DNA from: Candidatus Latescibacterota bacterium
GTDB taxonomy: Bacteria; Latescibacterota; UBA2968; GCA-2709665
Length of the DNA stretch: 64,000 nt
Assembly: GCA_965208835.1 (NCBI GenBank)
Contig: OZ242358.1
Location: 4,608,001 to 4,672,000, forward strand
Direction: 5' to 3'
The notes beneath the pieces were generated by a model that saw only the letters and a program-made list of their open reading frames with translations, had not been told where the DNA came from and ran no database searches. This document shows positions 1 through 64,000 of the stretch, piece by piece. Each line of letters starts with the position of its first letter. Position 1 is the first letter of the stretch. A program made the position numbers and the translations under genes.

Positions 1-9
1 TGCCTATAC

Positions 10-48
10 GGGTCCCTTTTCGCAGCGGAGAAGGGGCCTGTTTCGTTT
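10..48 (+). terminator. possible intrinsic terminator of an upstream gene
   Basis: Stem gggtcccttttc/gagaaggggcct (with G-U pairs) followed by gtttcgttt. Confidence 0.35.
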
Positions 49-79
49 CCAATCCGCGGGATTTCAGGTGGCTTGATCA

Positions 80-2275
80 ATGACAATTCCTATCGAAGGC
101 CAGGTCCGCGACGCGTCCTCGGACCGCGCAATTGAAAACGTCCCTGTCTCCAACGGGGAGCATGTGGTGCGGACGGATTCCGCCGGGCGCTACGCGCTGG
201 AGATCTCGCCGGGCGGGCACCGGTTCGTTTTCGTGACGGTTCCGGACGGCTTCCGGCCCGGTGAGGGATTCTATCGTTCCTCGATTGGATGGACCCGAGA
301 ACAGCTCGGCGTCGATTTCGAGCTCGCAAGGCTGCCGGATGGGTCCCGGCGCACGTTTTCGATGGCCCACATCAGCGATACCCACGTGGAACTGGACGAA
401 AGCCGGATTCAGGGCGAAATATTGTCGCAGGATCTGCGACAACTTGAACGGGAGGCCAACCCGGACCTGATGGTCGCCAGCGGGGACCTGACGGATTGGG
501 GGACGCTGGAGGAACTCGAGCAGTTTTGCGCTGCGATTGAAAGTGTTACGACGCCGGTGATGCCTATGTTCGGCGGGCACGACGGGAACCACGAGCGTTT
601 CGGCGATCTGACGGTCGAAGAGCTTGTCGCTTTGAAACACAGGAGGGAATACGCGAAGATCGAGGAGATCCTGAAGCAGCGCGAAGGTGAACGCTTCACG
701 CGCAACTATGAACAGATACTCGGCCCGCCGTATTACAGTTTCGATCGCGGGCGATGGCATTTCGTCCTCTATCCGAACGAGGATAATTTCTACCCGGCGC
801 GGGACCGGAAGCGTAAGGAAGACTGGCTGTGGGCCGACCTGTCGCAACAGCCGCGCGATCGCAAAATCGTCATCTTCCTTCACAAGCCGCCGTCCATACC
901 TTTCCTGAACGCTTTGAGCCGGTACCGGGTAGAGTTGGTCATGCATGGGCACTGGCACTCCAGCAAGGTGTTCACCCGGGACGGGATTGTCGTGGCGGCG
1001 GTACCCCCGCTCTGTTTCGGCGGCCTCGACATACGACCGCGGGGATATCGGCTCGTAGAATTTCGAGAGGAGGACTTCGAGTTCCGGCTCAAGGCCCTTG
1101 CACGGACCGCGAGCCCGCCGCCGCGCCGTGAAAACGAGTCGATCTCGCTCGATAAGGCGGGCGGTGGCCTGCGGCTGCTCTGGACGCATCGTCTTCCGGT
1201 GGGGCTGCACCGGGCGGCGCCGGTATGTTCCGGCGATCGGGTCCTCGCAAGCCTGGCGGACGAAGGCTATCCCGGTCAAAACGGCGTCGCGTGTATTGAC
1301 GCGCGAAGCGGCGCGCTATTGTGGCGCGCATCTACGGACACAGCCGTTAAGAACAGCGCGGCGATCACCCTCGCGTCAGGATTTGCGGATGGGACTGATT
1401 TATGCGTAGCGGTGTCCATTGCCGGTAGATTATATGCAATCGAAACACAGTCGGGACAGGTTCGCTGGAAGGCCGACCTTCCTGGCTTTCCGGAACGCTG
1501 GATCTATGCGTCTCCGGTCATTGCCGGCAAGACGGTTTACGCGGGCGGCAAAGCCGGTATGGGCGCCTACAACCTCGAAACCGGCGCGCAAGCGTGGTAC
1601 ACCGGAATTGAAGGCGGCGACGGTTGGCCGTGCTACGCGAGCCCGCGGGTCTTCGGCGACCTGCTCATTCTGCTTGTCCAGCGGAGGGGGTTGATGGCGT
1701 TGGACAGACGTAGCGGGAAGGTGGTCTGGGAACGGACCCTGGGCGTCGAGAATACCTACGCCCGGCCCGTGGTGGACGGCGGCCTCGTGGTCACCGGCAG
1801 CGGCGCCCCGGCGCTTCACTGGTTTGGGGGCGAGCCCGCGCAACTGGCGGTCCTTAGCGCCGGAACGGGCGAGGTGGTGTGGAACAGAGCCCTGCTTCCT
1901 TCGAGGTATCCCACCGGGCTCGCGGTGCGGGATGACCGGCTGTACGCGACCACGCCGGACGGCGAGGCATTCTGTTTGGATCTCCAATCGGGCGCGTTGT
2001 TGTGGCGCTTTCAAACGGGCGATGACCTGATTGACATGGTCCCGGCCCGCCGCGATGTCCGATCCATTCTCGCGCCGCCGGTCATCTATGGGGACTGTCT
2101 GCTCATCTGTGGCGGTGACGGCTGCCTTTACATCCTGAACGCGCGGACCGGCGCCTGCGTCAGCCGTACTGACCTGGGCTCCCCGATCGCGGCAGCGCCC
2201 TGCCTGACCGAAGACGGGTTCTGCGTGGGCGCATACGACGGGCAACTGTATTGCTTCGTTGAATCTGAGGAGTGA
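80..2275 (+). CDS. calcineurin-like metallophosphoesterase fused to a C-terminal PQQ-like beta-propeller
   Basis: N-terminal VSNG..RTDSAGRY..FVTVPDGF segment, motifs HISDTH, SGDLTD, GGHD and HGHWH; C-terminal repeats of the type ..D..SG.LLW. Confidence 0.8.
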   Translation: MTIPIEGQVRDASSDRAIENVPVSNGEHVVRTDSAGRYALEISPGGHRFVFVTVPDGFRPGEGFYRSSIGWTREQLGVDFELARLPDGSRRTFSMAHISDTHVELDESRIQGEILSQDLRQLEREANPDLMVASGDLTDWGTLEELEQFCAAIESVTTPVMPMFGGHDGNHERFGDLTVEELVALKHRREYAKIEEILKQREGERFTRNYEQILGPPYYSFDRGRWHFVLYPNEDNFYPARDRKRKEDWLWADLSQQPRDRKIVIFLHKPPSIPFLNALSRYRVELVMHGHWHSSKVFTRDGIVVAAVPPLCFGGLDIRPRGYRLVEFREEDFEFRLKALARTASPPPRRENESISLDKAGGGLRLLWTHRLPVGLHRAAPVCSGDRVLASLADEGYPGQNGVACIDARSGALLWRASTDTAVKNSAAITLASGFADGTDLCVAVSIAGRLYAIETQSGQVRWKADLPGFPERWIYASPVIAGKTVYAGGKAGMGAYNLETGAQAWYTGIEGGDGWPCYASPRVFGDLLILLVQRRGLMALDRRSGKVVWERTLGVENTYARPVVDGGLVVTGSGAPALHWFGGEPAQLAVLSAGTGEVVWNRALLPSRYPTGLAVRDDRLYATTPDGEAFCLDLQSGALLWRFQTGDDLIDMVPARRDVRSILAPPVIYGDCLLICGGDGCLYILNARTGACVSRTDLGSPIAAAPCLTEDGFCVGAYDGQLYCFVESEE

Positions 2276-2316
2276 GCGTCCTGCGGTCGCAAATTTCGTG
2301 ACATACGGGAGGTATC

Positions 2317-3318
2317 ATGGCATCGCCATTGCAATCACAACCCTGGGAAAGACCCGACACGCCCATATTCAGCAATGCTCCGCCGCCCCAGTCGTGGATG
2401 AAATGCAACATCTACTGCCCGCGCGTCATTTACGCGCAGGGCAAGTACCGAATGTGGTTTACCGGATCGGAGGTGCGGCCCACGCTGTACAAGACGTGTA
2501 TCGGATACGCGGAATCGGACGACGGCTTTGCATGGACCCTGCACCCGGACAATCCCATTCTGACGGCCGACCGGCTTTCATGGGGCCAGAGTCTGCATAC
2601 CCCCTGGGTGTTGTTCGACGAGGACGCGCAGGTTTACAGGATGTGGTTCGGAAGCACGACCCACGTGGAATACCAGGACGATGGTATCCTGGCGAAGAAC
2701 ATCAGTTCGGCCATGGGAAATGCGACCAGCCGCGACGGCATAGATTGGGAATTCCTGCAGGAACCCCTGATCCATGAATGCCGGGCGCCATGCGTACGCA
2801 GGGAAGGCGGCCGATATCGCATGTGGCTCAATGCCAGTCCAAACCCCGACGACTCCTGGGAAACGGCCTATGGCTTCGTGTATGAGTACACGTCGGAGGA
2901 TGGTATCGCGTGGCACCGGCTCGAACCGCATGCTATAGAGGCAACCGGAAACACGAGGTCCTGCGTCTATCCGGAGGTCCACAGGATCAACGGGACCTGG
3001 TACATGTGGCATATCGGCCATCTGAAAGAGAGGGATGATCCGATGAACATGGTCTACCACGAGATCTTCTGCGATACATCGGACGATGGCGTTACCTGGA
3101 CGCTGAACCACGAGACCCCCGCATTTGCCGCATCTCGCGACCTGGGACGTTTTGACTGGAAGACGGTCTCGACGCCATGCGTGGTGGACGCGGGAGATAC
3201 GTTGATGCTGTACTACGCGGGCTGTAATCTGAAGACGAATTTCAATCGGTTCGAGGGCGGAGACAACGGCGAGGGGATGCATATCGCCGTCGCGACCCTG
3301 CCCAAAGACAGGCTGTAA
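2317..3318 (+). CDS. five-bladed beta-propeller glycoside-hydrolase-like protein (GH32/43/130-type fold)
   Basis: Repeated blades P.V....YRMW....(A/T)S.DG..W; RBS ggagg before ATG; no signal peptide. Confidence 0.65.
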   Translation: MASPLQSQPWERPDTPIFSNAPPPQSWMKCNIYCPRVIYAQGKYRMWFTGSEVRPTLYKTCIGYAESDDGFAWTLHPDNPILTADRLSWGQSLHTPWVLFDEDAQVYRMWFGSTTHVEYQDDGILAKNISSAMGNATSRDGIDWEFLQEPLIHECRAPCVRREGGRYRMWLNASPNPDDSWETAYGFVYEYTSEDGIAWHRLEPHAIEATGNTRSCVYPEVHRINGTWYMWHIGHLKERDDPMNMVYHEIFCDTSDDGVTWTLNHETPAFAASRDLGRFDWKTVSTPCVVDAGDTLMLYYAGCNLKTNFNRFEGGDNGEGMHIAVATLPKDRL

Positions 3319-3377
3319 TTCCAGCGTCTCTGGCATTGGCCCGGTTGAAAATTCGAGGTGGCGCAACAGGAGCCGGA

Positions 3378-4265
3378 ATGCAACGCGCGTACGACCTGAC
3401 ATTGGAAGTTCTGGATTCAGACGAGATCTTTCACGTGCCCGACCGGAAGAGCCGGAAGAAATGGAACGGCCCCTGGTGGCATATGGCCGCATTGTACGAG
3501 ATGGGAGAATCCGGACGAATCCCGGAGCTGGCTGTCGCCAGGGCGCTGAAACTGCTCAAAGACGGCGCATGGCCCAGGTTTGTTGTCGATCCGGCTGATG
3601 CACCGCAAACGGATTCCGACCGGGCGAAAATGGACTGTTGTCACTGTGAGTTGGGCGTTTTCTATATGATACTCGCGTCATGTGGCTGCGACGTGGATGT
3701 CGAACTCCCCTGGATTCGGGAGTGGTTCCTGAAACACCAGTTGCCGGACGGCGGCTTGAACTGCTCGCCGGCTGCCTGTCGCGGGTCGGGAAAGAGCTCA
3801 ATCGTATCCACACTGCCTCCGCTGGAAGCGATTCTGTTTTTCACCAGCCGGAACTATACGGATGCCGAACAGAGATTCCTGGACGAGGGCGCGCGCTATC
3901 TCATCGAACATCGACTGGTCTGCTCCAGGCAAGATGGCCGCGTCATCAACGGAGCCTGGCTGAAGCCGCTGTTTCCCCGCTACTTCGAATATGACATCCT
4001 GCGGGGGATGTACTTCCTGGTGGAATGGTCCGGACGTTCCGGGCGGCCGCTCCCGGTTGAAGTGATCAGGAATGGCCTCGACCTGCTCCGTTCACACATC
4101 GGCCCGGACGGCGTTACGATCGGAAGACGCGTGAACGATCGGAGCGGAGGCTGGCACGGCCCCACGTTCCCGCTGATGGACTCGGTGGGTATGGTCGGCA
4201 ACGTATCGCAGCACCTGACACATCAACTGAACGCCGTGCTGCGGGCGGTTCACATGAAGCTATAA
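3378..4265 (+). CDS. prenyltransferase/squalene-cyclase-repeat (alpha/alpha) protein
   Basis: QLPDGGLNC QW-like motif, KWNGPWWH, FPRYFEYDILRG; ATG 3378 has RBS aggag (ORF track starts at 3336). Confidence 0.55.
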   Translation: MQRAYDLTLEVLDSDEIFHVPDRKSRKKWNGPWWHMAALYEMGESGRIPELAVARALKLLKDGAWPRFVVDPADAPQTDSDRAKMDCCHCELGVFYMILASCGCDVDVELPWIREWFLKHQLPDGGLNCSPAACRGSGKSSIVSTLPPLEAILFFTSRNYTDAEQRFLDEGARYLIEHRLVCSRQDGRVINGAWLKPLFPRYFEYDILRGMYFLVEWSGRSGRPLPVEVIRNGLDLLRSHIGPDGVTIGRRVNDRSGGWHGPTFPLMDSVGMVGNVSQHLTHQLNAVLRAVHMKL

Positions 4266-4299
4266 GCTATCAGTTCTCAGCCGTCAGCCAAAAGCAAAA
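4258..4299. repeat. degenerate 7-bp tandem repeat (six units)
   Basis: agctata-agctatc-agttctc-agccgtc-agccaaa-agcaaaa. Confidence 0.4.
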
Positions 4300-4351
4300 G
4301 GCGAAAACCGTATCAACAGCGCTATCATGTGGACAACCGCGACGAGCGCAA

Positions 4352-4454
4352 ACCTCTTCCCCGGACCCTCTCCTGAAGGAAAGGGGAGAAAAGCGAAGTA
4401 TCTTTAAGAGATGACAATTCTCCCTTCCTTCAGGAAGGGGGTCAGGGGGTAGGT
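4352..4454. repeat. REP/BIME-like imperfect inverted repeat
   Basis: Arm acctcttccccggaccctctcctgaaggaaaggggagaa pairs imperfectly with arm ttctcccttccttcaggaagggggtcagggggtaggt. Confidence 0.55.
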
Positions 4455-4535
4455 CTCGCCATATGGCGCAAATGCCTCCTTGGGCGCCCGGAACGGAGTT
4501 CCGAAAGGCCGAGTCGAGAATCGAGGATCCATCCC

Positions 4536-4892
4536 ATGTTGGCAACGCGATATATTTACTTCACGGATAATGTTGAACGCATGGTTTCGTTCTACCGGGA
4601 CATAATGCGAATGAAGGTCCTGATGCCGCCGGAAGCGACGGACCACGACCCCGGAGGATGGGTCAGATTGTCCAGCGGAGGGGTGGAGGTTGCCATCCAT
4701 CGCGCGGGAAAACCCGGTTGCCCCGGGCGGAATCGGAACAAGCTCGTTTTCGTTGTCGACGACGTCGGTGCGGCGCGCGAGGAACTTCGAAAAGCTGGCG
4801 TAAGAATGGGAAAACATCACATCCTGTCGAGATTCGAGTGCTGCGACTTTAAGGACCCCGATGGAAACACGCTGCAGATTTCGAATCGGTAA
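4536..4892 (+). CDS. VOC/glyoxalase family protein
   Basis: FYRDIM...LVFVVDDV...FKDPDGNTLQI pattern, 118 aa. Confidence 0.85.
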   Translation: MLATRYIYFTDNVERMVSFYRDIMRMKVLMPPEATDHDPGGWVRLSSGGVEVAIHRAGKPGCPGRNRNKLVFVVDDVGAAREELRKAGVRMGKHHILSRFECCDFKDPDGNTLQISNR

Positions 4893-4930
4893 TACCCGTT
4901 GGTCGGCTTTTTTCAAGGGGACAGGAGGAT

Positions 4931-5350
4931 ATGATGAACGTCAGCGAAGTCGTACCCTTTTTCGCGGTGAAAGACATGCGGAAGTCATTGGCGTTCTACG
5001 TCGACGGGCTGGGCTTCGAGATGGAGGGCAAGTGGGTGGACGAAGGCGTTATCAGGTGGTGCATGTTGCGCATCGGTAATGCGGCGGTGATGCTCCAGGA
5101 ATTCAGGACCGAAGGATACGATTCACGGCAATTCAGCGAGAACAAGGGCGAAGGCGTCTCCCTGTTTTTCTTCTGCGACGATGCGGTCGAATTCTACCGG
5201 GATGTCCGGTCACGGGGGATAGACGCCTCTGAGCCGGTTGTGGGCAACCGGATGTGGGTCACGTCCATTGCAGACCCCGACGGGTACAATCTGTCCTTTG
5301 AGAGCCCCACGGACGTCCCGGAGGAAACGAGACTGTCGGAAGTGGACTAA
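4931..5350 (+). CDS. VOC family (bleomycin-resistance-like) protein
   Basis: V.DMRKSLAFYVDGLGF...ADPDGYNLSF; RBS aggagg. Confidence 0.85.
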   Translation: MMNVSEVVPFFAVKDMRKSLAFYVDGLGFEMEGKWVDEGVIRWCMLRIGNAAVMLQEFRTEGYDSRQFSENKGEGVSLFFFCDDAVEFYRDVRSRGIDASEPVVGNRMWVTSIADPDGYNLSFESPTDVPEETRLSEVD

Positions 5351-5432
5351 ATGCAACCGGGGTTCCAATCCAGGATTGTAGTCGAAGTCGTTACCTACCG
5401 AAACATAGCCGTGTGAACAGGAGAATCGCCGG

Positions 5433-6671
5433 ATGACCGACGCCGAACTCGAAGCCAAGGCAAAACGGATCCAGGCTGTCGTCGAGGACCATCTGGTGCA
5501 GGATCACGGCATGCTGCCCATGCTGGTGCGTGCCGAAGATTATCAACTGCCGTCGGCCGATGACTACCGCGGGGCGTACCGCCATCGGCACCTCCAGGGA
5601 AAGACGGAGGCCGAGATCGGAATGCCACCGATGCACGTCTGGCGGGCCTGGGAGAACACGCCCACGGACACGGCATGGTATCTCGGCGCCATGAGTTACC
5701 GGTACCGGTGCGATGGCGATTCCAGCGTCCTGGCAATCTGCCGGCGCACGTTCGGGGCGCTCAGGTATATCCATGGGCTCGGGGTGGAGAAGGGCGAGCG
5801 AGGATACATGTGCAAGCCCTACGGCGGCGTGTACAGCAAGCAGTCGTCCGGCGACCAGGTGCAGTGCATCCTGGTCGGGCTGGCGGCGTATCGTCCCATT
5901 GCGCCGCCGGAGGATCTCGCCGCCATCGACGAAATCCTCGTGGACATGGCCGAATTCGACATCAAGTGGAACTATGTCTCTCCGCACGGCTACTTCGGAT
6001 ACACACATGAGTCGCTTGTTGAAACCATTCTTGGCGAGAACTGGATCAATGCCACGTGGTCCTATGCCATCATCCATACGCCGCTGCTCTATCTGGCCTG
6101 GCGGGCTACCGGAGACCCGCGATATCTCCGGGAGATCGGGAGATGGTACGAAGCCTGCGATACGAGCGTCCGGTTCGAGCGCCCCAGTGGAAAGCTGACC
6201 GGCGGAATCGGCTGGCGCGCGCTGTACCTTCCGGCGCTGCTGATGGAGTTCGACCCGGCGAACCACGAGTTGTGGCGCGGCCTGATGCTGCAGAACCACG
6301 ATATGGTTCGATCCGGCATTCTGCCCAACGGGGCGCAGGCTTACCAGTGGACCTTCGACGTGGAAAGCGGCGAACGGGAAATCCTCCCGGCAACATTGTG
6401 GGGCGCGGGCCCGGCCGCGACCGGCAGGTCGGGCATCTTCGCCAGGGCCTGCGTCGCCGCGCAGCCCTGGTTCCCCGACGAAGACATGGCGTCCACCGCG
6501 AAACATATCCTCCACACCCTCGATATGGATACGTTCCGGTTCATCATGCCTATGGAAGAAGGGCAGCCTGTACCGCCGGAGTGGATGGTGGAGACCCGGC
6601 TGCTGGATATGGACAGCCTGACCGGATGGCTGTGGGGATACTGGGAGGGCCGGTGGCGCGGATACTGGTAG
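5433..6671 (+). CDS. hypothetical protein, possibly an (alpha/alpha)6-barrel carbohydrate-active enzyme
   Basis: 412-aa ORF with RBS aggag, aromatic-rich helical repeats, WEN and SGDQ motifs; fold is a guess. Confidence 0.55.
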   Translation: MTDAELEAKAKRIQAVVEDHLVQDHGMLPMLVRAEDYQLPSADDYRGAYRHRHLQGKTEAEIGMPPMHVWRAWENTPTDTAWYLGAMSYRYRCDGDSSVLAICRRTFGALRYIHGLGVEKGERGYMCKPYGGVYSKQSSGDQVQCILVGLAAYRPIAPPEDLAAIDEILVDMAEFDIKWNYVSPHGYFGYTHESLVETILGENWINATWSYAIIHTPLLYLAWRATGDPRYLREIGRWYEACDTSVRFERPSGKLTGGIGWRALYLPALLMEFDPANHELWRGLMLQNHDMVRSGILPNGAQAYQWTFDVESGEREILPATLWGAGPAATGRSGIFARACVAAQPWFPDEDMASTAKHILHTLDMDTFRFIMPMEEGQPVPPEWMVETRLLDMDSLTGWLWGYWEGRWRGYW

Positions 6672-6767
6672 GCGCGTGGGAAGGTCCACCCGCCCGCGAA
6701 GGAATTCGGAAGGTCCAGCGGGCGGTCTATGGGAGTCACATCGTCAGGACATGCAAGGGAGGATCGG

Positions 6768-8870
6768 ATGAATCGTCGGAAGATACAGCGGATCGCTTTC
6801 CTGCAGGACTATCGGAACCGCCCGGAATCCCTTGTGGACGAGATTCCGGAAGTAGCGGAGCTGGGCTACCACGAGGTTAATCTGGCGGCCGTAATCGGCC
6901 ACGAAGCAGCCGTAGAAGCGGTGGCCGGGAGAGCAGCGGAATACGGCCTCGAGGTCTCCACGTTCACAGGATTCATGAAATACGCGTACCAGCACCTGGC
7001 CGAGCACCCCGAACAGAAGGCCGTTTTCAGCAAGGATGCGGACCACGAGGAACTGGGTAACCTGCCGGCCGTATGGGGATGTCCGTACAACCAGGTGTTT
7101 CAGAAGCGATATATGGACTTTCTGGAACGATTGGGCGGTATTCCGAATCTCACGGAAGTCTGGGTCAACGACGAAGCGTATTTGGGCAGAGACGTGGATC
7201 TGATCGCGTGCTATTGCCGAACCTGCCAGGAAGACTGGGACGGCAAATTCGGCGGGAGGATCCCCATGCCGCCGTTCAGGAACCTGGATGAAAAGACGCG
7301 TCTGGTTACCTGGCGGTTCAGGCGCTGGAACGAAGTGCATGGAAAGATGAAGACAGCCCTGAACCGGGATCACAGGGTCCGCGCGGTATTTCAGAGCGGC
7401 CCGCATCCCTTCTGGGACATCAACCCATGGGTCTGCGGCATGGACATCGACGGCATGGTCGAAGCCATAGACGGTCTGGCCGTGGATGCCTACTACACGT
7501 GCGTGTTGCCGTCCGTGGGAAGCGGGTTGTTTACACCTCCCGAAACTTTCCTTAGCGAGTGCTGCCGTTTCCTTCAGGGCTTCACGCTGGGAGATGACAA
7601 GGTGAGCGTGATGCTGGGGCAGGGCATGTCGCACCCGGAGTTCCACCGGCCTCTGGACGAACGGGACGGATGGTGGCAGGCCGTGGTCCCGCCGGCTCTG
7701 GGCGTGGATCGCGTGACGGCCTATACCTACCGGCTCCAGCGGGTGTCACCGATGCACCGGACCTTTCAGGAGGCGTTTCGCCTGGACCCGTACTTCGAGC
7801 GCACCGAACCCGTGGTCTCCGTTGCCGTGGTGGACAGCCTGGAAACGCAGTGTTGCGACGAGTCGCTGCCCGCACGGGGCCGCGAGAACTGGCGCATGAG
7901 TCGAATGTTTTCCACGGGACAGATGGCCGCTCACTTCGGTCTTTCACACGGGTATCTGCCTTCGTCGAAGCTCGTTCCCGAGTACCTCGATCGCTATCCT
8001 GTTGTGGTGCTGCCCAATGCCTCGTGTCTGCCAGCCGGCCAGCGTGACGCGCTCCTGGCGTACGTGCGCGAAGGCGGTACGTTGGTGGCGATGGGAGAGA
8101 CGGCCACGAGGGACGGGATGGGTCGCCCGCTCAACGGGTCATTTCTCTGCGAGGCATTCGGGATTTCGTCGTGTACACCGGCAGGAGGTACCCGCGTCTT
8201 CCAGGCTGCCGCCGACCACGAGGCGTTCGACAACCTCCCGTGGCCGGATGAACGAACCGCGTGGGATCCCTGGAAAGGCAGGAACCGCCCGGTTCTCGGA
8301 CTGGATCTCGCGGTAGAGGTAGAAACGGAGAGTGAGACGGACGTGCTGGCGGTGTTCGAGGAAGAGGGGTCCCCGACGTCACGACCGGCTATGACGTTGA
8401 AACGCTTCGGAAGGGGTAACGGCGTGTTCGTGGCGGGCATCCCGTCCAGGTGGGTGGACCAGAGGCCGGAGGGTACCACCGTCCTCAGCTTTTCCCGCCA
8501 GGTGGTGGCGCAATTGATTCTTTCGCTTGTGGGAGACCGGCTGCCCGTGGTCGCAAAGGGCTTTCCGCCGAGGGTGCCGCTGCAGGATGTCAGACCGCTG
8601 GACATCCGCTGGAAGCCGACCATGGAGATCATGCCTTCGGCGGGCGAGGACCTGATCCTGGTGACGGTGCCGTCATATTTCAGGGAACCCGGCGCATTCC
8701 GGATCGAAGCCAGGCTGCCGGAAGGCAAACGATGCGCCGGGGTTCGCGAACTGGTGTCGGATCAACCGCTGGAGGACGTCAGAAAGCACGGAAAGGCGGT
8801 GGAAATTGACGTCAATCTGACCACCGAGGACTTCCTTAAGGTGTACGCCTTTTCCCTGGCGTCGGTGTGA
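6768..8870 (+). CDS. GH42-like TIM-barrel glycoside hydrolase with a trimerisation (GATase-like) domain
   Basis: VNDE acid/base-like motif, CYCRTC Zn-type motif, YPVVVLPNASCL..LLAYVREGGTLV domain; ATG 6768 with RBS ggagg. Confidence 0.65.
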   Translation: MNRRKIQRIAFLQDYRNRPESLVDEIPEVAELGYHEVNLAAVIGHEAAVEAVAGRAAEYGLEVSTFTGFMKYAYQHLAEHPEQKAVFSKDADHEELGNLPAVWGCPYNQVFQKRYMDFLERLGGIPNLTEVWVNDEAYLGRDVDLIACYCRTCQEDWDGKFGGRIPMPPFRNLDEKTRLVTWRFRRWNEVHGKMKTALNRDHRVRAVFQSGPHPFWDINPWVCGMDIDGMVEAIDGLAVDAYYTCVLPSVGSGLFTPPETFLSECCRFLQGFTLGDDKVSVMLGQGMSHPEFHRPLDERDGWWQAVVPPALGVDRVTAYTYRLQRVSPMHRTFQEAFRLDPYFERTEPVVSVAVVDSLETQCCDESLPARGRENWRMSRMFSTGQMAAHFGLSHGYLPSSKLVPEYLDRYPVVVLPNASCLPAGQRDALLAYVREGGTLVAMGETATRDGMGRPLNGSFLCEAFGISSCTPAGGTRVFQAAADHEAFDNLPWPDERTAWDPWKGRNRPVLGLDLAVEVETESETDVLAVFEEEGSPTSRPAMTLKRFGRGNGVFVAGIPSRWVDQRPEGTTVLSFSRQVVAQLILSLVGDRLPVVAKGFPPRVPLQDVRPLDIRWKPTMEIMPSAGEDLILVTVPSYFREPGAFRIEARLPEGKRCAGVRELVSDQPLEDVRKHGKAVEIDVNLTTEDFLKVYAFSLASV

Positions 8871-8918
8871 TCGGCCGGCCGTCTCGGCGGCGGCAAATGG
8901 GGAAATTCTCCACGGACA

Positions 8919-9353
8919 TCAGGAACGATCGAGTCGCGACCTGATACAGGCGTCCACGCCGTATTTCCCCGAGCCCGCCAGCAGGAACATCACGGCGATG
9001 GCCAGGTAAAGAAGCGCCATTTCCTTCACGCCGAACGGATCGGCCGCGTGAACGCCGAATGCGGCCACCAGCATCGTGAATCCCATCAAAGCCGTGCCCG
9101 GCCGGGTCAGCAGACCCAGCGCCAGCATCAACCCGCCCCCGAACTCCCCGAACGCGGCCGCCCAGGCGAAGAACTCGGGCAGGGGAAACCCCAATTTTGC
9201 CGTACCGGCCACCAATCCGCCGGACGGCGGGATCTTCCCGATGCCGTGTCCGAATGCCATGCTCAGCCCGGCGATCACCCTCAGAATCGCCAATCCCAGA
9301 TTTGCCTTATCGGAATCAATTTCCGCGCCGCCGAATAAAAGCTCCTTGTACAT
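8919..9353 (-). CDS. DoxX family membrane protein
   Basis: LRVIAGL..HG..K, EFGGGLMLALGLLTR, H..D, E.ALLY, GSGKYGVD. Confidence 0.9.
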   Translation of the reverse strand: MYKELLFGGAEIDSDKANLGLAILRVIAGLSMAFGHGIGKIPPSGGLVAGTAKLGFPLPEFFAWAAAFGEFGGGLMLALGLLTRPGTALMGFTMLVAAFGVHAADPFGVKEMALLYLAIAVMFLLAGSGKYGVDACIRSRLDRS

Positions 9354-9741
9354 ACGTCTTCTCCCTGTAGTGAAGTGGAGTTGCTGCGCTACGGTCCTTA
9401 TTGTCGTGGAACGACTACCGGCCTCCTGACCGATCCTGTTGCTCTATCCGCCCCATAAGGTTACCTTACATTCAACACAATCTCTCTCGCTGAAGACGTG
9501 CATCAGAACCGGCTCGGCCGATATTCGGCTCGCGGTCGCTGTTTCGACCGCAGTGCCGAATCTCTCCGCCGCGAATCCCGGCGAATTCAATTGCATCGGC
9601 GCCAGGTACCCCGATCGATATCCGGCATCCCTCCCGTTTCCAGTATAGTTTATTGACGACTGAAAATCAAGATTCCTCCTGTTCCAATCTCGCGCCTGAC
9701 ATGACCCGCGGCTGTTTTTCAGCATGAAAGGAGTCGTACGC

Positions 9742-10902
9742 ATGAAAATCACGGACGTAAAGGTCCTGCCGATCGACCGGTATCTCTTTGTGGAGGTCCA
9801 TACGGATGAGGGGATCACGGGGCTGGGTGAATCGGGCGCCTGGGGATACCTGGAGGCCTCGGCCGAGGTGGTGAAGAGTTTCAGGGAATACCTGATCGGG
9901 AAGGACCCCCTGCGTATCGAACACCACTGGCAGGTCCTGTACCGGTGTACGCACTTCCGCGGCGCGGCAATCATGGGCGCCCTGAGCGCGGTGGACATCG
10001 CCCTCTGGGATATCGCGGGCAAGTACTTCGGGGTACCGGTCCACCAGTTGCTGGGCGGCAAGTGCCGGGATAAGGCCCGGGTGTACGGGCACGTGATCGG
10101 GAGCACCAAGGAGGAGCTTCTCAAGGGCTGCGTGCAGGCAAAGGCGGAGGGATTTACCGCCGTGGGCCACCTGACGCCGTTTCTGGACGAGTCCCGAAGT
10201 GTACCCTATTACAAGACCCATACGGACAAGATTCAGGATGCCGTTCAGACCGTGGCCGCGTACCGCGAAGCGGTTGGCGACGAGGTGGACCTGTGCATTG
10301 AAATCCACCGCCGGCTGGACCCTGCCGAGGCGATCGTGCTGGGAAGGGCGATCGAACCCTATCGCCCCTTCTTCTACGAAGATCCCATCCGCCCGGACAA
10401 CCTCGACGCCATGGCCGAAGTCGCTCGGAAGATCGCGATACCCATCGCCACCGGGGAACGAATTCACACCATCTACGAGTTCGAAATGCTCCTGACGCGC
10501 AACGCGGTCCAATACGTCAGGCCGGACGTCTGCATGGCGGGCGGCATCACCCATTGCAAGAAGATCGCGGCCCTCGCCGAGGCGCACTACGTGGACGTGG
10601 TGCCGCACAATCCGCTCAGCCCGGTGAGTACGGCCGCGTGCGTTCAGCTTGCGGCGTGCATTCCCAATTTTGCATTGCAGGAGTACCCCAGGGGCGAAGG
10701 CGAACCGCCGAAGAGCGAGATCGTGTCCGGCGTTCTGACGCTGGAAGACGGATTCCTGATCATCCCGGATACCCCCGGTATCGGCGTGGAACTCGCGGAA
10801 GGCGCCGCGGATAAATACCCGTTTCTTTCGCACCGGCCGCTGCTGGATGAAGGGATGATGGTCACCAGGCTACACGTCGACGGGTCAGTGGTCGATCAGT
10901 AG
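9742..10902 (+). CDS. mandelate racemase/muconate-lactonising family sugar-acid dehydratase (galactonate dehydratase-like)
   Basis: MKITDVK..TDEGITGLGE, AVDIALWDIAGK, EIH, YEDP, ATGE, VPHN; ATG 9742 with RBS aaggag. Confidence 0.85.
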   Translation: MKITDVKVLPIDRYLFVEVHTDEGITGLGESGAWGYLEASAEVVKSFREYLIGKDPLRIEHHWQVLYRCTHFRGAAIMGALSAVDIALWDIAGKYFGVPVHQLLGGKCRDKARVYGHVIGSTKEELLKGCVQAKAEGFTAVGHLTPFLDESRSVPYYKTHTDKIQDAVQTVAAYREAVGDEVDLCIEIHRRLDPAEAIVLGRAIEPYRPFFYEDPIRPDNLDAMAEVARKIAIPIATGERIHTIYEFEMLLTRNAVQYVRPDVCMAGGITHCKKIAALAEAHYVDVVPHNPLSPVSTAACVQLAACIPNFALQEYPRGEGEPPKSEIVSGVLTLEDGFLIIPDTPGIGVELAEGAADKYPFLSHRPLLDEGMMVTRLHVDGSVVDQ

Positions 10903-10981
10903 CACGCATCTGAACGTGTGAACTGCGGAAGGTTGAACTTCACCCCGGACACGTGATATCTGATTCACAGGAGGACTCGCC

Positions 10982-11776
10982 ATGCTTGCGGGGATCACCG
11001 ACGAACAGTGGGAGCGGTTCGAGAACGAAGGATTTCTTCGCCTTGGAAAGGTGATGGACGACGACGAACTGGCGGGCCTGCAGCAGCGCATCGATGACAT
11101 CATGCTTGGCAGGGTGAAGGTCCACGATCAAATGTTCATGCAACTGGACAGTGAGTCCGGCGACTACGCGGAGAAGCGGATCACAACGAGAGGACACCAG
11201 GTTTCGACGTTGAACTATCGGAAAATTCAGGATCTGGAGTTCGACCCGCTGTTCCTGGCCTACATGCAGAAACCCGTTTTCCGCGAGATCTGTGCGAGGG
11301 CCTACGGTCCGGAGACGCCGATATCCAGCTATCGCGCCATGTTTATGAACAAGCCAGCGGGCAAGGGCACGCACCTGCCGTGGCACCAGGACCGGTTCAG
11401 CATCCTCGATACCGATCCGATCGTGACCGTATGGACGGCGCTGGACCCGGTGACGGTCGAGAACGGCTGCGTGGGAGTCGTACCGCGATCGCATCGCGCG
11501 ACCTTCGATCAGGATGAGGCCGCCAGCTTCGCCTTCCTGACCGACGAGCAGGCCGCTGTCGTGCTGGCAAGGGAAACGCACGAATACCTGGAGATGGAGG
11601 CGGGGGAAGCGGCCCTGCTGCACAATTGGCTGCTCCACGGATCGGGGATGAACAAAACCGACGCCTCACGGCGCGGGTTCAGCGTCTGCTACATGGACGC
11701 CGTCACCAGATCCGACAACGGTGCGAGCTTCTCGGTCATCTTCGGAGAGGACGCCCTGACTCCCGGGACGCTGTAA
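10982..11776 (+). CDS. phytanoyl-CoA dioxygenase (PhyH) family Fe(II)/2-oxoglutarate dioxygenase
   Basis: WHQD...ENGC...LLHGSG.N...RR facial-triad pattern. Confidence 0.9.
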   Translation: MLAGITDEQWERFENEGFLRLGKVMDDDELAGLQQRIDDIMLGRVKVHDQMFMQLDSESGDYAEKRITTRGHQVSTLNYRKIQDLEFDPLFLAYMQKPVFREICARAYGPETPISSYRAMFMNKPAGKGTHLPWHQDRFSILDTDPIVTVWTALDPVTVENGCVGVVPRSHRATFDQDEAASFAFLTDEQAAVVLARETHEYLEMEAGEAALLHNWLLHGSGMNKTDASRRGFSVCYMDAVTRSDNGASFSVIFGEDALTPGTL

Positions 11777-11812
11777 ACGGCGACACCGACACTTCCGTAC
11801 AGGTACTCACCC

Positions 11813-13828
11813 TTGGAAACCGCAGCCGCGAGAGCCCCGAATCCCCTCCATCCAGTGCCCGGCAATGAGACTGACGCGCGCGACGGCCTGACGCCGCGCG
11901 CGTTCGGTATCGGCCTCGTCCTGTGCGTACTCATGTGCGTTGGCCTCACCTACAACCGCATGATCACACAGGGCTCCTTCATTGGCGGCGGGTACTACAT
12001 GGACAGGGGCGCGCTGATAGTCCTGTTCCTCCTTATCGTGGCCGCCAATCCGCTGCTGGGCGCGATCAGGAGCAGGTTCGCCCTGACGCGCGGCGAACTG
12101 CTCGCCATATACGCCATGTTTCTCATTCTCCTGCCCGCGTGGGTGATGACAAAGCCGGTGATCCTCTATACGACCGGCGTCACCTACCACGCGACGCCGG
12201 AGTTGCGTCACATCGAGGCCGTGCCCCCTCACCTGCTTCCCTGGCTCGTGCCGCAGGGGGAGCGCATCGTAACGGATCTCTACGAAGGTCTGCCGAAGGG
12301 GGGTTCGATCCCGTGGCCGGGATGGGTCCTGCCCCTGTGGAGCTGGGGGTCGTTCCTTATCGTACTCTTCATTGTGCTCATCTGCCTGGGCGTGCTCATG
12401 CGCAGGCAATGGGAGGAACACGAACGGTTCGCGTTCCCTCTGATGCAGGTGCCGCTTGCGATGCTGGAGCCAGGAAGGGGCCGGTTCGCGCCCGTGTTCC
12501 GCAGCCGACTGCTGGCCGCCGGGTTCGCGGTCCCGTCTCTGGTCGGCACCCTTCGCGGGCTCCGGTACTACTTTCCAAACATCCCCGTCATCAACCTGGG
12601 GACACACGTTCGCATCTTCCGCCGGACGATGGTGCTGCCTTTCAAGGTCCACTTTCTTGTGCTCGCGTATTCCTACTTCATCAATCTGGACGTGAGCCTC
12701 AGCCTGTGGGTCATCAACCTGATCACAAAGGTGATTCGCGGTGCGCTGGCGATGGTTGGCGCGGGCCAGACCTGGGGGGTGTCCGGGGTCGTGGGACGTT
12801 ACAGTTCCCAGGGATCCGAGTTTCTGGCGATGATGGGGATGGGGTATATCCTCGCGCTGGCCGCGTACAGCCTCTACGTTGCCAGGGGTCACCTTCGGCA
12901 GGTGTGGGAACGGATACGCGGGCGTGCATCGCATCTGCAGGACGCTGACGAAATCGTGTCATACCGGTCGGCCGTGCTTGGCATTGTTCTGGGCGTAAGT
13001 TATCTTGGTTTGTGGCTCTATCAGGCTGGAATTTCGCCGCCGCTGGTTCTGTTTCTTCTTGTATCCAGTCTCATCGTCTTCTTTGTGATGGCGCGGATTG
13101 TGAGTGAAACGGGATTTGTCGCGACCTATTCTCCCCTCAATCCGTCCGAGTTCGTGGTGTGCGCGGTCGGCTCTTCGGCGTTCGGTCCGGCGGGCCTCGC
13201 CACACTGGGGATCAGCTACGTCTGGACGATGACGCGCAGAAATACGCTGATGCCGCACGCCATGGGCGCGCTTCGGCTGGCGCGCGAAATCGGAAGGAAG
13301 CGCGGGCTTGTCTGGGCAATGGGGGCGGCGCTGGCCGTGGGGCTGGTCGCCACGGGCTACACGACGTTGAATTTAGGGTATACGCACGGCGGCGTGAACA
13401 TCGACTATCCGTGGTTCAGCAACGTGAACGACGCGGCTTCTCCGTTTGACGAATTCATCGGACGCCGGCTGCTCGAGCCCAGCCCTGTCTTCACGGTGGG
13501 TTTTCTCTATACTGCCCTGGGTACCGGAGTTGCCGCCCTGCTGATCCTGCTCAGGATGCGGCTGCCGTGGTGGCCGTTCCATCCGGCCGCGCTGCCGCTC
13601 AGTACGGTGTGGTACATGGACTGGTTCGGTTTCAGCGTGTTCCTGGCGTGGGGAATCAAGGCGATCATCCTGCGGGTGGGCGGGGCGGACCTCTACAGGA
13701 AGGCGCGTCCGTTCTTTATCGGAATGATCCTGGGCGAGGTCATGTGCTCGGGTGGCTGGTCGGTGGTAAGCGCCTTTACAGGAAGGCTGAAAACCTGGCC
13801 GTTCATGGGCTACTGGAGCTCGTCGTAA
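11813..13828 (+). CDS. DUF6785/DUF6784-like multi-pass membrane protein, putative transporter (paralogue 1)
   Basis: Highly hydrophobic; GLT.RAF, RRQWEEHERFAFP, WWPFHP, FLAWGIK, PFFIGMILGE motifs. Confidence 0.8.
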   Translation: METAAARAPNPLHPVPGNETDARDGLTPRAFGIGLVLCVLMCVGLTYNRMITQGSFIGGGYYMDRGALIVLFLLIVAANPLLGAIRSRFALTRGELLAIYAMFLILLPAWVMTKPVILYTTGVTYHATPELRHIEAVPPHLLPWLVPQGERIVTDLYEGLPKGGSIPWPGWVLPLWSWGSFLIVLFIVLICLGVLMRRQWEEHERFAFPLMQVPLAMLEPGRGRFAPVFRSRLLAAGFAVPSLVGTLRGLRYYFPNIPVINLGTHVRIFRRTMVLPFKVHFLVLAYSYFINLDVSLSLWVINLITKVIRGALAMVGAGQTWGVSGVVGRYSSQGSEFLAMMGMGYILALAAYSLYVARGHLRQVWERIRGRASHLQDADEIVSYRSAVLGIVLGVSYLGLWLYQAGISPPLVLFLLVSSLIVFFVMARIVSETGFVATYSPLNPSEFVVCAVGSSAFGPAGLATLGISYVWTMTRRNTLMPHAMGALRLAREIGRKRGLVWAMGAALAVGLVATGYTTLNLGYTHGGVNIDYPWFSNVNDAASPFDEFIGRRLLEPSPVFTVGFLYTALGTGVAALLILLRMRLPWWPFHPAALPLSTVWYMDWFGFSVFLAWGIKAIILRVGGADLYRKARPFFIGMILGEVMCSGGWSVVSAFTGRLKTWPFMGYWSSS

Positions 13829-13905
13829 TTCGCCCATGGAACGGATGCGGACGGGCGACCCGGGGATCGATATTACATATGCAAGGCATACCTTAAGTGG
13901 AGAAT

Positions 13906-15930
13906 ATGATGCCAGAACGGAAACGGAAGCTCCGCCGCGCGGCGTTGTTGCTTTTTCCGGACGCCGTGCTGAACGAGGAGACGCTCGACCGGATCGTAAG
14001 CGAAGGATTCACCGACGTGGGCGCGGGCGTAGCGGTAACGCCGGCGGTCAAGCTCCAGGGCTTCTCGCTGGCGCAGTCGGAGAGGCTTGCCCGGATGTGC
14101 GAGGATCGGGACCTGGGGTTCATCGCATTCACAGGGTACATCAAGTATCAGGAACATCTGGTGGCGAAAGAGCCACACCGGCTGATGCATATGGCCGGCG
14201 ATAGCGGTGTACTGGATCTGGACGGATTGCCGGTCCGGTGGTTGTGTCCTTTTCGCCCTGAAAACAAGGCCCACTACCTGTCCCTGCTGATGGAAATCTG
14301 CCAATGGGGGGCTACATGTGAAATTCACCTTAATGACGAGGCGTGTCTCGGGTTTGGAGACGGAACGATCGGCTGTTACTGCGATTTCTGCGAGGCTGAA
14401 TTCCACAAACGGACCGGCGTCAAGCCTCCCCGGCCTGCGGATTGGGATGACCCGCTGTGGTATAAATGGCTGGAAAGCCGCTTTGAAAACTGGGAGGCGG
14501 TGCACTCAGAGCTTCGAAGCGCCATCAAGGATGTCCGTCCCGACGTGACTGTGGGCATCCAGCACAGTCCCGCCATCCCCGAGCGGAATTACAATTCCTG
14601 GCAGACGGCCATCCGCCTCGCGCGCGACGCGCGTTTACAGGACGTTATCGCCACGGACCCTTATCATTTCAATCACGACAACCTCATCCTGCACCGTCCC
14701 CACCGCAGGATCCTTTCGGAGACGACGAGAAGCCTTATGGGTGCCTGTATGGACCGGCAGGTGGATATCTATCCGCAGGGCTTCATGCCGCCGGAGCAGG
14801 CCGTTCCAATGGGCAGGCAGGACGGCCTGCTGGCTGGCGTGGTGCCGTTCGCGCTCGGCGCGGATCTGGTGATGCCGTTTACATACGAGCAGATGAAGAT
14901 CATCCCCGGGTATTTCGAAGCCTTCGACGAGACCCGGCGACTCCTGCCGATGTTCGCGTCACACAGCCCATACAGCTTCGCCACGATGATCATGCCCCAG
15001 CAGTCCGAGATCACCGGCCATTACGAGTCCAACTGGGGACATGAAGGCTTGATCCGGATGGTCGATATGGTCTACCGTACCGGCCTGCCATGGCGCTGGT
15101 TCTGGGACCAGCGGCTGGACGACGCGGGCGATCAGCTGAGCGGCCCGGTCATTCTCCCCGAGGTGCATTGCCTCACGCAGTCCCAGCTCGATTGTGTCAA
15201 TGCGGTTGCGGAACGCGGAGAGGGGCTCCTGTGGATCGGCAACCGGCCGGCCGCTCCCTGGGCAGGGAATGGCGCGTGCAGGCTGCCGTGGGAGGTCGAG
15301 TCGGGCATCTTTGAAGTCGATCTCTTGCGCAACCATCCGCTCACAGAGGGACTGGAACATCCCGTGATCCTGACGACGCGGGTGGCAGGCGGGTATCCGG
15401 AGGGCCAGGTGCTGGGGACCGTCGATGGCCGGCCGGCCCTGGTGCTGGTCGAAGAAGGATCCCGGAGGGAGGCCTGGCTTGCGGGCATGCCTGCCGTGAA
15501 ATATACGGGAAACGTCCCTGGAATGTCCTTTATGGAGGAGACGTCCAACGTGGCGTTGCTGAGGAGACTGATCCTCTGGGCGGCTGGTCGAAGGCCCCTT
15601 GCTCGGTTGACTCCGTTTCCGCCCGTGGACGATTACCGATCGCTGCGGCCGACCGACCGGCGGGCCGTGCCCACCATCGAGATGCTGCCGATGGTCAAAG
15701 ACAGTGATTCGCTGCTGGCCATCGTGTTCCCATATACGCCGGTAAGGAGCGAGACGGAGCTGGAGGTCGTCCTTCCCGAGGGAAAGAGCGCGCACGACGT
15801 CAACGAGATCTGGTCCGGCGCGAACTGGAATGACCGCGTGATATCGGCGAAAGACGGAACGATACGGATACCGCTGGATATTCCCGGCGATTGCGACCTC
15901 CTGGCGATCCACGTAAGGATGGAATGCTGA
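13906..15930 (+). CDS. GH42-like TIM-barrel glycoside hydrolase, paralogue of 6768..8870
   Basis: FTGYIKY, WLCPF, LNDE, CYCDFC, DPYH and PQGF match motifs of the upstream paralogue. Confidence 0.65.
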   Translation: MMPERKRKLRRAALLLFPDAVLNEETLDRIVSEGFTDVGAGVAVTPAVKLQGFSLAQSERLARMCEDRDLGFIAFTGYIKYQEHLVAKEPHRLMHMAGDSGVLDLDGLPVRWLCPFRPENKAHYLSLLMEICQWGATCEIHLNDEACLGFGDGTIGCYCDFCEAEFHKRTGVKPPRPADWDDPLWYKWLESRFENWEAVHSELRSAIKDVRPDVTVGIQHSPAIPERNYNSWQTAIRLARDARLQDVIATDPYHFNHDNLILHRPHRRILSETTRSLMGACMDRQVDIYPQGFMPPEQAVPMGRQDGLLAGVVPFALGADLVMPFTYEQMKIIPGYFEAFDETRRLLPMFASHSPYSFATMIMPQQSEITGHYESNWGHEGLIRMVDMVYRTGLPWRWFWDQRLDDAGDQLSGPVILPEVHCLTQSQLDCVNAVAERGEGLLWIGNRPAAPWAGNGACRLPWEVESGIFEVDLLRNHPLTEGLEHPVILTTRVAGGYPEGQVLGTVDGRPALVLVEEGSRREAWLAGMPAVKYTGNVPGMSFMEETSNVALLRRLILWAAGRRPLARLTPFPPVDDYRSLRPTDRRAVPTIEMLPMVKDSDSLLAIVFPYTPVRSETELEVVLPEGKSAHDVNEIWSGANWNDRVISAKDGTIRIPLDIPGDCDLLAIHVRMEC

Positions 15931-16161
15931 GCGTTTTCCATAAACCCCTATTCGAAAAAGACAGTGGCGCTGCGCCGCGGAAAAAGCTTCCGAAATGGGA
16001 CGTAAACGCCGTCCGGAAAGGACGCCTTTTCCGCTCACGTTCAGTGATCTGAAGTATCCTGGTAATCCGTTGTCAAATCGCCATTATCCAATTGCCTGTA
16101 TTCGATTTGACGTCCCGGAAAAGTGACGAATCAATGTTAACGGTTCGGAGGTGGCGGGAAG

Positions 16162-18141
16162 ATGGAATGGCGTCCCCGAACGGACGTACAGAATTCCGGA
16201 ATTCCGGAAGCGAATGCGAAAGACGGGTTGTCGCCCCGGGCGTTCCTGATCGGCCTCGGACTGTGCGCTCTTCTTGGAATCTGGCTGACATACAACAGGA
16301 TGGTGGTCCAGGGCCCCTTTATGGGCTGGTACTTTCTGGACCGGGGCGTGCTTTTCGTCTTTTTCTTGCTGGCCGTACTGCTCAACCCGCTGCTCGGTCT
16401 GCTGAAGCGCCGCTACGCCCTGGGCCGGGGCGAGTTGCTGGCCATCTATGCAATGCTGCTGCTCCTGATGCCCGCATGGGCGATGACCAAGGCATTGCTC
16501 GGGTTCATGACGGGCGTAACCTACTATGCGTCTCCCGAGATGCGGCACCTCGAGGCTGTCCTGCCCTACTCCCTGCCGTGGCTCGCGGTGCTGGACGCCG
16601 AGCCCGTCAGATGGCTGTACGAAGGATTGCCGAAGGGCGGTTCGGTGCCCTGGTGGGCGTGGGTGGTCCCTCTGTGGAGCTGGGGTTCGTTCCTGGTCGC
16701 GCTGTTCGTGGTACTCGGCTGCGTGGCGGTGATCCTCAGAAAACAGTGGGAGGAACACGAGCGATTCGCCTTCCCCATCATGCAGGTTCCCCTTGCGATG
16801 GGCGAACGCGGCGACGGTTGGATCGGACCGCTGTTCCGAGGCCGGTTGATGTGGTCGGGGTTTGCGATTCCGTTCGCCATCGGTTCGGTGAACGCGCTGC
16901 ACAGCTATTACCACACACTGCCCCGGATAAGCCTGCGCGCGGTGATCTGGATCTTCCGGCGCGCGATACCGATGTCAATCAGGCTCAACTTCGCGCTGCT
17001 GGGTTATGCTTATTTCGTGAACCTGGACGTGAGTCTCAGCATCTGGCTCCTGAACGTTATCGCCAAATGCATAAACGGCGTGTCTGCAATGCTGGGCGCG
17101 GAACGCTACGGCGTTTCCGGGATGGTAGGGCGGCACAGCTCCCAGGGGTCGGAGTTCCTGGCGTTCATGGGCATGGGGTACATGCTGGCGCTGGCCGGGT
17201 ACAGCCTGTGGATTGCCCGGGGCCACCTGAAAGCCGTCTGGACGAAGGTGCTGGGACGCCCGTCACATCTGGTCGATTCGGAGGAGGTGCTACCCTATCG
17301 GACGGCGGTGGCCTGTGTCTTGATGGGCACGCTGTATCTGGGATGCTGGCTCTACCAGGCGGGACTGCCGCCGCATGTAATTGCACTCCTGTTTATCGCC
17401 TCCTTTGTCGTCTTTCTCGTCCTGGCGAGAATCGTCAGCGAAACCGGCTATGCCGCGACCTATTCGCCATTGAACCCGTCGGAGTTCGTCGTATGCGCGG
17501 TGGGTTCTTCGGCGTTCGGTCCCACCGGTCTGGTAACCGCAGGCGTGGGTTACGTGTGGTCGATGACCCGGCTGAACACGCTGATGCCCCGCGCTTCGGC
17601 GGCGCTCAGGTTGGCGCGGGAAATGGGACGGACTCGGGGACTGATCTGGGCGATGGGCGCCGCCCTGGCCGTGGGGCTGGTTGTCGCCAGCCATACCACG
17701 CTGGATCTCGGATACGCGCACGGGGGCCGAAACCTCGACTACTGGTTCCGCGACGTGAACGACGCCGCGTTGCCGTTCGACGAATACGTGGGACGCCGGC
17801 TGCTGGATCCCAGCCCGGTTTTCTACAGGGGATTCGCATATACCGGACTGGGACTGGGTCTTGCCGCTCTGTTCATGGTCCTGCGAACGCGCCTGTCATG
17901 GTGGCCCATCCACCCGATCGCCCTGCCTGTAAGCACGATATGGATGACAGAACACTATTATTTCAGTATCTTTCTGGCGTGGGGCATCAAGGCGCTCGTG
18001 ATGAAGTTCGGCGGGGCGACCCTGTACCGGAAGACCAGGCCGTTCTTTATCGGGATCATCCTGGGCGAGGCGGTCTGCCTGGGCACGTGGAGCCTCATCG
18101 ACTTTGCCACCGGAAAGGTCGGCAATATGTCCCTTCTTTAG
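16162..18141 (+). CDS. DUF6785/DUF6784-like membrane protein (paralogue 2)
   Basis: Same motifs as 11813..13828 and collinear with it. Confidence 0.8.
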   Translation: MEWRPRTDVQNSGIPEANAKDGLSPRAFLIGLGLCALLGIWLTYNRMVVQGPFMGWYFLDRGVLFVFFLLAVLLNPLLGLLKRRYALGRGELLAIYAMLLLLMPAWAMTKALLGFMTGVTYYASPEMRHLEAVLPYSLPWLAVLDAEPVRWLYEGLPKGGSVPWWAWVVPLWSWGSFLVALFVVLGCVAVILRKQWEEHERFAFPIMQVPLAMGERGDGWIGPLFRGRLMWSGFAIPFAIGSVNALHSYYHTLPRISLRAVIWIFRRAIPMSIRLNFALLGYAYFVNLDVSLSIWLLNVIAKCINGVSAMLGAERYGVSGMVGRHSSQGSEFLAFMGMGYMLALAGYSLWIARGHLKAVWTKVLGRPSHLVDSEEVLPYRTAVACVLMGTLYLGCWLYQAGLPPHVIALLFIASFVVFLVLARIVSETGYAATYSPLNPSEFVVCAVGSSAFGPTGLVTAGVGYVWSMTRLNTLMPRASAALRLAREMGRTRGLIWAMGAALAVGLVVASHTTLDLGYAHGGRNLDYWFRDVNDAALPFDEYVGRRLLDPSPVFYRGFAYTGLGLGLAALFMVLRTRLSWWPIHPIALPVSTIWMTEHYYFSIFLAWGIKALVMKFGGATLYRKTRPFFIGIILGEAVCLGTWSLIDFATGKVGNMSLL

Positions 18142-18210
18142 TAGCTGTCTTAACGATTCAAATTTCCAGCGATAATCGACTGATCACTTCATCCAAAAGG
18201 AGCCATACCG

Positions 18211-19113
18211 ATGCTTTCTCAGGAACAGGTTGATTTCTATCATGCCAATGGTTATCTCGGCGTGGATGGCGTTCTTTCCGGTGAGGAAGTCGCGGAACTT
18301 CGCCGGGTCACCGATGCGTTTGTCGAAGCGTCGAGAGAGGTCACCGAGACCGACAAGGTATTCGACCTGGAACCGGGCCATACGCCGGAAAACCCGCAGT
18401 TGCGACGTCTCATCGACCCGTCCTTGCAGCACGACGTGTACGCCCGGGGCCTGCGCCACGAAAGGATCCTGGACATCATCGCGCAGCTCATCGGCCCCGG
18501 CATCCGGACGAATGGAGACAAACTCAACATGAAGTCCGCGGAGGTGGGCAGCCCGGTGGAGTGGCACCAGGACTGGGCGTTCTATCCGCACACCAACGAC
18601 GACCTGCTCGCGGTCGGCGTCGCCATAGACGATATGACCCTCGAGAACGGCTGCCTGCTTGTCGTTCCGGGGTCTCACAAGGAGCGCATACACGACCACC
18701 ACCTCAACGGCCGTTTTGCAGGCGCGGTTACCGAGCCGGACTTCACCGGTGAGGGCGCCGTCCCGATCGAAATCAAGGCCGGCGGCATCTCCATCCACCA
18801 CGTGCGGACGCTGCACGCATCCGCCCCGAATACTTCCGGGAAGCCGCGGCGTTTACTGCTGTATATGTATTGCGCGGTCGATGCCTTTCCGCTGGTCCAA
18901 CCCATTGTTACCTGGGAAGAATTCAACGGTAAAATTCTGCGCGGGGAACCCACACGGGAACCGCGCATGGTCGACGCCCCTGTCCGGCTACCGCTTCCTC
19001 CGGCGGAGCGCACGGGATCCATATATGAAATCCAGACCATTCTCGAGGAGAGTAAGGTAACTCCCGATGATGTGGATTCCCGGAGTGAAACCGCCGCTGT
19101 TGCTACGAGATAG
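18211..19113 (+). CDS. phytanoyl-CoA dioxygenase (PhyH) family protein
   Basis: EWHQDWAFYPHTN, ENGCL.VVPGSH, RTLHASAPN..KPRR; RBS aaggag. Confidence 0.9.
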   Translation: MLSQEQVDFYHANGYLGVDGVLSGEEVAELRRVTDAFVEASREVTETDKVFDLEPGHTPENPQLRRLIDPSLQHDVYARGLRHERILDIIAQLIGPGIRTNGDKLNMKSAEVGSPVEWHQDWAFYPHTNDDLLAVGVAIDDMTLENGCLLVVPGSHKERIHDHHLNGRFAGAVTEPDFTGEGAVPIEIKAGGISIHHVRTLHASAPNTSGKPRRLLLYMYCAVDAFPLVQPIVTWEEFNGKILRGEPTREPRMVDAPVRLPLPPAERTGSIYEIQTILEESKVTPDDVDSRSETAAVATR

Positions 19114-19191
19114 GGCGAGGAGATTGCGACGGTACGATATCCGGTCAATGGTCGAGATCCAGGAATTGCGGTAAAAACGAGGACGTGACGG

Positions 19192-21171
19192 ATGGCCGAC
19201 GTCCCGGCGGAAAGCCTTCGAGATCGGACACCTGGCGAACGCAGCGGGGTGTGTGAGGAGGTACGGGACGGACTGACGGGCAGGTCCTTCCTTATCGGGC
19301 TCGCCCTGTGCCTCTTTCTTGCAGTTGTCATCCCGTACAACCGTATGGTGATTCAGGGCACGTCGCTCCACTTCTATTTCGTGGACCGGGGCGTTCTGTC
19401 CATCTTTCTCTTTCTCGTCCTTCCCGTAAACCTCGCCCTGAATCCGAAGCACAGACTGAACCGTGGAGAACTCCTGTGTATCTTTTCGATGCTTCTGGTG
19501 TCGATGCCCGCCCTGTGGATGGTCAAGTGGCTGATCGCCTTCCTGACCGGCGTGACCTACTACGCTTCTCCGGAGCGTCCCGACCTGGAAGCCGTACTGC
19601 CCCATATACTGCCCTGGACGGCCCCCCGTAACGCCGAGGCGGTGCGGGGATTCTACGAGGGGCTTCCGCACAGCGTTCCCCTGCCCTGGCTGGCATGGCT
19701 GGCCCCCCTGGCAAGTTGGGGGTCGTTTTTTTTAATTCTGTTCGGAGTGCTGTTATGCATCGCCGTGATATTCCGCAGGCAGTGGTCTGAGCACGAGCGA
19801 TTCGCGTTTCCGATTCTCCAGGTGCCGTTGGAAATGACGGAAACGGATGCCGGGCGCCTGGGACCCCTGTTCAGGAACCGATTGATGTGGGCGGGATTTG
19901 CAGTCCCGCTTCTGATCGGTACGATCAATGGGCTGAATCACTATTTCCATACGGTACCCCGGGTCCAGATGGGGACAATGCTGTGGATTTTCCAGGGGAC
20001 GACCCCGTTACCCCTGAGGATGCACTTTGCAATTCTCGGGTATTCCTACTTTGTGAACCTGGACGTGAGCCTCAGCATCTGGGTGTTCAACGTCATCTCG
20101 AAGGTCATCAGGGGGACGCTGGCGGTTTTCGGCGCGGAGTATACGGATGTCTCCGGGATGGTGGGCCGGTTCAGTTCCCGGGGGTCGTCGTTTCTTGCGC
20201 TGACAGGGATGGGATACATGCTGGTGCTGGCCGCGTACAGCGCATGGACGGCGCGCGGCCATCTGCGAGGGGTCTTTGCCAGGGCGTTCGGGACGTCGTC
20301 AACCGTCGACGATTCCGGTGAAGTCATCTCCTACCGTGCGGCGGTCTTCGGAACCCTGGGGGGCCTGGTATATCTTGGGTGCTGGTTGTACCAGGCGGGA
20401 ATGCCGCTCGCCCTGATCCTGTTTCTGTTTTTTTCCTGCATCGTCGTCTTTTTCGTTCTTGCGCGGATTGTGAGCGAGACGGGATTCGTGGCCACCTATT
20501 CGCCGATCAACCCGGCCGAGTTTGTGGTCTGCGCAACGGGTTCGTCGGCCTTCGGCCCGGGCGCGCTGGTGACGCTGGGGTTCGGTTACGCCTGGACGAT
20601 GACGCGAGTCAGCAACGTGATGCCCCGCGCCCTCGGGGCGCTGTGGCTGTCCAGCGGCATGAGGCGGAAGCGCGGCCTGATCTGGGCGATGGGCGCGGCG
20701 ATGGCGGTGGGGCTGGTGACCGCGAGTGCGATGACTCTGGATCTGGGCTATGGGCGGGGCGGTCTGAATCTGGACCGGCACTTTCGCGATTATTCGCGCA
20801 TCCCATTCGATGCCTTCGTGGGGACGCGCATGCTGGAGCCGAGTCCAGTTTTCTCGAAGGGTATGCTTTATACCGGACTCGGGATGGGAGTCGCGGGTCT
20901 GTTGACCCTGCTGAGGATGCGTCTCAGGTGGTGGCCTCTGCACCCGGTGGCGCTTCCTCTGAGTACGATCTGGTACACGGATACTTATTTTTTCAGTGTG
21001 TTTCTGGCCTGGGGGATGAAAGCGGCTGTGTTGAAATTCGGAGGAGCGACGCTGTACCGCAGGACCCGTCCGTTCTTCATGGGGATTATTCTGGGAGAGG
21101 CCACTGGGGCGGGCGTCTGGTGTATCGTGGACTATTTTTCAGGTGCGATCGGCAACAGAATCTTCGTATAG
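19192..21171 (+). CDS. DUF6785/DUF6784-like membrane protein (paralogue 3)
   Basis: Same motifs as the other two paralogues. Confidence 0.8.
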   Translation: MADVPAESLRDRTPGERSGVCEEVRDGLTGRSFLIGLALCLFLAVVIPYNRMVIQGTSLHFYFVDRGVLSIFLFLVLPVNLALNPKHRLNRGELLCIFSMLLVSMPALWMVKWLIAFLTGVTYYASPERPDLEAVLPHILPWTAPRNAEAVRGFYEGLPHSVPLPWLAWLAPLASWGSFFLILFGVLLCIAVIFRRQWSEHERFAFPILQVPLEMTETDAGRLGPLFRNRLMWAGFAVPLLIGTINGLNHYFHTVPRVQMGTMLWIFQGTTPLPLRMHFAILGYSYFVNLDVSLSIWVFNVISKVIRGTLAVFGAEYTDVSGMVGRFSSRGSSFLALTGMGYMLVLAAYSAWTARGHLRGVFARAFGTSSTVDDSGEVISYRAAVFGTLGGLVYLGCWLYQAGMPLALILFLFFSCIVVFFVLARIVSETGFVATYSPINPAEFVVCATGSSAFGPGALVTLGFGYAWTMTRVSNVMPRALGALWLSSGMRRKRGLIWAMGAAMAVGLVTASAMTLDLGYGRGGLNLDRHFRDYSRIPFDAFVGTRMLEPSPVFSKGMLYTGLGMGVAGLLTLLRMRLRWWPLHPVALPLSTIWYTDTYFFSVFLAWGMKAAVLKFGGATLYRRTRPFFMGIILGEATGAGVWCIVDYFSGAIGNRIFV

Positions 21172-21186
21172 GCGGCAATCTGCGAA

Positions 21187-22746
21187 ATGGGGAACGGAAT
21201 GGAAATCTTCGACATGAACTGCATGCTGGGGCCCACGCGCACCAACCGCGAGCCGTGCTTTCGGACACCCGAAGCGCTGCTGGCGGAGATGGATCGACTG
21301 GGTATCTCCGAAGCCCTGGTCTACGCGAGCCACGCCGCGATGGGACACCCGGCGGATGGGAACGCATGGGTGGTTGAGGCCACGCGTTCCCATCCGCGCC
21401 TCCACCCATGCTGGGCCGTTCTGCCCCCGGGTACGGGAGAACAGACCGAGCCGGATGAACTCGTGGCGCAGATGCGCGCGCAGGACGTGCGTGCCGCCAG
21501 GTTGTTTCCGGGTGTCCACGGCTTTCCGTTGCTGGAACGGATTCTTCGGCCGCTGCTGAGATCCCTTTCCGAAGCGGGAATCCCTCTGATACTTGACCAG
21601 GGGCGGACGAGCTGGAGCCAGCTCACGGACTGGCGCGCGGTCTTCGAGATCGCGGAAGCGCACCCCACGCTGCCGCTCGTGCTGATTCGCGAAGGCGGCA
21701 CGACCGCGAGGGCGCTTTACGGGGTGTGGGATGCGTTTCCCAACATTTACATCGAGGCGTCCTACATCCAGGAGTCGCGGATCGTGGAGGAGATTTCAGG
21801 ACGGTTCGGACACGGGCGCTTGTTGTTCGGGACGGGGATGCCGACCTGGGACCCGGGAGGTCCGCTGGGCCTTCTGACGGGCGCGCGAATTTCGCAGAAC
21901 CAGCGGGCCGATATCGCAGGAAACACCCTCAGGCGGTTGCTGGGTCTCCCGGAACGGGAGACCGGACCTGAACCGGACTGGCCCTGCGGCGGGCGCGGTT
22001 TCCGCGTGTTTGACGTCCATGGCCACCTCGGCAGATTTCATTCGAAGTACCACCGCGACTGGTCGGCCGAACAGATGGTGTCGCGCATGGACGAAGTGGG
22101 GGTTGAACGGTTTGCCGTCAGCCACTTTCTCGCGATCGGGGCCGACTACCGTGAAGGAAACACCCGGATCGGCGACGGCGTGGCAGCCTTTCCCGACCGG
22201 CTCGTGGGTTACGTGGTCTACAATCCGAACTACGAAACGGAGATGGCCGGTGAGATGGCGCGCGGGTTCGACGAACTCGGTTGCCGGGGCATCAAAATCC
22301 ACTGCGCGCTTCACGACACGTCGACCGAGGACCGTCGCTACCGTCTCGCGTTTCAGACGGCGCACGAGCGGAACTGCCCGATGCTCTGCCATGTCCACCG
22401 CGGGCCGTCTCCCGCGTTCCTGATGGATACGCTCGCCGCGTTCCCCAACGCGAAGTTCATCTATGCCCACCTCGGCGGAGGCAGCCGCGAGGGACTGGCG
22501 CCCTTTCTGGATGTCGCCCATGCACGGCCGAATCTGTTTTTCGATCTGGGTTACTCGAAAATGGCGCGCGGCACCCTCCCCTGGCTCGTCGAACATGCGC
22601 CCCCCGATCAGATCCTGTACGGATCGGACCATCCCGTAAACGGATTCCCCTATCAACTCGGACGGGTGCTCTACGCCGACATTCCCGACGGGTTGAAGCG
22701 CATGATATTGTGGGACAACGCGGCAAGGATATTCGGCGTGCAGTAA
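21187..22746 (+). CDS. amidohydrolase family protein with two tandem amidohydrolase_2 domains
   Basis: Domain 1: DMNCMLG..LFGTGMP. Domain 2: DVHGH..GIKIH..LCH..YAH..LYGSDHP..WDNAARIF. Confidence 0.8.
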   Translation: MGNGMEIFDMNCMLGPTRTNREPCFRTPEALLAEMDRLGISEALVYASHAAMGHPADGNAWVVEATRSHPRLHPCWAVLPPGTGEQTEPDELVAQMRAQDVRAARLFPGVHGFPLLERILRPLLRSLSEAGIPLILDQGRTSWSQLTDWRAVFEIAEAHPTLPLVLIREGGTTARALYGVWDAFPNIYIEASYIQESRIVEEISGRFGHGRLLFGTGMPTWDPGGPLGLLTGARISQNQRADIAGNTLRRLLGLPERETGPEPDWPCGGRGFRVFDVHGHLGRFHSKYHRDWSAEQMVSRMDEVGVERFAVSHFLAIGADYREGNTRIGDGVAAFPDRLVGYVVYNPNYETEMAGEMARGFDELGCRGIKIHCALHDTSTEDRRYRLAFQTAHERNCPMLCHVHRGPSPAFLMDTLAAFPNAKFIYAHLGGGSREGLAPFLDVAHARPNLFFDLGYSKMARGTLPWLVEHAPPDQILYGSDHPVNGFPYQLGRVLYADIPDGLKRMILWDNAARIFGVQ

Positions 22747-22779
22747 CTGACCCCGAATCAAGCTTGGAGGTCATCATCC

Positions 22780-24492
22780 ATGAAAATCGGCATTCTGACC
22801 CGTCCGCCCGATCTATCGGACTACATCGCTGAGATTTTCACAACCTGGGGGCTTCGCGCTTACAATCGGATCCTCCAGGATCAGATCAAGACCCTGGATC
22901 CTGCGTCGACTCCCGTGCTGGTCTGCCCGGCAGCAGAAAGGGATGACCGGACACACGAGGATCTGATCGGATATGCGCGGCGCGGCGGCACCGTCGTGAC
23001 GTTCCTTCCCCGAGACAGACTGGCCGACGCCACGGGGCTCGTCTGCGAGGGCGCCAGGGCCGCGCCGCTTCGCCTGCGTCCGGCACGCTATCCGGCAGGG
23101 GGGGTTTCGGGCGAGGACTTTCCGGTTGTCGGGGAGGCGGGTCATTACACTGAGAAATCTGAGGCGGGAGTTGGTATTGCCTATCTCTACCATCCGGACA
23201 CATTCGAAGGAGAGTCCGTCGGGATTATCGAAACGCCATTTGGAAAGGGAAGGATCCTGGCGTTCGCTTTCGACCTGCCCGCGTGCGTGTTCACCCTCCG
23301 CCAGGGGGACCCGCGCCAGGTCGAGCGGGCCGTGGGCGGCAACGCAAGGGCAGATTCCATCGGAATCGATCTCGGGCCGGCGGACAGCGGCCTGGTTCCA
23401 TTTGCCGATCTGCTGGCGCGGTGGCTGGTGGAACTGGTCTGCCGGTTCGTTCCGGCGCCAGTCCCCCTGCTCTGGCACCTGCCGGGCGATGCAGCCGCGA
23501 TCGTGCTCTATTCGGGCGACGAGGACGGAGCGAAGATTTCCGCTACGGAACAGGAATTCCGGGAGGTAACGGCGGCCGGTGCGCGCATGAATCTATACAT
23601 CATTCCCATCGGGACGGATTCGACGGCCGCGGACGTGCAGCGGTATCGGCAATACCACGACGTGGGGCCGCACCCGAACCTCCGGTCCCTGGACGGACGG
23701 CCGATAGCGGAGCGCGTGGCCGAATTCGAGCGGCAGATTCTGCTGTTCGAGGAGATGTACGGGTTCAGGCCCACGAGCGTACGCAACCACTGCCTCTCCT
23801 GGGCGGGTTACATGGAACTGGTGGAGGTGCAGGCCCGCCTGGGCATCCGGATGGATGCGAACTTCTTGTGCTCGGCCTACATGCGGGACCGCTGCAGCAG
23901 CCCGTACCACCTGAGAGGCGCGGCCATGCCAATGCGTTTCTGTCATCCTGGCGGGCGCCTGATTGACGTACTGCAGCAGCATACCCATCTGTCCGACGAC
24001 GTCTGGTTCCAGGAAGACGCACCAAAGTCCTTTCACTATTCGCCGGAGATGTACGGCGCGCTGGCAGAACGCATCCTCGACGACAGCGCCACGCGGTTCC
24101 ACGTGCCCTACGGTGTGATCCTTCACCCGGGAAACTGGGTGAGATATTCGAGGGCGCACGGGCTTGTTCTGCTTGAAAAGGCCGCGGAACGGAATGTACC
24201 AGTCTGGTCCTACGATCAGTGGTGCAATTTCTGGCTGATGAGGGATCAATGGCGCGTGGAACGGCTCTCCTGGCACGATCAGACGCTAAGATTCACGGCC
24301 TCGGGCGCGCCTGCCGACGGAAATCTGCGCTGGTTGATTCCGGCGGAATTCGGCGGAAGGGCGCTGGAGGAAGTTCGGGTCGATGGCCGGCCGGCGCCGT
24401 TCGGGATCGTGACCCGATACCGCCAGGATTTCGCGCAGGTGGCATTGGGTGACGGCGTCGACAGTTGCGACATAGCGGCTGCTTACAGCTGA
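22780..24492 (+). CDS. putative polysaccharide deacetylase-like (CE4/NodB-like) protein with an N-terminal GATase-like domain
   Basis: GYARRGGTVV N-terminal domain; SGDED, GPHP, RNH and ILHP motifs; RBS ggagg. Confidence 0.55.
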   Translation: MKIGILTRPPDLSDYIAEIFTTWGLRAYNRILQDQIKTLDPASTPVLVCPAAERDDRTHEDLIGYARRGGTVVTFLPRDRLADATGLVCEGARAAPLRLRPARYPAGGVSGEDFPVVGEAGHYTEKSEAGVGIAYLYHPDTFEGESVGIIETPFGKGRILAFAFDLPACVFTLRQGDPRQVERAVGGNARADSIGIDLGPADSGLVPFADLLARWLVELVCRFVPAPVPLLWHLPGDAAAIVLYSGDEDGAKISATEQEFREVTAAGARMNLYIIPIGTDSTAADVQRYRQYHDVGPHPNLRSLDGRPIAERVAEFERQILLFEEMYGFRPTSVRNHCLSWAGYMELVEVQARLGIRMDANFLCSAYMRDRCSSPYHLRGAAMPMRFCHPGGRLIDVLQQHTHLSDDVWFQEDAPKSFHYSPEMYGALAERILDDSATRFHVPYGVILHPGNWVRYSRAHGLVLLEKAAERNVPVWSYDQWCNFWLMRDQWRVERLSWHDQTLRFTASGAPADGNLRWLIPAEFGGRALEEVRVDGRPAPFGIVTRYRQDFAQVALGDGVDSCDIAAAYS

Positions 24493-24534
24493 CGGAAGCC
24501 GTGTCGCCGGTACAAAACACGAGGAGGTGGCGAT

Positions 24535-25176
24535 ATGCAAAAACTGGTCTTTCTGGGCATCGGTTCCAACAATTCGGACATTCTGGACGCCGTAACGGAA
24601 ATCAATGCCCTGGAGCCGACCTACGAGGTGATGGGGTACGTGACGCGCAACGGCGAACCCGTAAACAAGGGCGGCCTGAAGCACCTGGGGGACTTCGACA
24701 CGGTACGTGACCTGCCGGAAGACGTTCAAATCACCGGATTTGCGTTCGGCCCGGGGAGTTATCATGCCTGGCCGGGCACGGTGGCCGGACTGGCCCTGCC
24801 GCGGGAGCGATTCGCCACAATTGTCCATCCCCACGCGTTCGTTTCCCCGCAAAGCACCGTGGGGCGGGGATCGGTTATTCTGGCGGGAACGACGGTGGGC
24901 GCATTCGTTACCATCGGCGATCACGTGATTATCCTGCAGAACGTGGGACTGTCCCACGACGACGTGATCGAGGATTACACCTGCCTTGCGGTTGGGGTGA
25001 GTTTTTCGGGAAGCGTACGGGTGGGACGAAACTGTTTCCTGGGAACGAACTCCACGATAATCGGCGCAACGATCGGCGAGGGAAGCATGGTGGGCGCCGG
25101 GACCCTCATCCTCCACGACGTGCCCGCGGGCGAGGTCTGGGTGGGCAATCCCGGAAGGTATCTCAGGAAGGTCTGA
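24535..25176 (+). CDS. NeuD/PglD-like sugar acetyltransferase (hexapeptide repeat)
   Basis: ATIVHPHA, left-handed beta-helix repeats, LSHD catalytic His, VGNPGR. Confidence 0.85.
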   Translation: MQKLVFLGIGSNNSDILDAVTEINALEPTYEVMGYVTRNGEPVNKGGLKHLGDFDTVRDLPEDVQITGFAFGPGSYHAWPGTVAGLALPRERFATIVHPHAFVSPQSTVGRGSVILAGTTVGAFVTIGDHVIILQNVGLSHDDVIEDYTCLAVGVSFSGSVRVGRNCFLGTNSTIIGATIGEGSMVGAGTLILHDVPAGEVWVGNPGRYLRKV

Positions 25177-25218
25177 ACCCGGCGAACGTGACCGGCGACC
25201 GGACCCCCGGGTGAACCA

Positions 25219-25902
25219 TTACCACAGCCAGCCGCGGCGTCCCCCTTCACGGTCTTCCGGCGTTTTTCCGATCACAATATCGAAATTCGCGGTCAGTTCT
25301 CCAATTTCGGATCCGGGCAACGGCTTGAACGGAACCGACAACAGATCGTGTGAAGCGCGGCCGGACCTTCGAAATATGGAGTCTCGCTCGTTGTCCGGGT
25401 TGCCCTTGACGTACATCTGCGTGGTCAGAACCCGGCGGCCGTTCCTGTTAATCGCGAAATGAATGTGGGCGGCCCGGGCGCCAGAATATCTGACGGGTTT
25501 GATCGTACGAAAGCGGTATTCCCCCGCGGCGCCCGTTTCGAATCTTCCGAACCCCTGGAAGTTCAAGTCCCGCCTGTCTTTCCGCGGGGCATCGGTATGA
25601 ATGTAGACGCCGTTGCTGTCGACCTGCCAGATCTCTACCTGCGCATTCTTCACGGGTTGGCCGCTCACGTCGATGACGCGCCCGGTCAGATGCGTGATTT
25701 CTCCCACCGCCGGCGTGATCGCGTCGTTGATGATCAGAAGGTCGTTATCCACGTCCAGCGGCATCCGGTCCGGGTAGAAGGGACCCTCGGTCTGCCGTGG
25801 GGTTCGAATCAGTTCCTCGGCAAAGGCCCCCGGCGTCACGAGCGCCACCGCGCCCAGCGTACCTGCCTGACAAAGAAAACGCCTGCGATCAATCGTCATC
25901 AC
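25219..25902 (-). CDS. intradiol ring-cleavage dioxygenase-like protein with a Tat signal
   Basis: DRRRFL Tat motif, TEGPFYP, EIWQVDSNGVY, FRTIKP.RY...AHIHF, TTQMY. Confidence 0.85.
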   Translation of the reverse strand: MMTIDRRRFLCQAGTLGAVALVTPGAFAEELIRTPRQTEGPFYPDRMPLDVDNDLLIINDAITPAVGEITHLTGRVIDVSGQPVKNAQVEIWQVDSNGVYIHTDAPRKDRRDLNFQGFGRFETGAAGEYRFRTIKPVRYSGARAAHIHFAINRNGRRVLTTQMYVKGNPDNERDSIFRRSGRASHDLLSVPFKPLPGSEIGELTANFDIVIGKTPEDREGGRRGWLW

Positions 25903-26015
25903 GGCCTCCCCGGAAGATAAACGATCGGTTGAACACCGTCATTTAGACCGCTCTCCAGCCGGGATAGTTCCAATGAGGGGGTTTAATGTGAGTCCTGTTC
26001 CCGGTCCTACACCAG

Positions 26016-27269
26016 CTAATGATTATAGATAAGGTGCAATTCGAGGAAACTGTCTCGCCTGCTGGCGTAGGACAGGTCGCCCGCGTCGACGTCGAGAAGT
26101 GCAATCGCCTCCAGATGCAGGGAAAACCTGCCTGAGATTCGCCGGTTCAATTCGAACGTCAACACGCGCGTGGTCGTGTCGAAATCGTTCATCATGCTAC
26201 CGAGCACTTCGGTACTCTGGACGTCGTTGAACGCGAGCCGAGCGGCCAGGAAGAGGTCGTTTTGAAAGATATTCGTCGCATTCCGGCCGCGACCGTCGTA
26301 GTTCCATTCCCCGATCACGCTCAGTTCGGCTGCGGAACCCAATACGGAATAGATCGTATACTCGCCGCCCAGCGTCGCAGCGACGTAATCCTCTTCCACA
26401 CCTCGACGGTCCCGTGCGCCGGCCCGCCCCAGCGCTTCGAGCTTGAACAGCCAGGGTCCGGCGGTCACCTGGGCGTCCATCCCAAACTGGCGTATCCGTT
26501 CATATCCGGGTATCAGGAACGGCCCGCCGTTTCGGTCGATGCCGTGCGACAGCAGAGGATCACGGCTATTCCCATCGAAAACGCTGACACCCACGTCCAT
26601 GTCACCGGCACTACGACTGAAGCGCGCAGCGAATTCCGGATGCCACCGACCGGCGTCGTTCTCGTAAGAAACCCGCTCATTGTCTACAATGAGCGGGAAC
26701 CGCAAACGGCCGGAGCGCCCGGGAAACGTCCTGGGCCGGTGCCAGGTCATTCCGAACAGCTCGACCGCGCCCCAGTCTCCGGACAATGTGATATGGACCA
26801 TTGGCTGGCCCAGCGTGGGTTCCTTGTACGGGTGTTCCACGAGGTCGATCTGGTTGACGACATTCACCAGGCGGCGCGATTCGGTCACACCCCAGAATAC
26901 CCTGTCGACGCCCAGACGCAATTCCCATTCCTGACTGCGGATCTCGCCGAAGAACAGGAGATAGGCTTCCCGAAGATCGACATGGGTGCGCTGTTCGTCC
27001 CCGGCGTCGAAGCGGAAGAACGGCGCCAGGGTAAAGCTTCTGCCCCGGACGTCTTCGACGTAGAACCTGGGTTCGGCCACGACGCCACTGCCATGCGGTC
27101 GCTGGCCTGAATAGGCGCCGGTTTTGGGATACCAGCGGCTCTCGACGCTCAGGCGCCCGGTCAATTCCCGCGTTTCGATCTGGGCAACGGCATCGCCGAA
27201 TAATATGGGCGCAAGAATCCAGGCACCGAACAGCTGCGCGCATTGGAAGATAACACGGTTCGGCATCAA
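26016..27269 (-). CDS. putative outer-membrane beta-barrel protein associated with the MMPL/LolA-like module
   Basis: Signal peptide, DLREAY, GVDRVFWGVTE, amphipathic beta strands, C-terminal LELHLIYNH; overlaps the upstream stop codon. Confidence 0.65.
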   Translation of the reverse strand: MMPNRVIFQCAQLFGAWILAPILFGDAVAQIETRELTGRLSVESRWYPKTGAYSGQRPHGSGVVAEPRFYVEDVRGRSFTLAPFFRFDAGDEQRTHVDLREAYLLFFGEIRSQEWELRLGVDRVFWGVTESRRLVNVVNQIDLVEHPYKEPTLGQPMVHITLSGDWGAVELFGMTWHRPRTFPGRSGRLRFPLIVDNERVSYENDAGRWHPEFAARFSRSAGDMDVGVSVFDGNSRDPLLSHGIDRNGGPFLIPGYERIRQFGMDAQVTAGPWLFKLEALGRAGARDRRGVEEDYVAATLGGEYTIYSVLGSAAELSVIGEWNYDGRGRNATNIFQNDLFLAARLAFNDVQSTEVLGSMMNDFDTTTRVLTFELNRRISGRFSLHLEAIALLDVDAGDLSYASRRDSFLELHLIYNH

Positions 27270-28081
27270 CGCGTCCGCTTCAATCCGGTGCGCGAAAAGT
27301 CCCTGACACCAAGTTCAGTCCGGAACTTGTAGCCCGTCCAGGACAGCACCGTGCTTTTCCCGGTGAGGTGATTGACCATGGTCATCACCCCCGCGCGCCA
27401 GTAACGACCCAGATACAGCTCATAGTTCTCCAGCGTAAGCGTCTTCAGATGCGCGTCCCTGCGGTCGTAGTACTCCACTTTCCGGACGCGAAGCTCGTCC
27501 CTGTCGCGCCACACCACCTGGCGGGTGTAGCCCGATTTCTTGTCCGTGGGGTAGCGTTCCGTTACGGTGCATGTACTATTGTCGCACGGCTCGTCACGCA
27601 GGTAGCGGTAGGTGAATTTCTCCACGGCCTGGGCGGTCATGTCTTCATAGGCGAACTCACTGCCCATGAAGGAACCGGACCGGTTCGACGAACTGATCCG
27701 CTTGACGCGCTTCAAGGCTGGCAGATAGAGCCATTGATCGTCCGCCCGGTCCCGGTGCGCGTGAACGAGAAGCGCCGTTCCCCGGACGTCGCGCGGCTCG
27801 TCAAATACAAACAGGCTCTTGTCGCCGGCTCCCGGTACCTCGAGGACCTTTACGCGGAGCTGGCGCCGGCTCTCCTGACCGTGCTTGTTGCGAAGCACCA
27901 TGACCTGCTGTGCCGTGAAGTTGCCAAAACCTTCCTCCCGGGCGCGGGATTCCCGGGCAATACTCAGGCCGGTTGCATCGGACACGGGGTTCTGCGAGGA
28001 AACGGACGCCGGCGCACCGATGCCCGCAGCGACAATCAGCCACGGCATCGAAGACGCGAACACCCTGCGAGAGTAACTCAT
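27266..28081 (-). CDS. outer membrane lipoprotein-sorting (LolA-like) protein
   Basis: FDEPRDVRGTALL, DDQWLYLPALKRVKRI, SFMGSEFAYED motifs. Confidence 0.85.
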   Translation of the reverse strand: MSYSRRVFASSMPWLIVAAGIGAPASVSSQNPVSDATGLSIARESRAREEGFGNFTAQQVMVLRNKHGQESRRQLRVKVLEVPGAGDKSLFVFDEPRDVRGTALLVHAHRDRADDQWLYLPALKRVKRISSSNRSGSFMGSEFAYEDMTAQAVEKFTYRYLRDEPCDNSTCTVTERYPTDKKSGYTRQVVWRDRDELRVRKVEYYDRRDAHLKTLTLENYELYLGRYWRAGVMTMVNHLTGKSTVLSWTGYKFRTELGVRDFSRTGLKRTR

Positions 28082-30369
28082 ATTTTCCTCCGGTCAATGG
28101 CAATCAGCAGCGTCGGCAGGAGCAGGAAATCGGCGACCAGCGCGAAGATGATCGTAATCGTGACAAGAAGGCCGAGCGCCCAACTCACCTCGAATCCCGA
28201 CGTGGCGAATACCAGAAAACCCGCCGACAGAACCGTAGTGGTTGTCCATAAGGCATGGCCCACCGTGCGGAAGGCATAGCGCACCGCCTCCGGTGCGGCA
28301 AGATTCTCGCGTCGGGCCTTGAGGTACTTGCTCAGAAAGTGAATCGTATCGTCGACGACGATTCCGAAAACCACGGCAATGACCACTGACGAGGCAATGC
28401 CCACGTGTCCAACGAGATACCCCCACAGGCCGAAGCTCATCATCGCGGGGATAAAATTCGGCAGCAGACTAAGGAGTCCGATCCGTACGCTCTTGAATAT
28501 CCAGATCAGAATAAACGAAATGAGCGCCATGGCCAGAATCGTTCCGCGCAGCATACTGTTGATATTCCGCAGCGACAGGTGGGCGAAGACAATGCTCAAC
28601 CCCGATGCCTCCTGCGCGAAACCGGGCGCGTTTGCGCGTAGCCAGACCTGTGCGCGTTCATCGAGTTCGCGCAGGTCGCGCGACCAGGCGTTTCGGGTGG
28701 TGACGACCATGCGGGTCGCGGATTTGGCCACATCGATGCGATCGTTTAGATCGTTTCCGAAGGGCAGCGACAGTTCGAAGAGCAGCAGGTACTGCGCGGC
28801 GAGCTCCGGGTCTTCAGGCAGACGATGAAACGACGGATCGTCGCCGTGCATGTTCCTGTTCAGCCGTTTCATGATGTCCGAAAACACCTGGACGTGAGTC
28901 ACCTCGGGTTGCTGCCTGTACCACCCCGCGAAAGCATCGATCCGCCGGAGGTAATCCGGGTCGGTGATGCCTCCTTCCCTCCCCGCGTCCAGTGAATATT
29001 CCAGCTTGTCCAGTCCGGTCAGATTCTCGATGATATAGTCCGTGTCACGCCGGAACTCGTAGCGGTCGTCGAAATACTGAGCCATGTTGTCGCTGAGTTC
29101 AATGCGGGAAACGCCCAGGATCAGGCCGGCGACCACGAGTACGAGTACGACCAGAAGGATTCTGCTCCTGGAAATGACGAAGTCGGCGAAACGGTCGAGG
29201 AAATGGGCATCTCGAGGACCCCGTACAGACACCCGCAGCGGCAGGATGGACAACAGCGCGGGCAGGAGGGTGACTGAAAACACGAATGCACACAGGACAC
29301 CGAACGCAACGTAGTTGCCCAATACATGGAAGGGTGGTGAATCCGAGGCATTCAGGCTGAGGAACCCGACCGCGGTCGTTACGGAGGTTATGAACACCGG
29401 ATGGACATTGATACGGAATGACTCGACAATTGCCGCATTCCTCTCCAGGCCGCGCCTCATGCCAAGCAAGACACTCGTGACGATATGTATGGCGTCAGCC
29501 ATGGCGATCACCATGACAATGATCGGTACCCCCGCGTTCGTTGGGCTGAACACAACGCGGCTCCAGCCGGCGAACCCCACGGTGGTATTGACGACAAACA
29601 CGATGACGGCGATGATGGCCAACGTGCCGGGGACCGATCGCAGAAGCACGATCGTGGCGCCTATGATGATGACGAACACGATCGGCGTCAGCGTCTGCAG
29701 GTCGTCCTGGGTGGCGTCGGAAAAGGTGCGGTTCATCACAACGTCGCCCGTAAGATGGTAGGCGATGTCCGGATGCCGTGTCCGGGCGTCGCTCAGGATC
29801 GAACGGAGATAGTCTGTTATTTCTACCACGGCCTGGTCCGGATTCTCCGGCAGGACGAAATTGACGGCCACGCCGGCCGTTCGCCCGTCGCGGGAAACCA
29901 GGCGCCCGGCGATTTCGGCGGCCTCCAGCGCGATCCGTTCAACACGCGCCACCCCGGCGTCATCCAGTGCCTGCGCGTCTTCGACGAGCGGCGCGACAAT
30001 CAGGTCATCTCCGGATGCCTCGCTGTGCGTATAGTTGGTGAGGGAGTTGACGCGGCTGGAATAGGGCGTTCGCCACGCGGCCTCGGTCATCTCTTCAATC
30101 GCGCCGAGCGCTTCCCTGGTGAACGCCGAGCCGTGTTTGGGCGTAATGGCAATCAATGCCGCGTTGGAAGTCGAATAGGTGTTCTCGAGCGCGTCGAAAG
30201 CGAGAAGCTGAGGGTTGTCTTTGCTGAACAAAACGCGATAGTCGTTAGTTACCGTGATAAAACGGACACCGGCTGTCATGGCCGCCATCAGCAGCGTCGC
30301 CGCCGCGATCACGATCCACCGATAGCGCAGAATGGCGTCTATGAATCGATCCTGGCGCATAAGCGTCAT
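28078..30369 (-). CDS. MMPL/RND family transporter
   Basis: Two repeated TM bundles, IAMADAIH, TSVTTAVGF, GIVVDDTIHF; likely start is ATG 30369 because the longer ORF extends into a MITE. Confidence 0.9.
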   Translation of the reverse strand: MTLMRQDRFIDAILRYRWIVIAAATLLMAAMTAGVRFITVTNDYRVLFSKDNPQLLAFDALENTYSTSNAALIAITPKHGSAFTREALGAIEEMTEAAWRTPYSSRVNSLTNYTHSEASGDDLIVAPLVEDAQALDDAGVARVERIALEAAEIAGRLVSRDGRTAGVAVNFVLPENPDQAVVEITDYLRSILSDARTRHPDIAYHLTGDVVMNRTFSDATQDDLQTLTPIVFVIIIGATIVLLRSVPGTLAIIAVIVFVVNTTVGFAGWSRVVFSPTNAGVPIIVMVIAMADAIHIVTSVLLGMRRGLERNAAIVESFRINVHPVFITSVTTAVGFLSLNASDSPPFHVLGNYVAFGVLCAFVFSVTLLPALLSILPLRVSVRGPRDAHFLDRFADFVISRSRILLVVLVLVVAGLILGVSRIELSDNMAQYFDDRYEFRRDTDYIIENLTGLDKLEYSLDAGREGGITDPDYLRRIDAFAGWYRQQPEVTHVQVFSDIMKRLNRNMHGDDPSFHRLPEDPELAAQYLLLFELSLPFGNDLNDRIDVAKSATRMVVTTRNAWSRDLRELDERAQVWLRANAPGFAQEASGLSIVFAHLSLRNINSMLRGTILAMALISFILIWIFKSVRIGLLSLLPNFIPAMMSFGLWGYLVGHVGIASSVVIAVVFGIVVDDTIHFLSKYLKARRENLAAPEAVRYAFRTVGHALWTTTTVLSAGFLVFATSGFEVSWALGLLVTITIIFALVADFLLLPTLLIAIDRRKI

Positions 30370-30418
30370 CGCCGCCCCCATCCCCGTCCGGGAGCGGCGA
30401 TGACCTGGCCGTCGCTTA

Positions 30419-30580
30419 GAAGCTGTTTTAAAATTGCCGGTGAGTTCCCGAGCGCGGGCGAAAAAGTGGCGGTCAAGGCGGGAAAACCCACCCATATTTG
30501 TCTATACGGGTGGGTTTGACCAACGCCGACCGGCGCTTTTGTAGCCGTGCGAAGACCGCTGGGAATTTTAAGACAGCTTC
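30419..30580. mobile_element. MITE-like element A1 (162 bp)
   Basis: Terminal inverted repeats gaagctgttttaaaatt / aattttaagacagcttc; internal hairpin aaacccaccc...gggtgggttt; near-identical inverted copy at 32110. Confidence 0.75.
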
Positions 30581-30694
30581 GTATGGACGACAGCGTCAAC
30601 ACCGGCGAATTCGGGAATACTCGTGCCATCTATTCGATAAATCTCCCGCTGTCCATTGCCCGGACGGGTACGTCATCCGCCGTGCGGGAATCGA

Positions 30695-31972
30695 TTAGTA
30701 AGGGCTCGACTTCGACGAGTGAACGTGATCGGGCATCCTGTAGCTCATTCCGCCCAGCCCAACCTCGTCGTACACCGAGATCTCGAGCATCTGGGTGAAG
30801 TTTTCCGACCTGATCGACTGTTTGCTCTTCAGCAGCTGCTGCAAGCGTTGCTTCAGCCGATATAACAGGAGTACCCCGAACGTATTGGTTTTGGGAAATC
30901 GCAACTGGTCCGCCAGCCGGTTACCGATCAGGGACCTCGAAAGGCGGTAGGCCAGCGCTTTCACGTCCCGTTGTTCATCCGGGTCCTCGATACCCGCAGT
31001 CAGCGGGATGGCCTCGACCAAAGCGTTAGCCATCGTGGCTGAGTCATGGTCCGGCTCCGGCTCGCACATCAGGGCGATCTTGAATATCTCCCGGGCGTGC
31101 GCTTCATCGGTGAACAGGATGGACTCGGGCACGCCCATCACGTGACCCGCGTACCGCCAGATGCGGATAATGCTGTCTTTTTCTTCCTGGTTGAGCGTCG
31201 CCCCGACGGCCACCGAGTGCTGCATCAGTCGCATGGAGAAGACGGTGATGGCGAATCCCAGATGCGCCGCACTTAACGGGATACCCCAGGCTTCGGTATT
31301 CCACTCGCCGGAATTCGCCAGCAGGTGCCTGACTTTTGCATGGACGAACCGAAGGCGCATGGACAGCTTCCATCCGTCGCCGTCTCTTCGCAAGCCTCCC
31401 GGGAAGAACAATTCCAGAAGATGGCGGTTATTCTGCATGAGGCGCCTTCTTGCCGTCGAACGGTTCAAAACGCGTCCGGTGGTGGCGAAGGACTTGGCGA
31501 TCATTGTCGCGAACCCCTCGATCAGCACGCCCGTTACAAATGCGACCAGGATGTTTGTCGTGTTCGAATGGAACGCGCGCATGCCCGGCCTGAAGGACTC
31601 GTACTCGAACCATGGCGGATCTTCCAGGTTGTCGAAAAAATCGCGCAGCGCCGATGGAGCGCTACGCATGACGTCTTCCTCCTCGTCGATGCCGGCTTTG
31701 ATGAACCTGTGCAGGTCCTGGGACGGAAGATCGGCCAATTCCTCCATGACCGGATCGAGCGGCGGGTCGCCGACGGTCGTATGTCTGATATAGTTGTCGG
31801 CAAGCGCGCGGTCGTACCGCCGGCCTGTCGGATAGCCGTCAATATATGCGGAAGGTACCGTTATGATGCCGCTGTCTCCTTGCAGTTTCTTCAAGAGATT
31901 TCCGAACACGGCCGCGAGATTTCCGTTTGCCGCTTTCAAGTTGCAGACCGCGTTCTTCAATCGGACAATCAC
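30695..31972 (-). CDS. MpaB/DUF2236 (Lcp-like) heme oxygenase family protein
   Basis: GDP.LD, RLRFVHAKVRH (Lcp-type R..H..VR), WGIP, WRYAGHVMGVP; true start probably near 31867. Confidence 0.8.
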   Translation of the reverse strand: MIVRLKNAVCNLKAANGNLAAVFGNLLKKLQGDSGIITVPSAYIDGYPTGRRYDRALADNYIRHTTVGDPPLDPVMEELADLPSQDLHRFIKAGIDEEEDVMRSAPSALRDFFDNLEDPPWFEYESFRPGMRAFHSNTTNILVAFVTGVLIEGFATMIAKSFATTGRVLNRSTARRRLMQNNRHLLELFFPGGLRRDGDGWKLSMRLRFVHAKVRHLLANSGEWNTEAWGIPLSAAHLGFAITVFSMRLMQHSVAVGATLNQEEKDSIIRIWRYAGHVMGVPESILFTDEAHAREIFKIALMCEPEPDHDSATMANALVEAIPLTAGIEDPDEQRDVKALAYRLSRSLIGNRLADQLRFPKTNTFGVLLLYRLKQRLQQLLKSKQSIRSENFTQMLEISVYDEVGLGGMSYRMPDHVHSSKSSPY

Positions 31973-32109
31973 TTAATCTAATACTTTCGCACGCAAAAAT
32001 ATAGCGGCCATCTTCACGAAAGTCAATAGTCTTCACACGACAATCTCACACCGTCCGGGATGCGTTTCGACTGATCGTCCCCTGGTACCATGCACGGTCG
32101 GCGACTACA

Positions 32110-32295
32110 GAAGCTGTCTTAAAATTCCCAGCGGTCTTCGCGCGGCTGCAAAAGCGCCGGTCGGCGTTGGTCAAACCCACCCGGCGTACGAGATCGAGGC
32201 TGCGCTTGCTCGCCTCTCCTAGCCGGATTTGCCCGCCTTGACCGCCACTTTTTCGCTCGCGCTCGGGAACTCACCGGTAAATTTAATACAGCTTC
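32110..32295. mobile_element. MITE-like element A2 (186 bp), inverted relative to A1
   Basis: gaagctgtcttaaaattcccagcggtc... is the reverse complement of the A1 right part; ...aatttaatacagcttc ends the element; only the centre differs substantially. Confidence 0.75.
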
Positions 32296-32460
32296 TCAGA
32301 TTCTGCTTGGGCATGGTGGAGAAAAACACATATCATCCACGTGTCCGATCACGGGACTGCGTGACGCACGCGCACTCGCTCATCCAGGCGTCCTCCCACC
32401 CGGCGGTTGGATATCTATAACGTCGATGTCTCGGCCATCACGTCCCCATTGGATTGCAGC

Positions 32461-33549
32461 ATGACACGTGCCGATTCCATAACAGCCATCTCCCGGCGAA
32501 AGCGCCTTATCGTTGACGCGGTTTCTCGACGTTACGATCTCGGTTCGTTGCGCCGTACAGAACGGCTGACAGGCGGCGTGCTCAATGAAGTTTATCTGAC
32601 TGAAACGTCGCACGGAGAATTCGTTATACGGGTAAATCGCGTCCGAAGGTCCATCGCCGAAATTGAACGACTGTCGACCTTCCTGTCGCACCTGCGCAAT
32701 CGCGGCATACCCGCGGACGAACTGGTTCCGGCGGACGACGGACGGGTCGCCGCGGAGATGGATGGCGAGCTGCTTTCCGTTCACCGAGTCATCCCTGGGA
32801 CGGTACACGCCTCTCCGGCAGAGCTGAGCGAATCTCAGACCGCGAAATTGATGCGATTTCTCGCGTACTTCCATTCCGCGGCCGGGGAGTATCGAACCGA
32901 CGGTGGACTCTCCGCCCGGGATGAAATGCTCCCTGTCATGTACACCGACGATCCGGACCGTCTCCGGGGGCGGTTGAAGCGCCTCCCGAAAATGGCGAAG
33001 GTGGAAGCATCGGCCGTTAACCGTGCAATCGACCGGCTGGCCTCGTTCTTTGCTTCAGGTGCATACAGGGAACTCAAACGGACCTGGGTCCACGGTGACT
33101 ATAGATTATGCAACGTGGCATTCGATGCAGACAGAGTGAGCGGACTGTTCGATTGGGACCTGCTATGCGAAGGCCCGCGGCTGTTCGACGTCGTGGTTGC
33201 GTCCGCGGACCTGGCCAGGACGAACGCCGGTCCCCTGTCCAGCAATCCCGAAATGTGGCAGGAGGACTTCCGGCGTCATCTCGCAGCCTACCGGAAGGAA
33301 GCGCGGCGACGCGGGGCCGACATGACCGAGTCCGAGGTCAGGTCGATTCCATACATGCTGCTGGCCGACGCCGTGCTCAGCGGCGTATTTTTCGCGTTGC
33401 ACTTGAGACAGTTGCCGCTGAAGCCGGGTGAATCCGCGTCCCAGCGTCTACGACTTTCGGACAGGCTCCTCGCGGAGTCCGTAACCGACCTCGCTGCGAT
33501 CGACAGTCAAATCGCCAATGGGGATGCGACCATGTCCCGCGACACATAA
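32461..33549 (+). CDS. APH/type II homoserine-kinase-like phosphotransferase
   Basis: GGVLNEVY, VHGDYRLCN catalytic loop, LFDWD, FDV. Confidence 0.8.
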   Translation: MTRADSITAISRRKRLIVDAVSRRYDLGSLRRTERLTGGVLNEVYLTETSHGEFVIRVNRVRRSIAEIERLSTFLSHLRNRGIPADELVPADDGRVAAEMDGELLSVHRVIPGTVHASPAELSESQTAKLMRFLAYFHSAAGEYRTDGGLSARDEMLPVMYTDDPDRLRGRLKRLPKMAKVEASAVNRAIDRLASFFASGAYRELKRTWVHGDYRLCNVAFDADRVSGLFDWDLLCEGPRLFDVVVASADLARTNAGPLSSNPEMWQEDFRRHLAAYRKEARRRGADMTESEVRSIPYMLLADAVLSGVFFALHLRQLPLKPGESASQRLRLSDRLLAESVTDLAAIDSQIANGDATMSRDT

Positions 33550-33608
33550 AATCGCCGACCCCTTGCGCGGCGTGAGCTTCAACTCTTGACCTATCATTTT
33601 ACGATATT

Positions 33609-33643
33609 TAGGCTATTTCAAAGTCTGATATTGACATAGACTG
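33609..33643. repeat. 35-bp imperfect palindrome, left copy
   Basis: taggctatttcaaagtc-t-gatattgacatagactg; 33608..33626 is identical to 34877..34895. Confidence 0.75.
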
Positions 33644-33659
33644 TATATTTCGTTATTTT
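33631..33659 (+). promoter_or_regulatory. sigma70-type promoter for the AAA/DUF4143 gene, probably leaderless
   Basis: TTGACA (33631-36), 17 bp, TATTTT (33654-59); ATG begins at 33666, with no SD sequence. Confidence 0.6.
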
Positions 33660-33665
33660 CACGGT

Positions 33666-34880
33666 ATGATTATACGTGAACTGATGCCCAGACTGAAGAA
33701 GGCCGCGGGAGCTTTCCCCGCCATTACGCTTACCGGTCCCCGGCAAAGCGGCAAGACGACGCTTTGTAAGGCCGTATTTCCCGAGCACAGGTATACAACA
33801 CTCGAGTCTCCGGACGTTCGCGCTTTTGCGGTAGAAGATCCACGTGGCTTTCTGGCTCAGTTTCCGGCCGGCGCCGTCATCGACGAGGTACAGCGAGCCC
33901 CGGACCTGCTTTCCTACTTGCAGGGCATCATCGACGATGACCCGGCACCCGGACGCTGGATCCTGACAGGATCGCAGAACCTCGCCCTGCTCGATTCGGT
34001 CAGCCAGTCGCTGGCAGGAAGGACCGCAGTATACTACCTGTTGACGCTTACCCGGGGGGAAGTGGAACGGTTCCGCATGTTTCCCGAGAGTCTGGAAGCG
34101 TCCCTCTTTGCAGGATCATATCCCCGCATATTCAACGATGGTCTGGACCCATCCGACTGGATTCGTTCCTATGTCGCCACCTATATCGAACGCGACGTGC
34201 GGACGATCAGCAACGTGGGAGACCTTGGCACATTCCAGCGATTTGTGGAATTGTGCGCCGGCCGCACAGCTCAATTGCTCAACATCTCCTCGCTGGCCGA
34301 CGACTGCGGAATTTCCCAGCCAGGCGCAAGAGCCTGGCTCAGCATCCTGGAGACCAGTTTCATCACCTTCAGGCTACCTGCATTTCACGCCAACCTTCGC
34401 AAACGTCTCGTCAAGATGCCCAAACTGCACTTCTACGACACCGGGCTCGTCTGCTGGCTGCTTGGTATCCGCACACCTGAACAGCTACGCAATCATCCGC
34501 TTCGCGGCCCGATTTTCGAGACCTGGGTCGTTTCTGAAATTGCAAAACACCGAACCAACCGCGGAGAAATGGGCGGCCTGTCGTTTTACCGGGACCGAAA
34601 CGGAGCTGAGGCCGACCTCGTCATCGAGCACCCATCCCATATCGCGCTTGTCGAGGCCAAGTCCGCCAATACAGCGTCGTCGAGCCTGTTTAACAGCATC
34701 GGTCGCGTGCAGAAACATCTCACACGGTTACCCTTGCCTGCTTCCGTCTTCGTCGTATACGGCGGTAACGAACGCCAGCGCCGGACGCAAGGCAGCCTGA
34801 TTCCGTGGCGAGACCTCCACGAAACGGCGTTTCAGATCAACCGATCGGAAGACGAATCTGCGAATACACGGACATATTAG
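33666..34880 (+). CDS. AAA_14 ATPase with DUF4143 (putative wHTH plus PD-(D/E)XK-like C-terminus)
   Basis: GPRQSGKTT Walker A, IDEVQ Walker B, LTGSQ, TYIERDVR, KLHFYDTG, FETWV, YRDRNGAEADL..VEAK. Confidence 0.92.
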   Translation: MIIRELMPRLKKAAGAFPAITLTGPRQSGKTTLCKAVFPEHRYTTLESPDVRAFAVEDPRGFLAQFPAGAVIDEVQRAPDLLSYLQGIIDDDPAPGRWILTGSQNLALLDSVSQSLAGRTAVYYLLTLTRGEVERFRMFPESLEASLFAGSYPRIFNDGLDPSDWIRSYVATYIERDVRTISNVGDLGTFQRFVELCAGRTAQLLNISSLADDCGISQPGARAWLSILETSFITFRLPAFHANLRKRLVKMPKLHFYDTGLVCWLLGIRTPEQLRNHPLRGPIFETWVVSEIAKHRTNRGEMGGLSFYRDRNGAEADLVIEHPSHIALVEAKSANTASSSLFNSIGRVQKHLTRLPLPASVFVVYGGNERQRRTQGSLIPWRDLHETAFQINRSEDESANTRTY

Positions 34881-34912
34881 GCTATTTCAAAGTCTAGTTT
34901 TAAATTAGCCTA
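34878..34912. repeat. 35-bp imperfect palindrome, right copy (contains the TAG stop)
   Basis: taggctatttcaaagtc-t-agttttaaattagccta. Confidence 0.75.
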
Positions 34913-35000
34913 CTAATGTGCGTGCCGACACCGTACGGAAGCGCGCCTCGGTCCCTGGCGCGTACACCTATTGATCGGATTGAGTATCGGAAAAGCGGAT

Positions 35001-36269
35001 ATGGATCTGAACCGGGTGGTATTGGATCTGGATATCGCGCAGAGTCGAAGGGTCCTTGAGTCGTCGTGGGAGGCCTCCCGGAGCTCGATGCCGGACGGGG
35101 GTGTCCCGTTTCTGTCAACGGACTTCGTGAGCGAGGCCTGCCGGGGAATTTTTCTCCCGGAAGACATCGTGAAGGCTGCCGTCGCCGCGGCGGATCTTGT
35201 GGCGCGAGTCCCCGCGTTGTGCGCGCTGGCGTGGCATTGCCACTGGTGTCTCTACCATGTGAAAGGATATTCCAGCCGCCTGGCGGACGACTGGCCCTGT
35301 ATGAAGGGACCACTGGGAGAACGGGCAGGTCTCTTCTACCTGCTGGTGCTGCTGTCGCGGTTTCACGAAATGCGATCGGTACATCGGGCGCACGGGATTC
35401 CCGAACGGGTTGTACGGGACAGTATGGAACAGATTTATCTGAGGGGCGAAACCTGCAGTGAAATCTTCGGCCGGTGGGGCCTGGACGGACATGGTGCCCG
35501 CTGGCTGGCCAATTTCCTCCGCGGAGACATCTACGCACTGGGCCGTCTTGAACACCAGTTCAATGTGATGAACGACCCGTTTCGCGTCTATCGGCACAGG
35601 GAAGCGTCCACGGTCATCGCGCTGAGCGAAGAAGGCGTCGCCTATCGACGCGACGGCCAGCGGCACAGAGGCGGAGATGCCCCGGCCGCGTGGACCTCCC
35701 GGCTCCGCATCACGGGAGACAGGATTGCCGGCCACCCCCTCCTTCCGACCGGTCGAGCATCCGAAGAAATGGTGACGCTCGCCGCGGCCGACTGGGTTCC
35801 TGTACTCGAACCGGGGGACCCCGTCCTGTATTTTCATATTCCCGGAGGAATACCGCTGGACCACGGCGCCTGCGGGGACTCTTTCAGGGCGGCGATGGAT
35901 TTCTTCCCTCGACATTTTCCCGAACGCCCGTACAAGGCGTTCTTCTGTGGTTCGTGGTTGCTGGATACGCAGTTGGAAGACTGGCTGCCGTCCGAATCGA
36001 ATCTGGTGCGTTTCATGCGGGAATTCTACCTGGTACCCGGCGGCATCTCGGAACGGTCGATTCTGCAGACGGTGTTCGGGAATGCGGCGGATGACCTGAG
36101 AAACGCGCCCGGCGACACGTCGCTGCAGCGGGCAATAAGGGACCATGTCTCCGCCGGCGGCCCGATCGACCCCCGCGCCGGCAAATGCTTTTTGTTCCCT
36201 GACGATCTGGATTGGGGCCGACAGGTATACCGAACATCGAAGTTTCCCTGGCATCTGGTCGGTTGTTGA
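35001..36269 (+). CDS. GNAT-like acyltransferase domain protein (NAT_N/GNAT_C type)
   Basis: HRAHGIP..V..DS, YALGRLE, FHIPGG.PLD, FFPRHFPE, CGSWLLD..L..LP.ESNL.RF, TSLQRAI. Confidence 0.7.
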   Translation: MDLNRVVLDLDIAQSRRVLESSWEASRSSMPDGGVPFLSTDFVSEACRGIFLPEDIVKAAVAAADLVARVPALCALAWHCHWCLYHVKGYSSRLADDWPCMKGPLGERAGLFYLLVLLSRFHEMRSVHRAHGIPERVVRDSMEQIYLRGETCSEIFGRWGLDGHGARWLANFLRGDIYALGRLEHQFNVMNDPFRVYRHREASTVIALSEEGVAYRRDGQRHRGGDAPAAWTSRLRITGDRIAGHPLLPTGRASEEMVTLAAADWVPVLEPGDPVLYFHIPGGIPLDHGACGDSFRAAMDFFPRHFPERPYKAFFCGSWLLDTQLEDWLPSESNLVRFMREFYLVPGGISERSILQTVFGNAADDLRNAPGDTSLQRAIRDHVSAGGPIDPRAGKCFLFPDDLDWGRQVYRTSKFPWHLVGC

Positions 36270-36343
36270 GCGGAAAGACGCGGCGTTACCGCGCTGCGAC
36301 GCGGTCGACCGCTGGTTGAGAGCGGAAACACAAGGAGGGCAAT

Positions 36344-37474
36344 ATGGAGCGTTTCGGACAGCTCGAGCTGGACTACCTGGCGAAAGTGATCGCCAGCGGC
36401 ACGCTGAATAGCAAGACAGGGAAATTCACGACACGACTGGAGGAGCGATTCGCAGAGTGGGTGGGGGCGGAATACGCTGTGGCGATGAACAGTGCGATGA
36501 GCGTGCTGCACACGGCTGTGGCCGCGGCCGGTGTTGGACCTGGCGTGGAAGTCGCTTGCGATCCCGTGGTCCACTTCGGCGGCGCGGCGGTGATGTATCA
36601 CAACGGGGTGCCTGTATTCTGCGACATCGATGAGGACAGCTGGAATATGGACCCCGATTCGCTTGAGGCGTGCATCACGGAACACACGGGCGCCGTCATC
36701 TGCACGCCGATGTGGGGAAACCCCCCGGATTACGACGGGATTCTCCGGGTGGCAGACAGATACGGGCTTCCCGTGATCGAAGACGTGGCGCACGGTGTCG
36801 GGGGATCTTACAGAGGCAGGCCCCTGGGAACGCTGGGGTCGATCGGTTCATACAGTTTTCAGGAGGCCAAACATCTCACCAGCGGAGACGGCGGCATGGC
36901 GGTGACCAACCGGGCCGACATGGTCGAGAAAATGCTGGAAATGAGAATCATCAAGACGACCCTTGGCTGGAATTACCGCATGACCGAACTGCAGGCCGGG
37001 GTGATGCTGGCGCAGATGGACAGGGCCGACGGGATTATCTCCGCGCACCACAAGGCGGGTGCGCTCTACCGCGAAGCCGCCAGGGAGACGCCGTGGCTGG
37101 TGCCGCAGCGCGTGGCGGATGGGTGCGTCAACGCGTATCACGCGGTCGCGTTCCGATTCGAAGGCGATCGCGAGGGCATTTCGGTGGAGCGTTTTCAAAA
37201 AACCATGGTCGCACACGGATGTCCGGTTTCGATCGGGTACAAGCGACGTTCCGCCGCCGAAGATCCTATATTCACGGAGGTCCTGGCGTACGGCAAGGGG
37301 TGCCCCATCCGGTGCCCCCATTACAAGGGCCGCGCGCGCTACGGAAAGGGCGTGACGCCGGTGGCCGATCGCGCGGTGCCGCGGATGGTCGTGATGCCGA
37401 TGGACGTGTATACACCCGGGAAGACTGAGGAATATTCGGAGATGATCCGCGCGGGACTGAAGGCGCTCGCGTAG
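36344..37474 (+). CDS. DegT/DnrJ/EryC1/StrS family PLP aminotransferase
   Basis: IEDVAH, SFQEAKHLTSGDGG (PLP Lys), GWNYRMTELQA; RBS aaggagg. Confidence 0.92.
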   Translation: MERFGQLELDYLAKVIASGTLNSKTGKFTTRLEERFAEWVGAEYAVAMNSAMSVLHTAVAAAGVGPGVEVACDPVVHFGGAAVMYHNGVPVFCDIDEDSWNMDPDSLEACITEHTGAVICTPMWGNPPDYDGILRVADRYGLPVIEDVAHGVGGSYRGRPLGTLGSIGSYSFQEAKHLTSGDGGMAVTNRADMVEKMLEMRIIKTTLGWNYRMTELQAGVMLAQMDRADGIISAHHKAGALYREAARETPWLVPQRVADGCVNAYHAVAFRFEGDREGISVERFQKTMVAHGCPVSIGYKRRSAAEDPIFTEVLAYGKGCPIRCPHYKGRARYGKGVTPVADRAVPRMVVMPMDVYTPGKTEEYSEMIRAGLKALA

Positions 37475-37549
37475 AAGACGATCGTCACCGGGAAATGCGC
37501 ACGGTTGATCTGAATTGCCCGGAAATGCGGCTGGAGAGAGCGGGAGGGT

Positions 37550-38437
37550 TCAATGCCCGTGCTGCGCTTCCGTTCCATGAACGGCAGAGGATTCGACGAA
37601 GTAGAGGCCGTAGGCGAGAGCGATTCCCACGAGAAGGGATGCGATGAGTTTGCCGCGGTCGTGACTGTGGAATTGGATTTCGGGCAGCAGATCGCTCAGC
37701 GCAATGCACAGAAACACGCCAGCGGCAAACGCAAGCACATAGCCGATGACCGAGCCGTCGTCCTGGCCGAGCAGCCCCGCGCCCCAGAAACTGGCAAGAG
37801 CGACCAGCGGGCACAGCAAGGCAAAAGCGGTGTTGGCCGCCGCTCGCGCGCGCGCGCTGTATCCCCCGAACTTCATCATCCCGATGATGGAGTAAGCATC
37901 GAGCGGCTTGTGAAGAAGGATGGCGAGGAATACGCCGAGGGCGGGCAACGCGCCTCCGTCTTCGTGAGGCGAGCTGATCCGCATACTGGTACCCAGGGCG
38001 ACGCCTTCGGTTACGGTATGCACGCCCAGGCCCATGGCAACCCCAACCAGACTGCCCGAGTGCGCGCCGGAGTTTCCGTGGTCACGATGCTCGTACAGCT
38101 TGCCGGCTTCAGTGCTGAAGTCGTGCTGATGGAAATGAAAGACGCGGAGCAGAAAAATCATCAGGATCATGCCGAAAACCACCCACGCGACGGCTTTCTC
38201 CACGTTTCCCGGTCCGGAAATCCGTTCGAGACTGTGTGGCAAGAGGTGGTACATGGCGATGCCGAGGATAAAACCCGCTACGAGGCTCATCAGTATTTGA
38301 ATCTTGGTGTGGGTCATGGATCCCAGAACCGCCAGTTTCCCGCCGGCAAAGGAAACTGCGAAGATGCCCAGTGAATATCCCGTTATGATGAGCAGACTGT
38401 CTGAATCCACGATGACCCGACCTTGGATTGGCTTCAT
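37550..38437 (-). CDS. ZIP family metal transporter
   Basis: HLLPHS, His-rich loop HFHQH..HRDH, HTVTEG, ILLHKPLD, FAAGVFLCIALSDLLPE; start uncertain. Confidence 0.88.
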   Translation of the reverse strand: MKPIQGRVIVDSDSLLIITGYSLGIFAVSFAGGKLAVLGSMTHTKIQILMSLVAGFILGIAMYHLLPHSLERISGPGNVEKAVAWVVFGMILMIFLLRVFHFHQHDFSTEAGKLYEHRDHGNSGAHSGSLVGVAMGLGVHTVTEGVALGTSMRISSPHEDGGALPALGVFLAILLHKPLDAYSIIGMMKFGGYSARARAAANTAFALLCPLVALASFWGAGLLGQDDGSVIGYVLAFAAGVFLCIALSDLLPEIQFHSHDRGKLIASLLVGIALAYGLYFVESSAVHGTEAQHGH

Positions 38438-38646
38438 CCCGTCCTGTTCAACACCTGTGGACGACGTTCCCTGACGTGAGCGAGTGTTGCGTCGAATTCC
38501 AGGTGGCATGCACATTCGCAACTGTTCGGTAGATCGGCCAACCGATCGAGCAAAGCGCTGAACCACGGGAATTTTTCAGGGGCAACCCCACTTCCCGCGC
38601 TGGGCCGCCCCCTTACGACTATTGTCCTTTTTCGACCCCAGGCGAC

Positions 38647-39135
38647 TCAGAAGAAAAGCATGAGGAGCAGGATACTGCTCAGCCCGCCCAGCATAAACCC
38701 GCCTATGCTGACCGCGCCCGAGAACAATGAATAGTCGGCGATCCGAAACGTCTGTCCGCCCAGTGTGAAGAGCACCTGGCTGCGGGTGATCTCACCGTCG
38801 ACGAATCGCTTGAGCCCCTCCTCGGCGCTGTGGGCCTCCTTTACGGAGACCATGGCCACCAGAATCATCGTCAGCGCGGATGCAAGGGTCCCCAGTGCAA
38901 ATATGAGCAACGTTCCCAGGGCCACCCAGTGGTACGCGGCGTCTTCGTTTCCTGAAGGCGAACTCATGAATCCGATTATCAGCGCCGCACCGCCGGCATT
39001 GCCGAGCAGCATGAGTCTGGCCGATTCGGTGATCAGCCTGAACATCGTGCCGCGCCGCATGTGGACAACCTTGTAGAGTTCGCGCAACCACTCTTCGCCG
39101 ACTTCCTCAGCGGAAAATTCGTCCACCTTTTTCAA
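38647..39135 (-). CDS. hypothetical membrane protein (about 3 TM segments)
   Basis: 162-aa ORF starting 3 bp after the SBP gene, with ggag just upstream; LLGNAGGAAL helix. Confidence 0.7.
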   Translation of the reverse strand: MKKVDEFSAEEVGEEWLRELYKVVHMRRGTMFRLITESARLMLLGNAGGAALIIGFMSSPSGNEDAAYHWVALGTLLIFALGTLASALTMILVAMVSVKEAHSAEEGLKRFVDGEITRSQVLFTLGGQTFRIADYSLFSGAVSIGGFMLGGLSSILLLMLFF

Positions 39136-39138
39136 CGG

Positions 39139-40293
39139 TCAATCTCCTCCGAGATCGATCAACCGGACGTAGTGCGAACCCGTGTTGGTTCCAGGCTCGA
39201 AGGCGAGCGTCCAATCGTCAATCGCTACCGGTCCGGACGACAATGCCTGCTGCAGAAAATGCTCCCGAGTCATTGTCTCGCCCATTCGCTCCAGTACCTC
39301 GATGACGAAGCGACCCAGGATGTATCCCTCCAGGGACACCTCGTTGACGCCGTATTTCCCGTCGTCTGCGCCGTTTACCGCATCCACGGCCTCCAGCGCA
39401 CGATGAAAGCTTGTGACCACCCGCATGCCGGCGTCGTCTGCATCGGGCACCACTTCGGAGACCAGTATTCTGTCGTTCGGCGCATCGATCCTTTTCTTCA
39501 ACTCGTAGGACAGAACGAAAGACAGATTGGCCATTATGTATCTGTGGCCGAGAGAGTGCGCCAGATTGATAATTTCAGAGTTGGACGCATACGCGCCGAC
39601 GATCATGATAGCGTCCAGGTCGGCTTTGGCCAGGGCGAACAGACTGGCCTGGACGGCATGTGTGTTTCGAGAGAACGCGGTTTTCGCCAGAATGGGAATG
39701 CCCTTGCCGTCGAGAACCGACTTGTAGTTCGTCAGGACGGAACGCCCGAACGCGTCGTCCTGATAGATGATGCCGAACCGCTTTTTACCTCTCTTCCTCA
39801 GAATGTGGTTTACCAGAACGCGGGTCTCGTCCAGATAGCCTGCTCGCAGGTTGACGACGTTCGGGAACCGCCTTGCGTTGCGCAGGAACGCCGCGCCGGT
39901 AAAGGGTCCCACAAAGGGAATCTTCGCTGTCTTCAACACCGGAGCAATGCGTTTCGCCGTTGGCGTACCCACACCGCCGATAACGGCGAAAACGTCGTCC
40001 TCCGAAACGAATCGTTCCGCATTGGCGGCCGCAAGATCGGGCTCGTAGGCGTCGTCGAGGGAAATCAGCTTCAGCGTTCTGCCGTTAACGCCGCCGCTGC
40101 GGTTCGCTTCGAGAAGGGCCGCGCGAATACCGGCCCGGTAGTTGAGTCCCAATTGTCTGTTCGGCCCGGAGAAACAGGCGCTCTGACCGAAAACAATCGT
40201 CGTACCGCTGACACCTTTTGCCGCATGGGACGTCGCGACAGGCAGCAGGGCGAGCCAGGATGCCAATAGCCCACTGATGATGTATGCCGCCAT
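39139..40293 (-). CDS. periplasmic substrate-binding protein, type I (LivJ/Peripla_BP_6-like)
   Basis: Signal peptide, GQSA.FSGP, N.SGGVNGR..LISLDDAYEP, VGTPT, NLRAGY, YQDDAFG, SLEGY. Confidence 0.88.
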   Translation of the reverse strand: MAAYIISGLLASWLALLPVATSHAAKGVSGTTIVFGQSACFSGPNRQLGLNYRAGIRAALLEANRSGGVNGRTLKLISLDDAYEPDLAAANAERFVSEDDVFAVIGGVGTPTAKRIAPVLKTAKIPFVGPFTGAAFLRNARRFPNVVNLRAGYLDETRVLVNHILRKRGKKRFGIIYQDDAFGRSVLTNYKSVLDGKGIPILAKTAFSRNTHAVQASLFALAKADLDAIMIVGAYASNSEIINLAHSLGHRYIMANLSFVLSYELKKRIDAPNDRILVSEVVPDADDAGMRVVTSFHRALEAVDAVNGADDGKYGVNEVSLEGYILGRFVIEVLERMGETMTREHFLQQALSSGPVAIDDWTLAFEPGTNTGSHYVRLIDLGGD

Positions 40294-40323
40294 TCGCTAC
40301 CCTCTTCCCGAGGCGTGTCAGAT

Positions 40324-41778
40324 CTACTCCGACGAGGCGCCAGCCTCCCCCGTCTTTCCCGATTTGTCGGCAGCCGCTTCCTGCTTCCCCTGCTTGACGT
40401 CGGCCTTCGTTTTCTTCCCCTGTCTGGCCCCTTCCTTCTTCCTGGACGGGGCGACGGACTCTGCTTTCTTCCCGGATTTGACGCCGGGCGTTGCCTGCGT
40501 CGCCGGCTTGCCATCCTCCTCGGGGAGTACCTCCACCATGGGCTTTTCCTGCTCCTGCCGGCTGAATCGTTTGCCACGCGCGACGTGGCTATGGGAGAAT
40601 ATCGAAGGTGTGTCGAATATGAGCGACCGGGGGTTGGCCACGTCCAGGTGATCGCGCTCCGCGCGCACTCTGTGAAATTGGCCGTCCAGCGTGAGTCTGT
40701 CCTCATCGACGTTTTCTATCTTATGTACATCGGGCATTTGCGTTGACGATAACGCCATCCTGCCGGCCGCCGCGCCGGTTCCTGTGGGCGGCTCCGCCAG
40801 CGCCAGGTCCGCCGGCGTAAATCCATCGCCGACGCCGTCTATCATGTTAATGTCGATGGCCGACTGATTGGCCGGGTTGACCGCCGCCAGGCTCGCTTCG
40901 GAGAAGATCTTCCGCATGCGATCCCAGTAGCGCGTGATACGTACGTGCGACGGCTGTTTCCTGTATTCGCCCAGCAGCGCGGAGAACGCTTCGGCGCTGC
41001 TTTTGGCCTGCACGACGCGTTCTCCTGCCCTGGCTCTTGCCTCCAATACGAGCGCTTCGGCCTGTCCCCGGCTGCGCGCAATCAGCTGCTCCTTCTGTCG
41101 GTTCGCGTCGCTTACCGCTTTCACCCGCTCTGCAAATGCGTCGCTGACGTCCCGAAACGCGGCGATGGTTTCCTCGATGGGGCGCACGTCGACGATGTCG
41201 AGCGAGACGAGCTCTATGCCTATGTCGCGGTAATCAAGCCAGGCGGTAATCCTGTCGAACAGCCTGCTTTGAATGATGTTCCGATTCGATGTCAGAATCA
41301 GGTCGATGAAATTCTCACCGAGGACGTCGATAAGTTCTTCTCTGGTGTAAACGGTCAACATCGCGATCGGATCGCTGGAGACGAACAGGAAATCTCCGAG
41401 ATTACCGATCCGGTACTGAAGCGCGACGTCCACTTCAAGCAGATTCACGTCGCCGGATAATATCGTGAAGTTGACCTTGTTGCCTTCCCTGCTGGAAACC
41501 TGGTATCGGGTAACCCGCTTGACCTTGCGGATGTATACCTTGTCGATTACCGGAATGCAATAGCGTATTCCGGGCCGGACGTTGTCGTTTGCTAACCTTC
41601 CGAACCGGAGGACGACGCCATGTTCTTCCTTCTTCACGATGTAAAATCCGCTGGCCAGGATGCACACGAGAACCGCAGCTACAGTCCTGAGCAAGATTCG
41701 CCGCTGGTGTTTCGAAAAATAATCGAACACGGCGTAGATGATCCGCGTACTCGGCGGCAATGATGTCGGTTCACTCAT
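40324..41778 (-). CDS. HflK-like SPFH/band-7 protein with a long C-terminal extension
   Basis: One TM, SGFYIV..EHGVVLRFG, PG..Y..P, LSGD.NL, QYRI, AFRDV..A, ARSRGQA. Confidence 0.85.
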   Translation of the reverse strand: MSEPTSLPPSTRIIYAVFDYFSKHQRRILLRTVAAVLVCILASGFYIVKKEEHGVVLRFGRLANDNVRPGIRYCIPVIDKVYIRKVKRVTRYQVSSREGNKVNFTILSGDVNLLEVDVALQYRIGNLGDFLFVSSDPIAMLTVYTREELIDVLGENFIDLILTSNRNIIQSRLFDRITAWLDYRDIGIELVSLDIVDVRPIEETIAAFRDVSDAFAERVKAVSDANRQKEQLIARSRGQAEALVLEARARAGERVVQAKSSAEAFSALLGEYRKQPSHVRITRYWDRMRKIFSEASLAAVNPANQSAIDINMIDGVGDGFTPADLALAEPPTGTGAAAGRMALSSTQMPDVHKIENVDEDRLTLDGQFHRVRAERDHLDVANPRSLIFDTPSIFSHSHVARGKRFSRQEQEKPMVEVLPEEDGKPATQATPGVKSGKKAESVAPSRKKEGARQGKKTKADVKQGKQEAAADKSGKTGEAGASSE

Positions 41779-41796
41779 TTCGTACGGGCTCCCGGT

Positions 41797-42687
41797 CTAT
41801 CGGGGCGTGGTCCTGCTGTTGAGGTATTTGAACAGCTCGTTGTCGGCCGGCAGCATCAACGTCGTGTTCCGGTCGATGATCAGGTCGTAGCTGTCCAGCG
41901 CACGGATGAAGCTGTAGAACTCCGGGTCCTGCCGGTATGCCTTGCCCAGCACCGCCATGGCCTCGGCCTCGGCCTTGCCGAGAATGGCGGTTGCTTCCGC
42001 ATGGGCGTCGGCCAGCAGCTTTTCGTGTTCGTTAATGGCCAGGGCCTCGATACGCAGCGCCATTTCCTCGCCCTCGCTGCGATACCGCGCGGCAATACGG
42101 GCCCGTTCCGCGATCATGCGCCGAATGACGCTCGGTCGGTTCTCCGTGGGCAGCGTGTATTCCACGATTCCCGCTTCGATGACCTCGATGCCGTAGCTCT
42201 CTCTGGCAATTGGCGCGATTCTGGCGTGTATTTCACGCGAAGCCTCGTTCAGGTCTTCGTGTTCCAGCCCCAACCCGATAAAGGCGTCGAGAGCCTTGTT
42301 GCTGATGATGATCCCGCTGCTGGACAGATAGAGGTCCTGCAAGCGCTCAACGGCGTTCTTCCCGGTGCGAATCGCCTCGACGAACAAAATGGGGTCCACC
42401 GTCCGCCAGAGCAGGTACCCGTCGACGCGTACGCTTTTCTGATCGTCGGTGATCAGTTCGTGAGGCATGTCGGTCAACGTATGAATACGCCGGTCCACCT
42501 TGTAAATCCTGGAGATCGGCCGAGGCCACTTCAGGTGTAACCCCGGTTGTCTCACCGGCGCCGAAATCCTGCCGAAGTGAGTCAATACGCCCTGCTGGGT
42601 TTCGTGGATAATATAGATGCTGTCGTAGACGATTGCACCGACGATCACAACGAGGGCGGCGGTCATCGTGGCTTTTTTGAGCGTCAT
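41797..42687 (-). CDS. HflC-like SPFH protein
   Basis: One TM, V.T.FG, PGLHLKWP, LITDDQKSV.VD, RMIAER.RIAARYRSEG, AYRQDPEFYSFIRALDSY. Confidence 0.9.
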   Translation of the reverse strand: MTLKKATMTAALVVIVGAIVYDSIYIIHETQQGVLTHFGRISAPVRQPGLHLKWPRPISRIYKVDRRIHTLTDMPHELITDDQKSVRVDGYLLWRTVDPILFVEAIRTGKNAVERLQDLYLSSSGIIISNKALDAFIGLGLEHEDLNEASREIHARIAPIARESYGIEVIEAGIVEYTLPTENRPSVIRRMIAERARIAARYRSEGEEMALRIEALAINEHEKLLADAHAEATAILGKAEAEAMAVLGKAYRQDPEFYSFIRALDSYDLIIDRNTTLMLPADNELFKYLNSRTTPR

Positions 42688-42838
42688 TAGCTTTACCTCG
42701 TCGGGAAGGGCGTAAAGGTCGCGTGCGTGAGGTCGGCCCGCTGACCCGATGTTATTCTGATCTATCGGCCGCCATCAGATTGGCGTGGTTTCCGGCGATC
42801 CGTACGGAATATGGATTGCGTGCCGGAAATTACCGCGT

Positions 42839-45139
42839 TCACTTTCTTGCGGCCTTTTTCTTGTGGCCCGACGGCGCGCCATGGTTTGATTCGCCGGTCC
42901 TTTTCTTCCACAGCGCGACCTTTTCAAGGCTTTTCTTGTTGGGAACGATTATCTTGGGATTGCCGGCCAACGCCGTCTCCAGTTTTTCCCGCCAGAGCAT
43001 GTTCCTGAGAACGCCAGGCGCGGTTCTGACGGCCCTGGATACCGTGGAAATGGCATCGGCCTCAGCGGCAGACGTCTTCACTTTCCGATAGGCCTCGCCG
43101 TCGGCCTGTTGCACCTCCCACGCCGCGTTTCCGTGCGCCTGTGGCACCAGCGATACAAGGAAGCGCTGTGCATTGACGATAATCCGCTCCCGGTCTTCCT
43201 GGGCGCTGGAAACGTCCCGGAAAGCACTCATGGTTTCCGCCACGGGACTGACACCCAGCAGGTTGACCTTGACGACTTCAACTGTTTTCAGTACCGGATT
43301 CGAGAGATGCAGGTCCCCGTCGAAGTACTTGGTGATATGATCTTCAAGCGTTGCGCGATGCACGTTCAGCAATTTTTCAAGGCCCCGGGCGGAAACGAAG
43401 GAACGCACGTGGGCCTTGACGAAGTCGGAAATGACATTCTGCGGATCCTCCGTGCGATAATGATAGACGTAGGGGTCCTTGACCCGGTATTGCACGTTGA
43501 CGGTGAGGGAAATCAGATTGAGGTCGCCCGACACGTATTCTTCAGGCGTTTCGCACAGAATGGACTTCACTTCCCTGACCGGCCATTTGTCGACTTTGAC
43601 GAAGGGCCAGGGGGCGAGATAGCTCAACCCAGGCTGAATGTCACGCCAGTAGACCTCACCCATAAGCCGGCCGTAGCCCACCGAATCGGGGGGTATGGTT
43701 GTGAATCCGCTGGCCAGGAACAGGAGGAGGAGAAACCCCCAAAACATCTTTCCCAGTGGCGTGGCGGGAGAAAACATCCCCCTGAAGCTTCGCTTGCGCG
43801 TCAGGCGCTCCCAGACCTGACCCCAGGACTTTGCAAGGGGCCGCACGTTGAGAAGCAGATCCTCCCAGCCACTGCGGAGCGCGCCCGCGCGGAAACGCCA
43901 GACTATAAGAGCAATGAGAACCAGCGCGGAGCCCCACTGCAGGAACTGTATCGTCGGCGACTCGGACGGGCCGAGGTACACCGGAATCGTCAGACCCGTG
44001 GCCAGGAGCAGCGCGTCGATCACAATGCCGAGAGCGACTGTGACCGCGATGACCGCAGCTACGTAAATGGTTGCGAAGCGGGCGCCGAACTGGCTGACGA
44101 TGATTGCGATCGTACCGGTGTTGGTGGCCGGCCCGGTCATTAGAAAAATCAGCGCCGCGCCGGGGCTGAATCCCTTGGCAACGAGGGCTGCGGCGATCGG
44201 CGTACTGGCCGATGCGCAGATATAGAGGGGAACGCCGACAAGCACCATCACGGGATAGGAGACCCAGCGGGCATATTCGTTTGTCATCAGGTCGCCCGGT
44301 ATCACCAGGAAGAGTACTCCGCCCAGGGCCACGCCAACCAGAAGCGCAAAGAGGATATCGTCCGCAATCTCCACGAATCCGTAGTGAAAGACATGCTTCA
44401 CGAGCCTTTTAAAGTCGAGCGCGGGACCCTCCGCGGGCTTGTCTCCCGGGGAAGCCTTTCCGGCCTCCTCAGCCTCCAGCGCGTCACGGTAGAACGCCGG
44501 TTTCACCCAGGAAAGGGACTTCCAGCGTCCTGCGACCGTGACGACGCTCTTCAGCCATTGTAAGAAAAGCCCCTTCAATCTCGAAAAGCTGACGTAGCAG
44601 TCGTCAGTTTCCGGAATCAGGGGTTCGTGACAACCGTGATCGTGGTCGTGATCGTGCCCATGGCCATGGTCGTGGTCGTGTTCATCGTGGCCATGGTCCG
44701 ACACGGTTTCTTCGTGGCCGTTACGTATCAGACCGATACAAAAGATGCCGGCGACGACGGCGGTGATGAAGCTGATTACCGGACGGACGACCGCGGCAAT
44801 AAAACCGAAGAAGGCGTTTGTGACCAGAATCGAGTCCGCACCCGTCTCCGGTGCGGTTATCAGGAAGGACATGCAGGACGATCGGGATGCGCCCTTCCTG
44901 CGCATCTCGGCAACCACGGGCACAACGGAACAACTGCACAGCGGCACGGGTACGCCCACGGCCGAACTCACGGCAACGGATTTCAGGCTGTCGTCCTTGA
45001 GCCACCTGAGGATGGCCTCGCGGGAAATAAATACATGGATCAGCCCCGAAAGGAACAGCCCCAGCAACAGCATTGGCGCCAGGAGTAATCCGGACATCCA
45101 GAGAAAATCGAAGAAACTGAACAGCGTCTGCTGTACCAC
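42839..45139 (-). CDS. ArsP/DUF318 (SO_0444-like) metal permease with a His-rich loop, fused to a C-terminal HflK-like SPFH domain
   Basis: PLCSCSVVP, FLITAPETGADS, YICASASTP, GAALIFLMTGPATN; HGHDEHDHDHGHGHDHDHDH loop; C-terminal PG....PWP, SGDLNL, VQYRV, AFRDVSSAQED; GTG start with RBS ggagg. Confidence 0.88.
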   Translation of the reverse strand: MVQQTLFSFFDFLWMSGLLLAPMLLLGLFLSGLIHVFISREAILRWLKDDSLKSVAVSSAVGVPVPLCSCSVVPVVAEMRRKGASRSSCMSFLITAPETGADSILVTNAFFGFIAAVVRPVISFITAVVAGIFCIGLIRNGHEETVSDHGHDEHDHDHGHGHDHDHDHGCHEPLIPETDDCYVSFSRLKGLFLQWLKSVVTVAGRWKSLSWVKPAFYRDALEAEEAGKASPGDKPAEGPALDFKRLVKHVFHYGFVEIADDILFALLVGVALGGVLFLVIPGDLMTNEYARWVSYPVMVLVGVPLYICASASTPIAAALVAKGFSPGAALIFLMTGPATNTGTIAIIVSQFGARFATIYVAAVIAVTVALGIVIDALLLATGLTIPVYLGPSESPTIQFLQWGSALVLIALIVWRFRAGALRSGWEDLLLNVRPLAKSWGQVWERLTRKRSFRGMFSPATPLGKMFWGFLLLLFLASGFTTIPPDSVGYGRLMGEVYWRDIQPGLSYLAPWPFVKVDKWPVREVKSILCETPEEYVSGDLNLISLTVNVQYRVKDPYVYHYRTEDPQNVISDFVKAHVRSFVSARGLEKLLNVHRATLEDHITKYFDGDLHLSNPVLKTVEVVKVNLLGVSPVAETMSAFRDVSSAQEDRERIIVNAQRFLVSLVPQAHGNAAWEVQQADGEAYRKVKTSAAEADAISTVSRAVRTAPGVLRNMLWREKLETALAGNPKIIVPNKKSLEKVALWKKRTGESNHGAPSGHKKKAARK

Positions 45140-45299
45140 TCAATTGCCTCCAGTGCATTGGATGATTCGAATCTTCACCTGGAAGGCATCTCAGAAACAG
45201 AAAACGAACGGCGCCGCAAACCACGCCAGACACGACGCTGTGCCGACCGTCAGTTTCGCCGTCACAATAGTCCGATTCACTTCAGGGATCGGAGCGGAA

Positions 45300-45328
45300 A
45301 TGATACTGACTATCAGATATTAAATCAA
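45300..45328 (-). promoter_or_regulatory. sigma70-type promoter overlapped by a Fur-family operator
   Basis: Minus strand TTGATT, 17 bp, TATCAT; palindrome TGATACT-G-ACTATCA at 45301-45315 matches 12 of 14 positions of the Fur 7-1-7 core TGATAAT-N-ATTATCA. Confidence 0.7.
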
Positions 45329-45520
45329 GCACTATATATGTACTAAATATATACTAATACGTGTATTCCATCACCTCGACAAGGGGTCGATATCCGCCTG
45401 GAAAAACGTCGTTTTGGCCGCCCTGACCGAACAGCGGCGTCAGGCCGTTCGCAGCGACGAATCACGCTCCAGGCTGAGCGCTGCCTGGGGCAACGCTCGA
45501 CGTCGGTACAGCGTTTGTTT

Positions 45521-46309
45521 TCAGGGCCTGGAAGGACCGGGGTCGCGGTCGGTCCGGCCCGTACTCCTGACATAGCGCGGGCGGTTGTGTACGGGACGGA
45601 ATCCGACCCTCCTGTAGACCCTTTCGGCGGCGCTGCCGGCCACCACTTCGAGGCCGGTCCATCGATTTCCCATCGAATGTGAATCAACCACCGCGCGGGC
45701 GGTCACGGCGGACGCGACCCCTCTGCGGCGGTATTGAGGCAGCGTACCGATAAAGTCGACACAACCCAAACCGTATTTGGAGTAAAGCAAAGCGGTTCCC
45801 GCAGGCTCGCGATTCAAGTACGCGAGGTAGAGACGGACTTCCGGTATATCCAGAACCCGTCGTCCAATGGCGCCCACGGCGGCCGGAAAGTCAAAGCTGC
45901 GACACATGGTTGTTGCCCAGACTTCGTACCGTCCCGGATCGAGTTCCTCGACCTCAACGGCTTTGGAGCAAGAGGGCCGGACGTCCCGGTCGCAGAGCAT
46001 CGCCACGGCCTGTAAATCAAACGCGAATCCACGTCTTTTCAGCCGTTCGGCCAGATCAGCGGGGCGGTCCAGCGGCGACAGGGTGAACGCACAATCGAAG
46101 TTTCTTTCCGTGAAATGGGCGAGGGCACGGTCGATCATTGGGTCCACCATTGAATCGGGCACGTCAATCTGTACGACGCGATGCAGCATGGGCACTTTGA
46201 CGCTCTTCTTGCTGAATGCGGTAGCCCCGTCCAGGTCGTGGCTATCGCACCAGCTTGCCCGGAACCCGATCCAGAGTTTTTCGAATGTTGTCGTGAATTG
46301 GTCAGACAT
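45521..46309 (-). CDS. GNAT family N-acetyltransferase
   Basis: GTLPQYRRRGVA acetyl-CoA motif, AERVYRRVGF; ATG 46309 chosen as start. Confidence 0.85.
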   Translation of the reverse strand: MSDQFTTTFEKLWIGFRASWCDSHDLDGATAFSKKSVKVPMLHRVVQIDVPDSMVDPMIDRALAHFTERNFDCAFTLSPLDRPADLAERLKRRGFAFDLQAVAMLCDRDVRPSCSKAVEVEELDPGRYEVWATTMCRSFDFPAAVGAIGRRVLDIPEVRLYLAYLNREPAGTALLYSKYGLGCVDFIGTLPQYRRRGVASAVTARAVVDSHSMGNRWTGLEVVAGSAAERVYRRVGFRPVHNRPRYVRSTGRTDRDPGPSRP

Positions 46310-46592
46310 GGGACTGGAAGTCCTCCGGAATCTGTTTCGCTTCCTGAAATACGCATAGGAAATGCGCGTAATCGCCTGCCCCGACGTTGACCTCCTGTCA
46401 GGTTTTAACCGACATCCTTTGCGATAATCCACCAGATTCGTATATTGTCTTTCCTCTGAAAACGGGTCATACATCGGGGAATTGCAACTATTCGCCCTGA
46501 GTTCCGTATAATGATCGTATCGGGCGATTGCTCCTCCGCGTGGACTGATTCACCGGAGCCTTTTGCGAGCGCTGAAGATGAGGTTTTGCACA

Positions 46593-47561
46593 ATGAGGTA
46601 TATCGTTACGGGCAGCAACGGTTTTGTCGGTCAGAGTACATGCCGTCGTCTCACAGAACTCGGACATCACGTTATCGGTGTTGACGATCTGTCTTCCGGA
46701 ACGCCTGCCAACGGCGTGGAGGGCGTTCGATATCACGCCCACAGCGTCGTGGATGCGGACTGGTTTGTGCGACTTCTCAAAAACACGATACCGGACGCGG
46801 TCCTTCACCTGGCGGCGAAGCCGCGCGTTCCGTACTCGGTGCGGAATCCATTGCGCAGCGCGGAGGCGAATGTGATGGGAACACTGTCTGTTCTCAATGC
46901 GATTCTCAAATCCGGGCTGGCGGAGAGGACGCGCTTGGTGTTCGCCAGCAGCAGTGCGGTGTGCGGCGAGGCTTCGGTCCTCCCCACACCGGAAGCCTGC
47001 CCCTCGAACCCGCAGTCGCCCTACGCGCTCGCGAAGTTGCACGGCGAGCAGTGGTGCGACTTGTTTCATCGATTGTACGGGCTGGACGCGGTGAGCCTTC
47101 GATACTTCAACGTCTTCGGACCGGGCGCGCTATTTGGCGGCGCCTATTCGACCGTATTGTCGGCATGGCCTTATGCTCTGTTCGTGGACCCGTCGTACCA
47201 GCCGTTCCTGGAAGGCGACGGTACCCAGACACGGGACTTTTGCTTTATCGACAACGTTGTGGATGCGAATATCGCGGCTGCGACCCGGGAACGCGGATTT
47301 GCGGCGGACGTGCTGAACGTGGGCCAGGGCGAAGCCCACTCCATGCTTGAGGTTAAAGACGTTCTTGAACAGATTGCCGGAAGAGAACTCCGGCTTGAAC
47401 GCCGACCGCCCCGCGCCGGCGACGTCGCTCACACCCTGGCCGACATCTCCCGGGCCCGGCAGGAACTCGGGTTCGAGCCGTCGACGGACTTTTGCAGCCA
47501 GGTTGAACGTACTGCGAAGTGGTACCGCGATGGTTACCCCGAACTGACGGCTGAGCGCTGA
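46593..47561 (+). CDS. NAD-dependent epimerase/dehydratase (extended SDR)
   Basis: TGSNGFVG, HLAA, SSSAV, YALAK (YxxxK), LRYFNVFGP, GDGTQTRDF. Confidence 0.92.
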   Translation: MRYIVTGSNGFVGQSTCRRLTELGHHVIGVDDLSSGTPANGVEGVRYHAHSVVDADWFVRLLKNTIPDAVLHLAAKPRVPYSVRNPLRSAEANVMGTLSVLNAILKSGLAERTRLVFASSSAVCGEASVLPTPEACPSNPQSPYALAKLHGEQWCDLFHRLYGLDAVSLRYFNVFGPGALFGGAYSTVLSAWPYALFVDPSYQPFLEGDGTQTRDFCFIDNVVDANIAAATRERGFAADVLNVGQGEAHSMLEVKDVLEQIAGRELRLERRPPRAGDVAHTLADISRARQELGFEPSTDFCSQVERTAKWYRDGYPELTAER

Positions 47562-47812
47562 TGTGCGAAAGAGCGAAACTGAGAGAACCACAAGGAGCCC
47601 ATCCGTCTGATGCGCTCCTTTGCCCTCACCATTGGTCGCGAATTCTCAAAGGGTAATTGTCCCGTTAATCTCGGCACAGAGGGTGTTGTTGCGCAAATGG
47701 TTTTGTGCGTCCAACCGAGTCCACATTTTTCAGTGAGCGGATGTCCGCGTCGGGCACACGGGTATGAAGCTTCTACAAGAGAAGGGTGCCCGGCGGCGTA
47801 TACCGCCAACTC

Positions 47813-47967
47813 GTGTTCTGTCCCGGAAATAAGTTGGCTAAATTCGACCGCTGAGTCGCCCGGCTCGCAAGGCGCCTCCGACCTGCGTATGGTCGGCGAG
47901 CGAGGGGAACGTAGCGAGAAGGGATGAATCGGCGGTCGAATGGTGAGAAATTTTCGGGACAGGACAC
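47813..47967. mobile_element. MITE-like element B1 (155 bp)
   Basis: TIRs gtgttctgtcccggaaat / attttcgggacaggacac (16/18 match); inner inverted repeat attcgaccgctga / tcggcggtcgaat. Confidence 0.65.
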
Positions 47968-48068
47968 TTACACTGAAGCTCCGAGTTCACTGCGAGAATT
48001 TTACTGGTTGCGGGTAGACGGTTCCTTCGCCTGGGAAGCGAAACCGCAAAGCAAGGAGGGGGTTCAAC

Positions 48069-49439
48069 TTGAGGCTGTGGATGGATGTCATGCGCGATTT
48101 GGAAAGCGTGATGAATGATCACGAGCGCATACTCGACGCCTGGGCTGAGGGCGGCGTGGACGGCGTCGTGTTCGGTCCGCTCGTTTTCGGAACGGCAAGG
48201 CTCTCGAAGCACGCTTTGCCCGCACCCACCGGCGACATTGTGGCGGAGGCCTACGATCCGAATCCGGCTGTGTACGCGCGACTCGGGGTCGAACCGCCGT
48301 CGCCGCCGGAACAGAAGCTGCCCGAGAAAAGGGCCCTGCTGGAAAGGACGATGAACGCCGCCAAGGACCGCGGCATGCAGGTGTATTGCATGTACGCCGA
48401 CGGTGGTGCGGGTCCAGGGGGAAAGGGCCATCAGCTGCACGACGACAGGACGCTGGCATCCCGGGTGGCACGCATGGTCGATACGCTCGAGCACTTCCCA
48501 ATGGCGGACGGCGCCGTGATGGACGGGCCGGAGTGGGGATACGAAATCGCACCTCATCACATGGCCCAACGCTCCTGCTTCTTCCAAGACCTGCCGGAAT
48601 CTGCGGCACCGATGGCCGCGGATCTGGGGTACGACTACGTGGCCATGGTGGCCGCGAAAGACAGGCTGTTGGACCTGTTCCACAATCTCGACCCGGTGCG
48701 CATCCGCGGACACGCCCGGGGCGGACTGGTCGGTGCCCACCGCATGCTGGGTGCCGATTCCGACCTGATGGCTTGGTTGTCGTTCCGCACAGACTCGCTG
48801 ACGCGCTATTTTCGCCGCATCCGGGAAGGCGTCGCCGCCGAACTGGAGCGCCCGGTGCGCCTGGGATGCGGCCCACGCTCGGCGGCCTTCGCGCCCTTGT
48901 GCGGATACGACTTCGTCGATCTGGCCGGGTTCATGGATTTCCTGCTGCCAAAGCACTATTTCTTTCACCGCGGCTTCGACGGCTTCATTGGCACGGTCTA
49001 TCGCTACTCACAGACGCTTTTGGAATGGAATACGGGGATCAGTGTAACCGACACCCTCGATGTTATGCAGGCCCTCTTCGGCATTGTCCTTCCGGGTGTC
49101 GGCGACGATCTGCTCGATTTTGAGAGCGCCCTCAATCCGGAGTTTTTCGAGCAGGTTGTCACGCAGGAGACCCGAAGGGCGCTGGCCTCGGTGGACGACC
49201 CGGAGCGCATCGTGCCCTGGCTTGACACCGGCCGCTTGCCCCACGATGGCGACCCAATGTCGGCGCGCGACCTCAAGATGTTGCTGGACGCCGCCGAGGC
49301 TGCAGGGCTCAGGCGCTTCAACTACCACCACCAGGGCAACCTCAGTGCGGGTGAATGGGTGGTCATCAGCGACAAATGCGGAACCCGCTGGGACCCGCGC
49401 AAAAGCGACTACCAGCCGCCCGACGAGCTGGTGTTGTAG
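48069..49439 (+). CDS. hypothetical protein, possible TIM-barrel hydrolase-like
   Basis: 456-aa ORF, TTG start with strong RBS aaggagg; MDGPEWGYEI and PKHY motifs; function unknown. Confidence 0.65.
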   Translation: MRLWMDVMRDLESVMNDHERILDAWAEGGVDGVVFGPLVFGTARLSKHALPAPTGDIVAEAYDPNPAVYARLGVEPPSPPEQKLPEKRALLERTMNAAKDRGMQVYCMYADGGAGPGGKGHQLHDDRTLASRVARMVDTLEHFPMADGAVMDGPEWGYEIAPHHMAQRSCFFQDLPESAAPMAADLGYDYVAMVAAKDRLLDLFHNLDPVRIRGHARGGLVGAHRMLGADSDLMAWLSFRTDSLTRYFRRIREGVAAELERPVRLGCGPRSAAFAPLCGYDFVDLAGFMDFLLPKHYFFHRGFDGFIGTVYRYSQTLLEWNTGISVTDTLDVMQALFGIVLPGVGDDLLDFESALNPEFFEQVVTQETRRALASVDDPERIVPWLDTGRLPHDGDPMSARDLKMLLDAAEAAGLRRFNYHHQGNLSAGEWVVISDKCGTRWDPRKSDYQPPDELVL

Positions 49440-49593
49440 GACGGCACTACGCTTTTCCGGTTTGAGTTCCGGTCACCGCGGCCTCTGGATTGATTCACAC
49501 CCTTCCAGTAACTTTCCAGCTCAGTTTCCCATGCCGGTTCCAAGCGCCGACTCCTTCTCCCGGCGATTCGCGCCATGCTTGGCGCACACAAGA

Positions 49594-49624
49594 AAGGGAT
49601 TATGTCAAAACGACATAATCCCTT
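49594..49624 (-). terminator. hairpin or terminator downstream of tRNA-Val
   Basis: Perfect 13-bp stem aagggattatgtc / gacataatccctt with a 5-nt loop. Confidence 0.65.
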
Positions 49625-49633
49625 GTTTTTAAA

Positions 49634-49710
49634 TGGTGGGCGATACTGGATTCGAACCAGTGACCTCCTGCTTGTAAGGCAGGCGCTCTAACCAGCTGAG
49701 CTAACCGCCC
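49634..49710 (-). tRNA. tRNA-Val(TAC)
   Basis: Reverse complement gggcggttagctcagctggttagagcgcctgccttacaagcaggaggtcactggttcgaatccagtatcgcccacca: cloverleaf, TAC anticodon, TTCGAA T-loop, encoded CCA. Confidence 0.97.
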
Positions 49711-50024
49711 ACGGACTTGTCGGATGCCTCGTCGGTCGGTTTTTTCGATTCGCCCAGCAGCAGGCCGAGAGGTATCAGCACGCAATACCCGATGACCAGC
49801 AGAACAGGCGCAAGCGTAAGTGACAGGAAGCCGTCGACGGGCGGTTGGGACAGGCACAGGTAACCGATCAGGATCGTGCCCACGCCGGCGCCAAGAAAGG
49901 TCCAGTTCCTGCGCGAATAAGGCAGCGGACTCCGGGCCGGTTCCCCCCGTTGTGCCTGACTCCTGCGCCCCGCGCGGCCGCGCGGGTGTCTTCCCGTATT
50001 ACGTGTCGCCATCCGGTTCACCAA
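49701..50024 (-). CDS. DUF3098-like small membrane protein
   Basis: Basic N-terminus, RNW....G...I.IGY..L, F.SLTLAP.LLV.GY; directly follows rplS. Confidence 0.65.
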   Translation of the reverse strand: MVNRMATRNTGRHPRGRAGRRSQAQRGEPARSPLPYSRRNWTFLGAGVGTILIGYLCLSQPPVDGFLSLTLAPVLLVIGYCVLIPLGLLLGESKKPTDEASDKSVGG

Positions 50025-50033
50025 TCGCGTATC

Positions 50034-50387
50034 TTAAACGCCCCGTTTTTCCTCAATTCTGGCGGCTCTGCCCTGCAGTTCGCGCAAATAGGTAATGCGC
50101 GTCCTGCGGACCTTGCCGCTGCGAATCAATTCGACCTTCGCCACCCGAGGTGAATGGACCGGAAAAATCCGCTCGACACCCACGCCGCCAACCACCATCT
50201 TTCGTACCGTGAAGGTCTCGTGTATTCCGTGGCCCCGGCGCTGGATAACCACGCCCTCGAACATCTGCGTGCGTTCCTTCTCGCCTTCAACCACACGTAC
50301 GTGCACCCGCACCGTGTCCCCGGCGTCGAATGCCGGGAGGTCGGACTTGATTTGTTCTTCCGTTAAGGATTTCAACAACGCATCCAT
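50034..50387 (-). CDS. rplS: 50S ribosomal protein L19
   Basis: [49 protein letters not shown]; ATG 50387 with RBS aggag. Confidence 0.97.
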
Positions 50388-50483
50388 GGAAACACTCCTG
50401 GAACGATGAACGACTCCTGAGGGAAATACCACCGCCCTCATTCGTCCATTTATGCACGGAAATAACCCCGCGACCGGCGGCCG

Positions 50484-51221
50484 TTATTTTCCGCGCCCGT
50501 CAACATCCTCGTTTTCCGGGCCGGCCGTGTCGCCGGCTTCGATTTTTTCGTAAAGATCCGTACGCCGTTTTCGGGTCCGTTGCACGGCCATGTCGTGTCG
50601 CCAGCCTGCAATCCGCTGATGGTCTCCGCTCAGCAGAACATCGGGAACCCGCAACCCCTCGAACTCCCTGGGCCTCGTATACCACGGACAATCCAGAATC
50701 CCGTTCTGGAATGAATCCTCCAGGGCGGATTCCGCGTCTCCCATCGCCCGCGGGATCAATCGCACGACGGCATCCATCAACACCAGTGCCGGTAATTCGC
50801 CGCCACTCAGGACGTAATCGCCGACCGAAATCTCCTCGGTAACATACAACTCGCGAACGCGTTCGTCAATACCCCGGTACCGTCCGCACAAGAGTACCAG
50901 TCCGGGCGCGATGGAAAGTCGGTTTACCGTCTTCTGATCCAGCTGATGTCCGTCGGGCGTCAGGAAAATCACGTGCTCAAGCGGCCGTCCGGCGTCCTGA
51001 ACGGCGGCCAGCGCACGGGCGATCGGTCCCGGCTTGAAAACCATTCCGGCTCCGCCGCCGTAGGGTGTATCGTCCACCGTACGGTGAGCGTCATCGGCAT
51101 AATCCCGCAAATCGTGCGCGATGACGTCTACCAGACCGGTACGGATCGCACGCCCCGTAATACCATAAGCAGCCGCATCCCGGATCAGATCGGGAAATAT
51201 CGTGAGAAAGTCGATATGCAT
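50484..51221 (-). CDS. trmD: tRNA (guanine37-N1)-methyltransferase
   Basis: VDDTPYGGGAGMV, CGRY.GIDER, SVGDYVLSGGE, YTRP, VPDVLLSGDH. Confidence 0.97.
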   Translation of the reverse strand: MHIDFLTIFPDLIRDAAAYGITGRAIRTGLVDVIAHDLRDYADDAHRTVDDTPYGGGAGMVFKPGPIARALAAVQDAGRPLEHVIFLTPDGHQLDQKTVNRLSIAPGLVLLCGRYRGIDERVRELYVTEEISVGDYVLSGGELPALVLMDAVVRLIPRAMGDAESALEDSFQNGILDCPWYTRPREFEGLRVPDVLLSGDHQRIAGWRHDMAVQRTRKRRTDLYEKIEAGDTAGPENEDVDGRGK

Positions 51222-51319
51222 GGCAGTCCGCTGATAAAGTCGCTCCGCAGGCGAGCCCGGATGGGCCTTTCAACGGGCTGATATACCCTGTCCAGTCGCA
51301 TCGCAGCATTTCCCGGCGA

Positions 51320-51850
51320 TCAGTCCAGGAGTCCGTCCACGTTCTTCACGAACAGACGCCCGCCCGCCAGGTCGATCCGAACCAGATCCCTCGCGGCGGG
51401 TATCAACGACTCGCCCCCATCCTCTCTCCTGACAACGTAAATATCATTTGCGGGATGGGTAATCACATCAACCACACGCCCGACTTCCGGGCCGGCTTCC
51501 GTGACAACCTTCAATCCGACGATCTCAAACACATAATACGTATCATCGGGAAGCGGAAACACCTCGTCGGCCGGGACGAGCAATTCGCTTCCGCGAAACG
51601 GCGCAACCTTCTCGGGCGTATCGATATCGAGGAACTTTATGGCCATCCGCCGTCCACAGTTACGTACCCGGTCGATCCCAAGTGTCACCCGGTTCCCGTC
51701 CGGCTTTTCGACCAGCGCCTTCCTGAGAACCTGAAACCGTTCCGGAAAATCCGTGAGAGGATGCAGAAAGGCCTCGCCACCGAGGCCCCTGGGCTTAAGC
51801 ACCCTGCCGATGGCGACGTATCGTTCCCGATGAACCGGACCTGGGGACAA
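51320..51850 (-). CDS. rimM: 16S rRNA processing protein RimM
   Basis: IGRVLKPRGLGGE, TDFPERF, YY..EIVGL.V, ANDIYVV, LIP; lies between rpsP and trmD. Confidence 0.93.
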   Translation of the reverse strand: MSPGPVHRERYVAIGRVLKPRGLGGEAFLHPLTDFPERFQVLRKALVEKPDGNRVTLGIDRVRNCGRRMAIKFLDIDTPEKVAPFRGSELLVPADEVFPLPDDTYYVFEIVGLKVVTEAGPEVGRVVDVITHPANDIYVVRREDGGESLIPAARDLVRIDLAGGRLFVKNVDGLLD

Positions 51851-51853
51851 GGA

Positions 51854-52159
51854 TTATTCCTCGGCTTCAGCGTCGGCTTCGTCCGTTTCGCCCGTATCGG
51901 CCTCGGGCAGCTTGTTCTCGCTCAGAATTCCCTGCTGCCGAAGCAGACTCATCACCGTTCCGGACGGCGAAGCGCCCAGATCCAGCCAGTGGCGCGCCCG
52001 CTCAGCATTGAGCTGCACAACCTGCGGACTCACGGTTGGATCGTAGTACCCGAGGCTTTCGATGAACCGACCGTCCCTGGGGGACCTGCTGTCCGCGACC
52101 ACAACCCTGTAGAACGGCGCATTCCTGGCGCCCTTTCGTGTCAATCGAATCTTTACCAA
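51854..52159 (-). CDS. rpsP: 30S ribosomal protein S16
   Basis: VKIRLTRKG...[34 protein letters not shown]; TTG start with RBS ggagg. Confidence 0.97.
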
Positions 52160-52266
52160 AAATACAACCTCCTTTTTAATGAACAACACATCCGGGAACT
52201 TTCATCGTGTGGGAAATCAACCCCGGTTTCTGTCGGCCGCCGACACCATCCCGGACACACGCCTCC

Positions 52267-53595
52267 TCAACCCGGAAAGGGCACAGGCGCGCCGCGGCCC
52301 TGCTTCTCCATCCTCGTCATCCGTTTCATCATCTTCCGCATCATGCCGAACTGCTTTACGAGCCTGTTGACTTCCTGGATGCTGCACCCGCTGCCCTTTG
52401 CAATACGACGGCGCCTGCTGCCGTTCAGGATCTGGGGATTGCCCCGCTCCTGCCGAGTCATTGACAGGATGATCGCTTCGGTATGCACGAACGCGTCGTC
52501 ACCCACCTGCAGTCCCTTCATTGCCTTTCCGGCCCCGGGTATCATGTCCATAATCTGGCTGAGGGGCCCCATCTTGCGAACCTGGTCCAACTGCTGCAGA
52601 AAATCATCGAACGTAAACGCGGCGCTTCGCAGTTTCTTCTCCAGCTTCTGCGCCTGCGTCACGTCCACCGCATCCTGCGCACGCTCCACCAGCGTCACAA
52701 CGTCGCCCATGCCCAGAATGCGGGAGGCCATCCGGTCCGGATGAAACGGCTCTATACCGTCCACTTTCTCGCTGACGCCCGCGTACTTGATGGGAACACC
52801 CGTGACTTCACGGATGGATAGCGCCGCGCCGCCGCGCGTATCGCTATCCAGGCGAGTCAGAACGATTCCCGTAAAGTTGAGTTGTTCGTAGAACGCCGTC
52901 GCCGCAGATACCGCATCCTGCCCTGTCATCCCGTCGGCGACGAACAGAATCTCACCGGGCGTAACCGCTTCACGTATCTTCTTCAATTCCTCCATCCGCA
53001 CATCATCAATGTGCAGACGGCCAGCCGTATCCAGAATAACGGGGTCCATGCCGTCCGCTCGTGCAAGGTCCACCGCCCCGGCGCAAATCAACGCCGGATC
53101 CGTCCCCTCCGGCGCACGGTGGACCGGGACGTCTATTGACGCGCCCAGTACGCAAAGCTGGTCGATGGCTGCCGGACGGTAGATATCGGCCGCCACTAGG
53201 AGCGGCCGCCGGCCCTTCCCTTTGAGGAGTCTCGCAAGCTTGGCGCACAGTGTCGTCTTGCCCGATCCCTGCAGACCGGCTACCATGACGACATTTGGCG
53301 CCGGTCCGGTCAGATTCAGCTCCCGGTGCTCGTCTCCAAGGAGGTGAATCAACTCGTCGTGCACGACCTTGACGACCTGCTGCCCGGGCGTAATGCTTCG
53401 CAACACCTCCTGCCCGATCGCCCGATCCCTTACACGGGCAACAAAGCTCCTCGCTACCTTATAGTTGACGTCCGCCTCCAGAAGCGCGCGGCGCACGTCT
53501 CTCAGCGCTTCATCGATATTGGCTTCGGCCAACCTGCCGCGGCCGCGCAGTTTCTTGAAAACCCCTTCCAGCTTTTCCGTGAGATGATCGAACAT
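52267..53595 (-). CDS. ffh: signal recognition particle protein Ffh
   Basis: ALLEADVN, GLQGSGKTT, DTAGRL, GGAALS, FHPDRMASRILGMGD, SRRRRIAKGSG. Confidence 0.98.
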   Translation of the reverse strand: MFDHLTEKLEGVFKKLRGRGRLAEANIDEALRDVRRALLEADVNYKVARSFVARVRDRAIGQEVLRSITPGQQVVKVVHDELIHLLGDEHRELNLTGPAPNVVMVAGLQGSGKTTLCAKLARLLKGKGRRPLLVAADIYRPAAIDQLCVLGASIDVPVHRAPEGTDPALICAGAVDLARADGMDPVILDTAGRLHIDDVRMEELKKIREAVTPGEILFVADGMTGQDAVSAATAFYEQLNFTGIVLTRLDSDTRGGAALSIREVTGVPIKYAGVSEKVDGIEPFHPDRMASRILGMGDVVTLVERAQDAVDVTQAQKLEKKLRSAAFTFDDFLQQLDQVRKMGPLSQIMDMIPGAGKAMKGLQVGDDAFVHTEAIILSMTRQERGNPQILNGSRRRRIAKGSGCSIQEVNRLVKQFGMMRKMMKRMTRMEKQGRGAPVPFPG

Positions 53596-53752
53596 GGGGC
53601 AGACCTGGGGTTAATCGTCAAAAGGGAAACAGACCTGTAAAAATACGGGACGACAGCAATTTACGCAACAAAAAACTCCTGAATCAGGCGCCGCCGCGGC
53701 AGTCCACCGCTTCAGAGCCCGCGGGGTTAGAGGACTGTTGGAACCGGCAATT

Positions 53753-54421
53753 TTACTGCCCCAGTCCAGTCAGTCCCGCACGCCGTAACGCAGCCAGGTT
53801 TTCTACCACCTTGCCGTCACGAAACGCGGACGATCCGGCCACCAGCACGTCCGCCCCCGCCGCTACGGCATGTCCGGCGTTTTCGAGCCCGATACCCCCG
53901 TCGATTTCTATCTCGGCATTCACACCCTGGCGCTCAACCTCCGCCCGCAATTCCCGCACCTTTTCCAGGGACTCGGGCATAAATGCCTGACCGCCGAATC
54001 CCGGCTCGACCGACATCACGAGCGCAAGATCAAGGGACGGCAATAGTGGATACAACGCCTCCACGGGTGTTGCGGGCTTCACCGTGGCGCCCGCACGCAT
54101 TCCTGTCCTCCGGATTTCCCGCAGAAGTGCGTGCAAATCAGCATTGACCTCTACGTGTATAGTACAGATGTCGGCCCCGCTGTCCGCGAACGCCCTCAGA
54201 TACTTGCCCGGTTCGGAAATCATGAGATGCACATCCAGGGTCAACGCTGTCGTTTTGCGAATGGCTTCCACAACCATCGGACCGAAGGTGATATTCGGCA
54301 CAAAATGCCCGTCCATCACATCCAGGTGAATATAGTCCGCGCCGGCTGCTTCCACGGCCCGAATCTCGCGTTCGAGCACGACAAAATTCGCTGCCAGGAA
54401 GGATGGGGCGATTTTGACCAT
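53753..54421 (-). CDS. rpe: ribulose-phosphate 3-epimerase
   Basis: IAPS.L.A.F, HLDVMDGHFVPNITFG, DVHLMI, MSVEPGFGGQ, IDGGI, VAGS. Confidence 0.97.
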   Translation of the reverse strand: MVKIAPSFLAANFVVLEREIRAVEAAGADYIHLDVMDGHFVPNITFGPMVVEAIRKTTALTLDVHLMISEPGKYLRAFADSGADICTIHVEVNADLHALLREIRRTGMRAGATVKPATPVEALYPLLPSLDLALVMSVEPGFGGQAFMPESLEKVRELRAEVERQGVNAEIEIDGGIGLENAGHAVAAGADVLVAGSSAFRDGKVVENLAALRRAGLTGLGQ

Positions 54422-54503
54422 GAAAATATCCACCAACTTTCACGAAGGGGGTACCGAAGGGCGGGGCTTCAGGCGGAAACCAGTGTGCGGCGACAACCAT
54501 CCG

Positions 54504-55238
54504 TTACAACTTACTCACTACCAGCCGCACCCGCGTCCCCTGTTTCACGTCTTCACCTGTCATGGGCACATGCCGGATCACCACGTTCAACAGATGCTGG
54601 GTACTGAATTCATATCTGATATCCCGCACCTGGAGCCCGGCTTCCTCCAACGCGACGCGGGCATTCTCAAGGGTCTTGCCGATCAGATCCGGCATCGGGA
54701 ACATTTCGCCCGGTAGACCGTTGCTGATAGTTACCGCTATCGGTGTTCCGATCTGTACCTGTAGTCCCGGACGCGGGTCCTGGCTGATTATCAAACCCTC
54801 CTCGACAGTTTCAGACGCATCTTCAAGCGTATCTCCCATGGCCATGCCCGCCTGTGCAATCCACAACTGGGCCTGGCGCAGGGACTTCTCCCGAAGATCC
54901 GGCACTTCGTATAGCCGGACCCCGCGACTCGGAACTGCGTAAACCGTCCGGTTGATCTTCACGTGCGAATGCGCAAGCGGATTCTGTTGCACTATCCTGC
55001 CTTCGGCAATGGACGTGTCCCAGCGTGCGGGCTGCAGCTTCAACCTCAGCCCCCGCTGAGACAGTGCACGGCCGGCGTCTTCGGGTTTGAGATTGACGAT
55101 GTCGGGGACCTCAACACGCTGGCCGGCCCGGACCAGGCGCGGCATGATGAATCGATCGAGCAGGATCAGCCCCACGACACCGGTGAGTACGGCGCAACCC
55201 GCGAATAACGCCGCCTCTCGGAGAAACCTCTTGACCAT
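54504..55238 (-). CDS. PASTA domain-containing membrane protein (three PASTA repeats)
   Basis: N-terminal TM, then three (V/M)PD..(N/E/G)....A repeats with Q.P motifs; upstream of rpe. Confidence 0.85.
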   Translation of the reverse strand: MVKRFLREAALFAGCAVLTGVVGLILLDRFIMPRLVRAGQRVEVPDIVNLKPEDAGRALSQRGLRLKLQPARWDTSIAEGRIVQQNPLAHSHVKINRTVYAVPSRGVRLYEVPDLREKSLRQAQLWIAQAGMAMGDTLEDASETVEEGLIISQDPRPGLQVQIGTPIAVTISNGLPGEMFPMPDLIGKTLENARVALEEAGLQVRDIRYEFSTQHLLNVVIRHVPMTGEDVKQGTRVRLVVSKL

Positions 55239-55360
55239 CCGTCTTTTTCCCGCCTGTTTCGTAACGAAATTCCGCACGCTGAACCGGGGTCCGAGATTTG
55301 AGGACAGGGTGCGAATCAAAAATAGGACAACATCATCGCGGTGTCAAGATCGCGCACCCT

Positions 55361-56293
55361 TCAATGTCCCATCGTCAGCGAGACCCGGTATGACAGCCCC
55401 AATACAGTATGATACAGTGTCGCATAGTCAATTCGTAAGCCGCGATGAATCACACCCGCCCCCACAGACAATCGCTCGGCCCTCCCTCCGGCGCCCATCC
55501 GAAGCATGACCCTGCGGGCGGGGACATATTCCACACCCGCGCTCACCCCCGTGGGCCGGCCGGCCTCCTTGCGGACATCCAGGACCAGCACCAGATTCGG
55601 TACGACCTGAAACCCCAAGCCCGCCGTACCACCCTGGCCCAGTACATCCACGGACTTACCGCCGGCATTCCATGTTGACAACCCCAATATGAACTTTGGC
55701 CCGAATACTATTCTGGCGCCCAGATCGAAAGCCGTCCACGCGCGGTTGGCGCCGCCGGCAACCAACAATTGCATGCGTCGGATCCTCAACCCGAGACCCA
55801 GCCTGGATGCCACACGCAAGCCGACTGCCAGCCCTGTAGTCCGCTCTCGATACAGGCTGAATCCGTATTTCAGGTAGCCCAACCCGACGGCCATCCTGCC
55901 GGTAGATGCGAGTGTCCCGATCGCATGGGCATCCATCGCCGCCATACCGAACGGCCGTTCATAGCCTCCCGTAACACTGACACCCTTGCCCCAGGCTAGC
56001 GCGCCCGGATTCCAGAAGACGCCTTCGACGCCTTCCGCCCAACCCGCGAATGTGTCCCCCAACCCGCCGGGCCGGGCGCCCACCGCCTGAAATTCGAATG
56101 CCGCGTCAGCCTGAACAGGGATCATGGAAACACACAGGAGCCCGCAGCAGGCCGCCAGCGCGACCCCCGCCCGGAAGACACCGCACCACGCCGCTCGACC
56201 AGGCCTCCCGCCGTAACCTGTTACAGCGAACGGACGCCGCTCCGGGAGAACATCGTCGATCAGGCGCGCCGCGTTTTGTGGAAGAAATCCCAT
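55361..56293 (-). CDS. PorV/PorQ-like outer-membrane beta-barrel protein
   Basis: GARPGGLG....A......WNPGAL signature, GVEY, C-terminal IDYA...H.VLG.S.RVSL. Confidence 0.65.
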   Translation of the reverse strand: MGFLPQNAARLIDDVLPERRPFAVTGYGGRPGRAAWCGVFRAGVALAACCGLLCVSMIPVQADAAFEFQAVGARPGGLGDTFAGWAEGVEGVFWNPGALAWGKGVSVTGGYERPFGMAAMDAHAIGTLASTGRMAVGLGYLKYGFSLYRERTTGLAVGLRVASRLGLGLRIRRMQLLVAGGANRAWTAFDLGARIVFGPKFILGLSTWNAGGKSVDVLGQGGTAGLGFQVVPNLVLVLDVRKEAGRPTGVSAGVEYVPARRVMLRMGAGGRAERLSVGAGVIHRGLRIDYATLYHTVLGLSYRVSLTMGH

Positions 56294-56552
56294 TCCGTCG
56301 GGATCTGTTCCGCAATTGCTGTGCCTTACTCGATATCCACACGGTGGAAAAGAACTATCATTCCAATTATCATCAACTTGAGACGCGTCAGTCGAGATTT
56401 CGCCCGATCCGGGGACCCTCAGTCGCCGTGTCGTACACTACAGTACACATCGGTGTTGTCGTCCGTGAGACGACAGGAACGGCCCGCGGGCAGACACCCG
56501 CGGGCGCGATTGCGATAGATTGCACCGATCTGCAGTGTTATATTTCACACAT

Positions 56553-57554
56553 ATGCGCGAAAGCACGGAAGTAAACCACGGTTGGAACTACAAAAACCAC
56601 ATTCAGCCGGATGCAGCAGGGGAAACCGTTCTTCAGTTCTATCTCCGGCGCTATCCGCACTCGTCCGCGGAAGCCTGGCGGAAACGTATCCTGTCCGGTG
56701 AAGTAAGGCTGAACGACCGGCCGACCACGCCCGAAACCCTGCTCTCCACGGGACAGCGGCTCACTTACCACCGGAAGCCATGGCCGGAACCGGACGCGCC
56801 AGTTTCGTTTGCGTTACTCTACGAAGACGAACACCTCATCGCCGTAGCCAAACCCGCCGGCCTCCAGGTGCTGCCCGGCGGCCAACACCTTCGGAACACA
56901 CTGCTCGCCCGGGTCCGGGAACGCTATCCGGAAACCCCGGGACCCGCGCCCCTCCATCGCCTCGGGCGGGGAACTTCGGGTGTGGTCCTGTTCGCCCGTA
57001 CCGAATTGGCGAGACGAGTCCTTTCAGATGATTTCCGAAACCGGAGGATATGCAAGATCTACCGCGCACTCGTCGCCGGCACCGACATGCCCGATCGGTT
57101 TACGGTGGATGTACCCATCGGGCGGATACCGTATCCCCCGACCCGGTACCTGCACGCGGCAACGAGCGAGGGAAAACCGGCCCGGACGGAATGCCGGGTC
57201 CTCAACCGCATCCCGGACGGCAATCGGAGCCTGATCCGCGTCAATCTCATCACCGGCCGCGCACACCAGATCCGGATTCACCTTGCCGCGGCCGGTCATC
57301 CGCTAGTTGACGACCCCCTTTATCGCTCCGGCGGCCTTCCGGCAGTTCCAACCGCCGGAAGTCGGGCGCCGCTGCCTGGAGACATCGGATACCACCTTCA
57401 CGCCCAGGAACTCCACTTCACGCACCCCACGACAAGCCGGATCGTACATCTGGCGTGCCTGCCGCCGCCAATTCTCCGTACGCCGGTGGAAGTGGCCGGA
57501 CAGAACAGCCCTCCGCAACTACCTGAATCCCGAACCTGTAGAGTCAGACGTTAA
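56553..57554 (+). CDS. RluA family pseudouridine synthase
   Basis: S4-like N-terminus, KPAGL, HRLGRGTSG (Gly at the usual HRLD Asp position), TGRAHQIRIHLA. Confidence 0.85.
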   Translation: MRESTEVNHGWNYKNHIQPDAAGETVLQFYLRRYPHSSAEAWRKRILSGEVRLNDRPTTPETLLSTGQRLTYHRKPWPEPDAPVSFALLYEDEHLIAVAKPAGLQVLPGGQHLRNTLLARVRERYPETPGPAPLHRLGRGTSGVVLFARTELARRVLSDDFRNRRICKIYRALVAGTDMPDRFTVDVPIGRIPYPPTRYLHAATSEGKPARTECRVLNRIPDGNRSLIRVNLITGRAHQIRIHLAAAGHPLVDDPLYRSGGLPAVPTAGSRAPLPGDIGYHLHAQELHFTHPTTSRIVHLACLPPPILRTPVEVAGQNSPPQLPESRTCRVRR

Positions 57555-58333
57555 TCCCGGATCCTGGTCGTCTCATCCGTACGCGCCTGCTCGATATGCC
57601 TGCCGGTAAAACCCACGGCATTTCGGAGATCGGCGCCGCGCAGGTCTGTATTCTGTAGATTGGCCTTATAGAGGTCGGCGTTCTGCATTCGGGCTTTGGT
57701 TAACCTCGCGCATCTGAGGTCTGCCTGTACCAGGTCTGAATTCTGAAGCCTCGCGCTCTGCAGATCGGCATTCCTCAGGTCGGCCCCCTGAAGATTCGCA
57801 CCCTGAAGGTTTGCGCCCCGCAGATTGGCGCCCCCCAGGTCGGCGTTGAGAAGGTTCGCGTCCTGGAGGTCCGCCCTGCGCAAATCCGTTCCGCCGAGCG
57901 TGGCATCGCGCAGGTTCGCGGCCCGCAGTGTGGCTCTCTGCAGCCGGGCGCCGGAGAGATCGGCATTCGATAGATCGGCGAGTTCCAGGTCTGCCGGCGC
58001 CAGATTGGCGCACCTAAGGTTCGCGCCCCGGAACAGGGCGCGCTGGAGAGGGGCGCCCGAGAAATCGGCTTCCTGAAGGTTTGCATCGCGGAAGTTGGCT
58101 TCGTAGAGCCTGGCGCGCTGGAGGTTGGCGCCCCTAAGGTCTGCATTCTGAAACCGCACGCCGCTGAGGATGGCTTCGCTCAGATCCGCGTACTCGAGCC
58201 TGGCATCCTGAAGTTCCGCCCGGTTCAGGTTTACGCCGGACATTTCGGCCCGTTCTCCCGCTGCCCCTCCGGAATCGAGCCACACACGGTGCCGGTCGAT
58301 GACAAGGCGCAGTTCTGAGGGTGACAATGGCAT
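57551..58333 (-). CDS. pentapeptide repeat protein
   Basis: Long run of A(D/N)Lxx repeats after an H..WL.S.G..G.RA cap. Confidence 0.93.
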   Translation of the reverse strand: MPLSPSELRLVIDRHRVWLDSGGAAGERAEMSGVNLNRAELQDARLEYADLSEAILSGVRFQNADLRGANLQRARLYEANFRDANLQEADFSGAPLQRALFRGANLRCANLAPADLELADLSNADLSGARLQRATLRAANLRDATLGGTDLRRADLQDANLLNADLGGANLRGANLQGANLQGADLRNADLQSARLQNSDLVQADLRCARLTKARMQNADLYKANLQNTDLRGADLRNAVGFTGRHIEQARTDETTRIRD

Positions 58334-58377
58334 TTCAGATCCCTTTCAGACCAAGAAAGCCAACTGCCATCAGGATT

Positions 58378-58947
58378 TCACACACGGCCCGTCGAGTGAA
58401 TTCCAGACTCTGTGACGATCAGGTCCATCGGGATATCACGAGGGCCGGCCGGCAGACGATCGAAGAGCTGAAAGTCGTACGCGAGGCCAATTTTGAATGC
58501 GGGAGCCCGCAAAAGGAAACGGTCGTAGTACCCCGCGCCGAAACCCACGCGATTTCCCGCGTGGTCGAACGCCAGACCGGGTACGAGGACGACATCGAAC
58601 GTGTCGGGCGGGACCACGGCGCCGACCTCGCAGAGCGGCTCCAGAAGGCCGAAACTCGAAGGTGTCAATTCAGCGCGGCTGCGAACTTCCCTGTGGATCA
58701 GCGTCCGGTTCGGCTTGACAACAGGCACCGCAACCCGCTTGCCGCTATCCAGGGCAAGATCGATGAGGATGAGCGTGTCGACTTCGTTCGCGATCGAAAC
58801 ATAGCTGGCCAGGCATCCGGCGCGGCGGTAGACCTCCTGGCCGGTCAGACGCGCGATTATGCGTTCGCTCCGGGCGTGGACCTCCCGCGACGACAGTTCG
58901 GACCGGCGTTTCTTCATGGTATTTCGGATTTGCTTTTTGGATGGCAT
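58378..58947 (-). CDS. ygfA: 5-formyltetrahydrofolate cyclo-ligase
   Basis: K.QIR..M..RR, NEVDT, VLVPGLAFD..G.RVGFGAGYYDRFL, D.PMDLIVTE. Confidence 0.92.
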   Translation of the reverse strand: MPSKKQIRNTMKKRRSELSSREVHARSERIIARLTGQEVYRRAGCLASYVSIANEVDTLILIDLALDSGKRVAVPVVKPNRTLIHREVRSRAELTPSSFGLLEPLCEVGAVVPPDTFDVVLVPGLAFDHAGNRVGFGAGYYDRFLLRAPAFKIGLAYDFQLFDRLPAGPRDIPMDLIVTESGIHSTGRV

Positions 58948-59088
58948 CGTAGTCAATTCGACTTGAAACCCTTCCCCGCTGTCGGAGTTACTAACTATAC
59001 CTCGAGGGTGGCGGGATGTCAAGACGGGAGCGGCATGGAATACAGGCATTGCGTGCAAGAACAGGCGTGGTCAGACGGAAAAGTTCGC

Positions 59089-59117
59089 TTGACTTTGACT
59101 GTGCGGGCTTTTAAATT
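59089..59117 (+). promoter_or_regulatory. putative sigma70 promoter of uppS-cdsA-dxr-rseP
   Basis: TTGACT (59089-94), 17 bp, TAAATT (59112-17) in an AT-rich intergenic region. Confidence 0.45.
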
Positions 59118-59156
59118 TCAAATGCCGAAATTTTAAGTAATAACGGCAAATTTCAA

Positions 59157-59222
59157 TGTCCTGTCCCGGAAGATAGTTCGCCTGACTTCGGCCGAGTGTT
59201 TGGATGTTTCCGGGAAAGGACG
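59157..59222. repeat. short inverted-repeat element sharing ends with MITE B1
   Basis: tgtcctgtcccggaa ... ttccgggaaaggacg; the left arm matches the B1 TIR consensus gtgtyctgtcccgraaat. Confidence 0.45.
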
Positions 59223-59235
59223 CGAAGAGGGAATC

Positions 59236-60063
59236 TTGGATCGTCACGACGTGAATATTCAGGATGAATTGAAGGCGGATGGCAATCTCCCGGGGCACGT
59301 GGCAATCATCATGGACGGGAACGGCCGTTGGGCGCAGAAGCACGGCCTTGTGAGGACCCAGGGTCACCGTTCCGCACGTAAAGTTGTGCGTGATATCGTG
59401 CGGGCCTGCGGCGAACTGGGCATCGATATTCTAACTCTGTTTGCATTCGGAACGGACAATTGGCGACGCCCGTGGTCGGAAGTCCTTTCGCTGATGCAAT
59501 TGCTGCGAGACGTTGCTGTTGAAGAACTGAAGGAACTCCTCGAGAATAACGTACGTCTGATTGCAACCGGTGATACGGATCGCCTGGCAAGGCAGGCGCG
59601 GCATGCGATGAAATACGCCATGTACAGGACCTCGGAAAACACCGGGCTGACGCTGAATCTGGCGATGAGTTACGATGGCCGCAGCGATATTCTTCAGGCC
59701 GTCAGACGTATCGCCTCCGCGGTGGAACAGGGAAGTGTTAACAGCGACGGGATCGACGGAAAGCTGTTTTCCAGGATGCTTTACACCACCGATCTGCCCG
59801 ACCCCGATTTGCTGATCCGCACAAGCGGGGAGTTTCGTCTGAGTAATTTCATGCTCTGGCAGTGCGCGTACACGGAATTCTGGTTCACGCCGGTCTTGTG
59901 GCCCGATTTCAGGCGCGAGCATCTGTACGAAGCGATTCGGGCGTATCAGTCCAGGGAGCGTCGTTTCGGAAAGACCAGCGCGCAGGTCCGTTCTTCGGCG
60001 ATCGGCGCCGGGAACGGGGTTGCAAAGCGGATGGGCGCGGCGACGGGAGTGAAGCCCGCGTAA
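59236..60063 (+). CDS. uppS: undecaprenyl diphosphate synthase (isoprenyl transferase)
   Basis: HVAIIMDGNGRWA, NWRRP, PDLLIRTSGEFRLSNFMLWQ.AY.E, LWPDF, RERRFG; start uncertain. Confidence 0.96.
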   Translation: MDRHDVNIQDELKADGNLPGHVAIIMDGNGRWAQKHGLVRTQGHRSARKVVRDIVRACGELGIDILTLFAFGTDNWRRPWSEVLSLMQLLRDVAVEELKELLENNVRLIATGDTDRLARQARHAMKYAMYRTSENTGLTLNLAMSYDGRSDILQAVRRIASAVEQGSVNSDGIDGKLFSRMLYTTDLPDPDLLIRTSGEFRLSNFMLWQCAYTEFWFTPVLWPDFRREHLYEAIRAYQSRERRFGKTSAQVRSSAIGAGNGVAKRMGAATGVKPA

Positions 60064-60107
60064 CGGGATTCACTCGAACTCTCGCTTCCGTCCAGGCAGG
60101 GGTGGTT

Positions 60108-60938
60108 TTGGCGGTACAGTCGAATCTGTTTTACCGGGTTTCAGCGGCGGCGGTCTTCGGGCCGCTTTTTCTGGTTTTGTTCTGGGTTGGTGGAATACCG
60201 CTCCTGATCGGCGTGTGCGCGGTGGCCGCGTGTGGCACGTGGGAATACTGCCGGATGCAGAGAAAGCGGGGGCTGCATCCCTGGACGAGAGTCGGGGTTG
60301 CGGCCTCTTTGACTTGGTGTCTCTGGTTGTACGGGTTCGTAGATCGACTCTGGCTGGTTCCGTTTGTGGTGATTCTCCTTGTTCTGCTGACCCTGGCACT
60401 GGGAAACAGGGAGGGCCGGTTTCGATTGGCGGATGCCGAAGCAACCTTCGTCGGCACGTGCTATGTCGGATTACTGTCCGGCTTTGCGCTTCTGGTTCGG
60501 AACTATTCCGGATTCGAACCCGCTGAAGCGGGCGCGAGGTGGTTTGCCGTTCTGGTACTCCTGGGAATCTGGGGCACGGATATTTTCGCCTACTTTGCGG
60601 GGCGCCTTTGGGGGAAACGACGTCCATTCCCGCGTATCAGCCCCCGGAAGACCGGGGCAGGTTTCGCGGGTGGAATCACCGGGGCGATGGCGGTTATGCT
60701 CGCCGGCGGCAACGTCTTGAAGTTATACAGCCTGCCTGCCGGTATCGCACTGGGAATCGTGGTGGGGCTGGGGGCGCTATGGGGAGATCTGGTCGAATCG
60801 ATGATCAAGAGAAACGCGGGAGTCAAAGATGCTTCCGCCCTGATTCCCGGACACGGCGGCGTGCTGGACCGGTTCGACAGCTTTCTGTTTGTGTACCCAC
60901 TGGTATATCTCTACCTCCGACTGTTTCATCAGACGTAG
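60108..60938 (+). CDS. cdsA: phosphatidate cytidylyltransferase
   Basis: WGTDIFAYF.G, ISPRKT, GDLVESMIKR.AGVKD...LIPGHGGVLDRFDS; TTG start inferred. Confidence 0.95.
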   Translation: MAVQSNLFYRVSAAAVFGPLFLVLFWVGGIPLLIGVCAVAACGTWEYCRMQRKRGLHPWTRVGVAASLTWCLWLYGFVDRLWLVPFVVILLVLLTLALGNREGRFRLADAEATFVGTCYVGLLSGFALLVRNYSGFEPAEAGARWFAVLVLLGIWGTDIFAYFAGRLWGKRRPFPRISPRKTGAGFAGGITGAMAVMLAGGNVLKLYSLPAGIALGIVVGLGALWGDLVESMIKRNAGVKDASALIPGHGGVLDRFDSFLFVYPLVYLYLRLFHQT

Positions 60939-61000
60939 ACGATCTTGCCTTCCACGAACCTTTGATTACGTTCACCCGTTGACATGAACGGGATTTGTGT

Positions 61001-62158
61001 ATGAAGCGGGTTTCGCTGCTAGGGTCGACGGGATCTATCGGCACCAGTACGCTGGACGTACTGGCAGGTCTGCCTGAACGGTTCGAAGTGGAATGCCTCA
61101 GCGCGGGAAGCAACATCGATCTGCTCTGCGATCAGGTCACGCGTTTCAGGCCCAAGCGGGTCTGCGTGGGAGAAGAGTACGCAAGAGACGCGGGCGAGAG
61201 GCGTGAGTTGATGGGTGTGGAGATCTTACACGGTTCCGACGGGCTTCTTGCATTGGCGACCGATTCCGAGGTGGATCTGGTAATCAACGGGCTGGTTGCT
61301 GGGGTAGGGCTGCGGCCAACCCTGGCGGCGGTAGAGTCCGGTAAAGACGTCGCCATTGCAAATAAGGAAACGCTGGTCGTAGCCGGCCATCTGATAACGG
61401 ACCTCGCGGCGCGCAACGGCGTACGGTTGATCCCGCTGGACAGCGAACTCACACCCCTATGGCAGAGCCTTCAGGAAGTTTCGCCTCAGCAGGTGACCCG
61501 CATCGTGCTTTCCGCCTCCGGAGGCCCGTTCTTCGATATGTCGATTGACGAGATGGCCCGCGCGACACCTGACGAGGCCCTCCGTCATCCGACGTGGCGG
61601 ATGGGACCGAAGATCACGATCGATTCCGCGACGTTGATGAACAAGGGTTTCGAGGTGATCGAGTCACGCTGGTTTCTTGGGCTCGACATCGAACAGATCG
61701 ACGTCGTGATTCACAGACAGTCGATCGTGCATTGTCTGGTGGAGTTCCTCGACGGAAGCCTGACCGCTCATCTGAGCCGCCCCGATATGCGCCTGCCCAT
61801 TCAGCAGGCGCTGACCCATCCGGACCGGCTGCCGACTCTCGTCCCTTCGCTGGACCTGGTGTCCACGGGTTCGTTGAGCTTTCACGCGCCGGACCTGGAG
61901 CGGTTTCCCTGTCTTGGGCTTGCGTATGAGGCGTGCCGCGCGGGAGGTACGGCGACGGCGGTACTGAACGCGGCCAACGAGATTGGCGTCTATTCCTTTC
62001 TGGAAGGGCGCATCGGGTTTCTGGATGTGCCGGACGTCGTTCGCCGGACACTCGATGCGCACGACAATACGTCAGGGGCGAATCTGAATGCGGTGTTCGA
62101 AGCGGACCGCTGGGGGCGGGAGAAAGCGCGGGAGGCCGTGGCAGGCCTGAACAGATAG
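61001..62158 (+). CDS. dxr: 1-deoxy-D-xylulose 5-phosphate reductoisomerase
   Basis: LGSTGSIG, ANKETLV, SGGPF, HPTW.MGPKITIDSATLMNKGFEVIE, PDMRLPI, NAANE. Confidence 0.96.
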   Translation: MKRVSLLGSTGSIGTSTLDVLAGLPERFEVECLSAGSNIDLLCDQVTRFRPKRVCVGEEYARDAGERRELMGVEILHGSDGLLALATDSEVDLVINGLVAGVGLRPTLAAVESGKDVAIANKETLVVAGHLITDLAARNGVRLIPLDSELTPLWQSLQEVSPQQVTRIVLSASGGPFFDMSIDEMARATPDEALRHPTWRMGPKITIDSATLMNKGFEVIESRWFLGLDIEQIDVVIHRQSIVHCLVEFLDGSLTAHLSRPDMRLPIQQALTHPDRLPTLVPSLDLVSTGSLSFHAPDLERFPCLGLAYEACRAGGTATAVLNAANEIGVYSFLEGRIGFLDVPDVVRRTLDAHDNTSGANLNAVFEADRWGREKAREAVAGLNR

Positions 62159-62183
62159 GCAGAAAAAACAGGAGTTTAGCGCA

Positions 62184-63491
62184 TTGGAATTTCTGGAAAC
62201 CATATTCTATTTCATTCTGGTATTGGGCGTGCTGGTTTTCGTCCACGAATTCGGTCACTTCATCGTGGCCAAAAAGTCGGGCATTCGCGTGGAGCAGTTC
62301 TCGCTGGGATTCCCGCCCAAGGCGTTCGGCATAACGGTTGGCGAGACCGAATATTGCATTTCCTGGCTACCCATCGGAGGGTACGTGAAGGTAGCGGGAA
62401 TGTCGGATTTCGGCAGTGCGGAAGTCAAGCGGGAGCCGTGGGAATTTCAGTCGAAGCCGAGAGGCATTCAGATGGCAGTAATGGTTGCGGGACCCATTAT
62501 GAATTTCCTGCTTGGCTTCATGCTCATTTTGGGGCTGCGTCTGGCCCTGGGTGACTATGTTTTGCAGACGACAAGGATTGGCCGGATCGACGCGACGTCC
62601 CCGTTTTTCGAAGCGGGTCTGCGCGCGGACGACCGCATCCTCGCAGTCGACGGGAACCCGGTTCAGAACTGGAACGTGATGATAGAGGCGTTGAACGCGA
62701 GCGGCGACGCGGATCTCGCTCTGGACGTTGCTCGTGGAAGCGAAGTGCTATCCTTCGCGGTGCCATTCATCTCGGGACAGGAGTTGGGTTTCGATCCATT
62801 CCTGCCTTCGACTGCCGGATCGGTGACGCCTGGCTATCCGGCTGCCAGAGCGGGGATGGAGCCCGGCGACCGTGTGCTGTCGATCGCCGGTGAATCCGTG
62901 AGCGGATGGGACGAGATGAGAGAGAAGATTTCCGCGAGGCCGGGGCTGGAGACAGAGATCCGGTGGTTGCGCGGCGAAGAGGAGATGGCGGCGCGTATCG
63001 CGCCTCAACCCCAGCAGGGCGGGGGGCGAACCATCGGTGTGATCGGCATCGGCCCGTCCTTTGAGCCGAGGGCGCGGGTGCCGGTGACGATCGCTACCGC
63101 CGTTGAACGCAGCGGACGTGACCTCGTGGGCTACACCACGCTCATTTTCACGTTAATCAAACGCCTGGTCCTTGGTGAGATTTCAGGAAGGATGATCGCG
63201 GGACCGGTCGGCATCGCACAAATGGCGGGAAGCAAAGCGCGCGAAGGGTGGGAAGCATTGCTTGACTTCATGGCGATGTTGAGTATCAACCTCGCCGTCC
63301 TGAACCTGTTGCCGATTCCAGCGCTGGACGGAGGTCATCTGATGATCCTGAGCGTGGAAGCCATAACGCGACGGTCGCTTTCCACACGTCAGAAAGAGCG
63401 GCTCCAGCAGATCGGGTTCGTTTTTCTGCTCGGACTTATGGTGTACGTGACTTTCGGTGACATCGGCCGGATCTGGGGTCTGTTCTACTGA
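62184..63491 (+). CDS. rseP: RIP metalloprotease RseP (M50, two PDZ domains)
   Basis: HEFGH, P.GGYVK, AGP..N, GPVGI, NLLPIPALDGGH. Confidence 0.95.
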   Translation: MEFLETIFYFILVLGVLVFVHEFGHFIVAKKSGIRVEQFSLGFPPKAFGITVGETEYCISWLPIGGYVKVAGMSDFGSAEVKREPWEFQSKPRGIQMAVMVAGPIMNFLLGFMLILGLRLALGDYVLQTTRIGRIDATSPFFEAGLRADDRILAVDGNPVQNWNVMIEALNASGDADLALDVARGSEVLSFAVPFISGQELGFDPFLPSTAGSVTPGYPAARAGMEPGDRVLSIAGESVSGWDEMREKISARPGLETEIRWLRGEEEMAARIAPQPQQGGGRTIGVIGIGPSFEPRARVPVTIATAVERSGRDLVGYTTLIFTLIKRLVLGEISGRMIAGPVGIAQMAGSKAREGWEALLDFMAMLSINLAVLNLLPIPALDGGHLMILSVEAITRRSLSTRQKERLQQIGFVFLLGLMVYVTFGDIGRIWGLFY

Positions 63492-63518
63492 GCCGGACCG
63501 GTCTGCTTCGTAATTGCG

Positions 63519-63558
63519 AAAAAATGAGGGCGGGTTTTCGAACCCGCCCTCATTTTTT
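63519..63558. terminator. bidirectional intrinsic terminator
   Basis: aaaaaatgagggcgggtt-ttcg-aacccgccctcatttttt between convergent genes. Confidence 0.85.
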
Positions 63559-63915
63559 TTTGTCCGCCCTGCGCCGGCTGCCAGTGGTTCTTCTCTTCGC
63601 GGTCTTCTTCCAGTGAACGAAAATGCTGTCGGCTTCGAGGGTGTCCATCAGACTGGCGGTCAGCGCCTCCAGGGCTCCGGGGTTTGACTTCCATGTTGCG
63701 GTAAGCCGTTCGAGGTCCTTTTCGGTGAATCCGATTTCCGCAAGAACGGCCTTTCGCTTGCTGGCGAGACTGTCGGGATGTTCCGCATACCGTTTGTGCA
63801 GGTGGATGACCTGGAGAACGACGTGTGCCAGTTGGCGTTCGTCGGGTGCGGATCCATTCCGTGCCGTACACGCCAGAATTCCGAAGAACAGGAGCATTGG
63901 TATCGTCCGTTTCAT
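63550..63915 (-). CDS. hypothetical lipoprotein
   Basis: MKRTIPMLLFFGILA-C lipobox-like signal followed by a helical domain. Confidence 0.6.
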   Translation of the reverse strand: MKRTIPMLLFFGILACTARNGSAPDERQLAHVVLQVIHLHKRYAEHPDSLASKRKAVLAEIGFTEKDLERLTATWKSNPGALEALTASLMDTLEADSIFVHWKKTAKRRTTGSRRRADKKK

Positions 63916-64000
63916 TTCGAGAAAGATATCCGTACAAGACGGAGAGGTCAAGGCACAACAGCCCGCAATGCAGACAGCGGCCGGAAAGCGCGTGCGCCTC

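Follow-up and report, generated by a model that had tools for sequence, protein, structure and literature searches.

The role that bacterial SPFH assemblies (HflK/C, stomatin, flotillin) play for the proteins they enclose is a long-standing question. HflKC is a modulator of FtsH, and to our knowledge FtsH is the only well-defined client of bacterial SPFH assemblies. In the E. coli HflK/HflC-FtsH complex (PDB 7vhp, 7wi3, 9cz1, 9cz2), the SPFH subunits are of HflK and HflC type and begin with a membrane helix. Among described systems, the one nearest to the locus analysed here is found in Pseudomonas aeruginosa, where a trio of SPFH genes under Zur control adjoins hmtA. In published accounts, PA2439-PA2434 encodes PaFlo5, PaFlo6, PaFlo7, PA2436, HmtA and PA2434, that is, three SPFH proteins together with the P-type ATPase HmtA (PMC4542158, PMC11761036, PMC8531726, PMC13086221). 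The same accounts record induction of these genes by zinc depletion (PMC4542158, table; PMC11761036) and binding of their promoter by Zur in a gel-shift assay (PMC8531726). An Aquibium plasmid carries an SPFH trio in the order HflK-HflC-HflK, adjoining a heavy-metal P-type ATPase.

Two transporter families are also relevant. SO_0444 of Shewanella oneidensis (NF033936; ArsP_1) is unfused and sits with a ZntR-like regulator; its mutants are zinc- and copper-sensitive, and the protein is needed under zinc or copper stress (PMC3219624). A preprint gives Cys-Ser-Cys as the signature of this family (bioRxiv 10.1101/2022.07.06.499078). TRAP transporters (for example SiaPQM, PDB 8b01) combine a large permease, a small membrane protein and a periplasmic binding protein.

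We examined a locus within a 64,000-nucleotide stretch of a Candidatus Latescibacterota genome (hereafter the window), where six open reading frames, all on one strand, form a minus-strand run from 37550 to 45139:

45333..45353, minus strand: AT-rich palindrome TATATATTTA-G-TACATATATA, immediately 5' of the -35 element (10-nt arms, 90% complementary)
45300..45328, minus strand: candidate sigma-70-like promoter, TTGATT-17-TATCAT (9/12 hexamer matches)
45301..45315, minus strand: TGATAGTCAGTATCA, an imperfect palindrome of Fur-like type that overlaps both spacer and -10 element (consensus match)
42839..45139, minus strand: fusion of an SO_0444/ArsP_1-type permease to an HflK-like SPFH domain, 766 aa (profile matches)
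41797..42687, minus strand: HflC-like SPFH protein, 296 aa (TIGR01932)
40324..41778, minus strand: second HflK-like SPFH protein, 484 aa (TIGR01933, near cut-off)
39139..40293, minus strand: secreted type-I periplasmic binding protein (Peripla_BP_6, signal-peptide-like N-terminus)
38647..39135, minus strand: small membrane protein, 162 aa (three long helices)
37550..38566, minus strand: ZIP-family metal transporter, ORF as listed (Pfam Zip; likely start 38437)

Open reading frames and domain matches bore out the gene content proposed in the initial annotation, as well as its gaps of 18, 30 and 3 bp from the HflC-like gene to the small-membrane-protein gene and the His-rich loops in both transporters (fusion and ZIP); the fusion and HflC-like genes are 151 bp apart. 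The run lacks ftsH and ABC genes, as had also been noted, and the genome's sole full FtsH match lies about 2.4 Mb away.

The fusion protein gives the locus its distinctive character. Residues 20-414 matched NF033936, the SO_0444 copper/zinc efflux family, at 317 bits (cut-off 300), and the protein also matched Pfam ArsP_1, with Band_7 at residues 501-657. The permease runs from residue 1 to about 420 and is followed by a basic linker, one transmembrane helix, and an SPFH and coiled-coil region at about 470-766. Within this C-terminal part, residues 497-737 scored 129.6 bits against the hflK model, below its cut-off of 159.4, and residues 470-735 aligned to residues 88-346 of solved E. coli HflK (7vhp_E, E 2e-15). 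The permease keeps the SO_0444 Cys-Ser-Cys motif at C68-S69-C70, invariant in alignments of 23 and of 40 family members, and its His-rich loop, around residues 148-170, has the form (H/D)n. A homologue search returned 235 matches, with ArsP_1 and Band_7 occurring together in 114 of the 120 matches listed (taken from a precomputed Pfam column), so that the proposed covalent joining of a permease to an HflK-type subunit stands and extends to a widespread family. Unlike S. oneidensis SO_0444, the permease here is extended by an SPFH domain and its gene is preceded by a Fur-like site, with no MerR gene nearby. We found no published description of an SO_0444-type permease-SPFH fusion. The label of a new system, put forward in the initial annotation, calls for some tempering: a Zur-controlled operon combining an SPFH trio with the metal pump HmtA is already in print for P. 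aeruginosa.

The remaining proteins were assigned with varying precision. The HflC-like protein exceeded the TIGR01932 cut-off (160.6 against 134.4 bits), and the second HflK-like protein fell just below that of TIGR01933 (157.4 against 159.4 bits); by profile score, we class both HflK-like parts (in the fusion and the 484-aa protein) as HflK-like but beneath the equivalog threshold. The 484-aa protein also bears a long C-terminal tail with a conserved motif near residues 365-396. The binding protein matched Peripla_BP_6 at 162 bits, its best solved relative being 4kv7 (E 9e-42). We class it as LivJ/urea (amino-acid/urea) type rather than metal-type. We know of no metal link for this amino-acid/urea-binding family. 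Profile searches found no known family for the small membrane protein, whose N-terminus is conserved and predicted to be cytoplasmic. The ZIP protein exceeded the gathering threshold of Pfam Zip (PF02535; 70.7 against 35.1 bits) and fell far below the ZupT equivalog cut-off (25.6 against 252 bits), and its His-rich loop reads HFHQHD...HRDHGNSGAH. Since its orthologues align only from near residue 44-55, its true start is probably M44 at 38437.

Compared by description, this locus and the P. aeruginosa HmtA locus share three SPFH genes and a metal transporter in one operon; in P. aeruginosa a separately encoded P1B-type ATPase stands in place of a fused SO_0444 permease, and a profile search found no P-type ATPase family match among our six genes. 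The SPFH order in the window, fusion (K-type), C-type, K-type, is the same as on the Aquibium plasmid, yet by identity the Aquibium proteins resemble canonical HflK and HflC (38-41%) more than they do the cassette (26-35%).

The initial annotation had called for a check for a separate canonical hflKC locus, and the genome has one: among its seven Band_7 matches is an adjacent canonical pair scoring 271.7 (hflK) and 222.6 bits (hflC), so the cassette proteins are additional to it. Both this pair and the single full-length ftsH are far from the cassette. The cassette SPFH proteins are only 28-33% identical to the canonical pair (33% for the HflC-like protein against canonical HflC), and a quick phylogeny of 35 rows that included housekeeping HflKC placed them in three separate, tight, long-stemmed clades. 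Relative to E. coli HflK/HflC, the cassette has three subunits instead of two, one of them fused to a transporter, and a binding protein and small membrane protein travel with them. One alternative is that the trio is a dedicated adaptor acting through FtsH, keeping the permease beside the protease so that it would be destroyed or spared with metal level, in a form of regulated turnover as opposed to a chamber or scaffold. The trio is homologous to HflK/HflC, HflK from the solved FtsH complex aligns with the SPFH part of the fusion, and one FtsH, the protein that HflKC is known to modulate, is available in the genome. With no ftsH travelling with the cassette in the window, and given the low identity to the housekeeping pair and the long separate branches, we consider this turnover role improbable.

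We then asked how far the gene set is conserved. Eighty loci were gathered, 75 of them with enough downstream DNA to evaluate, and the five-gene core (fusion to small membrane protein) was colinear in 73 of these 75, in MAGs of many phyla. Median identities for the five core genes were 67, 76, 55, 62 and 69%. The gene set thus holds together as a unit, as had been proposed, except that the ZIP gene is variable (same strand in 39 of the 80 loci, opposite strand in 7, none in 27, not evaluable in 7). The cassette is conserved, accessory and horizontally spread. A second sample comprised 13 relatives with short or broken permease genes. None of the 13 kept the HflC-like, HflK-like or small-protein genes, 12 had a ZIP gene adjoining the permease, and 2 retained a binding-protein gene fragment as a deletion scar. 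In sister genomes only permease and ZIP are kept: the fusion's SPFH part is missing together with the HflC-like and HflK-like genes and those for the binding and small proteins, so that all of these constitute one module. Five of 14 congeners, like many sister-genus genomes, lack this cage module or have it deleted; because it is missing in so many relatives, persistence of the permease does not need it.

Going by sequence and gene neighbourhood, we read the locus, with a confidence slightly above even, as a divalent-metal cassette, most likely for zinc, in which a permease and a ZIP protein are accompanied by an optional module that would build its own SPFH ring. The secondary SO_0444/ArsP_1 permease paired with ZIP would form the core of the cassette. 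The optional module, lying between permease and ZIP, would comprise the SPFH domain on the permease C-terminus and the HflC-type, HflK-type, binding and small proteins. We infer both the assembly of the ring and its periplasmic topology, as we do the metal and the expression conditions: the three SPFH proteins would form an HflK/HflC-like ring or dome of their own on the periplasmic face, apart from HflKC-FtsH, to which the permease would be physically tethered by the fusion. The unfused HflK-type subunit may dilute the number of permeases per ring, and the binding protein and small membrane protein would belong with the ring, as components or as clients, and not with the transporter. Counted against a metal cassette are the genes flanking it in the window (GNAT, epimerase, aminotransferase), which are unrelated.

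The same proteins could be grouped differently, as a binding-protein-dependent secondary importer resembling TRAP or TTT systems, with the SPFH ring as an added scaffold. Structural comparison of the predicted permease model gave its best matches to two-hairpin, elevator-type transporters, namely ArsB (Z 8.5, 260 residues aligned, rmsd 5.5), VcINDY (Z 8.2), TRAP SiaQM (Z 8.0, 263 residues aligned, rmsd 5.1) and YdaH (Z 7.9), and as in SiaPQM the large permease has for company a binding protein, which is secreted, and a small protein of the membrane. At fold level the match to SiaQM is weak. The permease model itself is low-confidence, with a mean pLDDT of 62, and Z values below about 13 for helical bundles may mirror merely a common arrangement. 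The binding protein is of the Peripla_BP_6 and not the DctP or TctC type. Moreover, all 13 SPFH-less relatives keep the permease but have no small-protein gene and at most a remnant of the binding-protein gene, and the contig of one close relative skips nearly the whole binding-protein gene while keeping the rest of the cassette. The binding and small proteins are inherited with the SPFH genes rather than with the permease, unlike in TRAP systems, and we regard an importer of this kind as very unlikely.

Genes near the cassette in other genomes, namely ZnuA, Zur and CzcCBA, point to zinc or divalent-metal homeostasis. Efflux (CzcCBA) and uptake (ZnuA, Zur) neighbours both occur, the CzcCBA genes being as frequent as ZnuA. 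Metal capture, delivery or storage under limitation, as the initial annotation proposed, may be the use of the cassette, but the permease family is known by an efflux-type phenotype. Of the 80 loci, 24 have a CusA/CzcA-type RND pump no more than 10 kb away, in 7 of them immediately upstream and on the cassette's strand; 15 have a ZnuA/AztC-like binding protein, placed in that same position in 12; and 6 have a Zur homologue (adjacent in 4 to 6). Alternatively, the cassette could be a plain zinc/copper efflux determinant whose permease exports to the periplasm for CzcCBA, the SPFH proteins being merely membrane-stabilising. This is consistent with the NF033936 score above cut-off, with the role of SO_0444 under zinc or copper stress (PMC3219624), with the RND pumps just listed, and with seven sister-genus loci, in five of which CzcA or OEP genes immediately precede the unfused permease. 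However, the partner found most constantly is ZIP, a type of protein that usually imports; ZnuA and Zur adjoin some loci as above; inspection of the flanking genes found no MerR/ZntR-type activator adjoining the window's cassette, whose promoter bears a repressor-type Fur-like candidate site; and zinc shortage induces the analogous locus of P. aeruginosa. We therefore consider plain efflux a serious but rather unlikely reading. As for conditions of use within the favoured divalent-metal reading, metal shortage (uptake or retention with ZIP) is close to an even prospect, efflux feeding CzcCBA-type pumps is a somewhat less probable one, and other conditions take up the remainder.

Here a client is peptide-bonded to the putative cage, and across many phyla it has been kept in company with two more putative cage subunits and a pair of accessory proteins. 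With a transporter joined to one of three HflK/HflC-like scaffold proteins, the locus is a naturally occurring example of a transporter bound to what would be its own membrane ring. It also suggests how the SPFH trio that adjoins HmtA in P. aeruginosa under Zur control, so far unexplained, might be read. Cage-less variants in sister genomes provide a natural comparison of the same transporter with and without the ring, with an easy readout in metal content or in growth under metal shortage or excess. More speculatively, and with little likelihood in our estimate, the ring could serve as a fixed scaffold for an elevator permease while the dome encloses the binding protein in a private chamber, so that a metal or metal-amino-acid complex would be passed among binding protein, permease and ZIP apart from the bulk periplasm. 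If true, this would be a new construction of binding-protein-dependent transporter and the first defined non-protease client of a bacterial HflK/C-type cage.

The initial annotation had also called the operon metal-regulated. TGATAGTCAGTATCA matches 12 of the 14 fixed positions of the 7-1-7 Fur consensus. Only two sites within 2 mismatches of that consensus occur in the 5.18 Mb genome, so the motif is genuinely present and unusual; the second falls inside a coding frame, leaving TGATAGTCAGTATCA as the only intergenic one. The candidate site is Fur-type and not Zur-type. The genome's own Fur boxes precede fur and a TonB-dependent receptor; their sequence is TGATAATGAG..., and they differ from TGATAGTCAGTATCA in spacing. 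Across 9 aligned congener loci TTGACT and TAT(C/T)AT are conserved, and the left half of the Fur-like site is variable, differing in most of the nine promoters. The sequence basis for the proposed metal regulation is this one Fur-like candidate site, with its variable left half. Inverted repeats of the form ACTATAT...ATATAGT, akin to TATATATTTA-G-TACATATATA, occur in congeners. A similar palindrome in the sister-genus genome G030 stands 5' of many non-metal genes.

The cassette opens with an ORF joining a permease to an SPFH domain and closes with a ZIP transporter:

42839-45139, minus strand: permease-SPFH fusion, 766 aa, first ORF
37550-38566, minus strand: ORF of the ZIP transporter, last gene

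Residues 20-414 of the fusion scored 317 bits against the model for SO_0444-family Cu/Zn efflux transporters (NF033936, cut-off 300) and matched Pfam ArsP_1, and residues 497-737 matched HflK (129.6 bits; Band_7). The second gene encodes an HflC-like protein scoring above cut-off (TIGR01932, 160.6 bits) and the third a 484-aa HflK-like protein that falls just below its cut-off (157.4 bits versus 159.4). The fourth and fifth of the six ORFs encode a binding protein of the Peripla_BP_6 type, whose N-terminus resembles a signal peptide, and a membrane protein of 162 aa. Scanning 38 members of this small protein family returned no Pfam family (best E 0.0025), and its structural model (pLDDT 75) matched generic helical bundles only (top Z 11.0). 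Since orthologues of the ZIP transporter align only from about M44, its true start is probably at that residue (38437). The gaps of 18, 30 and 3 bp that the initial annotation gave between the HflC-like gene and the small membrane protein gene were exact, and 151 bp separate the fusion from the HflC-like gene. The genes flanking the cassette in the window are unrelated (GNAT, epimerase, DegT aminotransferase).

A search with the SPFH part of the fusion recovered 235 proteins at E up to 1e-5; among the 120 matches listed, 114 carried both Pfam domains, with 58-100% identity over the SPFH part, and the fusion is a widespread family. A scan of species-representative genomes yielded 249 relatives, and we analysed the best 80 of these 249 loci, whose MAG labels included Latescibacterota, Gemmatimonadota, Terriglobia/Bryobacterales, several Gammaproteobacteria orders, Alphaproteobacteria, Opitutales, Dadabacteria, Binatia, Nitrospinota and Spirochaetia, among others. 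In 73 of the 75 evaluable loci (at least 4.3 kb of downstream sequence), the core of fusion, HflC-like protein, HflK-like protein, binding protein and small protein was colinear on a single strand, which rules out chance juxtaposition of the cassette genes. The two exceptions were L051, where ZIP directly follows a fusion truncated at residue 628, and L077, an Opitutales MAG with no HflC-like match at 40% identity or above. In L077 the tblastn match of the fusion extends to 13193 (10001-13193), which may reflect a rearrangement or fusion of the SPFH genes. The cassette is real and conserved: the proposal that its genes stay together held for the five-gene core, with ZIP variable; ZIP lay on the same strand in 39 of the 80 loci and on the opposite strand in 7, was not found in 27 and was not evaluable in 7. 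The fusion is 59-91% identical across phyla in unrelated flanks, which indicates that the cassette has spread horizontally. In one sequencing run (X6, labelled 'sponge metagenome'), contigs cover the full length of the stretch and differ from it by ~1-3%, and no RNA run was among the listed runs that hold the cassette.

The best available reading of the cassette, we infer, is a transporter tethered to a cage, in which the three SPFH proteins would form a ring and the fusion would tether the metal permease to it. Loci with partial cassettes bear on the remaining components. Among 14 congeners, the fusion was full-length in 9 and matched only in truncated form in 5. Thirteen loci whose permease gene is short or broken were retrieved; HflC-like, HflK-like and small-protein matches were absent from all of them (0/13), and ZIP adjoined the permease in 12 of the 13. 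The order OEP-CzcB-CzcA-permease-ZIP, or part of it, occurs in several sister-genus loci; L103-L107 are examples of the cage-less form, permease plus ZIP. In two loci (L109, L110), the fusion is kept to residue 558 and is followed by a fragment of the binding-protein gene (residues 225-302), a deletion scar. Permease and ZIP are thus the persistent pair; the remaining parts, namely the SPFH domain, both SPFH genes and the genes of the binding and small proteins, occur or are missing together. Mainly because their presence and absence follow those of the SPFH parts, the binding protein and small membrane protein would be components of the ring rather than transporter subunits. The joint loss in the 13 loci makes it unlikely that the cassette is instead a tripartite transporter working independently of the cage. 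A 7.4-kb contig from a close relative (run X12, record 1) joins window position 39221 directly to 40294; it lacks nearly all of the binding-protein gene (39222-40293) and keeps both neighbours.

We then examined how the cassette relates to housekeeping HflKC and FtsH. Seven Band_7 matches lie on the single 5.18-Mb contig of the genome: three in the cassette, one flotillin-like, one stomatin-like and an adjacent canonical pair (hflK 271.7 bits, hflC 222.6 bits), so the separate hflKC locus that the initial annotation had proposed looking for is present. The single full-length FtsH is encoded ~2.4 Mb from the window. Identity to the canonical pair was 33% for the HflC-like protein, 31% for the HflK-like protein and 28% for the fusion, and the two HflK-type proteins of the cassette were 25% identical to each other. 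In a quick maximum-likelihood tree of 35 rows, which answered the suggested comparison with housekeeping HflKC, the cassette families formed three separate, tight, long-stemmed clades nested inside the HflC and HflK groups (SH-aLRT 99-100); both HflK-type clades are long branches that meet, and the search was a quick one only.

The structural model of the permease was weak (pLDDT 62, pTM 0.56), but its helix pattern showed an internal repeat (helices 72-141 versus 313-381). Its best structural matches were ArsB (Z 8.5), VcINDY (8.2), TRAP SiaQM (8.0), YdaH (7.9), and CNT and SLC13 (6.5-7.0), all of them elevator-type carriers with two hairpins; such values may mirror only a common helical arrangement. 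Complex prediction for the permease domain (A3) and the small membrane protein (A4), run without controls, yielded no verdict (score 0.00). Topology was read by eye from the distribution of Lys and Arg rather than with a topology program. Because loops 39-54 and 78-88 of the fusion are both basic, this reading suggests a re-entrant hairpin for the CSC segment. The His/Asp loop, the 170-250 region and the basic linker at 416-455 would be cytoplasmic, followed by one helix and an SPFH domain placed, as in HflK, outside the cytoplasmic membrane. The His/Asp loop differs in length among family members and is a length-polymorphic (HD)n tract; many contigs of four sequencing runs break or diverge at this repeat (window ~44630-44700).

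To describe the metal context, we surveyed genes within 10 kb of the best 80 of the 249 loci. A CusA/CzcA-type RND pump was present in 24/80 at 44% identity or above (representative: TIGR00914, 1133 bits), ending at most 250 nt upstream of the cassette on the same strand in 7 of those 24, and a CzcB-type adaptor was found in 38/80. A ZnuA/AztC-like zinc-binding protein occurred in 15/80 loci (directly upstream on the same strand in 12), and a Zur homologue in 6/80; four loci (L064, L066, L070, L076) carry zur, then a divergent znuA, then the cassette. SO_0444, the family type member, is reported to be required under Zn and Cu stress (PMC3219624). On the neighbours and this phenotype together, the substrate is likely to be zinc or a comparable divalent metal. 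Hints on the direction of transport conflict: the pumps, the adaptors and the stress role of SO_0444 favour efflux, whereas the ZnuA/AztC-like genes directly upstream in 12 loci and the four zur-znuA-cassette loci favour uptake.

The initial annotation had also placed a Fur-box promoter ahead of the cassette. The best promoter-like site is TTGATT-17-TATCAT, with elements kept in nine congeners. A Fur-like site does lie inside it, and no other intergenic site of the genome comes within two mismatches of the Fur consensus, but congeners differ in the left half of this site (TGATA, CGATA, TTATA, CGATG, CAATA and others). The genome has a Fur-like gene (L096 1324-1875) adjoining a TonB-dependent siderophore receptor, with upstream boxes TGATAATGAGTTATCA and TGATAATGAGCACTCATTATCA, and a Zur-like gene (L097 1402-1908) flanked by aztC and zigA, for which GCGTAATCATGACGC is the candidate upstream box:

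L096 (own genome), 1290-1316 and 1965-1990: likely Fur boxes, upstream of fur and of the TonB-dependent siderophore receptor
L097 (own genome), 360-385: candidate Zur box, upstream of the aztC-zur-zigA cluster

By its half-site letters the cassette site is, tentatively, Fur-like and not Zur-like. Searched across the whole genome, neither promoter palindrome had a second good copy, and therefore no regulon could be drawn in the window's genome. The AT-rich palindrome next to the cassette -35 resembles a motif upstream of the cassette in the sister-genus genome G030 (AGACGATATATCGTCT, form (A/G)GACGATATATCGTC(T/C)), which had 55 matches per strand versus 17 for the reversed motif as control (up to 3 mismatches). 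Its copies are often paired, intergenic and ~100-250 nt upstream of diverse genes:

G030:C1, 1657752, 3306300, 1071298 and 5087969: examples of the palindrome

Genes nearby include a sigma-54 activator, LacI- and AraC-type regulators and a sugar epimerase. The 10 annotated downstream or divergent genes were regulators, a sugar epimerase, LRR and sulfatase-modifying-like proteins, or of no family; none was a metal gene, which rules out this palindrome as a Zur or Fur operator. A global regulator of the G030 lineage probably binds there. Because these copies precede non-metal genes, the AT-rich palindrome lends metal control of the cassette no support. Between promoter and fusion lies a leader:

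45140-45300: 5' leader, ~160 nt

Its last 60 nt are conserved, with a short hairpin (CGCCTTCCAGGCG in most congeners) before a GGAGG ribosome-binding site, and ~90 nt of its middle are absent from two congeners. No Rfam family matched within 37000-46000, even at E values up to 1, ruling out a known riboswitch.

The cassette is unstudied in the literature. A search whose reach ended short of supplementary gene tables found no description of a permease-SPFH fusion and no paper naming both SPFH and DUF318, and a paper on SPFH evolution (PMC2636767) makes no mention of permease, transporter, zinc or fused. Of the systems described so far, the P. aeruginosa operon PA2439-PA2434 comes closest. The reports on it describe three SPFH genes (PaFlo5-7) with the P-type ATPase HmtA (PMC4542158, PMC11761036, PMC8531726, PMC13086221), induction on zinc depletion (PMC4542158, PMC11761036), Zur binding at the promoter (PMC8531726) and, in a 2026 study, horizontal acquisition of the SPFH trio with only mild deletion phenotypes (PMC13086221). 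The cassette differs in its transporter class, its covalent fusion and its two extra genes. Of 401 Pseudomonadales genomes searched with the HflC-like protein at E 1e-45, 2 matched, one being G061, the genome that defined this order; the threshold is too strict to catch P. aeruginosa-type trios, and the result is uninformative on them. Two plasmids carry further arrangements. On Aquibium oceanicum plasmid NZ_CP018172.1 (L100 5367-14056), annotated HflK-HflC-HflK genes are followed by a peptidylprolyl isomerase, a heavy-metal P-type ATPase, and PCu(A)C and SCO copper chaperones; this trio shares the K-C-K order of the cassette, but in the 35-row quick tree the plasmid proteins lie nearer to canonical HflK and HflC than to those of the cassette. 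On Vibrio parahaemolyticus plasmid NZ_CP013250.1 (L101 4937-8324), annotated hflK, hflC and nhaA each overlap by 4 bases, apparently another SPFH pair coupled to an ion transporter, on a mobilizable plasmid.
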